64,000 nucleotides of DNA from an uncultured Campylobacterales bacterium (GTDB lineage Bacteria > Campylobacterota > Campylobacteria > Campylobacterales > Arcobacteraceae), in the NCBI GenBank assembly GCA_905479135.1, contig CAJQLJ010000043.1, forward strand, positions 3,433-67,432, read 5' to 3'. The notes below the pieces were generated by a model. That model was not told the origin of the DNA. It worked only from the letters and a program-made list of their open reading frames with translations, and did no database searches. Shown here piece by piece: positions 1 through 64,000 of the stretch. Position 1 is the first letter of the stretch. Each line of letters opens with the position of its first letter. A program made the position numbers and the translations under genes.

Positions 1-1
1 C

Positions 2-703
2 GATACTCCAATCATTGCTGGTTCTGCATTCCAAGCATTAGAAGAAGCTAAAGCTGGTAATAATGGTGAGTGGTCTGCAAAAATTATGGAATTAATGGAC
101 GCAGTTGATTCATATATTCCAACTCCAAAAAGAGATACTGAACAAGATTTCTTAATGCCTGTTGAAGATGTTTTCTCTATCTCAGGAAGAGGAACTGTTG
201 TAACTGGTGCTATTTCTAAAGGTAGAATTAACTTAGGTGATCAAATTGAGATCGTAGGTTTAAAAGACACTCAAACAACTACTGTAACTGGTGTTGAAAT
301 GTTTAGAAAAGAAATGGAATATGCAGAAGCTGGTGATAATGCTGGTATCTTAATTAGAGGTATTAAAAAAGAAGATGTTCAAAGAGGACAAGTTCTTATT
401 AAGCCAGGTACAATTACTCCACATACTGATTTCAGATGTGAAGTGTATATTCTTTCAAAAGAAGAGGGTGGTAGACACACTCCATTCTTCTCTGGATATA
501 GACCACAATTCTATGTTAGAACAACTGATGTAACTGGTTCTTGTACTTTACCAGAAGGTACTGAAATGGTTATGCCTGGTGATAACGTTGAAATGACTGT
601 AGCTTTAGTTGCTCCAATCGCTCTTGAAAAGGGAACAAAGTTCGCTATTAGAGAAGGTGGTAGAACTGTTGGTGCTGGTGTTGTTGCTGAAATTATCAAG
701 TAA
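2..703 (+). CDS. tuf: Elongation factor Tu (5'-truncated by window edge)
   Basis: Frame is open from base 2 (DTPIIAGSA...). EF-Tu domain 2/3 motifs [36 protein letters not shown]. Confidence 0.99.
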
Positions 704-712
704 GGATAATAG

Positions 713-883
713 ATGGCAACTGGAACGAGAATCAAAATAGGACTTAAATGTCAAGAGTGTGGTGATATCAACTACACTACTATGAAAAATCCTAAGACTC
801 ATACTGAAAAGTTTGAGACTAAAAAATATAGTCCAAGATTAAAAAAACACACTTTACATAAAGAAGTGAAATTAAAATCGTAA
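713..883 (+). CDS. rpmG: 50S ribosomal protein L33 (not in ORF track)
   Basis: Manual translation [63 protein letters not shown] upstream. Position between tuf and tRNA-Trp/secE. Confidence 0.97.
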
Positions 884-889
884 GACTTT

Positions 890-918
890 AGGAAGAAGCA
901 CTTGCTTCTTCCTTTTTT
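890..918 (+). terminator. Intrinsic terminator/processing hairpin after rpmG
   Basis: AGGAAGAAGC-actt-GCTTCTTCCT followed by a T-run. Confidence 0.75.
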
Positions 919-923
919 ATAAT

Positions 924-999
924 AGGTCAGTAGCTCCAATGGTAGAGCGCCGGATTCCAAATCCGACGGTTGTGGGTTCGAGTCCCTCCTGGCCTGCCA
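924..999 (+). tRNA. trnW: tRNA-Trp (CCA)
   Basis: Acceptor stem AGGTCAG/CTGGCCT, D-loop GGTA, anticodon loop TTCCAAA, T-loop GTTCGAGTC, encoded 3' CCA; 76 nt. Confidence 0.97.
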
Positions 1000-1079
1000 C
1001 TTAAATCTAATTCACAAAAATTTCACATGATATGTAAAACTAGCGTATAATTAAACTAAGCTAATATAAAGTTTTTTTG

Positions 1080-1087
1080 GGTATAAT
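1080..1087 (+). promoter_or_regulatory. Putative sigma70 -10 box for secE-nusG
   Basis: GG-TATAAT preceded by a T-tract, the typical Campylobacterota promoter layout. Confidence 0.5.
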
Positions 1088-1185
1088 TCCCGTCCTAATA
1101 ATATTCTTAAGAATTTTTTTAAAAGTAGTTTTGACTTTTTTTAAAAGAATTTAAAAGCTTATTTAACTTATATCTTGGAGTCGTT

Positions 1186-1368
1186 GTGAATAAATTAAAA
1201 ACTTATTATAAAAATGCTAAAGAAGAACTTTTTAAAGTAATCTTCCCTATAAAAGAACAAATCAGATCAGCATATTTATCTGTATTTATTGTTGTTACTG
1301 TAATATCTTTATTTCTAGCATTAATTGACGCCATAATGTCTGTAAGCTTATCTTCTATAATGAATTAA
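1186..1368 (+). CDS. secE: Preprotein translocase subunit SecE
   Basis: ELFKVIFP motif, one TM helix, GTG start with GGAG SD, directly upstream of nusG. Confidence 0.95.
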   Translation: MNKLKTYYKNAKEELFKVIFPIKEQIRSAYLSVFIVVTVISLFLALIDAIMSVSLSSIMN

Positions 1369-1379
1369 GGAATAGAATA

Positions 1380-1907
1380 ATGGCACACAAATGGTACGCA
1401 ATTCAAACTTACTCTGGTAGTGAACTAGCAGTTAAAAGAGCACTAATTCAATTATCAGAAGAAATGGCAGACGGTAGAATAGCTGAAGTATTAGTTCCTA
1501 CAGAAGATTTAATTGAAATTAAAAAAGGTAAAAAATCTATAGTTGAAAGACCATTGTACCCAGCATATGCTTTTGCAAAGATAGAATTAGATACTCAACT
1601 ATGGCATGGAATACAAGCTATGCCAAAAGTTGGTAGATTTATTGGTGAATCTAAAAAACCAACACCATTATCTGAAAAAGATATTACAGCAATTTTAGAC
1701 AAAGTTAATAATAGAGCAGCTGCAAAACCAAAAGTTTCATTTGATGAAGGTGAAATGGTTAGAGTTAATGAAGGCCCATTCGCAAATTTCAATGGTATAG
1801 TTGAAGATTTTGATATGGCTTCTGGAATGCTTAAGTTAAATGTTTCAATTTTTGGAAGAAATACTCCAGTTGAAATTTCGTATTCACAAGTTGAAAGAGT
1901 AGTTTAA
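1380..1907 (+). CDS. nusG: Transcription termination/antitermination factor NusG
   Basis: KWYAIQTYSG N-terminus; KOW domain GPFANFNG...SIFGRNTPVE. Confidence 0.99.
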   Translation: MAHKWYAIQTYSGSELAVKRALIQLSEEMADGRIAEVLVPTEDLIEIKKGKKSIVERPLYPAYAFAKIELDTQLWHGIQAMPKVGRFIGESKKPTPLSEKDITAILDKVNNRAAAKPKVSFDEGEMVRVNEGPFANFNGIVEDFDMASGMLKLNVSIFGRNTPVEISYSQVERVV

Positions 1908-2005
1908 ACAGTTTTTTAGGCATTAGGCAATAAAACTTGCTTCTTACATAGTTTTATTTCCTAATGCCTAATCATTAAAAAAATCATTAAAATAAAAGGA
2001 ATAGA

Positions 2006-2431
2006 ATGGCAAAGAAAGTAGACGGTAAACTTAAATTACAAATACCTGCTGGTGCTGCAAACCCATCACCACCTGTTGGACCTGCATTAGGTCAAAGAGG
2101 TATTAATATCATGGAATTCTGTAAAGCATTCAATGAGAAAACAAAAGATAAATCTGGATTTAACATCCCTGTAGAAATTACTGTTTATTCAGATAAAAGT
2201 TTTACATTTGAGTTAAAACAACCACCAATGACTGATTTAATTAAAAAAGTTTCTGGAATCAAAAAAGGTTCAGATAATGCACTTAAGAATAAAATTGGTT
2301 CATTAACAAAAGATCAAATTATGGAAATCGTTGATATGAAAATCGCTGATTTAAATACTGATGATAAAGAACAAGCTGCAAAAATTGTTGCTGGTTCTGC
2401 TAGATCTATGGGTATTACTACTGAATTATAG
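2006..2431 (+). CDS. rplK: 50S ribosomal protein L11
   Basis: [31 protein letters not shown]. Confidence 0.99.
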
Positions 2432-2510
2432 TATTTAGTTTTAAAACAAGTCTAACCAGCAGACTTTTTAAACGCTGGAAGCAAAAAAATAAATATTGCG
2501 GAGAAATAAA

Positions 2511-3200
2511 ATGGCAAAAAGATATAAATCATTAAAAGAAAAAATTGAATTAAGAGATTATTCTCTTGCTGATACTTGTACTTTATTAAAAGAATTAAAG
2601 TCTACAAAGTTTGATGAAAGTGTTGAAGTTGCACTTAACTTAAATGTAGATCCAAGACATGCTGATCAAATGATTAGAGGTGCAGTAGTACTTCCAAATG
2701 GTACAGGTAAAACTGTAAGAGTTGCAGTTTTTGCAAAAGGTGTTAAAGTTGATGAAGCTAAAGCTGCTGGTGCTGATATTGTTGGTAATGACGATTTAGT
2801 TGAAACAGTTATGGCTGGAAATATTGATTTTGATGTTTTAATTGCAACTCCTGATTGTATGGGACTTGTTGGAAAATTAGGTAGAGTTTTAGGACCAAAA
2901 GGTTTAATGCCTAATCCTAAAGTTGGAACAGTTACTATGGACGTTACTAAAGCAGTTAATGATGCTAAGGGTGGTCAAGTATCTTATAGAGTTGATAAAA
3001 AAGGTAATATGCAAGCTGCAGTTGGAAAGATTTCTTTCTCTACAGAAGCAATCAAAGAAAATATTGAAGCATTTCTTGCAGCTATCAACAAACAAAAACC
3101 AGCATCTGCAAAAGGTAGATATATTACTAATGCAGCTATTTCATTAACAATGTCTCCATCAATTAATGTTGATGCTTCAGAATTAATGGATATTAAATAA
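2511..3200 (+). CDS. rplA: 50S ribosomal protein L1
   Basis: [27 protein letters not shown] at 2511 with GGAG SD preferred over TTG at 2496. Confidence 0.99.
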
Positions 3201-3283
3201 GGATTTTTCCTTATTTAATTTTTAACATTCAATAATATAGATAAAGCATCTTTATTATTGAGTGTTCAAAGCACTGAAATAAA

Positions 3284-3348
3284 AACTGAAGACAGTGGGT
3301 TAGATTCGTTCCTCGTTTCTAATAAGTCCTACCGAAGTCGATGTTTTG
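3284..3348 (+). ncRNA. Ribosomal protein L10 leader (autoregulatory)
   Basis: GAAGACAGTGGG...CCTACCGAAG matches the core of the L10(L12)4-binding leader, immediately upstream of rplJ. Confidence 0.75.
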
Positions 3349-3361
3349 AGAGGAGAATCGT

Positions 3362-3850
3362 ATGAATAAACAACAAAAATTTGAAATAATTGAAAATTTA
3401 ACATCTGAATTTAAAAATTCTCAAGCTATTGTAGTATGTGGTTATAATGGAATTACTCATAAAGAGTTAGAATCATTAAGAATTGATGCTAGAGCTAACG
3501 GAACTAAAGTTCAAGTTGCTAAAAATACTCTTGTAACTGTAGCAGTTAAAAATGCTGAGTTAGGAGATGTTGCCTTAACTGGTACAAATATTTTCTTATG
3601 GTCTGAAGATCAAATCTCTGCATGTAAAGTTGCAGATAAATTTGCTTCTACTAAAAAAGATAAATTTGAGATCAAATCAGGAATTATTGAAGGTGAGATT
3701 GCAGACCTTGCAACTGTTAATGCATTCGCTAAGTTACCATCTAGAGATGAACTTCTTGGTATGCTTGCAGCTACTTGGATGGCTCCACTTACAAACTTTA
3801 CTATTGGGCTTGATGCTCTTAGAAAGAAAAAAGAAGAAGAAGCAGCTTAA
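3362..3850 (+). CDS. rplJ: 50S ribosomal protein L10
   Basis: VAKNTL, AKLPSRDELLGML; position before rplL. Confidence 0.98.
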   Translation: MNKQQKFEIIENLTSEFKNSQAIVVCGYNGITHKELESLRIDARANGTKVQVAKNTLVTVAVKNAELGDVALTGTNIFLWSEDQISACKVADKFASTKKDKFEIKSGIIEGEIADLATVNAFAKLPSRDELLGMLAATWMAPLTNFTIGLDALRKKKEEEAA

Positions 3851-3900
3851 TTTTATTAAGCTATAAACATAAAATAAATATAAAAAATAAGGAATAATAA

Positions 3901-4272
3901 ATGGCAATTTCTAAAGAAGACGTATTAGAATATATTTCTGGTTTATCAGTACTTGAATTATCAGAATTAGTTAAAGAATTTGAAGAAAAGTTTGGTGTAT
4001 CTGCACAACCTGTAGCAGTAGCTGGTGTAGCTGGTGGAGCTGCTGAAGCAGTTGAAGAAAAAACTGAATTTGATGTTATCATCAAAGATGCTGGTGCTAA
4101 AAAAATTAACGTTATTAAAGTAATTAGAGCGTTAACTGGTTTAGGATTAAAAGAAGCTAAAGCTGCTGCTGAAGCTGCAGATTCTGTAATTAAAGAAGGT
4201 GTTTCAAAAGAAGACGCTGAAACTGCAAAAGCAGAATTAGAAGCTGCTGGAGCAACTGTAGAAGTTAAATAA
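3901..4272 (+). CDS. rplL: 50S ribosomal protein L7/L12
   Basis: [26 protein letters not shown]. Confidence 0.99.
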
Positions 4273-4297
4273 TTACACTTGTAATTTTATAAACTTG

Positions 4298-4325
4298 TTA
4301 TACAAGGCTTAAATGCCTTGTATAA
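4298..4325 (+). terminator. Hairpin/attenuator after rplL
   Basis: TTATACAAGGC-ttaaat-GCCTTGTATAA inverted repeat. Confidence 0.6.
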
Positions 4326-4425
4326 AGAATAGCATCTTTGAAGGCTAAGGTTAGAATTTAATGAAATTTTAACCCTATCCTTTACGGATGCTTTTGTGCT
4401 TTATATGATATAAAGCTTAAACTAA

Positions 4426-13117
<8,692 letters not shown>

Positions 13118-13123
13118 ATAATA

Positions 13124-13148
13124 AACAATAAGGCTTTGCCTTATTGTT
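13124..13148 (+). terminator. Terminator-like hairpin after rpoC
   Basis: AACAATAAGGC-ttt-GCCTTATTGTT perfect 11-bp stem. Confidence 0.7.
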
Positions 13149-13158
13149 AACTTAATTA

Positions 13159-13545
13159 ATGGATATTTTTTCCTTACTACTTATTTTCATAGCTGTAGAA
13201 TTTTTTGAATCAAATTGGCAAAAATCAGATTCAATGCACGGCTTAATTTCTAATAATTTTAAAATGTATAAAAAAAGTATTTTCTTATACTTTACTTTAC
13301 ATCTTTCATTTTTTTATACAATTTTTATTTCTATATATATGAATAACTTTTCTTTTTGGATGAGTTCTATTTTAGTAATAAAGTTTTTAGATATTGCATT
13401 TAAATTAAATATGATGCAAAAACTTTCACATGGTTTACCATTAGAAGAGCTTATGCCAATAAATCTAAATATGACACCATTATTTAGATATCTAAATGTT
13501 TTAATATACCCCCTTTCTTTTGTATTTGCTGTTGGTTTAGCTTAA
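13159..13545 (+). CDS. Hypothetical membrane protein
   Basis: 128 aa, 3-4 hydrophobic segments, no recognisable motif. Confidence 0.75.
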   Translation: MDIFSLLLIFIAVEFFESNWQKSDSMHGLISNNFKMYKKSIFLYFTLHLSFFYTIFISIYMNNFSFWMSSILVIKFLDIAFKLNMMQKLSHGLPLEELMPINLNMTPLFRYLNVLIYPLSFVFAVGLA

Positions 13546-13626
13546 CATTTAGAAAATATACATCAAAATTAAATTTCATTACATCTATATTTTGCTAATA
13601 TGTTAGTATAAATAAAAAGGATAAAT

Positions 13627-13914
13627 ATGCAGTACTTAATAATTGCTTACGATAATGATGGAGCTATTGATAAAAGAATGATAGCTAGACCTGCTCATGT
13701 AGAAGGAACTCAAAAATTGATGGCTGAGGGTAAAATAATTAGTGCTTGTGCAATGATTGAAGAAGATCAAATGGTTGGTTCTTCTGTATTAACTAACTTC
13801 GATGATGAAGATGAATTAAATACTTGGTTAGAAAATGAACCTTATGTAAAGGGTGGAGTTTGGAATATGGATGAACTTCAAGTAGTACCTGTAAAAGTAA
13901 TGCCAAAGTCTTAA
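13627..13914 (+). CDS. YciI-family protein
   Basis: R-x2-ARPAH, GS, EPYVKGGVW motifs; AAGGA SD. Confidence 0.88.
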   Translation: MQYLIIAYDNDGAIDKRMIARPAHVEGTQKLMAEGKIISACAMIEEDQMVGSSVLTNFDDEDELNTWLENEPYVKGGVWNMDELQVVPVKVMPKS

Positions 13915-13915
13915 T

Positions 13916-14485
13916 ATGATTGAACTAAGAAAAGGAAGAGTTGTAGATATTCCATCAGTTTTAGACTTACATTTTAAATACCAAATTGATTCAATAAAGG
14001 AAGAAGATAAAAAAGACGGTTTTGTTACAACTGCTTTTACTAAAAATGAGTTAAGTTCTTTAATTAAAGATGAAGATGGTTTGTTTTTATGCTTTGTTGA
14101 TGATAGATTAGTAGCATATGTTATGTGTGCATCTTGGAAGTTTTGGTCTGTATGGCCTATGTTTAAATTTATGCTAAATAATCTTTCAGAATTAAGGTAC
14201 AAAGATCTTCAACTTTCAGAAGCTAACTCGTATCAATATGGTCCAATTTGTATAGATAAATCGCAAAGAGGAAGTGATGTCTTACCCTTGCTTTTTGATT
14301 TTGCAAGAGATGAAATGAATTCTAAGTATCCTATTTTAGTTACTTTTATTAATAAAAATAACCCAAGGTCTTTTCAAGCTCACACTAGAAAACTAGGACT
14401 TGAAGTTATAACAGAATTTGAATTTAACAATAACAGTTATTATGAATTAGTTTATGATACATCAGTAAAACTTCTTGACAAGTAA
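13916..14485 (+). CDS. GNAT-family N-acetyltransferase
   Basis: YGPICIDKSQRGS acetyl-CoA motif; NPRS...AH..KLG. Confidence 0.85.
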   Translation: MIELRKGRVVDIPSVLDLHFKYQIDSIKEEDKKDGFVTTAFTKNELSSLIKDEDGLFLCFVDDRLVAYVMCASWKFWSVWPMFKFMLNNLSELRYKDLQLSEANSYQYGPICIDKSQRGSDVLPLLFDFARDEMNSKYPILVTFINKNNPRSFQAHTRKLGLEVITEFEFNNNSYYELVYDTSVKLLDK

Positions 14486-14554
14486 TATTTATTAAATAAT
14501 ACTTGTTTTTTATATTAAATTTTTTATAGTATACTTTATTGTATAGGAGTTTTT

Positions 14555-15367
14555 ATGGGAAATATAATCTATCACTATTGTAATGTTGAATCTTTTAAAG
14601 CTATTATCGAAAATAAAACATTATGGCTAAGTTCTGTGTATAACTTAAATGACTATAAAGAGATTCATTGGATTAAAGATAAAATTTTTAAAAAAATTAA
14701 AATCTCCTCTACAAAAGATAACTTCTTAAAATATAAATGTTTTGAAGAATTATATTCCAATCAACTTCCTAATGTATATATCGCATCTTTTTCTGAAGGT
14801 TCTGATTTATTGAGTCAATGGCGTGCTTATGCAAATGATGGTTATGGAGTTGCTATTGGATTTAATAGTGATTATTTCAAAGAAAATAATATGGTTCAAA
14901 CATCTTCTGTTTTATATAATGAAGAAAGTCAAGAAAAACAAATTGATTTAATATTAAAACCTTTAGAGCAATTAGATAATGAAATTGATACACAATCACC
15001 AAAATTTATTGAAGTTTGTAAAGCAATTATTACAGATATAAATAACTTATCTGCAAAATCCAAAAATGAACTTTTTAAAGAAGAACAAGAAGTTAGACTA
15101 ATTCATAATCCAAAAATAACAAACGATAAAAAGAATAAAAAATTTATTTTTGAAAAGAATTTATCACAAATGATGTTTAGAGCAGTTTGTGGAAATCTAA
15201 TTCCTTACTTTGAATTAAAATTCAATGTAAAAAAGAAAATACCTGCCATAGTAGAAATCATTAAAGGACCTAAAAATAAATTTATAAATGAAGAAATAGA
15301 AATATTTCTTTCAAATAATGGTTTTTATTCTGTAGACATAAAAAGTTCTAAATCATCTTATAGATAA
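14555..15367 (+). CDS. DUF2971-domain protein
   Basis: IYHYC...LND..E...ASFS...LLSQWRAYA..G.GVAIGF...K...F.EE.EVRLI pattern. Confidence 0.85.
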   Translation: MGNIIYHYCNVESFKAIIENKTLWLSSVYNLNDYKEIHWIKDKIFKKIKISSTKDNFLKYKCFEELYSNQLPNVYIASFSEGSDLLSQWRAYANDGYGVAIGFNSDYFKENNMVQTSSVLYNEESQEKQIDLILKPLEQLDNEIDTQSPKFIEVCKAIITDINNLSAKSKNELFKEEQEVRLIHNPKITNDKKNKKFIFEKNLSQMMFRAVCGNLIPYFELKFNVKKKIPAIVEIIKGPKNKFINEEIEIFLSNNGFYSVDIKSSKSSYR

Positions 15368-15418
15368 AAAATATTTATTTTAGCTATAATCACAATAATA
15401 AAACATAATAGGACAAAT

Positions 15419-15901
15419 ATGAAATTTAATGATTTAGATTTAACGACGAAAGAAGAGCTTAATATAAAAATAAATGAGTATGCAAATAGTATTGGAGGTA
15501 TTAATTTTTTTCTTCAAATGATAGAAGATTTAAGAAATGAAAAACCTAATGCACTATTAAATAAAACATCAATTTTTCATTTTGCTAAAGGCAAAATTAC
15601 TTGGAGTAAATCTATTTTTAAAGATACATTAACTTTATTATTTAATGCAATGCGAAAAGAAGATAAAGATGGTGATATTTTAAATGGCTTGAATCCAAAG
15701 GCATATAAAGAAACTATGAATATGATGAGAGCGTTGAAACCAGTTACAATTTCAATTAGAAATGAAGATAATAGTTCTGGTTTTGTTGTTGATATTTTAG
15801 ATTCTAGCGAAGTTAAAAAAACAAAAGTTGATTTAATGTTTAAAATCATATTCTTTTATAATATTGAATTTGCAAAAGATGCCTTATCTTTTAAAATATA
15901 G
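15419..15901 (+). CDS. Hypothetical protein
   Basis: 160-aa ORF with AGGA SD; no recognisable family. Confidence 0.75.
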   Translation: MKFNDLDLTTKEELNIKINEYANSIGGINFFLQMIEDLRNEKPNALLNKTSIFHFAKGKITWSKSIFKDTLTLLFNAMRKEDKDGDILNGLNPKAYKETMNMMRALKPVTISIRNEDNSSGFVVDILDSSEVKKTKVDLMFKIIFFYNIEFAKDALSFKI

Positions 15902-15911
15902 GATATAAATT

Positions 15912-16109
15912 ATGGATGGGAAAAAAAGAAGTAATATAAAACCTGGGCTAACTGTTAATATTGTACTAAAAGAAGATCAACAAACAGGTAGACTTACTAA
16001 AGGCGTTGTACAAGATATTTTAACAAAATCTCCTAGTCATCCTCATGGAATAAAAGTAAGAACTACTTTTGGAGAGGTTGGACGAGTACAGGAAATTATA
16101 AAAATATAA
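15912..16109 (+). CDS. YwbE-family (DUF2196) protein
   Basis: MDGKKRSNIKPG...VLKEDQ.TG.LT.G.V.DILT.S..HPHGIKVR...G.VGRV. Confidence 0.9.
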   Translation: MDGKKRSNIKPGLTVNIVLKEDQQTGRLTKGVVQDILTKSPSHPHGIKVRTTFGEVGRVQEIIKI

Positions 16110-16144
16110 TTTATAAAAAACGAAGAAACTTACATAAAGAAATA

Positions 16145-16166
16145 TTAAGAAAAACTTCAGTATAAT
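16145..16166 (+). promoter_or_regulatory. Putative rpsL promoter
   Basis: TATAAT at 16161-16166 with upstream TTAAG; implies a ~170-nt leader. Confidence 0.55.
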
Positions 16167-16340
16167 CCATCTACTTTTTAGAAAACCTAATTGTTTCTCT
16201 AGAATGGAAGTATCGTTTCAACCTTATGTTGAAGAAAACGAGAAGCATGAGCATTGCTTTAATTGCTCTAACCAAATAAAATAGAGAGTCTTACATATTA
16301 CTATATTACAGATTACTCTACAACTATATAAAGGGAAAGA

Positions 16341-16715
16341 ATGCCAACTATCAATCAACTTGTTAGAAAAGAGCGAAAAAAAGTGATTAAGAAATCTAAA
16401 TCACCTGCACTTGACAAATGTCCACAAAGAAGAGGAGTTTGTACTAGAGTATATACTACAACTCCAAAGAAACCTAACTCAGCTTTAAGAAAAGTTGCTA
16501 AAGTTAGATTAACTACTGGTTTTGAAGTTATTTCATATATTGGTGGAGAAGGTCATAACCTTCAAGAACACTCAATTGTGTTAGTAAGAGGGGGTAGAGT
16601 TAAAGATTTACCTGGTGTTAAATATCACGTTGTTAGAGGTGCTTTAGATACTGCTGGTGTTGCAAACAGAACTGTTGCAAGATCAAAATACGGTACTAAA
16701 AAGCCAAAAAAATAA
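16341..16715 (+). CDS. rpsL: 30S ribosomal protein S12
   Basis: [28 protein letters not shown]. Confidence 0.99.
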
Positions 16716-16719
16716 GTAG

Positions 16720-17199
<480 letters not shown>

Positions 17200-17205
17200 T
17201 CTAAG

Positions 17206-19314
17206 ATGGCAAGAAAAACTCCCCTAAACAGATTAAGAAATATTGGTATTGCTGCTCATATTGATGCAGGTAAAACTACAACAACTGAAAGAATTTTATT
17301 CTATACAGGTGTTGAACATAAAATCGGTGAAGTTCATGATGGTGCTGCTACTATGGATTGGATGGAACAAGAGCAAGAAAGAGGTATTACAATTACTTCT
17401 GCTGCTACAACTTGTCACTGGAAACACCCAAAGACTAACGATGATTTAATGATCAATATTATTGATACTCCAGGTCACGTTGACTTTACTATTGAAGTTG
17501 AAAGATCTATGAGAGTACTTGATGGTGCTGTTGCAGTATTCTGTTCAGTTGGTGGGGTTCAACCACAATCTGAAACAGTTTGGAGACAAGCTAACAAGTA
17601 TAGAGTTCCAAGAATGATTTTTGTTAATAAAATGGATAGAACTGGAGCAGATTTCTTTAATGTTGAAGAACAAGTTAATACTAGACTTAAATCTAATGCT
17701 ATTCCTATTCAAATTCCTATTGGAGCTGAAGAAAACTTCCAAGGTGTAGTTGATTTAGTTACAATGAAAGCTATAGTTTGGGATCAAGATGCTGCAATGG
17801 GTTCTAATTATCATGTTGAAGAAATTCCTGCTGATTTATTAGAAACTGCTACAACTTATAGAGAACAAATGGTTGAAGCTGCTGCTGAAGCTGACGATGA
17901 GTTAATGGAAAAATACCTTGAAGGTGTTGAATTAACTGAAGATGAGATCGTTGGAGGTCTTAAGAAAGGTTGTCTTAATATGACAATTACTCCAATGACT
18001 TGTGGTACTGCATTTAAAAATAAAGGTGTTCAAACATTACTTGACGCAGTTGCAATGTATTTACCATCTCCATTAGAAGTTGAAGATATTAAAGGTGAAA
18101 CACAAGATGGTGAACCTGTAATTGTACCTTCTACTGATGATGGTGAAGTTGCTGGACTTGCATTCAAAATTATGACAGATCCATTTGTTGGACAATTAAC
18201 TTTCACAAGAATCTATAGAGGTGTTCTTAAGTCTGGTACTTATGTTATGAACTCAACTAAGATGAAAAAAGAAAGAATCGGAAGACTTCTTAAGATGCAT
18301 GCAATCAAAAGAGAAGAAGTTAACGAATTATATGCTGGAGAAATTGGTGCAGTTGTTGGTTTAAAAACTACAATCACTGGTGATACATTAGCATCTTCTG
18401 AAGATCCAGTTATCTTAGAAAGAATGGATTTCCCAGAACCAGTTATTTCTGTTGCAGTTGAGCCAAAAACTAAAGCTGACCAAGAAAAAATGGGTATTGC
18501 ATTAGGTAAATTAGCTCAAGAAGATCCATCATTTAGAGTTGCTACAGATGAAGAATCTGGACAAACTATTATTTCAGGAATGGGTGAATTACACCTTGAA
18601 ATTCTTGTTGATAGAATGAAAAGAGAATTCTCTGTTGAAGCTGAAGTTGGTGCTCCTCAAGTTGCATATAGAGAAACTATTAAAAATGCAGTTAAGCAAG
18701 AGTACAAATATGCTAAACAATCTGGTGGTAAAGGTCAATATGGTCATGTATACTTAACAATTACTCCAATGGCTTCTGATTCAGAAGAAAACTACATCTT
18801 TTCATCATCAATCAAAGGTGGATCTGTACCAAAAGAGTATGTTCCTGCTGTTGATAAAGGTTGTCAAGAAGCTATGGCTGGTGGAATACTAGCTGGTTAT
18901 CCATTAGTTAATATTGCAGTTGATTTATATGATGGTTCTTACCATGATGTAGATTCATCTGAAATGGCATTTAAACTTGCTGCTTCTATGGGATTCAAAA
19001 AAGGTTGTAGATCAGACGCTGCTCAACCTGTAATTTTAGAACCTATTATGAAAGTAGAAATTGAAACTCCTGAAGATTATATGGGAGATGTTATCGGTGA
19101 CGTTAACAAAAGAAGAGGACAAGTTCAATCTATGGATGATAGAGCTGGTGTTAAACTAGTTGTAGCAATGATTCCTTTAGCTGAAATGTTCGGTTACTCT
19201 ACAGACTTAAGATCTATGTCTCAAGGTAGAGCAACTTATTCTATGATTTTTGATAACTACATGGACGTTCCTAAGAATGTTTCTGAAGAGATCATTAAAA
19301 AAAGAAACGGTTAA
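17206..19314 (+). CDS. fusA: Elongation factor G
   Basis: [30 protein letters not shown]. Confidence 0.99.
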
Positions 19315-19350
19315 TAGCTGTATATAATAATTAAATTATATTCTCTTATA

Positions 19351-19384
19351 AAAAAGCCTTGTCTTCGGATAAGGCTTTTTTTTT
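19351..19384 (+). terminator. Intrinsic terminator after fusA
   Basis: AAAAAGCCTTGTC-TTCG-GATAAGGCTTTTTTTTT (cUUCGg loop, U-tract). Confidence 0.9.
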
Positions 19385-19509
19385 GCCAAATTTTCATAAA
19401 TAAAAACTACATATTAAAATAGGGTGCTTTAAAAGTATTTATTATATAATTGATATAATACGGTAAATAAATAGACAAAAATCATTAATAGAAAGATAGA
19501 GTCATAACA

Positions 19510-20376
19510 TTGAAATTAAATAAAAACTTAGAGTTATTAACATCAATTAATAAAGCAGGAATAATATTAAGACCTTCAAGTCCAGAACTTGAGAAAGTAT
19601 TTTTTAATATAAAATCTATATTTGAAAAAAACAACATTAGCGTTTTTCTTGAAGACAACTCTGCAAATATGATTAATCAAAAAGGTTTACAATTAGATGA
19701 ATTGTGTAATAAAGTAGATTTTCTTGTTTCAGTTGGCGGGGATGGTACTTTATTATCTGTTGTTAGAAAATCATTTAATTATAATAAACCAGTCTTGGGA
19801 ATAAACTTAGGAACATTAGGTTTTTTAACTGATATCTCTATGGATGAATTAGAAGATTTCTTAAGTGATTTTAAAAATGATAATTATAAGATTGATAATA
19901 GAATGATGATAAAAGGTGCAATAAATTTAAATACTTTTGTTGCTTTTAACGATATTGTAATTTCAAGAAAATCAATTTCTTCAATGATAAAAATCAGTGC
20001 TAAAATTGACAATAAACATTTTAACTCTTATTATGGTGATGGAGTAATTGTCTCTACACCTACTGGATCAACGGCATACAATTTATCTGTAGGTGGTCCG
20101 ATTGTTTATCCATTAACAGAAGCATTTATTATAACTCCAATTGCACCCCATTCATTAACACAAAGACCTTTAGTTATGCCAGCTGATGTAGAAATTGAAT
20201 TTACAATTACTGATGCACAAGGTGCTGTTGTTCTTGTAGATGGACAAGATATTTACGAAGTTGAAGAAAATGAAACTATAAAGATCAAAATTTCTAACCA
20301 AAATGCGAAAATGATACATAGATGTCAAAGAAACTATTTTGAAGTTTTAAGTGAAAAATTAAGATGGGGAAATTAA
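19510..20376 (+). CDS. nadK: NAD kinase
   Basis: GGDGT, GINLGTLGFL, ND, STPTGSTAYNLS.GGP. Confidence 0.97.
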   Translation: MKLNKNLELLTSINKAGIILRPSSPELEKVFFNIKSIFEKNNISVFLEDNSANMINQKGLQLDELCNKVDFLVSVGGDGTLLSVVRKSFNYNKPVLGINLGTLGFLTDISMDELEDFLSDFKNDNYKIDNRMMIKGAINLNTFVAFNDIVISRKSISSMIKISAKIDNKHFNSYYGDGVIVSTPTGSTAYNLSVGGPIVYPLTEAFIITPIAPHSLTQRPLVMPADVEIEFTITDAQGAVVLVDGQDIYEVEENETIKIKISNQNAKMIHRCQRNYFEVLSEKLRWGN

Positions 20377-20380
20377 TTAT

Positions 20381-21934
20381 ATGATTAATAGAATTTATAT
20401 AAAAGATTGTTTATCTTTCAATTTGATTGATTTAGAATTCAATAAAGGTCTTAATGTATTTACAGGTCCAAGTGGTGCTGGTAAATCAATATTAATGCAA
20501 GCTATTTTATCATTATTTGCCAAAAGTGATGTAAAAGCAAATTTAGGAGAAGTATTAATTAGTAATTCAAAAATTAATAATGAGTTATATGATATTGAAG
20601 ATGATGATGATATTGTGATTAAAACTATTAAAAAAGAAAAAGTTAGATTTTTTATAAATAACCAGACTATTTCGAAGAAAAATTTAAATGTATTTTCTTC
20701 GAAATTAATTAAGCATTTAAACTTAAGAGATACTTCTGATTTTGAGAGCTCTAAACTCTTGAATTTTTTAGATAAATTATCTTTAATAAATGAAAAAAAT
20801 TTTATAAAAATTAAATCAGATTTTGATTCATCATATAGTGAACTTAAAATACTAAAGAAAGAACTAGAAAAAATTAGAAATGATGAACTTAAGGTTGAAG
20901 ACTTAAAAGAGTTTACAAAGTTTGAAATAGAAAAAATAGAAAATATAAATCCTAGTGTTGATGAATACAATGAATTGAATTTATTAAAAAGAAAACTTTC
21001 AAGGAAAGATAAAATTGAAGATTCAATTAAAATTGCATCAGATATATTGAATTACAGACAGAGTGTTTCAAATACTTTAGAATTATTAGAACTTGAATCA
21101 AGTTTTTTTGATGAAACTATGAATGAACTAAATAATATTTTTGAAAAATTTAATGATTCATTATTCGAATTAGAAGATATTGATATTGAAACTGTTTTAA
21201 CTAGAATTGAAAAACTATCAGTATTACAGAAAAGATTTGGTTCAATTGAAAAAGCTTTAGAATATAAAGAAGAAAAAAAGAAAGAACTTTTATCTTATGA
21301 TAATATTACTTTTGAAAAGGCTATTTTAGAAAAAAAAATAGCAAAGTTAACAGAAAAAGTTAATATCTTATCGAAAGAAATATCTTTTTCTAGAAGTAAA
21401 AGTTTAATAATACTTCAAAAAAAAATAAATAAATATTTAGAGTTTTTATACTTATCTAATGCAAAAATTACTCTAGAAGAAAAGAAACTAGACTTGTTTG
21501 GAATTGATGAAGTTGTATTTAAATTGAATGGTGTGAATTTAGATACTATAAGTTCAGGAGAGTACAATAGGCTAAGATTAGCATTATTAACTTCAATGAG
21601 TGAGTTTGATATAATTGAAAACGGCATTTTATTTCTCGACGAAATTGACGCAAATTTAAGTGGTAAAGAAAGTGACGCTATTGCTAATGTTCTATCAACT
21701 TTATCAAAATCATATCAAATTTTTGCAATTTCTCATCAACCACAATTAACATCAGTATCAAATCAACATTTCTTAGTAGATAAAAAAGATGGAATATCTA
21801 CAATTAATCTTCTTAATAAAGAGCAAAGAATTGAAGAAATTGCAAGAATGATTAGTGGTGAAGAAATAACATCTAATGCAATAAAATTTGCAAAAAATCT
21901 TTTAGAAAAAAATGAAAATAATTCACTTAAATAA
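20381..21934 (+). CDS. recN: DNA repair protein RecN
   Basis: Walker A GPSGAGKS, coiled coil, SSGE signature, Walker B FLDEID, ISHQPQL, RIEEIARMISG; follows nadK. Confidence 0.93.
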   Translation: MINRIYIKDCLSFNLIDLEFNKGLNVFTGPSGAGKSILMQAILSLFAKSDVKANLGEVLISNSKINNELYDIEDDDDIVIKTIKKEKVRFFINNQTISKKNLNVFSSKLIKHLNLRDTSDFESSKLLNFLDKLSLINEKNFIKIKSDFDSSYSELKILKKELEKIRNDELKVEDLKEFTKFEIEKIENINPSVDEYNELNLLKRKLSRKDKIEDSIKIASDILNYRQSVSNTLELLELESSFFDETMNELNNIFEKFNDSLFELEDIDIETVLTRIEKLSVLQKRFGSIEKALEYKEEKKKELLSYDNITFEKAILEKKIAKLTEKVNILSKEISFSRSKSLIILQKKINKYLEFLYLSNAKITLEEKKLDLFGIDEVVFKLNGVNLDTISSGEYNRLRLALLTSMSEFDIIENGILFLDEIDANLSGKESDAIANVLSTLSKSYQIFAISHQPQLTSVSNQHFLVDKKDGISTINLLNKEQRIEEIARMISGEEITSNAIKFAKNLLEKNENNSLK

Positions 21935-22212
21935 ATTTTTACCAAAATTTATTTAAAGAATTAGATAAACCACTTTATTATATAAACTACTGTATATAAG
22001 TTATTTATAAGAATAAAAATATAAATATAAGCAAAATTTAACTTTTTTATAAGTAAACTCTATATTAATTTTTATTATAAATGTTTAACAAATTTAAAAG
22101 TATAAAATAAGTATAATTAATACTGTCGATTTTAGTTTTAATTAAGATATTAAAACTATAATTATATGTTTTAGTTGGTAATTTTGAGTACCAAAGCAAA
22201 TGAGGAGAGAAA

Positions 22213-23538
22213 ATGACTAAAATTAGTAAAAATTCTGATAAAAGTTTAAAGTCAAACTCTGTAGAGCAATCTAGTAGAAGAGACTTTTTTAAAAAAACAG
22301 CAATTTATTCTGCTAGTGCTTTAACTGCAGCATCAGTTATTGCGCCAATAAAATTAAAAGCCGATGATGAAAATATAACTAAGCATGTTGAATGGGGAAC
22401 TAAACTTGGTGATAAAGTTGATAAAAATTTATATGGTATCCCTTCACCTTATGAACACAATAATATAAGACGTATACATGATTTATTATCTTCAGGTGAT
22501 AGACATGCTACTGTATCAATGTCACCATTACATCAACAAGAAGGTATTATTACACCAAATGGTTTATTCTTTACAAGAAATCATGGTGGTACTGCACATA
22601 TTGATCCTAGCAAATTCAGATTGATGATTCATGGTTTAGTAGAAAAACCAATTGTTTTAACATTAGAGCAATTAAAAAGATATCCATCAGAATCTAGAAT
22701 TCACTTTATCGAGTGTCCAGCAAATGGATCTACTGGATGGAGAGGACCACAATTCAATAATTTACAATTTGTAAAAGGTATGATGAGTTCTGCTGAATGG
22801 ACTGGAGTAAAACTTAGTGTTTTATTAGAGGACTTAGGTATAAAACCTGAAGCACAATGGGCATTAATTGAAGGTAGTGATAACTCTGAAATGGGAAGAA
22901 CAATTCCAATTGAAAAGATTTTAGATGATGCAATGCTTGTTTGGGGACAAAATGGTGAACCATTAAGACCAGAACAAGGTTATCCAGTTAGATTACTAGT
23001 ACCAGGTTGGGAAGGTAATTTAAATGTTAAATGGGTTAAAAGAATAGAATTTTCTGATAAACCATGGCATGCAAAAGAAGAAACATCTAAGTATACAATG
23101 TTACAACCAAGTGGAAAGGCGATTAATTTCTTCTGGCCTATGGAAGTAAACTCAATTATAACTTCACCATGTCCTGAAGTTCCATGGACTGATCTTAAAA
23201 AAGGTGATTTAGTTGAAATTGGTGGAATAGCATGGTCAGGAAGAGGTACAGTTAAAACTGTTGATATCTCACTTGATGGTGGAAAGAATTGGGTTGAAGC
23301 TGAATTAAAAGGTTTAGTACTTCCTAAATCTTGGACAAGATTCTCTTATATTATTAAATGGGATGGAAAGAAGAAAGTTCTGTTATCTCGTGCAATTGAT
23401 GATTCTGGACATATTCAACCTTCAATTGATAAGTTAATTGAGAATGTTGGAGTTGAAGGTATTTATCATAGAAATCCTATCGTTGGATGGGAAGTTACAT
23501 CAAAAGGAGTTGTAAATAATGTTCATGTTAGATCTTAA
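22213..23538 (+). CDS. soxC: Sulfane dehydrogenase molybdoprotein SoxC
   Basis: Tat motif SRRDFFK; GIITPNGLFF.R.H, Mo-ligand ECPAN, LRPEQGYPVRL; sulfite-oxidase fold; heads the sox cluster. Confidence 0.95.
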   Translation: MTKISKNSDKSLKSNSVEQSSRRDFFKKTAIYSASALTAASVIAPIKLKADDENITKHVEWGTKLGDKVDKNLYGIPSPYEHNNIRRIHDLLSSGDRHATVSMSPLHQQEGIITPNGLFFTRNHGGTAHIDPSKFRLMIHGLVEKPIVLTLEQLKRYPSESRIHFIECPANGSTGWRGPQFNNLQFVKGMMSSAEWTGVKLSVLLEDLGIKPEAQWALIEGSDNSEMGRTIPIEKILDDAMLVWGQNGEPLRPEQGYPVRLLVPGWEGNLNVKWVKRIEFSDKPWHAKEETSKYTMLQPSGKAINFFWPMEVNSIITSPCPEVPWTDLKKGDLVEIGGIAWSGRGTVKTVDISLDGGKNWVEAELKGLVLPKSWTRFSYIIKWDGKKKVLLSRAIDDSGHIQPSIDKLIENVGVEGIYHRNPIVGWEVTSKGVVNNVHVRS

Positions 23539-24589
23539 AAAATCATTATTAGCTGTTAGTGTTATATCTACACTTGTATTAACTAATGCAGCTGCTGCAG
23601 AAAAGAAAAATATTGATGGTGCTGTTATGTATCCTGTAAAAAATGGGATGTATACAGACTATGCAGTTAATGAGCAAAAGAAAGAAGGTTTCAGTGGGCA
23701 TGGTAGAATGCCAACTGCAAATGAAATTAAAGCCTGGGATACAGATGTAATGCCAGATGGACATGGTTTACCAGTTGGTGAAGGTTCAGTTGAGTTTGGT
23801 GATGAATTATACGAAGCTCAATGTTCTATGTGTCACGGAGACTTTGGGGCTGGTGGAGTAGGTGGTTATCCTTCTTTATCTGGTGGTCAAGGTTCTTTAA
23901 AAAATCAATTAGGTTTAGAAGGTACTGAAGGTCCAAGAAAGACAATTGGTTCTTATTGGCCGTATGCAAGTACACTTTTTTGGTATATCAAAACTGCTAT
24001 GCCTTACACTAACCCTAAATCACTTTCAGATAATGAAGTTTATGCAATTACTGCATACTTACTATATGTAAATGGAATTAAGGCAAACGGTGTAGAAATT
24101 GACGATGAATTTGTTTTAAGTAATGAAAACTTTATGGATGTTAAAATGAATAATCCTGATGGTTTTTATCCAGTTCATCCAGATAGAAATGACTTAAAAG
24201 AGCAAAGAGGACCACTAGCACAAGGTGTTAGATGTATGACAAATTGTGAACAACCAGAACCAATTAGTATCATGGCTGAAATTGACACTGGATTTTATCC
24301 TGCAATTAGTACAGAAAAAAGCTTGCCAAAAGTTACAGAATCTGCTATTGTTTCAAAAGCTGCAATAACTTACGAAGCTAGCTGTAGTGCATGTCATGCA
24401 AATGCTGCAATTGGTGCACCGGTTCTTGGAGATAAGGAAGCCTGGGCTGAAGTTGTTGCAAAAGGTATTGATCAAGTTTATGCAAACGCATTAAATGGTA
24501 TAAATGCTATGCCTGCCAAAGGTGGAGCAGATATATCTGAAGAAGAACTTAACGAAGTTGTTGATTATATGATCAACGCTAGTAAATAA
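23519..24589 (+). CDS. soxD: Di-heme cytochrome c SoxD
   Basis: WD.DVMPDG.GLP.G.G, CSMCH, TIGSYWPYASTL; second heme CSACH in a C-terminal c5-like domain. Confidence 0.93.
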   Translation: MFMLDLKKSLLAVSVISTLVLTNAAAAEKKNIDGAVMYPVKNGMYTDYAVNEQKKEGFSGHGRMPTANEIKAWDTDVMPDGHGLPVGEGSVEFGDELYEAQCSMCHGDFGAGGVGGYPSLSGGQGSLKNQLGLEGTEGPRKTIGSYWPYASTLFWYIKTAMPYTNPKSLSDNEVYAITAYLLYVNGIKANGVEIDDEFVLSNENFMDVKMNNPDGFYPVHPDRNDLKEQRGPLAQGVRCMTNCEQPEPISIMAEIDTGFYPAISTEKSLPKVTESAIVSKAAITYEASCSACHANAAIGAPVLGDKEAWAEVVAKGIDQVYANALNGINAMPAKGGADISEEELNEVVDYMINASK

Positions 24590-24605
24590 ATAAAAAGGAA
24601 AACTA

Positions 24606-24956
24606 ATGAGATTAGCAAAAAGTTTACTAATAGCGTCAGCTATTAGTGGTTTAGTGGCGACAAGTAGTTTAGCAGGAGATGATTTAGTTAAACAAGGTGA
24701 AAAAATTTTTATGACTAAAAGTTTAGGTAACTGTTTAGCTTGTCATGCTGCAAATGGTAAGAATGTAGATGGACCTGGAAGTATGGGACCAAATTTACAA
24801 GCTTTACAATATTGGCCAGATGAGGCATTATATCAAAAAATATATAACCCATACACAACTAATCCAATTTCAGCAATGCCTGCATTTGGTAAAAATGGTT
24901 GGTTAAGTGATTCACAAATTAAAGCAGTAGTTGCTTATTTAAAAACAATTAAATAA
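24606..24956 (+). CDS. soxX: SoxX cytochrome c
   Basis: Signal peptide, GNCLACH, G.MGP.L, MPAFG. Confidence 0.95.
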   Translation: MRLAKSLLIASAISGLVATSSLAGDDLVKQGEKIFMTKSLGNCLACHAANGKNVDGPGSMGPNLQALQYWPDEALYQKIYNPYTTNPISAMPAFGKNGWLSDSQIKAVVAYLKTIK

Positions 24957-24974
24957 TATTAAAAAGGAAATAAA

Positions 24975-25424
24975 ATGAATAGAAGAAATTTTTTAAGCTT
25001 AGGACTAGGTGCATTAGCAGTTTCAATGGCACCATCAACTTTAAGTGCAATTAACTTTAGAGATACAAAACCAAAAGCATGGACTGCAACAAAAGTAGAT
25101 GAAGCAATTAATGAGATTTTTGGTAGTTCAAAACTTTCTGAAGGTAAAATTAAATTAAAAGCTCCAGATATTGCAGAAAATGGTGCAGTTATTCCTGTAA
25201 CAGTTTCAACAAAATTAAATGCTAAAACAGTAGCAATCTTCCAAGATGCTAACCCTGAAACTGCAGTTGCTGTGTTTACTGTTCCTGAAAATGGAATTAT
25301 TGACTATTCAGTAAGAATCAAAATGGCTAAAACAGGTACAGTTACAGTTGTAGCTGATGTAGATGGAAAATTAGTTTCAGCTTCAAAACTTGTAAAAGTT
25401 ACAATTGGTGGATGTGGAGGTTGA
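24975..25424 (+). CDS. soxY: Sulfur carrier protein SoxY
   Basis: Tat NRRNFL; APDIAENGAVIP; C-terminal VKVTIGGCGG swinging arm. Confidence 0.99.
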   Translation: MNRRNFLSLGLGALAVSMAPSTLSAINFRDTKPKAWTATKVDEAINEIFGSSKLSEGKIKLKAPDIAENGAVIPVTVSTKLNAKTVAIFQDANPETAVAVFTVPENGIIDYSVRIKMAKTGTVTVVADVDGKLVSASKLVKVTIGGCGG

Positions 25425-25491
25425 TTTAATTCAACACCTGTATAAATATTAATAAATTAAATAATGAATAGAAAATAAAAGGAAAATTATT

Positions 25492-25797
25492 ATGGCAAAA
25501 AAAACTAGAATTAAAGCAAAACTAAAAAAAGGTATTGTTACTGTTAAGGCATTAGCTTCTCATGCAATGTTAAGTTATCAAGAAGCTGAAAGAGCTAAAA
25601 AAGAAGTTAACTTTATTACTTATATAGTAGCAAAAGTTAATGATAAAATTGTTTATGAACTATCTTCTAGCCAATTCTTATCAAAAAATCCATACATGAA
25701 ATTTCAATTTAGAGGTGCTGAAAAAGGTGACAAAATTGAATTAACATGGACAGATTTAAAAGGTGTAACTCAAGTAAGTTCAGCAAAAATTAAATAA
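25492..25797 (+). CDS. soxZ: SoxZ
   Basis: VKAL.SH.M, SKNPY.KF, W.D.KG; no signal peptide; follows soxY. Confidence 0.96.
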   Translation: MAKKTRIKAKLKKGIVTVKALASHAMLSYQEAERAKKEVNFITYIVAKVNDKIVYELSSSQFLSKNPYMKFQFRGAEKGDKIELTWTDLKGVTQVSSAKIK

Positions 25798-25834
25798 TTA
25801 CTTAATTGTAATTAACAAAATCTAAGGAGAGATC

Positions 25835-26770
25835 ATGTTATTTAAAATTGTAAAAGCTACAGCTTTAGCAGCATTAGTTACTAGTGCAGCAGTTGCTGGA
25901 GATTATAACAAACAAGCAGAAAAAGATAGAGAGGGTATAGTTAAATATTTTGAAACAAAATTTTCAGACCCTGAAAAAAATAAGAATACATTTTTCCCAT
26001 ATTCAACTGATGATGAATTAAAAAATAACTTTATCAAAAATGTTAAGGGTGATGAGTTTTCTAAAGGTGGTTATTCATTTTCTAAAAATGGTAGATTATC
26101 TTATGATGAAATTAAAGAATTTCCACCAACAGAAGAATTTGTAGAGAAAGGTGAAGCTTTATTTAATAAACCTTTTGCAAATGGAAAATCATTTAAAAAT
26201 TGTTTCCCTGATACTACTGTTGCTGGTGAATATCCATTTTATGATGAAAAAAGAAGCCAAGTTATTACTTTAACTCAAGCTATCAATGAATGTTTAACTT
26301 CAAATGGTGAAAAGAAATTTAAAACTACTAAAGGTAAAATGGCTCATTTACAAGCATACATAGCTCAAGAGAGTACTGATGCTGAAAAAAGAATGGACAT
26401 TAAAATTGAAAGTAAAGCAGCAGCTGAAGCTTATGAAAAAGGTAAAGAATATTACTTTACTCAAAGAGGATATTTAAATCTTTCTTGTGCAACTTGTCAT
26501 ATTCAAGGTTCTGGACAAAGAGTTAGAAATGAATCTTTATCACCAGGGTTAGGACATGCTACACACTTCCCAGTATACAGATTAAAATGGGCAGCTGGTA
26601 AAGCTGACAATGATGGTTTAGGTACATTAGAGAGAAGAATGTCTGGATGTATTAAAGATGCTGGTCAAGTTCCACCAAAAAATACTTCAGAAACAATGAA
26701 AGAATTATTATATTTTATGGCATACATATCAAATGGGTTACCAGTTGATGGTCCAGATATTAGAAAGTAA
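25835..26770 (+). CDS. soxA: SoxA (mono-heme type)
   Basis: RG.LN.SCATCH, HFPVYRLKW, RRMSGC active-site Cys, DGP..RK C-terminus. Confidence 0.96.
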   Translation: MLFKIVKATALAALVTSAAVAGDYNKQAEKDREGIVKYFETKFSDPEKNKNTFFPYSTDDELKNNFIKNVKGDEFSKGGYSFSKNGRLSYDEIKEFPPTEEFVEKGEALFNKPFANGKSFKNCFPDTTVAGEYPFYDEKRSQVITLTQAINECLTSNGEKKFKTTKGKMAHLQAYIAQESTDAEKRMDIKIESKAAAEAYEKGKEYYFTQRGYLNLSCATCHIQGSGQRVRNESLSPGLGHATHFPVYRLKWAAGKADNDGLGTLERRMSGCIKDAGQVPPKNTSETMKELLYFMAYISNGLPVDGPDIRK

Positions 26771-26781
26771 AGGTGAAAATT

Positions 26782-27243
26782 ATGAAAAAAATATTAAACT
26801 TATCATTAGTTAGTGTTGCAGCTTTTGCTTTATTAACAGGATGTACTACATCTAAAGAACTTGGAACAGCTAGTACTGGTGCAGAAAATAACAAATATTC
26901 TAAAATTGATGTTGAAAAAGTTTGTAATGTTAGTACTAACGGAATTTCTGATGTTATTAATACAGCAAAGATTTATAATGTTATTGCTATTGAGAAAAAT
27001 TTAGAATTCAGAAGATTAACTGTTAATAATTCAGGATTAATTGCATCTGTTGAAGAAGCAATTAAAACAAATGCTAAACAAGTTAATCCTAAGAATTTTA
27101 AAGGTAAAACTTCAAAAACTAAATTAGAAACTAATTTCGCAGCTCACAGAGCTTGTAAATTTGCTATTAGAGCATTACAACAAGCTGAAGAAGCTAAATC
27201 TTCTTGGAGATTAGCTATTCCAGGTGACGGTTATAAGTACTAG
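26782..27243 (+). CDS. Hypothetical lipoprotein in the sox cluster
   Basis: MKKILN...LLTGC lipobox and two further Cys. ATG at 26782 (GTG at 26773 is an alternative start). Confidence 0.8.
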   Translation: MKKILNLSLVSVAAFALLTGCTTSKELGTASTGAENNKYSKIDVEKVCNVSTNGISDVINTAKIYNVIAIEKNLEFRRLTVNNSGLIASVEEAIKTNAKQVNPKNFKGKTSKTKLETNFAAHRACKFAIRALQQAEEAKSSWRLAIPGDGYKY

Positions 27244-27276
27244 TTTAAAGTATTTGTAAATATTACATTCAAAAAC

Positions 27277-27310
27277 AAAAAAGTCAAGAGTAATACTTGG
27301 CTTTTTTTTT
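27277..27310 (+). terminator. Intrinsic terminator inside the sox cluster
   Basis: AAGTCAAG-agtaata-CTTGGCTT followed by a long T-run. Confidence 0.7.
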
Positions 27311-27331
27311 ACTAAAATAAAAGGAATTAAA

Positions 27332-27985
27332 ATGAAATTATTAAGTAAATTACTTGTATCAACAGCTTTAATTGGTTTATTCTCAACTTCAAGTTTTGCA
27401 GCAGAAGAAACATCAAAGTTTGTTGCAATATCAAAAGGTGTTAAATCAATTGATATGAATTTAAATGGTGAAAAATTCACTATTATGAGAAATCAGTCTA
27501 AGAGTAGTAAAATATCTCCATTGTATGAAACTACATTTAGAGGTGCTCCACAACCTATGATTATAGCAGAGGGTGCAGAAACTTTAGGAGAATTAGAGTT
27601 TATTGAATACATGAAGAAAGCTCAAACTGATGAAAATATTGCAATTATTGACTCTAGAAAGCCAGGATGGTTTGATAGATTAAGAATTCCTGGTGCTGTA
27701 AATGTACCATTTACAAATTTTGATGAAAAAGATACAGCTATTGAGATGATGGAAGATGAAATGGGTGTTGTTCAAAAAGAAGACGGTACTTTAGACTTTT
27801 CAAATGCTAAGACTTTAGCATTATATTGTAATGGTTACTGGTGTGGTCAAACTCCAGGTATGGTTAAAAATGCAAAATATGCATTATTAAAAATGGGATA
27901 TCCAGCTGAGAAGATTAAATACTACAGAGGTGGTATGCAAGCTTGGACGTCTTTAGGTTTTACTGTTGTAGGATCTGGTAAATAA
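27332..27985 (+). CDS. Periplasmic rhodanese-domain sulfurtransferase
   Basis: Signal peptide; IDSR...IPGAVNVP, YCNGYWCGQ, YRGGMQAW. Confidence 0.9.
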   Translation: MKLLSKLLVSTALIGLFSTSSFAAEETSKFVAISKGVKSIDMNLNGEKFTIMRNQSKSSKISPLYETTFRGAPQPMIIAEGAETLGELEFIEYMKKAQTDENIAIIDSRKPGWFDRLRIPGAVNVPFTNFDEKDTAIEMMEDEMGVVQKEDGTLDFSNAKTLALYCNGYWCGQTPGMVKNAKYALLKMGYPAEKIKYYRGGMQAWTSLGFTVVGSGK

Positions 27986-28008
27986 AAAACAATTAAATAG
28001 GAACAAAC

Positions 28009-29772
28009 ATGAGTAAATTAAGTAGAAGAGAATTTATATATATGATGTCAGTACTTGGTGCTGCTCCTGTATTTGCAAATTCTCATACTAGAATGACAGA
28101 TACTAATAAATTAGATGATTATTATAAATTACAGAATTTTGGAAATGTAAGACTTCTTCATATGACAGATTCTCATGCTCAATTAATGCCTGTATATTTT
28201 AGAGAGCCTAGTGTGAATTTAGGTTTCCATGAAAACTATGGAAAACCGCCTCATATTGTAGGTGAAAAAATGCTAGATTACTATGGTATTAAAGGTAATA
28301 AAAGATTAGAATATGCATTTTCTTCAGTAAATTTTGAAAAACATGCTAAAGCTATGGGTAGAGTTGGTGGCTTTGCACAACTTAAAACTGTTATTGATCA
28401 TTTAAGAAACAATTTTGGTGCTGATAAAACACTTATGTTAGATGGTGGAGATACTTGGCAAGGTAGTGCAACTGCTCTTTACACTAGAGGTAAAGATATG
28501 GTTGGTGCAATGAACTTGCTAGGTGTTGATATTGCTGTTGGACACTGGGAATTTACATATAAGGCTGAAGAAGTTTTAGCTAATGTAAAAGAACTTAATG
28601 CAGAATTCTTAGCACAAAATGTTAAAGTAAAAGATGATGCTTTATTTGATGGTGCTGAAGCTTATGATGAAGATACTGGTCATGCTTTTAAACCATATAC
28701 AATTAAAAAAATGGGTAACGCTAGAGTTGCTGTAATTGGTCAAGCTTTCCCATATACTACTATTGCTAATCCACAAAGATTTATTCCAGATTGGACTTTT
28801 GGAATTAAAGATGAAGAGATGCAAGAATTAGTTGATACAATTAGAGAAGAAGAAAAACCAGATGCTGTTATTGTTCTTTCTCATAATGGTTTTGATGTTG
28901 ATCAGAAAATGGCAGAAGTTTGTACTGGTATTGACTTTATAATGGGTGGTCATACTCATGATGGTGTTCCAGAAGCTGTTCCTGTGAAAAATGAAAATGG
29001 TACTACTTATGTATGTAATGCTGGTTCAAATGGTAAATTCTTAAATGTTCTTGATTTAGATATTAAAAATGGAAAAATCGTAGATCATAGATTTACTCTT
29101 TTACCAATTTTTTCTGATTTAGTTCCTGAAGATAAAGAAATGAAAGCATATATTGAAAAAGTTAGACTACCTTATATCAAAGAATTAAATAGAACAATTG
29201 CAACAACTGAAGAAACTTTGTTTAGACGAGGTAACTTTAATGGTTCATGGGATCAAATTATTTGTGATGCTTTAATTGATGTTAAAGGTGCAGATATTTC
29301 ACTTTCTCCTGGATTTAGATGGGGTACAACAGTTATGCCTGGTCAAGATATTACATTTGACGATTTAATGACTCAAACAGCTATGACTTATCCAGAAACA
29401 TATGCTAGAGATATTACAGGACAAGGTATTAAAGACATTCTAGAAGATGTTGCTGATAACTTATTCAATGCTGATCCTTTCTATCAACAAGGTGGAGATA
29501 TGGTTAGAACAGGTGGTATTTCTTATACAATTGATCCTAAAGCTAAGATGGGTAATAGAATTACAAATCTTCAACTTACAAAAAATGGTAAAAAACTTGA
29601 AGCTAGTAAATCTTACAAAGTTGCAGGTTGGTCTACAGTTGGTGCTAAATCACCTGGTGAACCAGTATGGGAAACAGTTGAAACTTACTTAGGTAATGTA
29701 AAACACATTGCTAACTTAAGAGTTGATACTCCTGATATTATTGGTGTAAAAAACAATCCTGGAATAGTTTAG
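28009..29772 (+). CDS. soxB: Thiosulfohydrolase SoxB
   Basis: Tat SRREF; HMTDSHAQL.PVYFREPS.NLG, DGGDTWQG, GHWEF, GGHTH, QGGDMVR. Confidence 0.98.
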   Translation: MSKLSRREFIYMMSVLGAAPVFANSHTRMTDTNKLDDYYKLQNFGNVRLLHMTDSHAQLMPVYFREPSVNLGFHENYGKPPHIVGEKMLDYYGIKGNKRLEYAFSSVNFEKHAKAMGRVGGFAQLKTVIDHLRNNFGADKTLMLDGGDTWQGSATALYTRGKDMVGAMNLLGVDIAVGHWEFTYKAEEVLANVKELNAEFLAQNVKVKDDALFDGAEAYDEDTGHAFKPYTIKKMGNARVAVIGQAFPYTTIANPQRFIPDWTFGIKDEEMQELVDTIREEEKPDAVIVLSHNGFDVDQKMAEVCTGIDFIMGGHTHDGVPEAVPVKNENGTTYVCNAGSNGKFLNVLDLDIKNGKIVDHRFTLLPIFSDLVPEDKEMKAYIEKVRLPYIKELNRTIATTEETLFRRGNFNGSWDQIICDALIDVKGADISLSPGFRWGTTVMPGQDITFDDLMTQTAMTYPETYARDITGQGIKDILEDVADNLFNADPFYQQGGDMVRTGGISYTIDPKAKMGNRITNLQLTKNGKKLEASKSYKVAGWSTVGAKSPGEPVWETVETYLGNVKHIANLRVDTPDIIGVKNNPGIV

Positions 29773-29795
29773 TATTTCAAAATAAATAATGAAAA

Positions 29796-29824
29796 AGTAT
29801 AAAGATATTTCTTTATACTCTTTT
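29796..29824 (+). terminator. Terminator-like hairpin after soxB
   Basis: AGTATAAAGA-tatt-TCTTTATACT followed by CTTTT. Confidence 0.6.
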
Positions 29825-29889
29825 CAATTTAATAAGTGTTTGATTTTTAAAATAGAAAACACTTATTAAATTGAAAAAAGGAACACTAA

Positions 29890-30696
29890 TTGATTAAAAA
29901 AAGTGTTGTATTATTTGCTATTATTCTTATTAGTAGTTTAAATGCAAATTATGAAAGAGGTCAAGAGATCTTTTTAGAGAAATGTTCATCTTGCCATGGT
30001 AATTTTATTGAGATGAAACTATTAAAAAAAAACTTTTTTGAAAAAGATAATAAACTTTTAAATCTTAGAAGTCCAACTGTAAACATGTTAGCTTATGCAA
30101 TTATGGATAGCCCAAAGCGTATAGGTGATAAAGAAGATCCTGAAATGCAGCAGATTGAAATAGAAGAGTATTTAAATACTTATTTAAGAACTCCTGATTT
30201 AAATAATTCTATTTGTGAACCCTCTATAATAAAATATTACGATGAGAAGAAATCTGTTGATTACAGATTAAGTGAAAAAGACATTTTTAGTTTAGCAGTT
30301 TTTTTTATGGAATATAAAAAAGAAAGACTAAAAAAGAATCCAAAAAAGATAAGAGTGTTATCAAATAATTTTAATGAAAATAAATTACTTGTTGAAGCAA
30401 AAGAAACTAATAAAAAAATTTTAGTTTATGCTACTTCTAAAACATGTCATTTTTGTAAAAAAATGGATAAAGAAGTACTTAGTCTAAGCGATATAGAAAA
30501 AGAAATTAAAAAAGATTATATATTTTTAAAAGTAGATATAGAAGATTTTTCTTTGCCTTTTGGTCTTATCAAAGAATTTAAAGGAATGACACCAACTTTT
30601 TTTGCTCTTAATGATGAGGGAGAACTTCAAAATAAATATCCAGGTTCTTGGAATAAAAGAGATTTTTTAATTATATTAAAGGAAAATAATAAATAA
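29890..30696 (+). CDS. Cytochrome c / SoxW-like thioredoxin fusion
   Basis: Signal peptide; N-terminal CSSCH heme motif; C-terminal thioredoxin fold with CHFC and TPT cis-Pro loop. Confidence 0.82.
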   Translation: MIKKSVVLFAIILISSLNANYERGQEIFLEKCSSCHGNFIEMKLLKKNFFEKDNKLLNLRSPTVNMLAYAIMDSPKRIGDKEDPEMQQIEIEEYLNTYLRTPDLNNSICEPSIIKYYDEKKSVDYRLSEKDIFSLAVFFMEYKKERLKKNPKKIRVLSNNFNENKLLVEAKETNKKILVYATSKTCHFCKKMDKEVLSLSDIEKEIKKDYIFLKVDIEDFSLPFGLIKEFKGMTPTFFALNDEGELQNKYPGSWNKRDFLIILKENNK

Positions 30697-31146
30697 ATGA
30701 AAGATATTGGAAATGTAATTGGAATTTTTAGTGCTGATAAAACTTCATCAGGACTTCCTCGACCAACTGTGAAAGAACTAGAAATCTTAAGAGGCTTTGG
30801 TATTAAAAATGATAAGTTTGCAGGAAAAGATGAAGATAAATCTGTAATGATTGTAGGAATGAAAGCTTATGATATAGCAAAATCGAATGGAATAAACTTA
30901 GAATTTGGAAGTTTTGGTGAAAACATATTATTTGATTTTGATCCACATGAATTTGATATAGGAACAATTTTAAAAGTAGGTGAAGTTGAACTACAAATAA
31001 CTCAAGCTTGTACAATTTGTAATCACTTGAGTGTTTTTGGTAAAGAATTACCTTTTTTAGTAAAGTATCACAGAGGTTTATATTGTAGAGTTTTAAATAA
31101 TGGTAGAATTATAAAAGATATACATGTTAGTAAAAAGGACAATTAA
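30697..31146 (+). CDS. MOSC-domain protein
   Basis: GI.NDKF, FGENI, QITQACTIC, RGLYCRVL..G.I. Confidence 0.9.
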   Translation: MKDIGNVIGIFSADKTSSGLPRPTVKELEILRGFGIKNDKFAGKDEDKSVMIVGMKAYDIAKSNGINLEFGSFGENILFDFDPHEFDIGTILKVGEVELQITQACTICNHLSVFGKELPFLVKYHRGLYCRVLNNGRIIKDIHVSKKDN

Positions 31147-31583
31147 TGAAAAAAATAATTCTAATACTTTTAATTACAATTTTTTCTTATGCTGAATCTA
31201 CATTTTCAGATCCACAACCAAATTTTGACGATCCACGAAAACTAGTTGTTAGATTATATGATGCAGACATTGATAAGACAAATCATATAATAGGTACTAT
31301 TTATAATATTTTAAAGGAGTATCCTTCTGAAACTTTAAAAGTTGTAGTAATAACTTACGGTCCTGGAATGAGACACATAAAAAAAGATGGTGATGCTAAT
31401 ACTATTCAAAGAATTCAGTCTTTAATGGAATATGATGTCGAATTTTATGGATGTAGAAATACTATGGAAACTATGAAATGGACAGAAGAAGATTTTATAG
31501 AAGATATTATATATGTACAAGCAGGAATTGTTGAAGCTATTGAAAAACAAGTTGAAGGTTTCATAGGAATTACTCCTTATTAA
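31146..31583 (+). CDS. DsrE/F-like protein with signal peptide
   Basis: VVITYGPG, F.GCRNTM, V.AGIVE.IEKQ.EGF. Confidence 0.85.
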   Translation: MKKIILILLITIFSYAESTFSDPQPNFDDPRKLVVRLYDADIDKTNHIIGTIYNILKEYPSETLKVVVITYGPGMRHIKKDGDANTIQRIQSLMEYDVEFYGCRNTMETMKWTEEDFIEDIIYVQAGIVEAIEKQVEGFIGITPY

Positions 31584-31596
31584 AACCTTCTATTAA

Positions 31597-31629
31597 AAAA
31601 TTATAAATCCTAAAAGGATTTATAATTTT
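31597..31629. terminator. Bidirectional terminator
   Basis: AAAATTATAAATCCT-aaa-AGGATTTATAATTTT between convergent genes. Confidence 0.8.
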
Positions 31630-32932
31630 ATTCTTCAAACTCCATCATTTCATAAAGTCTTGAAGCATTTAATCTAGCTAATTCTTTAAACGTATCTAAA
31701 TGCGCATAAGCTGATTGATCGATCTCATAAGCTTCATAACCTTCATCTAAAGCTTCAGCAACTTTTTCTCTTAAAAATTCAATATACCCTTTTGTATATT
31801 TTGTTACAGTTGGCATATCTGTTACATCTCCATGACCTGGGATTACTATTTTTGCATTCAATAATTCTAGTTTTTCCCAAGCTTCTAGCCATTTTCTTGT
31901 ATTAGTTATTTCAAAAATAGGTAGCATTCTTTGATGAAATGCTAAATCTCCTGCAAATAGAATTTTTTCTTTCTCTAACCATATTGCAATATCACTATGT
32001 TCATGTGCATAGCCAAAGTATTTTGCTTCAACAATTCTATTTCCTAAATCAAAACGCATATTATCCTTGAATGTTTCATCTGGAATTATTACTTTTGTTG
32101 AAAGTGCTTTATCTCTATAGGTTCTTTTATGCCTAGTTAAGATATTTTCACCCTTTTGAATAATTTCTTTTTTTGCAATTTCATGTGAAATAATACTAGC
32201 ACCTTGTTCTTTCCAATATGAAGACCCAAGCATAGCATGACCTTGCGAATTTTCTAATACAACATACTTAACAGGTTTATTCGAAATTTTCTTTATTTCT
32301 TCATGGAAACTTTTTGCAAGTAAATAATTAGCTCCTGCATTCCAAACTAAGATAGATTCATCTCCAATAACAAATCCTAAATTATTATTGTGACCAGTGT
32401 TTTCATAAGTAGCTGGTTGTGTAGCACCTATTGAAGTATAAACACCTTTTGCAACTTCTTTAACTGGATTATATAAAAATGAATTCAAAACAAAATCTTT
32501 TGATGAAATAGCTAGATTTTTTTCTTTCCATACTTTAAAGCTATCTTGATAATAAAGTACGTTTTTGTAGCCTAAATCTTTTAATCTTTTAGCTGCAAAA
32601 AGTGATTTGCTACCATTGAAACAGTGAACAACAAATGTTTCATCTTCTTTTACTTCTTCTTGTATTAAAAATTCTAAGTTAGCTCTTGGGATATTCGTAA
32701 CTCTATTAGCTTTTATATATCCTCCTTGTTTTAGAATCTCATCTTTTTCTCTTACATCAATAATATTTGTATTAGGGTTCTTTTTTAAAAGAGCAACTAA
32801 TTCGTCTGTTGTAATAATCTTTGCTTCTTTTAGTGCATTTTCTCTTACATCATCTAAGCTTAGTGCATGTATGTTAGATAAGAAAATACAGAAAATAAAG
32901 ATTCCAATTTGTGTAAATTTGTTAGTGAACAA
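31628..32932 (-). CDS. Rhodanese + SoxH-like metallo-beta-lactamase-fold fusion
   Basis: Signal peptide; rhodanese domain (IDVRE...VHCFNG); SoxH-type MBL domain (YENTGHNNNLGF, ENSQGHAMLG, AGD, IPGHG). Confidence 0.85.
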   Translation of the reverse strand: MFTNKFTQIGIFIFCIFLSNIHALSLDDVRENALKEAKIITTDELVALLKKNPNTNIIDVREKDEILKQGGYIKANRVTNIPRANLEFLIQEEVKEDETFVVHCFNGSKSLFAAKRLKDLGYKNVLYYQDSFKVWKEKNLAISSKDFVLNSFLYNPVKEVAKGVYTSIGATQPATYENTGHNNNLGFVIGDESILVWNAGANYLLAKSFHEEIKKISNKPVKYVVLENSQGHAMLGSSYWKEQGASIISHEIAKKEIIQKGENILTRHKRTYRDKALSTKVIIPDETFKDNMRFDLGNRIVEAKYFGYAHEHSDIAIWLEKEKILFAGDLAFHQRMLPIFEITNTRKWLEAWEKLELLNAKIVIPGHGDVTDMPTVTKYTKGYIEFLREKVAEALDEGYEAYEIDQSAYAHLDTFKELARLNASRLYEMMEFEE

Positions 32933-33011
32933 AACCTCTCCTTAAGTTATAATATTTTATTATAAGTAAATTATTCATATATTTAAATTAAACACAATTA
33001 AGGGGTAGCTT

Positions 33012-33794
33012 ATGTTAAAAAATATTTTAGTTATGGTTTTGTTTTTTTCAACAAGTTTTTTATTTTCAAAAACAATTTCAAGTGAAGAATGTCAACAAAA
33101 AGAAGATGGGTTTGTATATGCTGGTGGTGAGTGTATAAATTATGCTATGTTTGAAGGTGATGACAATGAGAAGTTAATTATTATCGTTCATGGTACATGG
33201 GATGAAGGGAGCAATGTTTTAGGTAGGTATGCGCCTTTTGCAGAAAATGTAAATATGTCAACAGATTTAACTACAATTGCAGTTGCACTTCCTGGATATT
33301 CATCATCATCTCTTAATAAGTTAAAATCAATAGGCAGTAAAGAATATAATCATCAAGCAGCTACAAAGGAATATGTAGAGTTTTTAGAAAAATTAGTTGT
33401 TGCATTAAAAGATAAATACGAAAGTAAAGAAATTACATTAGTAGGTCATTCAGCTGGAGCTATGATGAGTGCTTCATTAGCTGGCTTAAACAATACATTA
33501 TTAAATAATGTAGTATTAGTAGCTGGAAGATATGAAAGACCAGATTATGCAAATGAAAAACACCTTTTAGCTATAGATGTTCTTGATAAAATGAATAAAA
33601 ATTCAAAGTTTGTTATGACTTATGGTACTAAAGATAAAATTTCAAAACCAAGTGTTACAAAAGATTTCTATAATAAAATGAAAACACAAGGTTTAAATGT
33701 AAAATTAGTTGAAGTTAAAGATGCAGCTCATATAGATTTAGATATGACGGATAAAAATGTAGAGGCAATTGCTGAACTATTTGAAGAAGAATAA
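33012..33794 (+). CDS. Exported alpha/beta hydrolase
   Basis: Signal peptide; HG, GHSAG nucleophile elbow, G.KD, AAH triad. Confidence 0.88.
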   Translation: MLKNILVMVLFFSTSFLFSKTISSEECQQKEDGFVYAGGECINYAMFEGDDNEKLIIIVHGTWDEGSNVLGRYAPFAENVNMSTDLTTIAVALPGYSSSSLNKLKSIGSKEYNHQAATKEYVEFLEKLVVALKDKYESKEITLVGHSAGAMMSASLAGLNNTLLNNVVLVAGRYERPDYANEKHLLAIDVLDKMNKNSKFVMTYGTKDKISKPSVTKDFYNKMKTQGLNVKLVEVKDAAHIDLDMTDKNVEAIAELFEEE

Positions 33795-33869
33795 GTACTT
33801 TCAACTTTAATATATTAATATGTGTGTTTATAGTAATATAATGAAATAAAAATCATTATAGGACTATAA

Positions 33870-35036
33870 ATGGACAAAAAAAAACAACTTATATTCAATT
33901 TAAATAATTTCTTACTTTCAACTTCTCATACACTTGATTTCATAGAGTCTCAATATAATAATACAAAAACTAATCATTCAAAAAGAGTTGCATTCTTATC
34001 TTTAAAAATTGGACAAAAATTAAAATTAAATCCTGAAGAAATGTTTGATTTATGTGCTTATTCTCTATGTCATGATATTGCTTTAAATGAAACAAAAGAT
34101 AAAGAAAAAAAATTTGCAATGCTTAGTGAAGAAAAAATAAAATATTTTCCTTTTATTTCAAAGAATAACAATATATTAAAATATCAAAATGAAAATGTAG
34201 ATGGTAGTGGTATTTTTGGACTAAAAAAAGATGAAATACCCTTACTTTCTAAAATATTAAACTTCGCTCATACTTTAGATGAAAAATTTAATTTATCAGA
34301 AAAAAATATACAAAATAGAAAAGAAATCATATCTTTTGTAAAAAGTTCAAGTAATACAGTCTTTGATGATAATATTTCAAAGATATTTTTAGATCTATGC
34401 AAAGAAATAGAATTTTGGATTGATATTCAAAATGAAAATGATATTTTACAATTTATTTTCAATAATTTACATGATTTTACTACAGCATTAGATTTTGAAA
34501 AAGTTCTAGGTATTACAAAACAATTTTTCTATATCTTGGAGAAAGATTCAACATTTATTTCAGATTGTGAAAAAATGTGTACTTTCTATGAATTTGAAGA
34601 TAAAGATAAGTATACATTTTTAATTTCTGCATCAATGAGTAAATTAGGAAAGTTACTTATTCCTTTAAAGATTTTAGAAAAAGAAGATAGCTTAAATATC
34701 AATGAATATGAGGAAATTAAAGCATATCCTTATCATAATAAAAAAATATTAAGTAATATTATGGGATTTAATGATATTGCATTATTAAGTTGTAAAATAC
34801 AAGAATTACTTGATGGCAGTGGATATCCTTATAATATTAGTGCTAAAGATATGAGTTTAAAAGATAGATTAATAGGAACCGTAAATATATATTCCTCTTT
34901 AATTCAAAAGAAAAGTTATAGAAATTCACATTCGAAAATTCAGGCTTTTGATATATTAAAAGAAATGGCAAGTAATAAAAAAGTAGATAATTCTATAATA
35001 ATGGATATGAATAAGGTATTAGTAGAAAAGATGTAG
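33870..35036 (+). CDS. Tandem HD-GYP-like protein (degenerate)
   Basis: HSKRV, HDI, ENVDGSG; second domain ELLDGSGYP lacking HD. Confidence 0.8.
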   Translation: MDKKKQLIFNLNNFLLSTSHTLDFIESQYNNTKTNHSKRVAFLSLKIGQKLKLNPEEMFDLCAYSLCHDIALNETKDKEKKFAMLSEEKIKYFPFISKNNNILKYQNENVDGSGIFGLKKDEIPLLSKILNFAHTLDEKFNLSEKNIQNRKEIISFVKSSSNTVFDDNISKIFLDLCKEIEFWIDIQNENDILQFIFNNLHDFTTALDFEKVLGITKQFFYILEKDSTFISDCEKMCTFYEFEDKDKYTFLISASMSKLGKLLIPLKILEKEDSLNINEYEEIKAYPYHNKKILSNIMGFNDIALLSCKIQELLDGSGYPYNISAKDMSLKDRLIGTVNIYSSLIQKKSYRNSHSKIQAFDILKEMASNKKVDNSIIMDMNKVLVEKM

Positions 35037-35049
35037 TATTTTAAAATGA

Positions 35050-35088
35050 TAAGCAATTTAAATAGTATTAAAATATCTAAATTGCTTA
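35050..35088. terminator. Hairpin between convergent genes
   Basis: TAAGCAATTTA...TAAATTGCTTA inverted repeat. Confidence 0.6.
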
Positions 35089-35103
35089 ATTGAAAAATCT
35101 TTT

Positions 35104-35778
35104 TTAGTTTGGTTTAATAGTAGGAAGTCCTAAAGTAAGCCATGATTGTATACCACCTCTATACCATTTAAGCTTCTCTTCTGGATAACCAATAGCAATT
35201 AAATTTTTCATAGATAAAGGAGATTGTCCACACCAAACACCATTACAAAAAAGTAATAATTCTTTAGCATTTGAAAAGTCATAACCATCTTTTGTAACTT
35301 CAACTCCAATAATATCAAGTGCATCTAAAAAGTCATCTGGATATTGTCCTTTATTTAAATGAATAAATGGTAGATTTACTGCACTAGGAATAGTTTGATT
35401 TAAGAACCAATCAACAGTTCTTGAGTCTACTAAAAGCATATTTTCATTATCTTTTGCTTTATCAATAAAATCTAAAACTTCTACTTCACCATATGTTTCA
35501 ATGTTTGGTGAAAACTTAATAGGAGATATTTTTCCTAAATATTTGATTACAGTAGTTTTACAATTTTCTGGTACATTTTCATTAACTAAATTACCCCCTA
35601 AAATATTTTTTGCAGAAAACTTTACAGTTTTACAATTTTTAGGTGTTTCTCTTTTAATTAAAATATTTTTTTCTTCATCATTTGAATCTGTATATGTAGC
35701 ATTAACACCAATACTTTGTAGGTCATTAGCACACAAAAATAAACTTGCTAATAAACTTGATATTATAATTTTTTTCAT
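35104..35778 (-). CDS. Periplasmic rhodanese-domain protein (paralog of 27332..27985)
   Basis: Signal peptide; VDSR...TIPSAVNLP, FCNGVWCGQS, YRGGIQSW. Confidence 0.9.
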   Translation of the reverse strand: MKKIIISSLLASLFLCANDLQSIGVNATYTDSNDEEKNILIKRETPKNCKTVKFSAKNILGGNLVNENVPENCKTTVIKYLGKISPIKFSPNIETYGEVEVLDFIDKAKDNENMLLVDSRTVDWFLNQTIPSAVNLPFIHLNKGQYPDDFLDALDIIGVEVTKDGYDFSNAKELLLFCNGVWCGQSPLSMKNLIAIGYPEEKLKWYRGGIQSWLTLGLPTIKPN

Positions 35779-35935
35779 TTTAAATCCTTTATTTTCATTT
35801 TTTATAATTATATATTATTTATGTAAAATTTTAGTAAAAATTGAATAAATTTTCACGATATTAGAATTATATAAAATTTAGGTATAATTTCGAAATTTTA
35901 AAAATAGAAATGATGAAGGTTATTAAGGAAATATT

Positions 35936-37216
35936 ATGAATGATAACAAAGTAGAATTATTATCACCCGCAGGAAATTTAGAAAAATTAAAAATCGCAAT
36001 TAACTATGGTGCTGATGCAGTTTATGCTGGAGTTAGTCACTTTAGTTTAAGAATTAGAGCAGGAAAAGAGTTTACTTTTGAAACTTTTAAAGAAGGTATT
36101 GATTATGCACATGCACGTGGAAAAAAAGTTTATGCAACTATTAATGGATTTCCATTCAATTCACAAATTGATTTACTAAAGAAACATATTGAAAATATGG
36201 CAAAAGTAAAACCTGATGGTTTTATTGTAGCTGCTCCTGGTGTTGTTAAGTTATGTAGAGAAATTGCACCAGATATTGATGTTCATTTATCAACACAAGC
36301 AAATGTATTAAATTACTTAGATGCTCAAGTTTTTTGGGATTTGGGTGTAAAAAGAATTGTAGTAGCACGTGAAATTTCATTAAAAGATGTAATAGAAATT
36401 AAAAAGCATTTACCTGATATGGAAATTGAAATTTTTGTACATGGTTCTATGTGTTTTGCATATTCAGGTAGATGTTTAATATCTGCAGTTCAAAGTGGTC
36501 GTGTTCCAAATAGAGGATCATGTGCAAATGACTGTAGATTTGATTATACTTTATATGCAGAAAGTGAAAAAGAAGGTACTTTGTTTAGATTAGAAGAAGA
36601 TCCAGGTGTTGGAACATATATTTTTAATTCAAAAGATATGAATCTAGCTTCACATATTCAAGAGATTATGGATTCAGGTGCAGTTGATTCACTTAAAATT
36701 GAAGGACGAACTAAATCACCTTATTATGCAGCTGTTACAGCTAATGCTTATAGAGAGGCTATTGATGATTATTATGCTGATACATTTGATGCAGATAAAT
36801 ATCAAAGAGAATTACATACTACTAAAAATAGAGGCTTTACAGATGCTTATTTAGTACATAGACCATTTAATAAGTTAGACTCTCAAAACCACGATTATGC
36901 AATCTCAAAAGGTTCTTATGAAGTTACTGGTTTAATTACAGAAGATGAAAAGCATTTTATGTGTAAATATAAGGTTTTTCCAAATCAAGATATTGAAATA
37001 TTTGCTCCAAGAGATACTCAAATTGTAGAGTGCGATAATGAAATTGGAAAAATATTTAGAAGAGAAGATGGTGTTTACTTTATTAATTTTAAAAAAATAT
37101 TAACAGAAACTAATAAAGAGATGGAATCAGTTCATAGTGGTAATGTAAATAAAATTCAACTACCAGGAACTTTACCTTATTTAACTATGTTAAGAACTGA
37201 AAATACAGAATTATAA
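35936..37216 (+). CDS. U32-family peptidase-like protein (probable tRNA hydroxylase TrhP/YegQ type)
   Basis: ELLSPAG, GADAVY, HLSTQAN, HGSMCFAYSGRC...CANDCR, SLKIEGR. Confidence 0.93.
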   Translation: MNDNKVELLSPAGNLEKLKIAINYGADAVYAGVSHFSLRIRAGKEFTFETFKEGIDYAHARGKKVYATINGFPFNSQIDLLKKHIENMAKVKPDGFIVAAPGVVKLCREIAPDIDVHLSTQANVLNYLDAQVFWDLGVKRIVVAREISLKDVIEIKKHLPDMEIEIFVHGSMCFAYSGRCLISAVQSGRVPNRGSCANDCRFDYTLYAESEKEGTLFRLEEDPGVGTYIFNSKDMNLASHIQEIMDSGAVDSLKIEGRTKSPYYAAVTANAYREAIDDYYADTFDADKYQRELHTTKNRGFTDAYLVHRPFNKLDSQNHDYAISKGSYEVTGLITEDEKHFMCKYKVFPNQDIEIFAPRDTQIVECDNEIGKIFRREDGVYFINFKKILTETNKEMESVHSGNVNKIQLPGTLPYLTMLRTENTEL

Positions 37217-37230
37217 TCACGTAAAAACAG

Positions 37231-38538
37231 ATGATATTTTTTAGAGTTACACAGAATATTAATATTAAAACAACAGATGGCACTTTAGTTAATTACCATA
37301 GATTTAAAACGCCATCTAATTTGGAAAATGATACTGTTTACATAACAAGTGAAAATGATTTTAATGATTTGAAGAATGTTTTTAAAAATGTTGATAAAAA
37401 TAAATATCAAATAAAACTTTTAAAAGAGGATTCAATAAGAGAATTAGAATCTTTTCCTATTGAATTAGGTATTAGTAATAAGAATGAATACTTAAAGTCT
37501 TTAGATTTCAAAAAAAATACAGAAAAAAAATTAACGATAAATAAAAATGAAATATTATCTTTATTTGATGAATCAAACAAAGTTGATATTTTTGCTCAAT
37601 TAATAAAAAAACTTGGTGATGAAATATCTATTGCTATAATCGGTGGAGTTGGTAGAAATATTAGTGAAATAGTATCTTCTTGTACGGCTTTAAGAATATT
37701 AAATAATAAATTAGAAGAACTTTATAAAAATATTAAAATTGATATATATATTGATGCTTCAAATAATAGTTTCTATTCAAGAGACAAAGAAATTTATTTA
37801 AAGCAGAAGTTTATAAATAATGTGCTTCCTTTAAGTATCACGAGTAAAAAGTTTTGTTCTTATGATTACTTTATTGATAATAGTTCTGTGATGGAAAAAC
37901 TCTCAGTTTTTAACAATTTAAATATTGTTGATTCTTGGTTATATAAATTTGGTATAGATTATAAAACTATAAGTCCATTTGATAAATATAATGAATTAGA
38001 AATAAAAGATTTGCTTGTTTCAAAAAATCTAGAAGAGAAGATAAAATCAATTAAATTAAAAGGAAAACTTTTATTATTTCATCCTTTTTCTGCAAGAATA
38101 AATAAAACGATTCCTAAAAATATTGCTAATGTAATGTTAAAAAAGCTATTGTCAAAAATGGATGATTATACTATTATTTCAACATTAAATATTGCTTCAG
38201 AAATTGTTGATGATAGATTTGTAAACTTATCAAAAGATTCTAAAACGATAAATGATTTCATATATATTATTTCTAATATGAATGCTATTATAACGACAGA
38301 TACTTCAACTTTTCATATTTCAGATGCATTTATGATTCCTACTATTGTATTATCAACTGATACAAAAATCGATACTAAAGTTGAATATTACAATTATGTT
38401 AAAACTATTAAAATTATAGATAAATCAAAGTCATTATCAAAATTTATTTATGATAATGACTCCTTGACTTTATATAGATATAAATCATGGCAAAGCCTTA
38501 AAGTATCGAAGATTATAAAACTATTAGATACTTTTTGA
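37231..38538 (+). CDS. Hypothetical protein with GT9 (heptosyltransferase)-like C-terminal region
   Basis: LFHPFSA..NK.IP and ITTDTSTFHISDAF.IPTI.L resemble GT-B family 9 motifs; N-terminus not recognised. Confidence 0.7.
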   Translation: MIFFRVTQNINIKTTDGTLVNYHRFKTPSNLENDTVYITSENDFNDLKNVFKNVDKNKYQIKLLKEDSIRELESFPIELGISNKNEYLKSLDFKKNTEKKLTINKNEILSLFDESNKVDIFAQLIKKLGDEISIAIIGGVGRNISEIVSSCTALRILNNKLEELYKNIKIDIYIDASNNSFYSRDKEIYLKQKFINNVLPLSITSKKFCSYDYFIDNSSVMEKLSVFNNLNIVDSWLYKFGIDYKTISPFDKYNELEIKDLLVSKNLEEKIKSIKLKGKLLLFHPFSARINKTIPKNIANVMLKKLLSKMDDYTIISTLNIASEIVDDRFVNLSKDSKTINDFIYIISNMNAIITTDTSTFHISDAFMIPTIVLSTDTKIDTKVEYYNYVKTIKIIDKSKSLSKFIYDNDSLTLYRYKSWQSLKVSKIIKLLDTF

Positions 38539-38544
38539 TATAAT
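38536..38544 (+). promoter_or_regulatory. Extended -10 promoter for purE-glyQ
   Basis: TGA-TATAAT (TGn TATAAT), overlapping the upstream stop codon, ~33 nt before the purE ATG. Confidence 0.6.
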
Positions 38545-38576
38545 CGGGTTTTTACATGTAAATTAAGGATTTAAAA

Positions 38577-39071
38577 ATGAATTTTGTGTCTATTGTTTTA
38601 GGTAGTAAATCAGATTATGAAATAATGAAACATTGCACAGATACTTTTGAAAAATTTAATGTTAGATATGAACTTATTGTATCTTCAGCACATAGATCTT
38701 CAGTTAGAACTAAAACTTATATTAAAGAAGCAGAAGAGAAAGGTGCTGTAGCATTTATAGCTGCTGCTGGAATGGCTGCACATTTAGCAGGTACATTAGC
38801 TTCAATTACTACAAAACCTGTTATTGGAGTACCAATGAAAGGTGGAGCTATGGATGGTATGGATGCAATGCTTTCAACCGTTCAGATGCCTGCTGGAATG
38901 CCAGTAGGGACTTTAGCACTTGGAAAATCTGGAGCTGTTAATGCTGCATATTTTACAATGCAGATTCTTGCTATTACAGATAGTGAGTTAGCTGTAAAAT
39001 TAAAAGAAGATAGAATTGTACAAGCTAAAAAAGTTGAAACGGATTCATTAGAAATAGAAGTACTTTTATAA
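38577..39071 (+). CDS. purE: N5-CAIR mutase
   Basis: GSKSD, SAHR, AAAGMAAHL, STVQMP.G.PV. Confidence 0.98.
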   Translation: MNFVSIVLGSKSDYEIMKHCTDTFEKFNVRYELIVSSAHRSSVRTKTYIKEAEEKGAVAFIAAAGMAAHLAGTLASITTKPVIGVPMKGGAMDGMDAMLSTVQMPAGMPVGTLALGKSGAVNAAYFTMQILAITDSELAVKLKEDRIVQAKKVETDSLEIEVLL

Positions 39072-39107
39072 TTAAAGTATAAGAAATTAAAATTAGGAAT
39101 TAAATAG

Positions 39108-40043
39108 ATGGTTACATTTTCACAAATTCTATTAAAACTACAAGAGTTTTGGGCTAATCAAGGATGTAATATAGTACAACCTTATGATATTCCAGCAGGT
39201 GCTGGTACTTTCCATCCTTCAACACTTTTAAGAAGTTTAGATTCAACTCCTTGGTCAACTGCATATGTTGCGCCAAGTAGAAGACCTACTGATGGAAGAT
39301 ATGGAGAGAATCCAAATAGGTTAGGAGCTTATTACCAGTTTCAAACTCTAATTAAACCAAGTCCAGATAATATTCAGGATTTATATTTACAATCTTTAGA
39401 GTTTTTAGGTTTAGATTTATCAAAACATGATATTAGGTTTGTTGAAGATAACTGGGAGTCTCCGACTCTTGGCGCTTGGGGTCTTGGATGGGAAGTATGG
39501 CTTGATGGTATGGAAGTAACACAATTTACTTATTTTCAACAAGTAGGTGGTCTTCCTTGTGATCCTGTTGCTGTAGAAATTACATATGGAACAGAAAGAC
39601 TTGCTATGTATTTACAAGGTGTTGATTCTGTATTTGATATTGTTTGGAATGAAAATGAACACGGTATTACTACTTATGCAGATGTTCACAAAGAGAGTGA
39701 ATATGAATTCTCTAAATATAATTTTGAAATAGCTGACGTAGATATGTTATTTAGACATTTTGATGAAGCTTTTGATGAGTGTAAAATTTGCTTAGAAAAT
39801 GGACTACCACTTCCAGCATATGATCAATGTATGATTGCATCTCATGCTTTTAATACATTAGATGCGAGAAAAGCAATTTCTGTAACAGAAAGACAGAATT
39901 ATATTTTAAAAGTTCGAGAGTTGTCTCAAGGTTGTGCAATTTTATATAAGAGCCAAGAACCTCAAAGATTAGAAAGAGTTAATACTAAGTCTTCTTTGGA
40001 AGCTTTAGAGAAACTAAAACTAAATAATCCTGAATTATTTTAG
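39108..40043 (+). CDS. glyQ: Glycine-tRNA ligase alpha subunit
   Basis: [31 protein letters not shown]. Confidence 0.99.
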
Positions 40044-40055
40044 TTAAGGCTTACT

Positions 40056-40811
40056 TTGCAAGTTAAAGAAATATATACTTTTTTAGATCAACTATCCCCA
40101 TTTGTTTTACAAGAAAAATGGGATAATGCTGGCTTACTTGTAGGTTCTTTTGATGATGAAATAAAAAAGATTTATATTAGTATTGATTTAGATGAAGAAT
40201 TGCTTGATGAGGTAGAAAATAATTCATTGATCATTACTCATCATCCTTTGATTTTTAAAGGTTTAAAAAGAGTTAATTATGACTCATATAGTAGTAAATT
40301 ACTTCAAAAACTAATTAAAAAAGATATATCTTTAATTTCTATGCATACGAATATAGATAAAACACATTTAAATAAATATGTAGTTAGTGAAATTTTAGGT
40401 TTTAAACTTGAAAATACTGATGAATTTATTTCGTATGCAAATGTAAATATGAAGTTTAATGATTTAGTAAAACATATATCAAAGAAATTAGATTTAAAAA
40501 CTGCTAAAACAGTTAGATGTAATGATTTTATAAAGAGTGTAGCAATAGTTACAGGTTCAGGGATGTCATTAATTGATGACGTAAAAGCTGATTGTTTCTT
40601 AACAGGTGATGTAAAATATCATGATGCAATGGAAGCAAAGGCAAGAGGTATTTCATTAATTGATATAAGACATTATGAGAGTGAAAGATACTTTAGCAGC
40701 TTGCTAGAAGGACTTCTTTCAGAATATTTGAAAAAAAATAAATTAACAGCTATAATAACAGCTTCAAAAAATCCATTTGAGTTTTTTATAGAAGGAGAAA
40801 CGATTGAATAA
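40056..40811 (+). CDS. Nif3-like dinuclear metal protein
   Basis: WDNAGL, ITHHPL, HTNID, TGD.KYH, HYESE. Confidence 0.95.
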   Translation: MQVKEIYTFLDQLSPFVLQEKWDNAGLLVGSFDDEIKKIYISIDLDEELLDEVENNSLIITHHPLIFKGLKRVNYDSYSSKLLQKLIKKDISLISMHTNIDKTHLNKYVVSEILGFKLENTDEFISYANVNMKFNDLVKHISKKLDLKTAKTVRCNDFIKSVAIVTGSGMSLIDDVKADCFLTGDVKYHDAMEAKARGISLIDIRHYESERYFSSLLEGLLSEYLKKNKLTAIITASKNPFEFFIEGETIE

Positions 40812-41532
40812 GTATTTACAGGATTTAATTAAATTATCAAAATTTGATACAGCAATTAGTATGTTCGAGCCGAAGATTGAAAATGAGAAGGCTAAATTAG
40901 CAACTTTTGTTGAAACTGCAGAAGAGATGAAAGCATCAATTAATGCATTGTATTTAGAGGTTGATGATATTAAATCTAAAAGAACGAAGAATAATATACA
41001 TTTATCTGAGTTGAAATCTAAGTTAGAAGATATTTCAAAAAAGAATGATAATATCCAAACAGAAAAAGAGTTAAAAGCTTTACAATTAGAAGAAGAAATT
41101 GCTAAAGAACAAATTTCGTTCGCAAATGAAGAGATTGTTAGATTAGATACATTATCTGAATCAAAAGAAGAAAACTTAAAAGATTTACAAGAGAAATTAA
41201 CAGAAGAAGAAGAATCTATTAAAGATATTCAAGTTGCTGTTGATAATGCTATTGAAGAAATTAACAAAGAAAGAAATGTTGTATATCAAGATAGAAGTGA
41301 ATTATTAGAAAAATTTGATAATAAAATTTTAACGTTCTATGAAAAAATCAAAAGATGGGCAAAAGACTCTGCAGTTGTTCCTGTGAAAAAACAAGCATGT
41401 TATGGTTGTTATATGAAAATTAATGATAAAACTTATGCTGAAGTTATTAAGTCAGAAGAAATTGTAAATTGTCCACATTGTGGAAGAATACTTTACAAAG
41501 AACCAGAAACTGAAGAGACAAAAGAGGCTTAG
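40804..41532 (+). CDS. Coiled-coil C4 zinc-ribbon protein (HP0958/CT398-like)
   Basis: Long coiled coil followed by CYGC...CPHCGRILY. Confidence 0.93.
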   Translation: MNKYLQDLIKLSKFDTAISMFEPKIENEKAKLATFVETAEEMKASINALYLEVDDIKSKRTKNNIHLSELKSKLEDISKKNDNIQTEKELKALQLEEEIAKEQISFANEEIVRLDTLSESKEENLKDLQEKLTEEEESIKDIQVAVDNAIEEINKERNVVYQDRSELLEKFDNKILTFYEKIKRWAKDSAVVPVKKQACYGCYMKINDKTYAEVIKSEEIVNCPHCGRILYKEPETEETKEA

Positions 41533-41533
41533 T

Positions 41534-42685
41534 TTGAGCCTTTTTAGTATATCTTATTACATAATTTCATGTGTAATATATATACTTGCTTTACCTTATT
41601 TAATCTTCAAATCTAAGAACCCTAAATATAAAGAAGCTATTCCCTCAAAATTCTTTTTAAAAAATAATCCGAAATTTAAAAAAGATGGCATTTGGTTTCA
41701 TTCTTGTTCTATGGGTGAAACAAAAGCTATTAAACCTTTAATAGATTATTTTAAAGAAGAGGCTAATGTTTCTGTAATTACTAATACAGGATTTGAAGAA
41801 GCCTTAAAGCTTACTTCTAATGTACGTTATTTACCTTATGAAATGTTTTTACCTTTTTGGATAAATAAACAAAAGGTTTTAGTCGTTATGGAAGCTGAAT
41901 TATGGTTTATGCTATTTCTTTTTGCTAAAAGAAAAGGTGCAAAAACTTTTTTAATAAACGCAAGAATCTCTGATAAATCATACGACTCATATAAAAGATT
42001 TTCATTTTTTTATAAGAGAATTTTTAAGAATATTGATAAAGTTTTTGCACAAAGTAATATTGACAAAGAAAGATTAGAAAAATTAGGTGCTATAAATGTT
42101 GAAGTACTTGGTAATATTAAATTAGCACAAGAACCAAAAATAAATAAAATACTAAGTAAAACTGATAGTATTTTAATAACAGCTGCAAGTACTCATGAAA
42201 ATGAAGAAAAGCTTATCCTTGATGCTTATGAAAGAAATCAAGGCCGATTAGTAATAGTTCCTAGACATCCAGAAAGGTTTGATAGTGTTGATTTACTAAT
42301 CAAAGAGTATATAAAAGGTAAATCTTTAACTTATCATAAATACTCAAAAAAAGAGAGTTTTAATTCTGATATAATCCTTGTAGACAAGATGGGTATTTTA
42401 AATGATATCTTTGCTATATCAGATGTAGTAGTTTTAGGTGGTGCATTCGAAAAGATTGGAGGACATAATCCAATTGAACCTGCATTTTTTAAATGTAAGT
42501 TAATTAGTGGAAAGAATATATTTAATCAAAAACCACTTTTTGAATGTGTTAAAAATTTTTATTTAATAGAAAACAATGAATTAAATAAATATTTAAATAA
42601 TATAGAAAATCTAAAGAATACAGTATTAACAAAAGCTGGTTCAATAGATCCAATAATAAAGGAAATAAATGCCTGTAAGAGATAA
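41534..42685 (+). CDS. waaA: Kdo transferase
   Basis: IWFH.CSMGE, EAELW, INARISD.S, STH, PRHPERF, GGHNPIEPA. TTG start at 41534 with GAGG SD. Confidence 0.96.
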   Translation: MSLFSISYYIISCVIYILALPYLIFKSKNPKYKEAIPSKFFLKNNPKFKKDGIWFHSCSMGETKAIKPLIDYFKEEANVSVITNTGFEEALKLTSNVRYLPYEMFLPFWINKQKVLVVMEAELWFMLFLFAKRKGAKTFLINARISDKSYDSYKRFSFFYKRIFKNIDKVFAQSNIDKERLEKLGAINVEVLGNIKLAQEPKINKILSKTDSILITAASTHENEEKLILDAYERNQGRLVIVPRHPERFDSVDLLIKEYIKGKSLTYHKYSKKESFNSDIILVDKMGILNDIFAISDVVVLGGAFEKIGGHNPIEPAFFKCKLISGKNIFNQKPLFECVKNFYLIENNELNKYLNNIENLKNTVLTKAGSIDPIIKEINACKR

Positions 42686-43421
42686 AGCATATAAATTATT
42701 AGCAATTCAAGAAGGAATTTCTAATTCAAAAGCTAAAGAACTAATTGATAAAGGATTAGTAAGAGTTGGTGGTAAAAAAGTTATGATTGCCCGTGGTGAA
42801 ATAAAAGGTGATACACATTTTATTGTAAAAGATATAGCACCAATAAAAGTGATTTTTCAAGATAATGATATTTTAGTTGTAGACAAACCTGCATTTTTAA
42901 CAGCAGATGAAGTTGCTAAAAAATATCCTGATGCATTATTATTGAACAGACTTGATAAAGAGACAAGTGGTGTAATGATGTTTGCAAAAAATGAATTATT
43001 TCAAAATAGAGCAATTAAAGAGTTTAAACAAAATAAGGTTTATAAAGAATACGTTGCAATTGTTGAAGGGAAAGTTATTGATGAAATTATTATTGATAAA
43101 CCAATTCTTACAACTAAAGATAGAGGTAGTGCTAAATCAAAAATTGATGTTAAAAAAGGTAAACCTGCAAAATCAACTGTTTATCCAATGTTAGTTGAAG
43201 GTAATAAATCTAAAATAAAAGTTGTTATTGAATCTGGACGAACTCATCAAATTAGAGTTCATTTAAACTCAGTAGGATTACCAATTATTGGCGATGGTGT
43301 TTATGGAAGAACAGCTACAAATGTAACTAGAGTTTTATTACATTCAAAAATTACAAAAATCTTTGATTATGAATTTGAATCTAAAGAACCTAGAGAATTT
43401 AAAGTATATGAATTTAATTAA
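42669..43421 (+). CDS. RluA-family pseudouridine synthase
   Basis: S4-like N-terminus, DKP, RLDKETSG, GRTHQIRVH, PIIGD..YG. Confidence 0.95.
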   Translation: MPVRDKAYKLLAIQEGISNSKAKELIDKGLVRVGGKKVMIARGEIKGDTHFIVKDIAPIKVIFQDNDILVVDKPAFLTADEVAKKYPDALLLNRLDKETSGVMMFAKNELFQNRAIKEFKQNKVYKEYVAIVEGKVIDEIIIDKPILTTKDRGSAKSKIDVKKGKPAKSTVYPMLVEGNKSKIKVVIESGRTHQIRVHLNSVGLPIIGDGVYGRTATNVTRVLLHSKITKIFDYEFESKEPREFKVYEFN

Positions 43422-43450
43422 AATTTAAGTATAAATATTTGAATTAAAAA

Positions 43451-43480
43451 CGACAAAAGCCTTAAACTAGGTTTTTGTTG
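43451..43480 (+). terminator. Hairpin/terminator before ffh
   Basis: CGACAAAAGCCT-taaact-AGGTTTTTGTTG. Confidence 0.6.
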
Positions 43481-43593
43481 AACCTGAATAAAACCTGAAA
43501 ACTAAATATAATCTTAAAAAAGACATAGTTAATCTAACTTGAAGTATAAAAAACGTATAATTCACAAAATTTAAAAAATCTAGGAGTTGAGTT

Positions 43594-44946
43594 TTGTTTG
43601 ATTCAATAACCGGTTCAATAAAAAATGCTGTTAATAAAATAAGACATAAAGATGATGTTTCTTCATTAAAAAAAGCTACGTTAGAATTAAAAAAATCTTT
43701 ATTAAAAGCGGACGTTCATCATAAGACAACAAAAGAATTAGTTACAGCTATTGAATTAGAAACTAAAAGAATTGGTATTGGTCAAGATTCATTTATTGAT
43801 GCATTAAAAAGTGAATTAATTAAAATATTAACAACAGAGGGAAACCAAGGATTTGTTTTCTCTAACACTCCTCCTACAACGATTTTGATGACAGGACTTC
43901 AAGGTTCTGGTAAGACAACAACAACTGGTAAATTAGCTACTTACTTAAAACAAAGAAAGAAAAAAGTTCTAGTTGCAGCTGGCGATTTACAAAGACTTGC
44001 AGCAGTTGAACAATTAAAGCAAATTGCAACACAAATTGAAGTTGATGTTTATTTTGATGATAATGAAACTAATCCTATTAAAATTGCACTTGCTGCAAAA
44101 GAAAAAGCTACAAAAGAGCATTATGATGTTTTATTAATAGATACAGCAGGACGACTTGCTATTGATGAAGAATTAATGACTCAATTAAAAGAGGTTAGAG
44201 ACGCAGTTAATCCAGATGAAATTTTTTATGTTGCTGATTCTTTAACGGGTCATGATGCCACTAAAACAGCAACTTCATTTAAAGAGCAAATTGGTATTGA
44301 CGGTGTAATTTTATCTAAATATGATGGAGATACTAAAGGTGGTGTTGCTTTATCTATTGCTTCACAAGTTGGTGTTCCTTTACGATTTATTGGTACTGGT
44401 GAAAAAATGCCAGACCTTGAAGTATTTATTCCTGATAGAATTGTTTCAAGATTATTAGGTTTAGGAGATATTGAAGGTTTAGCTGAAAGAACTTCTGCTG
44501 TGATTGATGAGAAAAAAGCAAAAGAAGTAAGTAGAAAAATCAAAAAAGGTGAATTTAACTTTAATGACTTTTTAGACCAATTAGCAATGATGAGTAAATT
44601 AGGTTCTATGAAGTCAATTATTGGAATGATACCAGGACTTTCACAAATGGCAGGTCCACTAAAAGACATGGATTTCGAAAACTCTGATGAGATCAAAAGA
44701 ATTAAAGCATTAATAGGCTCAATGACTGAAAAAGAAAGATTAGAACCATCTTTAATAAATCCAAGTAGAAAAAAAAGAATTTCAAAAGGTTCTGGACTTT
44801 CAGAAGTTCAAATAAATAAAATCCTAAAGCAATTTAAAAATGCTTCTAAGATGGCTAAAAAATTATCATCAAAAGGTGGAATGAAAGGCTTACAAAACAT
44901 GATGTCTCAAATGGGACCTGGTGGAATGCCTAACTTACCACGATAA
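43594..44946 (+). CDS. ffh: Signal recognition particle protein
   Basis: GLQGSGKTT, DTAGR, DGDTKGG, Met-rich M domain; TTG start with AGGAG SD. Confidence 0.99.
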   Translation: MFDSITGSIKNAVNKIRHKDDVSSLKKATLELKKSLLKADVHHKTTKELVTAIELETKRIGIGQDSFIDALKSELIKILTTEGNQGFVFSNTPPTTILMTGLQGSGKTTTTGKLATYLKQRKKKVLVAAGDLQRLAAVEQLKQIATQIEVDVYFDDNETNPIKIALAAKEKATKEHYDVLLIDTAGRLAIDEELMTQLKEVRDAVNPDEIFYVADSLTGHDATKTATSFKEQIGIDGVILSKYDGDTKGGVALSIASQVGVPLRFIGTGEKMPDLEVFIPDRIVSRLLGLGDIEGLAERTSAVIDEKKAKEVSRKIKKGEFNFNDFLDQLAMMSKLGSMKSIIGMIPGLSQMAGPLKDMDFENSDEIKRIKALIGSMTEKERLEPSLINPSRKKRISKGSGLSEVQINKILKQFKNASKMAKKLSSKGGMKGLQNMMSQMGPGGMPNLPR

Positions 44947-45040
44947 ATAAAGTATAAATAGTGTTGAGCTGTGAACTTATTTGATAATGGAGTTCAGATT
45001 TCAATACTATAATAAAAGTATAAATAAAAAGGAAAAAAAC

Positions 45041-45268
45041 ATGACAGTAATTAGATTAACAAGAATGGGAAGAAACAAAAAACCATTTTACAGAATCGTT
45101 GTAACAGACTCAAGAAAAAGAAGAGATTCAGGATGGATTGAATCAATTGGTTACTTTAACCCAGTTGCAGAACCTAAAGTATTAAAGATTGACCAAGAGA
45201 GATATGATTACTGGTTAAGTGTTGGTGCTAAACCTTCTGAAAAAGTTGCAAAATTAGCAGCTAAATAA
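45041..45268 (+). CDS. rpsP: 30S ribosomal protein S16
   Basis: [21 protein letters not shown]; ATG at 45041 with AAGGA SD. Confidence 0.99.
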
Positions 45269-45285
45269 TTAGTTGAATAATAGCT

Positions 45286-45525
45286 ATGATTACTGATTTT
45301 ATTAAAAATTATGCAAAACTGATTGTTAGTGTACCTGATGATGTAACTGTTACTATAAAATCTATCGATGAAACTTTTGCAGAAATTACAGTTGAAGCAA
45401 ATAGTTCTGATATTGGTAAACTTATTGGTAAAAATGGTAATATGATTAATGCTTTAAAAACTATGGCAAATGGTTGTAAGGCAAAAGATGGTATTTCATA
45501 TAAAATTCAAGTTACAGCAAAGTAG
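45286..45525 (+). CDS. khpA: KH-domain RNA-binding protein
   Basis: DIGKLIGKNG; lies between rpsP and rimM. Confidence 0.93.
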   Translation: MITDFIKNYAKLIVSVPDDVTVTIKSIDETFAEITVEANSSDIGKLIGKNGNMINALKTMANGCKAKDGISYKIQVTAK

Positions 45526-45534
45526 TTTTGATAA

Positions 45535-46065
45535 ATGAATAGTAATATATACGTAGCTAAATTAGGAAAAACTGTAGGTCTAAAAGGGCACTTAAAGCTT
45601 CATATAGACTCAGATTTTCCTGAGCAATTTAAAAAAGATGCAATCTTTGTAACTAATAGAAAAGTTAGCCTGAAGGTAGTTGAATATAATACAAACAGAG
45701 ACATTGTATTATTTGAAAACTATGAAAATATTGATCTTGCAAAAAAACTTATAAATCAAGAGCTTTTTGCTACTGCTGAACAAACAAGAGAAAATTGTAA
45801 CTTAAAAGATAATGAATTTTTTTGGTTTGATTTAATTGGTTGTGTCGTTTATGAAAATGATTTAAAGCTTGGTTTAATTAAAGATATTCACAGATATCCC
45901 ATTAGCGATTATCTAGAAATAAAAACTGATGAATTGTTAGTTTCTAAAGACCTACCTGAAACTTTTTTACTACCACATATTTTTGATACATATATCACAG
46001 AAGTAAATATAGAGAAAAAAGAATTAAAAGTTAAAGATGCTTACTCTATTTTAGAAAATTCATAA
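45535..46065 (+). CDS. rimM: Ribosome maturation factor RimM
   Basis: GKTVGLKG, EFFWFDLIG, FLLP. Confidence 0.97.
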   Translation: MNSNIYVAKLGKTVGLKGHLKLHIDSDFPEQFKKDAIFVTNRKVSLKVVEYNTNRDIVLFENYENIDLAKKLINQELFATAEQTRENCNLKDNEFFWFDLIGCVVYENDLKLGLIKDIHRYPISDYLEIKTDELLVSKDLPETFLLPHIFDTYITEVNIEKKELKVKDAYSILENS

Positions 46066-46070
46066 AAGCT

Positions 46071-46754
46071 TTAGTAATTACATCTTCTATCAAAGTCTTC
46101 TTTACTTAATTCAATTTTAGAAGCACTTTCAAAATTATTAACTAAGAGTTTTTCATATAAATCATTTCTTATGTTTTTATTATCAAATGGACCATATAAC
46201 AATTCAATTTTATTTGAATTATCTCGACAAAGCTTTACATTAGGATCAATTCGAATAATTGTATCAAGATAAGATTTATAAAGTTCACCTTCAATTTTTT
46301 TTACTCTTAGTAAAAGAATTAAATTATCTTTTTTTCTAAGCTCTTTTGTTTTTATTTCTTTAAGAAGTTTCTTACTATTTATCATTTCTTTTTTTAATAT
46401 TTTCAGTTCTTCTTTTTGTTTTTTTAATTCAACTTGTTTATCAAATAGCAATTTTTTTTCTTCAGATATTTTTTCTTCTTCTTTTTGTAAGATAGTTTTT
46501 ATATTATTTTCTTCTGTTTTTTTTATTTTTTTTTCTTCTTCCTCTTTTTCTCTTCTATTGTTTTCTTCTTCAAAGATATTTCTATTTGTAAATAGTATGA
46601 GTTGATTATTTAATTTATGATAGTTTATACCACTAATATCAAAAGCTCTATCTTTTTTCTTTGAATGAAAAAAGTTATTAAAAAATAGTACAGCTACTAA
46701 TACTAATAGTAATGAACATAATAGGATTAATAATGTTTTTTTTGATACTGTCAT
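46071..46754 (-). CDS. Membrane-anchored coiled-coil protein with SPOR-like C-terminus
   Basis: N-terminal TM helix, charged coiled coil, LLYGPF motif. Confidence 0.6.
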   Translation of the reverse strand: MTVSKKTLLILLCSLLLVLVAVLFFNNFFHSKKKDRAFDISGINYHKLNNQLILFTNRNIFEEENNRREKEEEEKKIKKTEENNIKTILQKEEEKISEEKKLLFDKQVELKKQKEELKILKKEMINSKKLLKEIKTKELRKKDNLILLLRVKKIEGELYKSYLDTIIRIDPNVKLCRDNSNKIELLYGPFDNKNIRNDLYEKLLVNNFESASKIELSKEDFDRRCNY

Positions 46755-46956
46755 GATATACTCTTTCTAGGTATCTAATTTTTAATCAGAATATCTTTTA
46801 AAATTAATATAATGTAGGGGAATTAAATCTTTATTTACTAGTCATTATATTTTAAGATGAATTAAATGATGGTAAATCAAAAAAATTATTTTTACTTTAT
46901 TAAGTAAAAATTTACAACAAATGACATATAATAAATTATTTAGATAAGGTTTTATT

Positions 46957-47499
46957 ATGGGTATGACTCAAAAAGAAATTGAAGCTTTAATTAATGGTTT
47001 GGATAGCATTAATAAAGTAAATGAAGATAAAGAGCCTAATATAAACATCGATGAAATTGAGAAGTTGATTTCTCAAAATAATAAAGCAGATAAAATAAAT
47101 AATTCTAATGAAAACTCTTCAAAAATAATTAATACTTTAAATTCAACACTAAGAAATAATAATGAGACACGTGAAAAACTAAACACTTTTAAAAATTATA
47201 TATATTCGAATTTTGAACTATTCAATTCTTTAAGTAATAAGTTTCCAAATATTGAAATATTCAAAGCTCAAATAGATCTTGCAGAAGATATGTCTAATAA
47301 TTTAAAGAACATAACAAATATTTTAGATGCAGAAGATAAAAAAATTATTGATCTTATTCATTTAATTAAACTCGGAGCTAATAATAGTGAAGAAATTGAT
47401 AAAGGTATAGCTGTTATTAGAAAATTATCCTTATACCTAAATAGATTACTAGAAGATGAATATTCTATTCAAGATATGAAAATTGAAAAAAGAAAGTGA
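46957..47499 (+). CDS. Degenerate Campylobacterota CheZ-like protein
   Basis: MTQKEIEAL.NG start, KFPNI..F and IRKLSLYLNRLLE resemble HP0170/Cj0700-type CheZ, but the DxxxQ motif is absent. Confidence 0.6.
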   Translation: MGMTQKEIEALINGLDSINKVNEDKEPNINIDEIEKLISQNNKADKINNSNENSSKIINTLNSTLRNNNETREKLNTFKNYIYSNFELFNSLSNKFPNIEIFKAQIDLAEDMSNNLKNITNILDAEDKKIIDLIHLIKLGANNSEEIDKGIAVIRKLSLYLNRLLEDEYSIQDMKIEKRK

Positions 47500-48970
47500 T
47501 TTCTTAAGTATGTTATTTCTTAAGTATTTTATTTTAATAAATATTTTTTTAGTTTCATCATTTTCAAGTATAGAACTTAATCTACCAAAAAATGGGATAA
47601 AGGGTGAGACTTTATTTTTTTCAATCCAAGCAGTAGGAAATAAGATAGTTTTTCCTGATTTTAAAAGTATAAATTCTTACAGTATTCAAGAAGTATCAAG
47701 TACAAGTTCAACAAATATTATCAATAATAATATTACTAAAAGAGTAAAAAAAGTCTACTCTTTAAATCCCACTGAAGATTTTATATTTCCTTCTTTAAAG
47801 TTTGTAGTCGATGGAAAAGAGTATTTTTCTAAAGAACGGAAGATAATTTTAAAGAATGCACAAAAAACTATTTCATCAGACTTTGAACTAAGCATAAAAT
47901 CTGATAAAAAGAAATTATATGTAAATGAAAATTTTATTTTAACATTAATTTTTAAATACAAAAAGAACTTAAATATTATTGATTTATCTTTTGAAAAACC
48001 TAGTTTTGACAATTTTTGGTACAAACAACTTAATAATCCTAAACAATATGAGGAAGGTGAATTTATAGTTCAAGAATTAACTTTTTTGTTAGCTCCTTTA
48101 AAAAAAGGTATACAAATTATAAATCCTTTAAAAATTAATGCACAAATAATAAAAGAGAATAATTCTTTTTCTTTTTTCAATAATAATTCTCAAGCTTTAA
48201 AGATATATTCAAATAATTTAGAACTTCTTATAGAAGAATTGCCTAAAAATACAAATCTAATTGGGAAATTTGACATAAAAACTCTAAGTAACAAAGTTGA
48301 AATAAATCAAGGTGAAGCTATATCTTATAAAATTATCATTAGTGGTCATGGAAATATTGATGATATTAAAGATTTCAAACTTAATTTAAAAGATGCTATT
48401 GTTTATGAAAATAAACCTGTTATTAAAAGTGAATATAAAGACAGTAAATATCAAGGCACATATACAAAAGTATTTTCTATTATTCCAAATAAATCAATAA
48501 CTATTCCTAAAATTGATTTAGAATACTTTGATAAAGATTTGAATGAGATTGTTTTAAAACAAAGTAATGACATAAAAATTAAACTTACAAATGGTAGTAT
48601 TTCAAAAAAATCTAAATTAATAAAGAAAACTGTAGAAAAGAGTAAAGAAAAAGAGATAGTTAAGATTATAGAAAGAGATTCTATTCAAGATAGAATAATA
48701 TTTTTTTTATTCGGTCTTTTAACTGGGATATTAATATTAGGTTTATATTTATATGTTATAAAATACAAGTTAAAAAGTAAATTTTCTGAAACTTCTTTAT
48801 TAAAGAAAATCAAAAAATCAAAAGATAAAGAAGAGTTATTAAAAATTTTAGCTATTTATTTGAGAGTTAATTCTTCTTTAGATGAATTAATTTTTAAACT
48901 GGAAGAAAAAGATGATATAAAATCACTAAAAAAAGATATTATTACAAAAATAAAAGAATTACAATTATAA
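47483..48970 (+). CDS. BatD-family protein
   Basis: Signal/TM segment, repeated beta-rich domains, IG.F.I...G.GN motif, C-terminal TM. True start may be ATG 47510. Confidence 0.8.
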   Translation: MKKESDFLSMLFLKYFILINIFLVSSFSSIELNLPKNGIKGETLFFSIQAVGNKIVFPDFKSINSYSIQEVSSTSSTNIINNNITKRVKKVYSLNPTEDFIFPSLKFVVDGKEYFSKERKIILKNAQKTISSDFELSIKSDKKKLYVNENFILTLIFKYKKNLNIIDLSFEKPSFDNFWYKQLNNPKQYEEGEFIVQELTFLLAPLKKGIQIINPLKINAQIIKENNSFSFFNNNSQALKIYSNNLELLIEELPKNTNLIGKFDIKTLSNKVEINQGEAISYKIIISGHGNIDDIKDFKLNLKDAIVYENKPVIKSEYKDSKYQGTYTKVFSIIPNKSITIPKIDLEYFDKDLNEIVLKQSNDIKIKLTNGSISKKSKLIKKTVEKSKEKEIVKIIERDSIQDRIIFFLFGLLTGILILGLYLYVIKYKLKSKFSETSLLKKIKKSKDKEELLKILAIYLRVNSSLDELIFKLEEKDDIKSLKKDIITKIKELQL

Positions 48971-48981
48971 GGATAAATTAA

Positions 48982-49689
48982 ATGAAAATAGTTATGTTAT
49001 GTTTTATATTGATTAACAGTTTACTTGCAACAGAATATTATGCAAAGTTGGAACCAGTTGAAAGTTTTAAAGTTAAATCTTCAGTTGCAGGGAAAGTAGT
49101 TTTTTCTAACAGTAATATTGAAGGTTCACAAGCTAATAATTCAATAATAATTGAATTAGATTCAGAAATAAATAAATTAGATTTAGAACAATCAGAAAAT
49201 AAATTAGAATTTATTAATGAAATGATCACTATTGAAACAAATAATTACAACAGGTTAAAAAAAGTTTCTTCTAAATCCGCTTTTGAAAAAGATACTCAAA
49301 AATTAAAAATAATAAATTTACAATCATCAAAAGCAGATATGATAATAAAGATTGAAAATTTAAAAGATACGATAAGAAATAAAAAGTTAATAGAGAATTC
49401 AAATTACATTTCAATGATTTCAGTAAAGGAAGGAGATTATGTAAATCCTGGAACTTTACTTTATGAATCAAAAGATTTATCAAAAGCAAAATTAGAAATT
49501 TTCGTACCTATAATGGAAACTAAAAACTTAAAAGAAAAAGAAGTTTATCTTGATGGTGTGAAAAGTGATATTAAAATTAATAAGATTTACAATATTGCTG
49601 ATACTCAAAATATTTCTTCATATAAGGTAGAACTTTTAGTACCAGATGTAAAAACTTTTTCTAGATTGGTAAAAATTGAATTTAAGTAA
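48982..49689 (+). CDS. HlyD/membrane-fusion-like periplasmic adaptor
   Basis: Signal peptide; split lipoyl-like motifs (KSSVAGKV; VKEGDYVNPG) around a coiled coil. Confidence 0.8.
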   Translation: MKIVMLCFILINSLLATEYYAKLEPVESFKVKSSVAGKVVFSNSNIEGSQANNSIIIELDSEINKLDLEQSENKLEFINEMITIETNNYNRLKKVSSKSAFEKDTQKLKIINLQSSKADMIIKIENLKDTIRNKKLIENSNYISMISVKEGDYVNPGTLLYESKDLSKAKLEIFVPIMETKNLKEKEVYLDGVKSDIKINKIYNIADTQNISSYKVELLVPDVKTFSRLVKIEFK

Positions 49690-51382
49690 TAAAGTAGCAT
49701 GTCCCTTGGACTGTTATGATGCTTGTCAAGCAGAAGTAATAGAAGAGAATATAAAAGGTTCAAAAGATAATCTTGTAACTAATGGTAAGCTGTGTGTTAA
49801 TTTTGCACAATTACTAAAAGAAAATAATTTAAAAACTCCGATTTTTAATAATCAAGAAATCTCATTAGATGAATCTTTAAAAATATTAAGCAAGAAGTTA
49901 AAAGATACTAATTCTTCCAATACATTATTTTATTCAGGAAGTGGAAACTTAGGAATTTTACAAAGCTCTACAAAAAACTTTTTTACACAATATGGTTCTG
50001 TACTAACAAAAGGAAGTTTATGTGATGGAGGTGGAGGATTAGGAATTGAACAAGGCAGAGTTTCTGTAGTTAATCCTCCTATTGAAAAATTAATAGACTC
50101 TGATATTATTTTAGTTTGGGGACGAAACTTTTCTGTTACATCACCTCATATGTATAATTTAGTAAAAGATAAAATATTTGTTACTATTGATCCAATAAAA
50201 ACTGATATTGCTAAAAAATCAAAAATACATATGCAAATTAATCCTAAAACAGACTATGAATTAGCACTATTATTAACACGATTTACAAATATGCAGGACA
50301 TGGAAGATGAAGAATTCTTAGAAGAACATAGTGAAGGTTCAGATTGGTTTTTTGATATTACTAGGAACCGTCCTGTTGTTTCTTATGAAGCAACTACTGG
50401 AATACCATTGTCTCAAGTTAATGAATTATTAGAATTAATTGAGAATAAAAAAGTAGCAATAATTGTAGGTCTTGGTGTTCAAAAGTACTTTGAAGGTGCA
50501 CAGATTATGAGATGTATTGATTCTTTTGCTGCATATTTAGGTGTTCATAAAAAAGATTCAGGCGGCGTTTGGTACTTGAGTGATTCAGAATATGGATATG
50601 AAAATCAATTGAAAATTGAAGCTAAAAATAAAAAAGTCTCAATTCCTCAGGTTGATTTTTCTTCTTATGACTTGGTATTTATTCAAGGAGCAAACCCAGT
50701 TGTTTCAGCTCCAAATACAAAGAGTGTCATCGAAGGATTAAAAAATAGCTTTGTAGTTTGTTTTACTACTACATATAATGATACTTGTGAATATGCTGAT
50801 TTAGTTATTCCATCATCATCTTTTCTTTCTAAAAGAGATGTAAGATTATCATATGGACACGAATATAAAGCTTTTTCACAAATAGTTGAAAATGCTTATG
50901 AAAACACAATAAATGAATATGATCTAACTACATACTTGATAGAAGAGTTTGGTTTTAAAGCTTTGAAACATGAAGATGATATTATTAATTATTATAAAAA
51001 TACAAATGTAGTTTATGAAGAATTTGAAACTTTTGAATTTATAGAAGAAGTAGATATTGAACCTTTATATAAGCATAAAACTTCATCGAATTTTTATTTG
51101 ATTACAGGTAAGAGTAAAAATTCTTTAAATTCACAATTTACAGTTGATAATAATGTATATTTACATCCAAGTACTGGTTTTAAAAATGAAGATAAAGTTA
51201 TGATTAAATCAGCTTACGGTGAAGCTACATTTTCTGTAAAAATAAGCGAAGACATAAAAGAAGAATGTGCTTTTTTTTACGCAGGAAATAAAAAAACAAA
51301 TTACTTAACACCAAATAAAGAAGATGAAGAATCTTTTTCTGCAATGTTCCAAGAGGTTTTAATAGAAATTGAATTATCGTAA
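49676..51382 (+). CDS. Molybdopterin oxidoreductase family protein
   Basis: CPLDCYDAC...LC Fe-S motif, SLC Mo-ligand position, WGRN, GANP, ADLVIP, LNSQF. Confidence 0.88.
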   Translation: MNLSNKVACPLDCYDACQAEVIEENIKGSKDNLVTNGKLCVNFAQLLKENNLKTPIFNNQEISLDESLKILSKKLKDTNSSNTLFYSGSGNLGILQSSTKNFFTQYGSVLTKGSLCDGGGGLGIEQGRVSVVNPPIEKLIDSDIILVWGRNFSVTSPHMYNLVKDKIFVTIDPIKTDIAKKSKIHMQINPKTDYELALLLTRFTNMQDMEDEEFLEEHSEGSDWFFDITRNRPVVSYEATTGIPLSQVNELLELIENKKVAIIVGLGVQKYFEGAQIMRCIDSFAAYLGVHKKDSGGVWYLSDSEYGYENQLKIEAKNKKVSIPQVDFSSYDLVFIQGANPVVSAPNTKSVIEGLKNSFVVCFTTTYNDTCEYADLVIPSSSFLSKRDVRLSYGHEYKAFSQIVENAYENTINEYDLTTYLIEEFGFKALKHEDDIINYYKNTNVVYEEFETFEFIEEVDIEPLYKHKTSSNFYLITGKSKNSLNSQFTVDNNVYLHPSTGFKNEDKVMIKSAYGEATFSVKISEDIKEECAFFYAGNKKTNYLTPNKEDEESFSAMFQEVLIEIELS

Positions 51383-52550
51383 GCTTTTTGCTGAACATAA
51401 AATAATTCGTGATTTATCTTTAGTGCAATTCATTGCATATTTTGGAGCATGGTTTTCAAATGTTGCAATTTACACAATGCTTGTAAATTTTGGCTCTTCT
51501 GAATTAGCAATTGCTACAGTAACTGCTATGCATTTTTTACCTGCTGTTTTAATAGCACCTTTTTCAGGTGCTATAATAGATAGATTTAAGATAAAACCTT
51601 TAATGCTTTCATTATTAGTTGTAGAATTTATAATGACTTTACTTTTTTTAACAATTGAAAATGAGAGTCAAATATGGCTTTTAATGATATTTATATTCAT
51701 TAGAATGAGTGCTGCATCTATATTCTTTTCAACAGAAATGTCACTTTTAGCAAAACTTTTAAATGGAGTTACTTTACAAAAAGCCAATGAAATACATTCT
51801 ATTATATGGTCATTTTGTTATGCAGCAGGAATGGCAGTTGGTGCAATTATTGTTAATTTCATAGGAATTAAAGCAGCTTTTATTATTGACTCATTATTTT
51901 TTCTTGCAGCTTTTATAGTTTTTTTCAGAATAGATTTTGTTGTAAAGGCAAGTATTGCTCAAGATAAGATGTTTACTTTAATAAAAGATGGTTTTATATA
52001 TATTAAAGAGAATAGAATTATTATGCATTTAATCATTTTACATGCGAGTGTTGGATTAACTTCTTTTGATACACTAATAACTCTACTAGCTAAAAGTGAA
52101 TATAAATATGTTATTTCTGTACCCTTAGCTATTGGAATATCAAATGCTACTAGAGCAATAGCTTTAATGATTGGGCCTTTCTTTATTTCAAAATATGTTA
52201 ATAAAAATAACTTACATTATTTATTGATTCTTCAAGGAATGATGATAATAATTTGGGGATTAACACAGTTTAATTTTTATCTTTCTCTTATATCTTTATT
52301 CTTTGTAGGTCTTTTTACTACGGTACTTTGGTCTTTTACATATGCTTTACTTCAAGATAAATGTGATGAAAAATATATGGGTCGTGTAATATCATATAAT
52401 GATATGTTTTTTATGATTTCATGTATTGTAACTACCTTATTTATCGGATTAATGGCAAGTTTAACTTCCCTTGCTATAATTACCATTCTATTAGGCCTAG
52501 GTTTTGTTATTTTTGCCTATTACTATACTAGGATATTAAAATGGATATAA
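51369..52550 (+). CDS. MFS transporter
   Basis: About 12 TM helices; G.IIDRF motif; MGRV.S. Confidence 0.93.
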   Translation: MNYRKLFAEHKIIRDLSLVQFIAYFGAWFSNVAIYTMLVNFGSSELAIATVTAMHFLPAVLIAPFSGAIIDRFKIKPLMLSLLVVEFIMTLLFLTIENESQIWLLMIFIFIRMSAASIFFSTEMSLLAKLLNGVTLQKANEIHSIIWSFCYAAGMAVGAIIVNFIGIKAAFIIDSLFFLAAFIVFFRIDFVVKASIAQDKMFTLIKDGFIYIKENRIIMHLIILHASVGLTSFDTLITLLAKSEYKYVISVPLAIGISNATRAIALMIGPFFISKYVNKNNLHYLLILQGMMIIIWGLTQFNFYLSLISLFFVGLFTTVLWSFTYALLQDKCDEKYMGRVISYNDMFFMISCIVTTLFIGLMASLTSLAIITILLGLGFVIFAYYYTRILKWI

Positions 52551-52765
52551 ATGAAAAGATATTACTTCTTGCAATATTAAAGAAAAAAGAAGATGAAACA
52601 TTAATGGATATTGTTATGACTTTGGAAAATACTCAGCTTTTTACACTTAAAGAAGGCAAGAAATTACTTAAAAAATTAAAAACAGAAGAATTTATTACTG
52701 ATGGTTTTCTAACATTAAAAGGTGATTTAATTGCAAAAGAAGTTGAACAAGAATTTAAAATATAA
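52541..52765 (+). CDS. Small hypothetical protein (possible winged-helix)
   Basis: 74 aa, AGGA SD, LT.KG motif near the C-terminus. Confidence 0.7.
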   Translation: MDINEKILLLAILKKKEDETLMDIVMTLENTQLFTLKEGKKLLKKLKTEEFITDGFLTLKGDLIAKEVEQEFKI

Positions 52766-52791
52766 TATTAAACAAAAGATAAGGGAAATAA

Positions 52792-53355
52792 ATGATTTTA
52801 GACTATAAAGATATCAATGACTTAAATAGATATAAAATAATGTCAGATACTGTTATTCCAAGACCAATTGCTTGGATTGTTACTGAGGATGAAGGTATCC
52901 TAAATGCAGCTCCTTTCTCATATTTTATACCTATTTCAACAAATCCTGCTTTGATTATTGTAGCAATTGGTGAAAAGGAAGAAGGTGTACCAAAAGATAC
53001 ATTAGCAAATATTCTAAAAAATAAAAAAGCTACTATATGTTTTGTTAACAAAGATAATGCAAATCAAGTAAAAAAGTGTGCAATACCTTTAGAAAAAGAA
53101 GTAAGTGAAATAGACAAGTTTGAAATAGATGTAAATAATGTGATGGATAATTATCCACCAATGATTAGCTCATCTCAAAGTGCTTTATTATGTGAATATT
53201 ATGACACTGTTAATATTCCTGGTGTTACAACTCCAGTTATTTTAGAAATCAAGCATCAATATTTAGATGATGGTAGACTAGATGAAAAGTCTCATGTAAA
53301 TGTAGAAAATATTGGAAGGTGTGGTGCTACATTTAAAGCTTTAGTAGATTTATAA
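52792..53355 (+). CDS. Flavin reductase family protein
   Basis: VIPRPIAWI.T, NAAPFSYF, KDTLANI. Confidence 0.92.
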   Translation: MILDYKDINDLNRYKIMSDTVIPRPIAWIVTEDEGILNAAPFSYFIPISTNPALIIVAIGEKEEGVPKDTLANILKNKKATICFVNKDNANQVKKCAIPLEKEVSEIDKFEIDVNNVMDNYPPMISSSQSALLCEYYDTVNIPGVTTPVILEIKHQYLDDGRLDEKSHVNVENIGRCGATFKALVDL

Positions 53356-53373
53356 TATCTATATATAATATTT

Positions 53374-53406
53374 CTAAATTAAAAGGCTTTATTCCTTTTA
53401 ATTTAG
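53374..53406. terminator. Bidirectional terminator
   Basis: CTAAATTAAAAGG-ctttatt-CCTTTTAATTTAG between convergent genes. Confidence 0.8.
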
Positions 53407-53407
53407 T

Positions 53408-54244
53408 TTATTTTACAACTTGATGTAGTTTTGAGCACTTAGAAAGAAAAGTGTCCATTCCACACATATCATTATAAATATCATCAAATGAATGGAAATG
53501 GGCATCATAAACATAAACAAAAATTTCATCATTTTTTTTCAAAAAGTTTTTCTTACCAAAATCTGCATATGCCGTCGCTCCTGCAGCAATTAAAATACCT
53601 TTTGCATCTTTTGCTGCAACTTCTAAAAATTGAGTCAACTCTTCTAAGGGTCCACAATCTTCTTGAGTATTTAGTTTTTCTATCATCCATGTCTTTAATT
53701 GCTCAAAGAAATAGCTATAAGACTTCACAGAGCTTGTTGTTCCATAGTCGTGAACAATGCCATCTCTTTTAATAAATGACGCTATATGATATCTATTTAA
53801 AATACCATTTTGTGTGAAATTATCTATTTTAATAATGTCTTGAGAGATACCTTTTGTATTAATTCCCCAGTTTTTTTTAGTACTAAGCTTATTTCCATCT
53901 TGAATTCTAATAGAACAGTCATTAAAAGCAGAAAAATATCTAGGAACAATATCAACTATCTTTTCATTTTTATAAACAAAATCACAAATTAAAGCAACTT
54001 CAGCTTCAACTTGTAAATTATCTTCTTCTCTTCCATGTGTTAATATAACTTCATCACATATGGGGTAGGTACTTAAAAATGAGTTATGATCTTTTATATA
54101 AAAAGGAAACATACCTTTAGGTGCATTCTTTTCTTCTGTTTTAATTACTGCAAATTCATTAGCTTCGCCAGCCTCACCTAAGTGGTTTGCAAAATTTCCA
54201 GCAACTGCAAAACCTAAATAATCTTTTAAATTTTCTAATAACAT
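53408..54244 (-). CDS. DUF5718-family protein with FAH-superfamily-like motifs
   Basis: G.AVAGNFA.HL..AGEA and APKG.FPFY N-terminus; EAEVAL, NDCSIR, KKNW. Confidence 0.75.
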   Translation of the reverse strand: MLLENLKDYLGFAVAGNFANHLGEAGEANEFAVIKTEEKNAPKGMFPFYIKDHNSFLSTYPICDEVILTHGREEDNLQVEAEVALICDFVYKNEKIVDIVPRYFSAFNDCSIRIQDGNKLSTKKNWGINTKGISQDIIKIDNFTQNGILNRYHIASFIKRDGIVHDYGTTSSVKSYSYFFEQLKTWMIEKLNTQEDCGPLEELTQFLEVAAKDAKGILIAAGATAYADFGKKNFLKKNDEIFVYVYDAHFHSFDDIYNDMCGMDTFLSKCSKLHQVVK

Positions 54245-54379
54245 TTATGATTTTCCTGAACTATTTTATAGTTAAATATAACATTAATTGTTTTTATTAA
54301 CGTCAAGTATTAAAGATACTTTTTTAATCTAAGGATAGTTTTATAGTAAGTATTTTTGTAAGGATTAAAAATTAAGTAA

Positions 54380-54409
54380 TAATTATAAAGGCTAAAGCCT
54401 TTATAATTA
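54380..54409 (-). terminator. Terminator after fumarase
   Basis: TAATTATAAAGGCT-aa-AGCCTTTATAATTA inverted repeat overlapping the stop codon. Confidence 0.75.
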
Positions 54410-55900
54410 AATTGTTCTCCATTTAGCAGGTCCAGTAGTGTGTATTGAAACACCCTCTGTATCAACTGCAACAGTAACAGGCATATCAACTACATCAAAC
54501 TCATAAATAGCTTCCATTCCCATTTCTTCAAATGCAAGAACTTTTGCATCTTTAATTGATTGAGAAATTAAATATGCAGCTCCACCAGTAGCAATTAAGT
54601 ACATTGATTTATACTCTTTAATTAAATCAATAGTTGGTTGCTTTCTCTCAGCTTTACCAATCATACCCATGATTCCAATTTCCATCATATCTTTAGTGAA
54701 TTTATCCATTCTTGTTGATGTAGTAGGACCTGCTGGTCCAACTTTTTCATCCCTTACTGGATCAACTGGTCCAACATAATAAATAAATCTATCTTTTAAA
54801 TCAACACCATTTGGAAGTGGTTTATTTGCATTTTTGTACTCAACAATTTTTTTGTGAGCAGCATCTCTTGCAGTTAAAATTTTTCCAGTTAATAATAAAG
54901 TATCTCCTGATTTAAATTGAGATAAGTTCTCTTTTGTTAAATCTTCGATATTTACTTTTTTTATAGAATCTAATGGTAATTCAATATCTGGCCATATGCT
55001 TAAATCTGGTTTAGCAAATGTAGCTGCTCCCTCACCACCTTTTAATTTAAAGTGAATATGTCGTGTAGCTGCACAGTTAGGAATCATCGCAACTGGTAAT
55101 GATGCTGCATGACAAGGGTAATCTAAAATCTTAACATCTACTACAGTTGTTAATCCTCCAAGTCCTTGAGCTCCAATACCAATTTTATTTATATCTGTAT
55201 AAAGTCTTAATCTTAATTCTTCTAAAGCATTTTTTGGACCTCTTGCTTGTAGTTCATGAATATCAACATGACCCATTAAAGATTCTTTTGCTAAAAGCAT
55301 TGATTTCTCTGGATTTCCACCAATACCAATACCTAAAATACCAGGTGGACACCAACCAGCACCCATTTCTCTAACATTTGCCATAACCCAGTCATAAACT
55401 GAATCACTTGGATTTAACACTGCAAATTTAGATTTGTTTTCACTTCCACCACCTTTTGCAGCAACTGTAATATCTATTTCATCTGAATTATCAACAGTAA
55501 CATGAATAACAGCTGGAGTGTTATCTTTAGTATTTGTTCTTGCACCTGCTGGATCTGAAACAACTGAGTATCTTAATGTATTATCAGGATTAGTATAACC
55601 TTTTGCAACACCTTCATTTAATACATCTACAAGTTCTTTTGTAATTTCTAAATTTGCTTTTAAACCAACTCTTACAAAAATATTAACACTTCCTGTATCT
55701 TGACATAATGGTCTATGTCCTAAAGCACACATTTTTGAGTTAATTAAAATTTGCCCTAGTGCATTCTTTGCAGCTTCTGATTGTTCGTTTTCATAAGCTT
55801 CAACTATAGATTTTACAAAATCTTCTGGGTGAAAATATGAAATATACTGACATGCGTCAGCTATACTATCTATTATATCTTGTTCTTTTATTACGCTCAT
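54407..55900 (-). CDS. Class I (Fe-S) fumarate hydratase
   Basis: CQDTG, KGGGSENKS, GAGWCPP, NCAATRH, RDAAH, GPTTSTRM. ATG at 55900 with AAGGGA SD. Confidence 0.96.
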   Translation of the reverse strand: MSVIKEQDIIDSIADACQYISYFHPEDFVKSIVEAYENEQSEAAKNALGQILINSKMCALGHRPLCQDTGSVNIFVRVGLKANLEITKELVDVLNEGVAKGYTNPDNTLRYSVVSDPAGARTNTKDNTPAVIHVTVDNSDEIDITVAAKGGGSENKSKFAVLNPSDSVYDWVMANVREMGAGWCPPGILGIGIGGNPEKSMLLAKESLMGHVDIHELQARGPKNALEELRLRLYTDINKIGIGAQGLGGLTTVVDVKILDYPCHAASLPVAMIPNCAATRHIHFKLKGGEGAATFAKPDLSIWPDIELPLDSIKKVNIEDLTKENLSQFKSGDTLLLTGKILTARDAAHKKIVEYKNANKPLPNGVDLKDRFIYYVGPVDPVRDEKVGPAGPTTSTRMDKFTKDMMEIGIMGMIGKAERKQPTIDLIKEYKSMYLIATGGAAYLISQSIKDAKVLAFEEMGMEAIYEFDVVDMPVTVAVDTEGVSIHTTGPAKWRTI

Positions 55901-56015
55901 TTGTTTCCCTTTTTGCTTAGAAATTTGTATATTATACCAATGCACAAATGAAAGTGCACTTTCTTTGATAGAATAATTTATTTTTTACTTTGTCATGTTT
56001 AGTTTTGTTATATAT

Positions 56016-56645
56016 TTAATTTTTTATTATGATGTCTGCTTCTTTTGAATTTTCTATTATTTCTTTTGAATTTAAAATATCATTATTTTTTATCTTTTCA
56101 ATTGCTTCATTTTTTGTGTAACCATAATAAAGCCAACGTTCTAAAAGTCTTTTTTCTATTTCTTTAATTTCTATATCAAGCATAATGCTTAAATCCCAAT
56201 ATTCATCTAAACTAGACCAAATAGGTTTATTAAGAAGTAAATAATTTCCTTCAACTATCACAAAATCAAGATCTTTCTTAATCTCTAAAGCTTGTGCAAT
56301 TGACATGTCTAACTCTCTATTAAAAATTGGAACTATCACGTCTTCTTCTTTTGTTAAGCGCTTAATTAAAGATAAAAAACCATCTGCATCAAAAGTTTGA
56401 TAAGAACCTTTTCTAGAAAGTAATTCTTTATTTATAAGTATTTTATTATCTAAATGAAATCCATCCATGGGAATAACTTCACATTTATAATTCTTATTAA
56501 TTAAATATTTTGAAAGTTGATTTGAAAATGTAGATTTACCAGAAGCTGGAGTTCCAGTTATTGATATTAGAATTCTTTTTTTATTTTTTAGAAGTTTTTT
56601 TAGTTGATTAAAAATAAGATTGAAATTGTTTTCATTTTGATACAT
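56016..56645 (-). CDS. P-loop kinase, YggC/FrcK (uridine/pantothenate-kinase-like) family
   Basis: GTPASGKST, PMDGFH, RKG...TFD, VEGNYLLL...W. ATG at 56645 with AAGG SD. Confidence 0.88.
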   Translation of the reverse strand: MYQNENNFNLIFNQLKKLLKNKKRILISITGTPASGKSTFSNQLSKYLINKNYKCEVIPMDGFHLDNKILINKELLSRKGSYQTFDADGFLSLIKRLTKEEDVIVPIFNRELDMSIAQALEIKKDLDFVIVEGNYLLLNKPIWSSLDEYWDLSIMLDIEIKEIEKRLLERWLYYGYTKNEAIEKIKNNDILNSKEIIENSKEADIIIKN

Positions 56646-56667
56646 TTTAAACCTTATTTGTAAAATA

Positions 56668-56696
56668 GAAAAAACAAAAGGCAAAGCCCTTTGTTT
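56668..56696 (-). terminator. Intrinsic terminator ending the CitE/Mch operon
   Basis: Minus strand AAACAAAGGGC-ttt-GCCTTTTGTTT then TTTT; the G-U pair forms only on the minus strand. Confidence 0.8.
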
Positions 56697-56702
56697 AAAA
56701 GA

Positions 56703-57686
56703 TTAAGAGAAGAATCTGTCTTGAACTCTATCTTGTAATTTTGTTCCAGAGAATTTTGCTCTTTGAACTAGTTCCCAGAAATATCTGTAAGTTGCTCTAT
56801 CATGTAACTCACCATCATATTGTATTGGTCCCCATTCAGCATCTTGTGCAGCAATTAAAATATTTTGTGCAGCTTCTAATTCTGTAAAGTCTGGTTTCAT
56901 TGCATCAACAATTGCTGACACTTGTGTTGGATAAATTGACCACATTCTTAAGAATCCGAACTCATTTCTTGCTTTTTCAGCATCTTTGTAAGTTTGGTAT
57001 GGGTTTTTTAAATCAAGTGTAACATTGTGACAAGGAATAATGTGGTTTTGTAAAGCAGCTTGAACAACTTTAGCTTTAGCAGCAGCAATTAATCTGTGAT
57101 CAAATTGACCAGGAGATCTCATATTTGAAGCTGGAATTGCACCTTGGTAACCAGAAACAAAGTCCATTAAACCAAAGTCAAGAACTTGTACCCATGGTAA
57201 AGTAGCAGTTTTTTCAACATCCATTAAAGCACCATGTGTTTCAATTAGAACGTGAATTGGAATTTCTCTAGAAATACCAGCTTTCTTAGCTGCTTCTTGA
57301 ATATATTCAACTTGAGTTTTAGCATCTTCATAAGAAGTTGATTTAGGAATAGTAATATATGCTAATTTTTCACCAGCACCTGGTACTAAAATATCAATAT
57401 CTTGTCTCCAATCTGGATGATCAAAATCATGGATTCTTGTTCCTGCCATTGCATATTTATTAGCTTCAGAGTTAACAACTCTTACAATCATTTCTGCATG
57501 CTCAACTTCTTTACCTGTTTCAGCACCATCTTCACAATCACAAGTAATATCAAAAACAGGACCAAGCTTTTCTTGCATTTGGAAACCTTTTAAGATTAAC
57601 TTTTCGCTTCCAGCAAAGTGCTCACAAGATGGGATAATTGGTAAATTGTCTCCAGAACCAAATAGGGCTTCGTTAGGGTGTGTCAT
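56703..57686 (-). CDS. CitE/malyl-CoA lyase family enzyme
   Basis: DCEDG, TRIH, IPK, LIETH, FGLMDF, WSIYP.Q, LHD; metal and catalytic residues intact. Confidence 0.9.
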   Translation of the reverse strand: MTHPNEALFGSGDNLPIIPSCEHFAGSEKLILKGFQMQEKLGPVFDITCDCEDGAETGKEVEHAEMIVRVVNSEANKYAMAGTRIHDFDHPDWRQDIDILVPGAGEKLAYITIPKSTSYEDAKTQVEYIQEAAKKAGISREIPIHVLIETHGALMDVEKTATLPWVQVLDFGLMDFVSGYQGAIPASNMRSPGQFDHRLIAAAKAKVVQAALQNHIIPCHNVTLDLKNPYQTYKDAEKARNEFGFLRMWSIYPTQVSAIVDAMKPDFTELEAAQNILIAAQDAEWGPIQYDGELHDRATYRYFWELVQRAKFSGTKLQDRVQDRFFS

Positions 57687-57734
57687 ATTATTTCCTTTTG
57701 TTAAATTTAATTTATTAATTCTTTGTCTTCTTTT

Positions 57735-58793
57735 TTATTTAGCTGTTTTTCTTTTAGGAATTACAACTGTGTAATCTAAGTCAAGTACTACATTTTTTAA
57801 GTACTTTCCATCTTCACCTTTAGGATTAGATATTTCATCAGATTTTTGATTAGTAACAGCAACTGTTCTTAATCTTAATAATCCAATATCTTCTCTTTCA
57901 TGGTCAATTGTTTCAATAACTTCAGTATATGCATAAATAGTATCACCAGCATAAGTAGGATTAGCATGTGCTCCACTATTTATTGCATAAATCCATTGTG
58001 CATTTTGAAAACCATTAAATGATAATGCTCTTGCCATTGAAATAACAATACCACCATACATAAGTCTTTGACCCATAGGAGTACTTTTCATCATATGGTC
58101 ATTGAAGTGCACTTTTGCATTGTTTTGGTATAACTTTGTTGCTAGTGTATGATCACTATTATCAACTGTAATACCTTCTGGATGATTTAATCTCTCACCA
58201 GCTTCATAATCTTCAAAGAAGTATTTTCCCCCAGTTGAATCAGTGTTTACGCACTTGATTACTGGAAGGTTAATAAGGTCTGAAATAGCTGTAGTTTTAG
58301 CAAAAGTTGGAACTTCATTTATACCAGAAGTTGTACCTTTGTCTTTTTTATGAACCATAACCCATCTTTTGAAGTTTAGTACTTCTTTATTTTCTTGGTT
58401 TACACCAATAGAGTGTACATAAACAACTCCACTTTTTCCATTTGAGTTTTCTTTTAATCCAATTACAGAAGAAGTCATAGATACAGTATCTCCTACATAT
58501 GTAGGATTAGGAAATGAAATCTCTGCATAACCTAAGTTAGCAATTGCATTTAAAGATATATCTTGAACAGATTTACCAAATGTTAAGTGAAACATTAATG
58601 TATCATCAACTGGTCTTTTTTCATAACCCATTTCTTTTGCAACTACATCAGATGAGTTAAGTGCAAATCTAGAACCAGTAAAAGCTATGTATAAAGATAC
58701 ATCACCTTCGCTTATTGTTCTAGGTAGTGGGTGTACTATTTTTTGACCAATTGAAAAATCTTCGAAAAAGTTTCCAACGTTAATTTTAGACAA
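57735..58793 (-). CDS. Double-hotdog MaoC dehydratase, mesaconyl-C1-CoA hydratase (Mch)-like
   Basis: SK.N.GNFFEDF..GQ.I.H..PRT, FH..FGKSV.DISLNA.ANLGYA, N.A.VHF, YGG.VISMARALSFNG; TTG start. Confidence 0.85.
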   Translation of the reverse strand: MSKINVGNFFEDFSIGQKIVHPLPRTISEGDVSLYIAFTGSRFALNSSDVVAKEMGYEKRPVDDTLMFHLTFGKSVQDISLNAIANLGYAEISFPNPTYVGDTVSMTSSVIGLKENSNGKSGVVYVHSIGVNQENKEVLNFKRWVMVHKKDKGTTSGINEVPTFAKTTAISDLINLPVIKCVNTDSTGGKYFFEDYEAGERLNHPEGITVDNSDHTLATKLYQNNAKVHFNDHMMKSTPMGQRLMYGGIVISMARALSFNGFQNAQWIYAINSGAHANPTYAGDTIYAYTEVIETIDHEREDIGLLRLRTVAVTNQKSDEISNPKGEDGKYLKNVVLDLDYTVVIPKRKTAK

Positions 58794-58803
58794 TATAATC
58801 TCC

Positions 58804-61323
58804 TTATTTATTAAATAGGTTTTGACCTAATGATTTATATGTTTCATATAATGTAATCATTTTCTTAGCCCATTTAATTCTAGAACCATCAACTAACCTA
58901 TCGTTATGATAAATTACTTCTTTACCTTCTTTTTTAGCTTTTTCATATTTAGCAATCATTACTTCATAATCTTCAACTTCTGTTTGTTTAGGAGTAAAGA
59001 TATCATTGATATACTCAATTTGAATTGGATGAACTAGTGACTTACCATCGAAACCTAAGTTAAAGGCATCTTTAGTCGAATCTTCACAAGCAAACTCATC
59101 ATGAATATCAAAGTGAGGACCATCAATTACTGTTTGACCATACGCTTTTGCTGCAAGTGCAATTTGCGATAGATAGTTAAACATTGCTTTTGAACCTTTT
59201 TTAATATCAATTTGAAGTCTATTTGCAAGCTTATTAGAACCTACAACAACAACTTCAACTTTTGGACTTGCTGAACAGATTTCTTGTATATTTAAAACTG
59301 ATAATGGCGTTTCAATCATAATCATCAAAGATAAATTAGGATTAACTTCTTCAACTAGTTTAACTGCTTCATGTACTTGAGCAGCAGTTTCAATTTTTGA
59401 GAATAATAAACCATCAATTTCAATTTCAGTAGCTAATTTTAAATCTTTTGCAATATCTTCGCTTCCTAAGTTGTTAATTCTTAGAATTCTTTCAGAATCA
59501 CCAAATTTAGAACCACTTTCTTTATATACATCTTTAATAGTATCTCTAGCTAGACTTCTTTGCTCTGAAAGAATTGCTTCTAAGTCAAAAATAACTGAAT
59601 CAGCTAATACTGATTTTGCTTTTTCAACATTATTTTTATTGTAAGAAGGAATAAATAGCATAGATCTTCTAGCTTTGTATTCTTTAATTTCTTGACCACT
59701 TTCTTTTGATTGATAAATATCATGAAGATTTTTAACTAATTGTTTTCTTAAAACTTTACCATTTTTAGTTCTTGGATAATCACTCATTCCAAAAATAGTT
59801 TTAGGTGCCTTATATTTAGCTAGGTTTGCTTGTGAAAATGCTAAAACTTCTGCTTCTTGTTCTTCGCTTAATTCTTCATGTCCAATTACAGCAATTGCAA
59901 CAATTACTTTATCTTTTCCAATTTCTAAACCAAATGCAACACAATCTGCTACTAAATCATTAGTTTTTACAATTCTTTCAATTTCATGTGGTGATACTCT
60001 AAATCCAAATGTATTAATAATATCATCTTTTCTACCAATAAACCAGATATAACCATCTTCATCTTTTTTAGCGTAATCTCCTGTAAAGAAGTAACCGTTA
60101 TGCTTAGCTTTTCTAGTTTCTTCTTCTAATTGCCAATATTCTAAAAATAAACCTGGATCGTCTTCACCAATACAAATCATACCCTCAGTCCCATCTTCAA
60201 CTTCTTCAAGTGTATCTGGGTCTAATAATTTCACAGTATGTCCTGGTTGTACAAATCCTGCACTTCCTGGTCTAATTGGATTGTTTTTTGAATGTGAAAT
60301 ATAGTAAGAACACTCACTCATTCCAATTGCTTCGTAGATATCTTGTTTAAATCTATCTCTCCATAAACCAATCATTTCATCAGATAAATGTTCACCAGCA
60401 GACATACAATATCTCAAAGATGGACAATCTTCAGCTGAAAATTCTGTCTTTTGAATAATTTGTCTATAAATTGTAGGTACTCCAATAAAAATAGTACATT
60501 TATGTTTTTTAATTAATTCAATCCAAGTTCCAGCATCATTACCACCCTCATAAGCAATAACTGTATGTCCATTAAATAATGGATCCATAAGTGCTGATCC
60601 TAGTACATACGTCCAGTTAAATTTACCAGAATGCATAATTCTATCATTTTCTTTAAAGTCAAACCAGTACTCAGTAGCAGGAGTTCTTCCTACAAGTGAT
60701 CTGTGTGAATGAAGTACACCTTTTGGATAACCAGTAGTTCCTGATGTGTATACTAAATAAGCAGGTTCACCTGATTTTGATTTATAATGATTTGGAGTTT
60801 TATCTGCTGTATTTAATATTTCAGAAAATGAATAAACATTCATCCCTTTTGGAATATTTAAACCTTCAGTAGAATCAATTCCTGCAACAATAATAGTTTT
60901 TAAATTATCATGGTTTTCTAAGTAAGGTAGTAAATTATCATACATAGATGCAGATAATACTATTGCACTTGCTTGTGAATCTTCTGCTAAATATTTAACT
61001 TCTGATCCTGATAAAAGTGTTGAAGTTGGTACTGCAATAATACCAGCTTTTATACTTCCAAAAAATGAAATAGGGTAAGCTAGTGAGTTTTTTAAACATA
61101 CTAGTACTCTATCTCTTGGTTCTAATCCTAAACCTGTTAAGAAGTTACAAATTTGGTCAGATTTTTCTGCTAATTCTTTGTAAGAAATTTCATCAGTACC
61201 TAAATTATCATCTTCAATAATCATAGCGGTACTATTTTCTTTAGCTGTTCCTACATGTTTAGATGTACAAGCAACACCAATGTTTAAGTATTCTGGTACT
61301 TCAATTGTAATATTTGAACTCAT
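58804..61323 (-). CDS. Acyl-CoA synthetase fused to a C-terminal CitE-like domain
   Basis: ANL motifs YTSGTTGYPKG, YEAIGMSE, TGD, GRKDD, PRTKNGK. From ~59680 down: RRSMLFIP, DLE, RIN, MIET, GFDGK..VHP.QI. Confidence 0.9.
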   Translation of the reverse strand: MSSNITIEVPEYLNIGVACTSKHVGTAKENSTAMIIEDDNLGTDEISYKELAEKSDQICNFLTGLGLEPRDRVLVCLKNSLAYPISFFGSIKAGIIAVPTSTLLSGSEVKYLAEDSQASAIVLSASMYDNLLPYLENHDNLKTIIVAGIDSTEGLNIPKGMNVYSFSEILNTADKTPNHYKSKSGEPAYLVYTSGTTGYPKGVLHSHRSLVGRTPATEYWFDFKENDRIMHSGKFNWTYVLGSALMDPLFNGHTVIAYEGGNDAGTWIELIKKHKCTIFIGVPTIYRQIIQKTEFSAEDCPSLRYCMSAGEHLSDEMIGLWRDRFKQDIYEAIGMSECSYYISHSKNNPIRPGSAGFVQPGHTVKLLDPDTLEEVEDGTEGMICIGEDDPGLFLEYWQLEEETRKAKHNGYFFTGDYAKKDEDGYIWFIGRKDDIINTFGFRVSPHEIERIVKTNDLVADCVAFGLEIGKDKVIVAIAVIGHEELSEEQEAEVLAFSQANLAKYKAPKTIFGMSDYPRTKNGKVLRKQLVKNLHDIYQSKESGQEIKEYKARRSMLFIPSYNKNNVEKAKSVLADSVIFDLEAILSEQRSLARDTIKDVYKESGSKFGDSERILRINNLGSEDIAKDLKLATEIEIDGLLFSKIETAAQVHEAVKLVEEVNPNLSLMIMIETPLSVLNIQEICSASPKVEVVVVGSNKLANRLQIDIKKGSKAMFNYLSQIALAAKAYGQTVIDGPHFDIHDEFACEDSTKDAFNLGFDGKSLVHPIQIEYINDIFTPKQTEVEDYEVMIAKYEKAKKEGKEVIYHNDRLVDGSRIKWAKKMITLYETYKSLGQNLFNK

Positions 61324-61338
61324 TGTTATAACTCCTTA

Positions 61339-62469
61339 TTAAATTTGACCGTAAGGCCAGTTTTCTTTAAATGTATGTATTGGCATTCTATTAAGAACTG
61401 ATAATGCAAATATTTCATCTTCTTTTTCTAAACTTCTAAGTGCATAAGCTCTTAAAATATTTTGTAATGATTTACCAAACATTGGTGGATCTAACATTTC
61501 ACCTTTGTATCTAATTGCTCCACTTAATAAAGCATCTGCTTTAATAGCTTCTTTTAAAATTTCAACATCTTTAGCAATTTCTTTTGGACTTGGCGTAAAT
61601 GCAACTTTACATACATTAATGTGGTTTGGAGTAATAACTTGTTTTCCAGTTAATCCCATTGCATATTCTCTTTGTGCATGAGCATATACATGTCTAGATG
61701 CTTCATCTCCATGTAAATCTAACCATCTTCTAATATCTTTCTTTTCAACACAGTGATCTGGTAATGAATGAGGTGTTAATAGAACTTCAACTCCACCAAT
61801 AACACCTTTACCTTTAACTCTTGCTTCCATTGTTAAAATATTAAAGAATGTTTCAAGTTCATCAATCCAACCTTGAGGTGTGATTTTATAAGCCATTGCT
61901 TTAGAAAAATCGTGGATACCAAATACAACGTGTTTAACAGTTGAATGTTCCATTAGTCTATCAGCAATTTGAAGAGATTTAGGATGTTCTATAATTGGTT
62001 GAATTGTTAAATTACTTCCAATTGAAACTAACCAAGAAGATAAATCTCTAATTTCAGCAGAACCATAAACTTCTCCAGCTTTTGCTAAAACAATTGAATC
62101 TACATATTTGTGGATTTGCTTTAACATTTTTAAGTCTTCTTCATACTCATCTGTTCTAAATGGATTTATTCTCACAGCTATTTGGAAGTTTCTTTCAGGG
62201 AACTTTGGAAGTTCTTGAATTAATAATTCTCTAGACATAGCTTTTTGTCTACAACCATCTTCTAAATCAAATAATACAGTATGTGCTTTTGTTTTGTAAG
62301 CATGTTTTTGTAATCTTAATTTAGCTTGTTCCATACTTTCATATGTTCCATCAAGTGGATTGAATTTAATTGGTGGGTAATAAATTTGAATACCAGGCCA
62401 GTATCCACCAAGAACGGGTGTTAAATCATCGTTTGCTGTTAATTTAGATAAATCTATTGCAGAAGTCAT
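61339..62469 (-). CDS. CitE/malyl-CoA lyase family enzyme (divergent)
   Basis: FDLEDG, VRIN, LAK, IIEHP, FGIHDF, GLTGKQVI.P, MLDPP. Confidence 0.88.
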   Translation of the reverse strand: MTSAIDLSKLTANDDLTPVLGGYWPGIQIYYPPIKFNPLDGTYESMEQAKLRLQKHAYKTKAHTVLFDLEDGCRQKAMSRELLIQELPKFPERNFQIAVRINPFRTDEYEEDLKMLKQIHKYVDSIVLAKAGEVYGSAEIRDLSSWLVSIGSNLTIQPIIEHPKSLQIADRLMEHSTVKHVVFGIHDFSKAMAYKITPQGWIDELETFFNILTMEARVKGKGVIGGVEVLLTPHSLPDHCVEKKDIRRWLDLHGDEASRHVYAHAQREYAMGLTGKQVITPNHINVCKVAFTPSPKEIAKDVEILKEAIKADALLSGAIRYKGEMLDPPMFGKSLQNILRAYALRSLEKEDEIFALSVLNRMPIHTFKENWPYGQI

Positions 62470-62734
62470 TTTTTATCTACCTTTCTTTTGTTATTTTGTG
62501 CTTTTTAATCACTGTTTGTAATTCTATTAGTTTATAGAATAAAACTGATGTGAAAGTTATACATTATTTAAAATGAATTGTTTTTATGTAAAAAAAAATA
62601 GTGTTTTAACTTAAGCTTAGATTCAAAAAACTTCAAAAAAAGCCTTAACTTAGGGAAAGTAAACTTAAAGAAGTGGTAAAATCAAGTCAAAATGATATGA
62701 AAAGCCATGAAAAATTAAGGATAAAAAATAATAT

Positions 62735-62768
62735 AAATTTGCAAATTTGCAAATTCTTTTGCAAATTT
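62735..62768. repeat. Three copies of the palindromic octamer TTTGCAAA
   Basis: Copies at 62738-62745, 62746-62753 and 62758-62765, in the intergenic region upstream of the CitE operon. Confidence 0.8.
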
Positions 62769-62814
62769 ACACATATTTGATAAATTTCGAAGAATTTGAA
62801 AAAATTTGAACTAC

Positions 62815-63447
62815 CTATAATTCATCTAAAAAATAGAGAGTTTTAAAATGATTTTCTAAAAATGGTTTTGATACTATTTCAAAACTATCTTTATCTTTGT
62901 ACATGTTAATATAAAATTCAAAATCTATATCTCTATTTTTTAAAGCTTCAATTGAAAGTAAAGTATCATTAATGCATCCTAGTTTCGAAGGAGTTATTAA
63001 AATACATTCACTATTAAATTCTTTTATTAAATCAATAATAAATAAATCTTCTTCTAAAGGAACCAGTAGTCCTCCAGCTCCTTCAATTATTAAAATATCA
63101 CATAAAGAGGATAAATATTCTTTTTTCTCTTTTAAAAAAGATAAAGAAATTTTAGTATCTTCTTTTGCTACATAAGGAGCAGCAGGTAATTTAAATTGGT
63201 AAGGAACTACGTCATCAATAGATGCACAGAAAAGTGGATTTAATTGTTTAGTTAGTTTTAGCATTAAAGAACCATCAAGTGGTTCATCAATAACACCAGT
63301 TTCACAAGGTTTGAAATATCCAACTTTAAAACCTTGCTTTGCAAAATATTTTAAAAATTTTTCGCTTGCGTATGTTTTTCCTACATCTGTATTTGTAGCA
63401 CTTATAAAAATTGATTTATTTTTGTAGTAATGTATCTCTTTATTCAT
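62815..63447 (-). CDS. bioD: Dethiobiotin synthase
   Basis: ATNTDVGKT, KPCETG, IEGAGGL.VP, LGCIN.TLL. Confidence 0.97.
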   Translation of the reverse strand: MNKEIHYYKNKSIFISATNTDVGKTYASEKFLKYFAKQGFKVGYFKPCETGVIDEPLDGSLMLKLTKQLNPLFCASIDDVVPYQFKLPAAPYVAKEDTKISLSFLKEKKEYLSSLCDILIIEGAGGLLVPLEEDLFIIDLIKEFNSECILITPSKLGCINDTLLSIEALKNRDIDFEFYINMYKDKDSFEIVSKPFLENHFKTLYFLDEL

Positions 63448-63520
63448 ATAATTTCTTTTTTGGTATAATATTTTCTATATTAAAAATAAGAATGATATTT
63501 TATCATAAAAAAGGTTTTAA

Positions 63521-63820
63521 GTGAGTAATGAGATTGAAATAGAATTAGATGATGATTTAGATTTACAAGAGCCAAAAAAATATAAAGTTTTTTTATTAAA
63601 CGACGATTATTCAACAATGGATTTTGTTATTGATATATTAGTAAAAGTATTTAGAAAAAGTGTAGATGAATCAGCAGACATTATGTTAAATATACATAAT
63701 AATGGAAGAGAAGTATGCGGCGTGTATACACATGAAATAGCAGCAACAAAAGTAAACCAAGTTAAAACATTAGCTAGAGAAAAAGGCTTTCCTTTAAAAG
63801 CTGTAATGGAAGAAGAATAA
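63521..63820 (+). CDS. clpS: ClpS adaptor protein
   Basis: YKVFLLNDDYSTMDFV, IH..G...CGVY..EIA.TK, FPL; GTG start. Confidence 0.97.
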   Translation: MSNEIEIELDDDLDLQEPKKYKVFLLNDDYSTMDFVIDILVKVFRKSVDESADIMLNIHNNGREVCGVYTHEIAATKVNQVKTLAREKGFPLKAVMEEE

Positions 63821-63821
63821 A

Positions 63822-64000
63822 ATGATAAGTAAAGAATTAAGAAGTATTTTTTCACAAGCAGTTGCTTATGCAAAGAGTAGTAAACATGAATATTTAACAA
63901 TAGAACATGTTTTTTTGATGTTACTACATGACGAATCTATAGAAAACTTATTTATAGATCTAGGCGTTGATTCAAATAAATTGTTTGAAGACACAAAAAA
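63822..64000 (+). CDS. clpA: ClpA ATPase N-terminus (3'-truncated by window edge)
   Basis: Manual translation MISKELRSIFSQAVAYAKSSKHEYLTIEHVFLMLL; directly after clpS. Confidence 0.93.
   Translation, partial: MISKELRSIFSQAVAYAKSSKHEYLTIEHVFLMLLHDESIENLFIDLGVDSNKLFEDTK

What the first reader, a model, noticed from the sequence alone, without database searches (positions are those of the whole stretch)
56703..62469. Four-gene CitE/Mch/CoA-ligase operon: candidate citramalate/mesaconate-type carbon assimilation route in a Campylobacterota genome
Seen: a tight operon (gaps of about 10-50 nt) with its own ~345-nt upstream region and a terminator at ~56680. It encodes CitE-like lyase A, an acyl-CoA ligase-CitE fusion, an Mch-like hydratase and CitE-like lyase B. 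A class I fumarase lies ~0.8 kb further downstream on the same strand. Established: Mch plus malyl-CoA/beta-methylmalyl-CoA lyase interconvert mesaconyl-C1-CoA and glyoxylate + propionyl-CoA in the ethylmalonyl-CoA pathway, 3-hydroxypropionate bicycle and methylaspartate cycle. CitE-family members also include (S)-citramalyl-CoA lyases and malyl-CoA thioesterases. Some class I fumarases hydrate mesaconate to (S)-citramalate. No ccr/ecm/mcd, mct/meh or glutamate mutase genes are in this window. Inference: the set could link acetyl-CoA + pyruvate, citramalate, mesaconate, mesaconyl-CoA and methylmalyl-CoA to glyoxylate + propionyl-CoA, using an ATP-dependent ligase in place of a CoA transferase. 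That resembles the citramalate cycle proposed for acetate assimilation, or a glyoxylate/C5-dicarboxylate scavenging route. I know of no description of this in Arcobacteraceae. Caveat: the fumarase is transcriptionally separate and may be only the housekeeping enzyme.
Basis: partly seen in the sequence, partly recalled or inferred. Interest (0 to 1): 0.82.

Follow-up and report, generated by a model that had tools for sequence, protein, structure and literature searches.

The report
Known, untested mesaconyl-CoA operon of Arcobacteraceae
This four-gene operon is real and widespread and was described by sequence in Arcobacter butzleri in 2007; it likely splits a five-carbon acid into glyoxylate and propionyl-CoA and, with the methylcitrate cycle, would give a route for assimilating acetyl-CoA without isocitrate lyase, for which I found no assay in print.

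Summary
The operon is as described (lyase B, ligase-CitE fusion, Mch, lyase A). It is not undescribed: Miller et al. 2007 (PMC2147049) report the same cluster, ab1917-ab1921, and a citramalate-cycle idea in A. butzleri. This scan also found it earlier on other DNA.
Tested here: the gene order holds in 69 of 69 fully covered loci. Lyase B occurs in 79 of 120 Arcobacteraceae; all 79 carry PrpB and 77 carry this fumarase type (1 of 41 non-carriers does). The module lies beside prpBC in four loci from three phyla. Isocitrate lyase was not found in any of 15 carriers searched. The fused third CitE domain lacks two of the family's Mg-site aspartates, so it is likely not a lyase.
Best reading (0.5): acetyl-CoA + pyruvate to citramalate, mesaconate, mesaconyl-CoA and methylmalyl-CoA, then glyoxylate + propionyl-CoA, closed by the methylcitrate cycle.
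Against: A. butzleri mostly does not grow on acetate, this genome has pyruvate synthase, a control gene (aceE) nests the same way, and no lyase substrate can be assigned.

The parts
61339..62469 (-). Lyase B: divergent CitE-superfamily enzyme (376 aa) with all catalytic residues; inferred citramalate-forming step
   Evidence: PF03328. D68/E70/D71/R100/E161/D187/D327 in 74 of 74 orthologues. AlphaFold TIM barrel with lid, 15-22% identity to solved members. Directly upstream of the ligase in fused and split forms.
59704..61323 (-). AMP-forming acyl-CoA ligase domain (residues 1-540 of the fusion); inferred mesaconate-CoA ligase
   Evidence: PF00501/PF13193. Below the cut-off of every NCBIfam ligase model shown (best 25 of 111). 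Nearest solved relative is benzoate-CoA ligase, E 6e-56. P-loop and catalytic Lys motifs conserved in 70 orthologues.
58804..59673 (-). Third CitE domain (residues 551-839 of the fusion), catalytically degenerate; likely not a lyase
   Evidence: ED motif reads E582-A583 (Asp in 2 of 70). The Mg-binding Asp position is K698 (K 49, N 13, T 5 of 70). Lid D812 is kept in 70 of 70. The ED motif is also broken in 4 of 4 split module copies aligned. Intact CitE fold predicted.
57735..58793 (-). Mesaconyl-C1-CoA hydratase (Mch) orthologue, 352 aa
   Evidence: PF19315 83 bits, cut-off 26.5. PDB 4E3E E 6e-110 and 8HGN 'beta-methylmalyl-CoA dehydratase' E 5e-102 over the full length.
56703..57686 (-). 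Lyase A: CitE-like enzyme of the 3QQW/3R4I group (function unknown) with all catalytic residues; inferred beta-methylmalyl-CoA lyase
   Evidence: 3QQW E 1e-136 and 3R4I E 4e-101, against malyl-CoA lyases at E 9e-13 or worse. D50/E52/D53/R84/E149/D175/D296 in 69 of 69. Lies between Mch and prpB in L101 and L102.
56672..56696 (-). Terminator-like hairpin after lyase A
   Evidence: 11-pair stem followed by a T run
54407..55900 (-). Single-chain class I fumarase; inferred fumarase/mesaconase
   Evidence: PF05681 + PF05683. Next gene after lyase A in 30 of 64 loci. This type is in 77 of 79 carriers and 1 of 41 non-carriers. The FumC-like gene of G000 is AspA.
62470..62814 (.). Upstream intergenic region; in 29 of 77 loci a divergent IclR-type regulator precedes lyase B instead of bioD
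   Evidence: The one copy scanned best matches BhcR, below cut-off. One copy used as query gave no hit in G000.

Best explanation
The operon likely turns citramalate/mesaconate into glyoxylate and propionyl-CoA and, joined to the methylcitrate cycle, would assimilate acetyl-CoA without isocitrate lyase. Predicted steps: (1) lyase B condenses acetyl-CoA + pyruvate and hydrolyses the ester to (S)-citramalate; (2) the class I fumarase gives mesaconate; (3) the AMP-forming ligase makes mesaconyl-C1-CoA; (4) Mch gives beta-methylmalyl-CoA; (5) lyase A cleaves it to glyoxylate + propionyl-CoA; (6) PrpC/AcnD/PrpF/PrpB turn propionyl-CoA + oxaloacetate into pyruvate + succinate; (7) lyase A or B condenses glyoxylate + acetyl-CoA to malate. 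Net: 2 acetyl-CoA + oxaloacetate + ATP give succinate + malate, the glyoxylate-shunt result at the cost of ATP to AMP. The third CitE domain is likely non-catalytic (structural or regulatory). Shown here: genes, families, residues, synteny, co-occurrence. Step 4 follows from orthology and step 6 from known families. Steps 1-3, 5, 7, the direction and which lyase does what are inferred. Confidence is about 0.7 for steps 3-6 alone and 0.5 for the full cycle.
For: Full-length Mch orthology. Among 120 Arcobacteraceae: lyase B and PrpB both 79, lyase B only 0, PrpB only 5, neither 36. Physical linkage to prp genes: L075 (Thermodesulfovibrionales; the operon is followed on the same strand by a PrpE-like ligase, a fumarase alpha subunit, a prpB-prpC fusion and prpD), L068 (Sulfurospirillaceae; prpBC and a PrpE-like gene within 10 kb), and L101/L102 (handles G664, G529; CitE3-Mch-lyase A-prpB-prpC-prpD in one run, with malic enzyme, lyase B, ligase and PEP synthase genes divergent). 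G000 has prpB-prpC-acnD-prpF, acetate kinase and malic enzyme. No isocitrate lyase in G000 or 14 other carriers searched; 14 of these 15 have a PrpB-type hit. No malate synthase in 9 of 10 carriers searched. No family III CoA transferase or methylmalonyl-CoA mutase, and no Ccr over cut-off, in 5 of 5 genomes each. The fumarase co-distributes. Class I but not class II fumarases hydrate mesaconate (PMC4682846, passages). A gene list of the same shape (prpCBD, cyl1, maoC, cyl2, cyl3, prpE, fum) defines the unexplained Methylophilaceae cluster (PMC4109929, table passage). Arcobacter sp. CAB assimilates about 37% of consumed acetate (PMC3656443, passages; its genome was not checked here).
Against: A. 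butzleri RM4018 has the cluster but does not grow on acetate or propionate (PMC2147049, 'data not shown'). A. butzleri strains generally do not use acetate, ED-1 excepted (PMC9927503, passage). G000 and 2 of 2 genus relatives have pyruvate:ferredoxin oxidoreductase, an alternative assimilation route. The control gene aceE nests the same way (70 of 120, all 70 among carriers), so co-occurrence partly reflects lineage, and kin are not independent. Isocitrate lyase is in only 33 of 121 genomes of the class sample (a floor), so its absence from 10 Pseudomonadota carriers, several of them incomplete, is weak. G435 has no PrpB-type hit and G319 has malate synthase G. Two carriers, G217 and G258 (drafts), lack the fumarase. 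Neither lyase reaches the cut-off of a characterised family, and only two intact lyases must cover three C-C reactions and two hydrolyses. The citramalate cycle itself 'still needs to be proven' (PMC4682846).
Confidence: 0.5

Rival explanations
1. Catabolic scavenging of external C5-dicarboxylates (mesaconate, citramalate, methylmalate): same steps 2-7, but no citramalate synthesis and no role in growth on acetate.
For: Explains the Mch, ligase, fumarase and PrpB dependence equally well. Fits the lack of acetate growth in A. butzleri.
Against: No transporter is conserved next to the operon in 77 loci. Citramalate/mesaconate use needs only a CoA transferase or ligase plus one citramalyl-CoA lyase (PMC4682846 figure legend). 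Near-universal retention in carrier genera (e.g. 17 of 17, 16 of 16) suggests a core function.
Confidence: 0.2
2. Reverse direction, as Miller et al. 2007 proposed: propionyl-CoA + glyoxylate to methylmalyl-CoA, mesaconyl-CoA, mesaconate and citramalate, ending in pyruvate + acetyl-CoA; the ligase would activate citramalate.
For: In print. The IclR-type regulator beside 29 loci best resembles the BhcR model, below cut-off; that BhcR senses glyoxylate is recalled. The lyase and hydratase steps are reversible.
Against: It would compete with the methylcitrate cycle for propionyl-CoA, so neither the 79 of 79 dependence on PrpB nor the same-strand linkage to prpBCD is expected. No glyoxylate source was identified (no isocitrate lyase; glycolate oxidase not searched).
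Confidence: 0.15
3. Methylaspartate-type feed: mesaconate comes from glutamate through the B12 glutamate mutase (glmSEL) found in G000.
For: GlmE is in G000 (split over the ends of contigs C54 and C46) and in 78 of 120 Arcobacteraceae.
Against: Its pattern differs from the operon's: genus g2 4 of 17 against 17 of 17; g52 16 of 17 against 2 of 17. Methylaspartate ammonia-lyase was found in 0 of 121, but no control genome rang. In 2 of 2 loci read, glmSEL sits with its own AMP ligase and no lyase.
Confidence: 0.05
4. The module acts on other acyl-CoA esters or repairs side products (e.g. malyl-CoA, itaconyl-CoA), or runs as an oxidative acetyl-CoA cycle with malic enzyme and pyruvate dehydrogenase in cells with an incomplete TCA cycle.
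For: The lyases are only 15-25% identical to solved, characterised members. A. butzleri lacks SucCD/Sdh genes and Methylophilaceae lack 2-oxoglutarate dehydrogenase. Malic enzyme is adjacent in L101/L102, and aceE lies upstream in 12 loci.
Against: Close Mch orthology points to mesaconyl-C1-CoA. The Ich and RipC/Ccl models are not met.
Confidence: 0.1

Closest known systems
A. butzleri RM4018 cluster ab1917-ab1921 (Miller et al. 2007, PMC2147049; section 9 read whole)
   Same: CitE, ligase-CitE fusion (CaiC 50-550, CitE 550-825), enoyl-CoA hydratase, CitE, class I fumarase; linked there to the citramalate and methylcitrate cycles. Partial A. butzleri proteins match the fused domain at 82-83% (P0136, P0141).
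   Different: A kinase-like gene is inserted before the fumarase here. The paper ran the route towards pyruvate + acetyl-CoA, treated all three CitE domains as possible lyases, and gives no assays.
Methylophilaceae 'methylcitric acid cycle' gene cluster (PMC4109929, PMC3728764; passages)
   Same: [quoted passage not shown]
   Different: Ligase and third CitE are separate genes and the prp genes are in the same cluster. I did not compare sequences with named Methylophilaceae genes.
Citramalate cycle proposed for Rhodospirillum rubrum (review PMC8307300; passages)
   Same: Acetyl-CoA + pyruvate to citramalate, mesaconate, mesaconyl-CoA, methylmalyl-CoA, then glyoxylate + propionyl-CoA.
   Different: There propionyl-CoA returns through succinyl-CoA. 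Here methylmalonyl-CoA mutase was not found and the methylcitrate cycle is the likely return. The cycle is unproven.
Mch/Mcl segment of the ethylmalonyl-CoA pathway, 3-hydroxypropionate bicycle and methylaspartate cycle
   Same: A true Mch orthologue beside CitE-family C-C lyases with the conserved Arg/Glu/Asp set (PMC3832036, section 13 read).
   Different: The lyases are not close to Mcl, HaloMCL or Ccl by sequence; an AMP ligase stands in place of a CoA transferase; ccr, mcm, family III CoA transferase and mal were not found.

Membership tests
A. butzleri ab1917-ab1921 cluster | Order CitE / ligase-CitE fusion / hydratase / CitE / class I fumarase | tested here: met
   one inserted kinase-like ORF before the fumarase
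A. butzleri ab1917-ab1921 cluster | Sequence orthology to A. butzleri proteins | tested here: met
   Partial A. butzleri fusion proteins 82-83% identical; all 17 genomes of genus g2 carry lyase B. RM4018 itself was not fetched.
Mesaconyl-C1-CoA hydratase (Mch) | Full-length double-hotdog homology to characterised Mch | tested here: met
   PF19315 over cut-off; 8HGN E 5e-102, 4E3E E 6e-110 (that 4E3E is the Chloroflexus Mch is recalled). The haloarchaeal equivalog is not met.
Mesaconyl-C1-CoA hydratase (Mch) | Hydrates mesaconyl-C1-CoA | not testable with these tools
   Needs an assay
CitE superfamily C-C lyase (lyases A and B) | Arg, Mg-binding Glu and Asp, ED motif, lid Asp | tested here: met
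   Invariant in 69 of 69 and 74 of 74 orthologues, against the residues defined in PMC3832036
CitE superfamily C-C lyase (fused third domain) | Mg-binding Asp and ED motif, 'absolutely conserved' in the family | tested here: not met
   A583 and K698; Asp in 2 and at most 3 of 70; ED broken in the split copies too
Malyl-CoA/beta-methylmalyl-CoA lyase (Mcl1, MMC lyase, HaloMCL) | Close homology to a characterised clade | tested here: not met
   Best E 9e-13 (lyase A) and 3e-7 (lyase B) to 4L9Y; NF041626 40 and 20 bits against cut-off 500. No tree with the reference enzymes was built.
Citrate lyase beta subunit; itaconate pathway Ccl/RipC and Ich/RipB | NCBIfam equivalog scores | tested here: not met
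   TIGR01588 54 and 26 bits against 443; NF038242 54 and 39 against 375; NF038241 107 against 340
Ethylmalonyl-CoA pathway | Crotonyl-CoA carboxylase/reductase and B12 methylmalonyl/ethylmalonyl-CoA mutases | tested here: not met
   0 of 5 genomes over cut-off for Ccr; 0 of 5 for PF01642. G000 is 88% complete; the sets included complete relatives.
3-hydroxypropionate bicycle (partial) | Family III CoA transferases Mct/Smt | tested here: not met
   PF02515 in 0 of 5 genomes; Meh not searched
Methylaspartate cycle | Glutamate mutase | tested here: met
   GlmE in G000 and 78 of 120 relatives, but with a different distribution
Methylaspartate cycle | Methylaspartate ammonia-lyase | tested here: inconclusive
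   0 of 121, but no positive control rang
Citramalate cycle | Citramalate synthase, mesaconase and mesaconate-CoA ligase activities and flux from acetate | not testable with these tools
   Candidate genes present; activities unassayed
Methylophilaceae MCC cluster | Sequence orthology to cyl1-3, maoC, 'prpE' | not tested
   Only the published gene list was seen; split modules next to prpBCD were seen in G664 and G529

The most novel reading that the evidence does not exclude
The module is the genetic basis of the long-proposed citramalate cycle, in a B12-free form closed by the methylcitrate cycle. It would be a further acetyl-CoA assimilation pathway, spread over Campylobacterota, Pseudomonadota and Nitrospirota, that explains the Methylophilaceae 'MCC' cluster, with new citramalate-synthase and mesaconate-CoA-ligase families and a conserved CitE pseudo-enzyme partner.
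Probability: 0.4. Interest if true: 0.85.

Novelty: new member of a known kind. Interest (0 to 1): 0.45.

Why it matters
Arcobacteraceae are common marine and wastewater heterotrophs. Some grow on acetate, yet the carriers searched have no glyoxylate, ethylmalonyl-CoA or complete methylaspartate route. If the reading holds, five enzymes from one operon would prove a pathway proposed in 1997 and still called unproven, and would explain the Methylophilaceae cluster whose substrate is stated to be unknown. The cluster and half the idea are in print, so the value lies in testability rather than discovery.

Tried and rejected
(1) Hetero-oligomer of lyase A + lyase B + third CitE domain: the complex prediction gave no answer and is not used either way. 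(2) AlphaFold models and Foldseek of lyase B and the third domain gave a generic CitE fold, with no substrate assignment. (3) ICL-family hits in G571 and G404 in long open frames were checked and are prpB next to prpC. (4) The FumC-like gene of G000 is AspA. (5) Promoter scan not above chance. (6) RNA: contigs of 4 of 20 listed runs (2 marine studies) were laid and cover all four genes. X1/X2 are flat across intergenic DNA and may be DNA; X3/X4 have little cover upstream of lyase B. Contigs show no strand or level, so this is presence only. (7) A. butzleri transcriptome supplement (PMC9927503, part 5 of 6 plus term searches): prpB, prpC and one 'citrate lyase beta-like' gene rise in one column. 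I did not establish that this gene belongs to the operon or which strain the column is; weak hint only. (8) Literature: ten searches found no biochemical study of the cluster; the library lacks most subscription papers, and bioRxiv supplements were closed. (9) No tree against Mcl1/Mcl2/Ccl was built, because the reference sequences were not held. (10) Glycolate oxidase, Meh and propionyl-CoA carboxylase were not searched. (11) G549 was not scored in the class sample, so 6 of 400 is a floor.
Full report
Observation. The genome (G000, 1.52 Mb, 88% complete) belongs to the Arcobacteraceae; lyase B is 99% identical to that of Poseidonibacter ostreae. A kinase-like ORF lies between lyase A and the fumarase. 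Among 77 related loci it occurs only in L001, so it is a recent insertion.

The proteins. Mch is a full-length orthologue of solved mesaconyl-CoA hydratases (8HGN E 5e-102, 4E3E E 6e-110). Lyase A belongs with the uncharacterised 3QQW/3R4I proteins (E 1e-136). Lyase B is a small family of its own: 22 representatives at E up to 1e-30 among 1.84 billion, many of them fragments, and weak PDB hits only. Both keep every residue that PMC3832036 (passages and section 13 read) calls conserved, in 69 of 69 and 74 of 74 orthologues. The fused domain does not: the ED motif reads EA and the Mg-binding Asp is Lys, Asn or Thr, while the lid Asp is invariant (70 orthologues). In 4 of 4 split copies aligned the ED motif is also broken, and the other two positions vary. 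Its nearest stand-alone relatives with an intact ED motif and 30-34% identity (P0168, P0171) have a lid Glu, the mark that paper gives for the malyl-CoA thioesterase group. I infer a conserved pseudo-enzyme. The ligase domain is intact but below the cut-off of every family model shown.

Distribution. The order is kept in 69 of 69 fully covered loci from Arcobacteraceae, Sulfurospirillaceae, Gammaproteobacteria and Thermodesulfovibrionales; 8 of 77 are cut by contig ends. Lyase B is in 79 of 120 Arcobacteraceae, 0 of 191 other Campylobacterota sampled (Sulfurospirillaceae carriers appear) and at least 6 of 400 in a Gammaproteobacteria class sample. In five of those six, ligase and third CitE are separate genes.

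Partners. All 79 carriers have PrpB; 5 genomes have PrpB only and 36 have neither. The single-chain class I fumarase is in 77 of 79 carriers and 1 of 41 non-carriers; 37 of the other 40 have a distant (about 40%) type. Five of five further carriers have a class I fumarase. The module is physically linked to prp genes in L075, L068, L101 and L102. In L101/L102 it falls into two blocks, CitE3-Mch-lyase A-prpB-prpC-prpD and malic enzyme-lyase B-ligase-ppsR-ppsA, which is the basis for my tentative assignment of the lyases. Control: aceE is in 70 of 120, all among carriers, so co-occurrence alone does not single out prp; the physical links carry that claim.

Alternatives searched. Isocitrate lyase was not found in 15 carriers. 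The class base rate is only 33 of 121 (this tally includes two unpublished genomes, G370 and G448), so this is weak. Malate synthase was found in 1 of 10. Family III CoA transferase and methylmalonyl-CoA mutase were found in 0 of 5 each, and Ccr in 0 of 5 over cut-off. The three operon domains are the only PF03328 hits in 5 of 5 genomes. G000 does have glutamate mutase, but its distribution differs, and methylaspartate ammonia-lyase was not found, without a working control. G000 also has pyruvate:ferredoxin oxidoreductase, and aceE was not found in its assembly.

Mechanism. An AMP-forming ligase, a true Mch, a mesaconate-capable fumarase class (PMC4682846, passages) and dependence on a propionyl-CoA sink point to flux from mesaconate to glyoxylate + propionyl-CoA (about 0.7). 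Adding citramalate and malate formation by the two intact lyases closes a cycle with the glyoxylate-shunt net equation (0.5). All activities except by orthology are inferred. Growth data cut both ways: A. butzleri mostly does not use acetate, while Arcobacter sp. CAB assimilates it (genome not checked).

Prior knowledge. Miller et al. 2007 (PMC2147049, section 9 read whole) describe the same cluster as resembling the citramalate cycle, run towards pyruvate + acetyl-CoA, without assays. The Methylophilaceae MCC cluster has a matching gene list and an unknown role (PMC4109929, PMC3728764, passages). Ten searches (listed under Tried and rejected) found no biochemical study in the held library. 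Six earlier notes of this scan reached similar readings on other genomes. I had reached the methylcitrate link before consulting them, and took the Methylophilaceae lead from them.

Verdict. A real, conserved, already described but untested operon; a new member of a known kind; interest 0.45. The additions here are the degenerate third CitE domain, the co-distribution of the fumarase type, and a quantified link to the methylcitrate cycle with a control.

Noticed in passing
G000 C54:6816-7595 and C46:5859-9179; L111:8166-12703; L112:5543-10106: Conserved glmS-glmE-glmL (B12 glutamate mutase) plus an AMP-forming ligase. GlmE is in 78 of 120 Arcobacteraceae, with no methylaspartate ammonia-lyase found; purpose unexplained, possibly biosynthetic use of methylaspartate.
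   Followed up: partly
window 56016-56684 (-): PRK09270-like nucleoside/pantothenate kinase inserted between lyase A and the fumarase; seen only here and in L001.
   Followed up: partly
window 53408-54244 (-): DUF5718 gene follows the operon or fumarase in 53 of 77 loci; directly after lyase A in 24 of 64.
   Followed up: no
L075:12084-14090: PrpB-PrpC in one 668-aa ORF in a Thermodesulfovibrionales MAG (a natural fusion or an assembly effect).
   Followed up: no
L036-L040, L043, L051, L054, L060, L063-L065: In 12 loci the operon and its divergent IclR gene lie next to aceE, with genes that look like lipoate and E2/E3 genes (recognised by eye, not scanned).
   Followed up: partly
L023, L067: Loci labelled Sulfurovum and Paceibacteria are 92-94% identical to the Arcobacteraceae lyase B with the same neighbours; probably misbinned contigs.
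   Followed up: no
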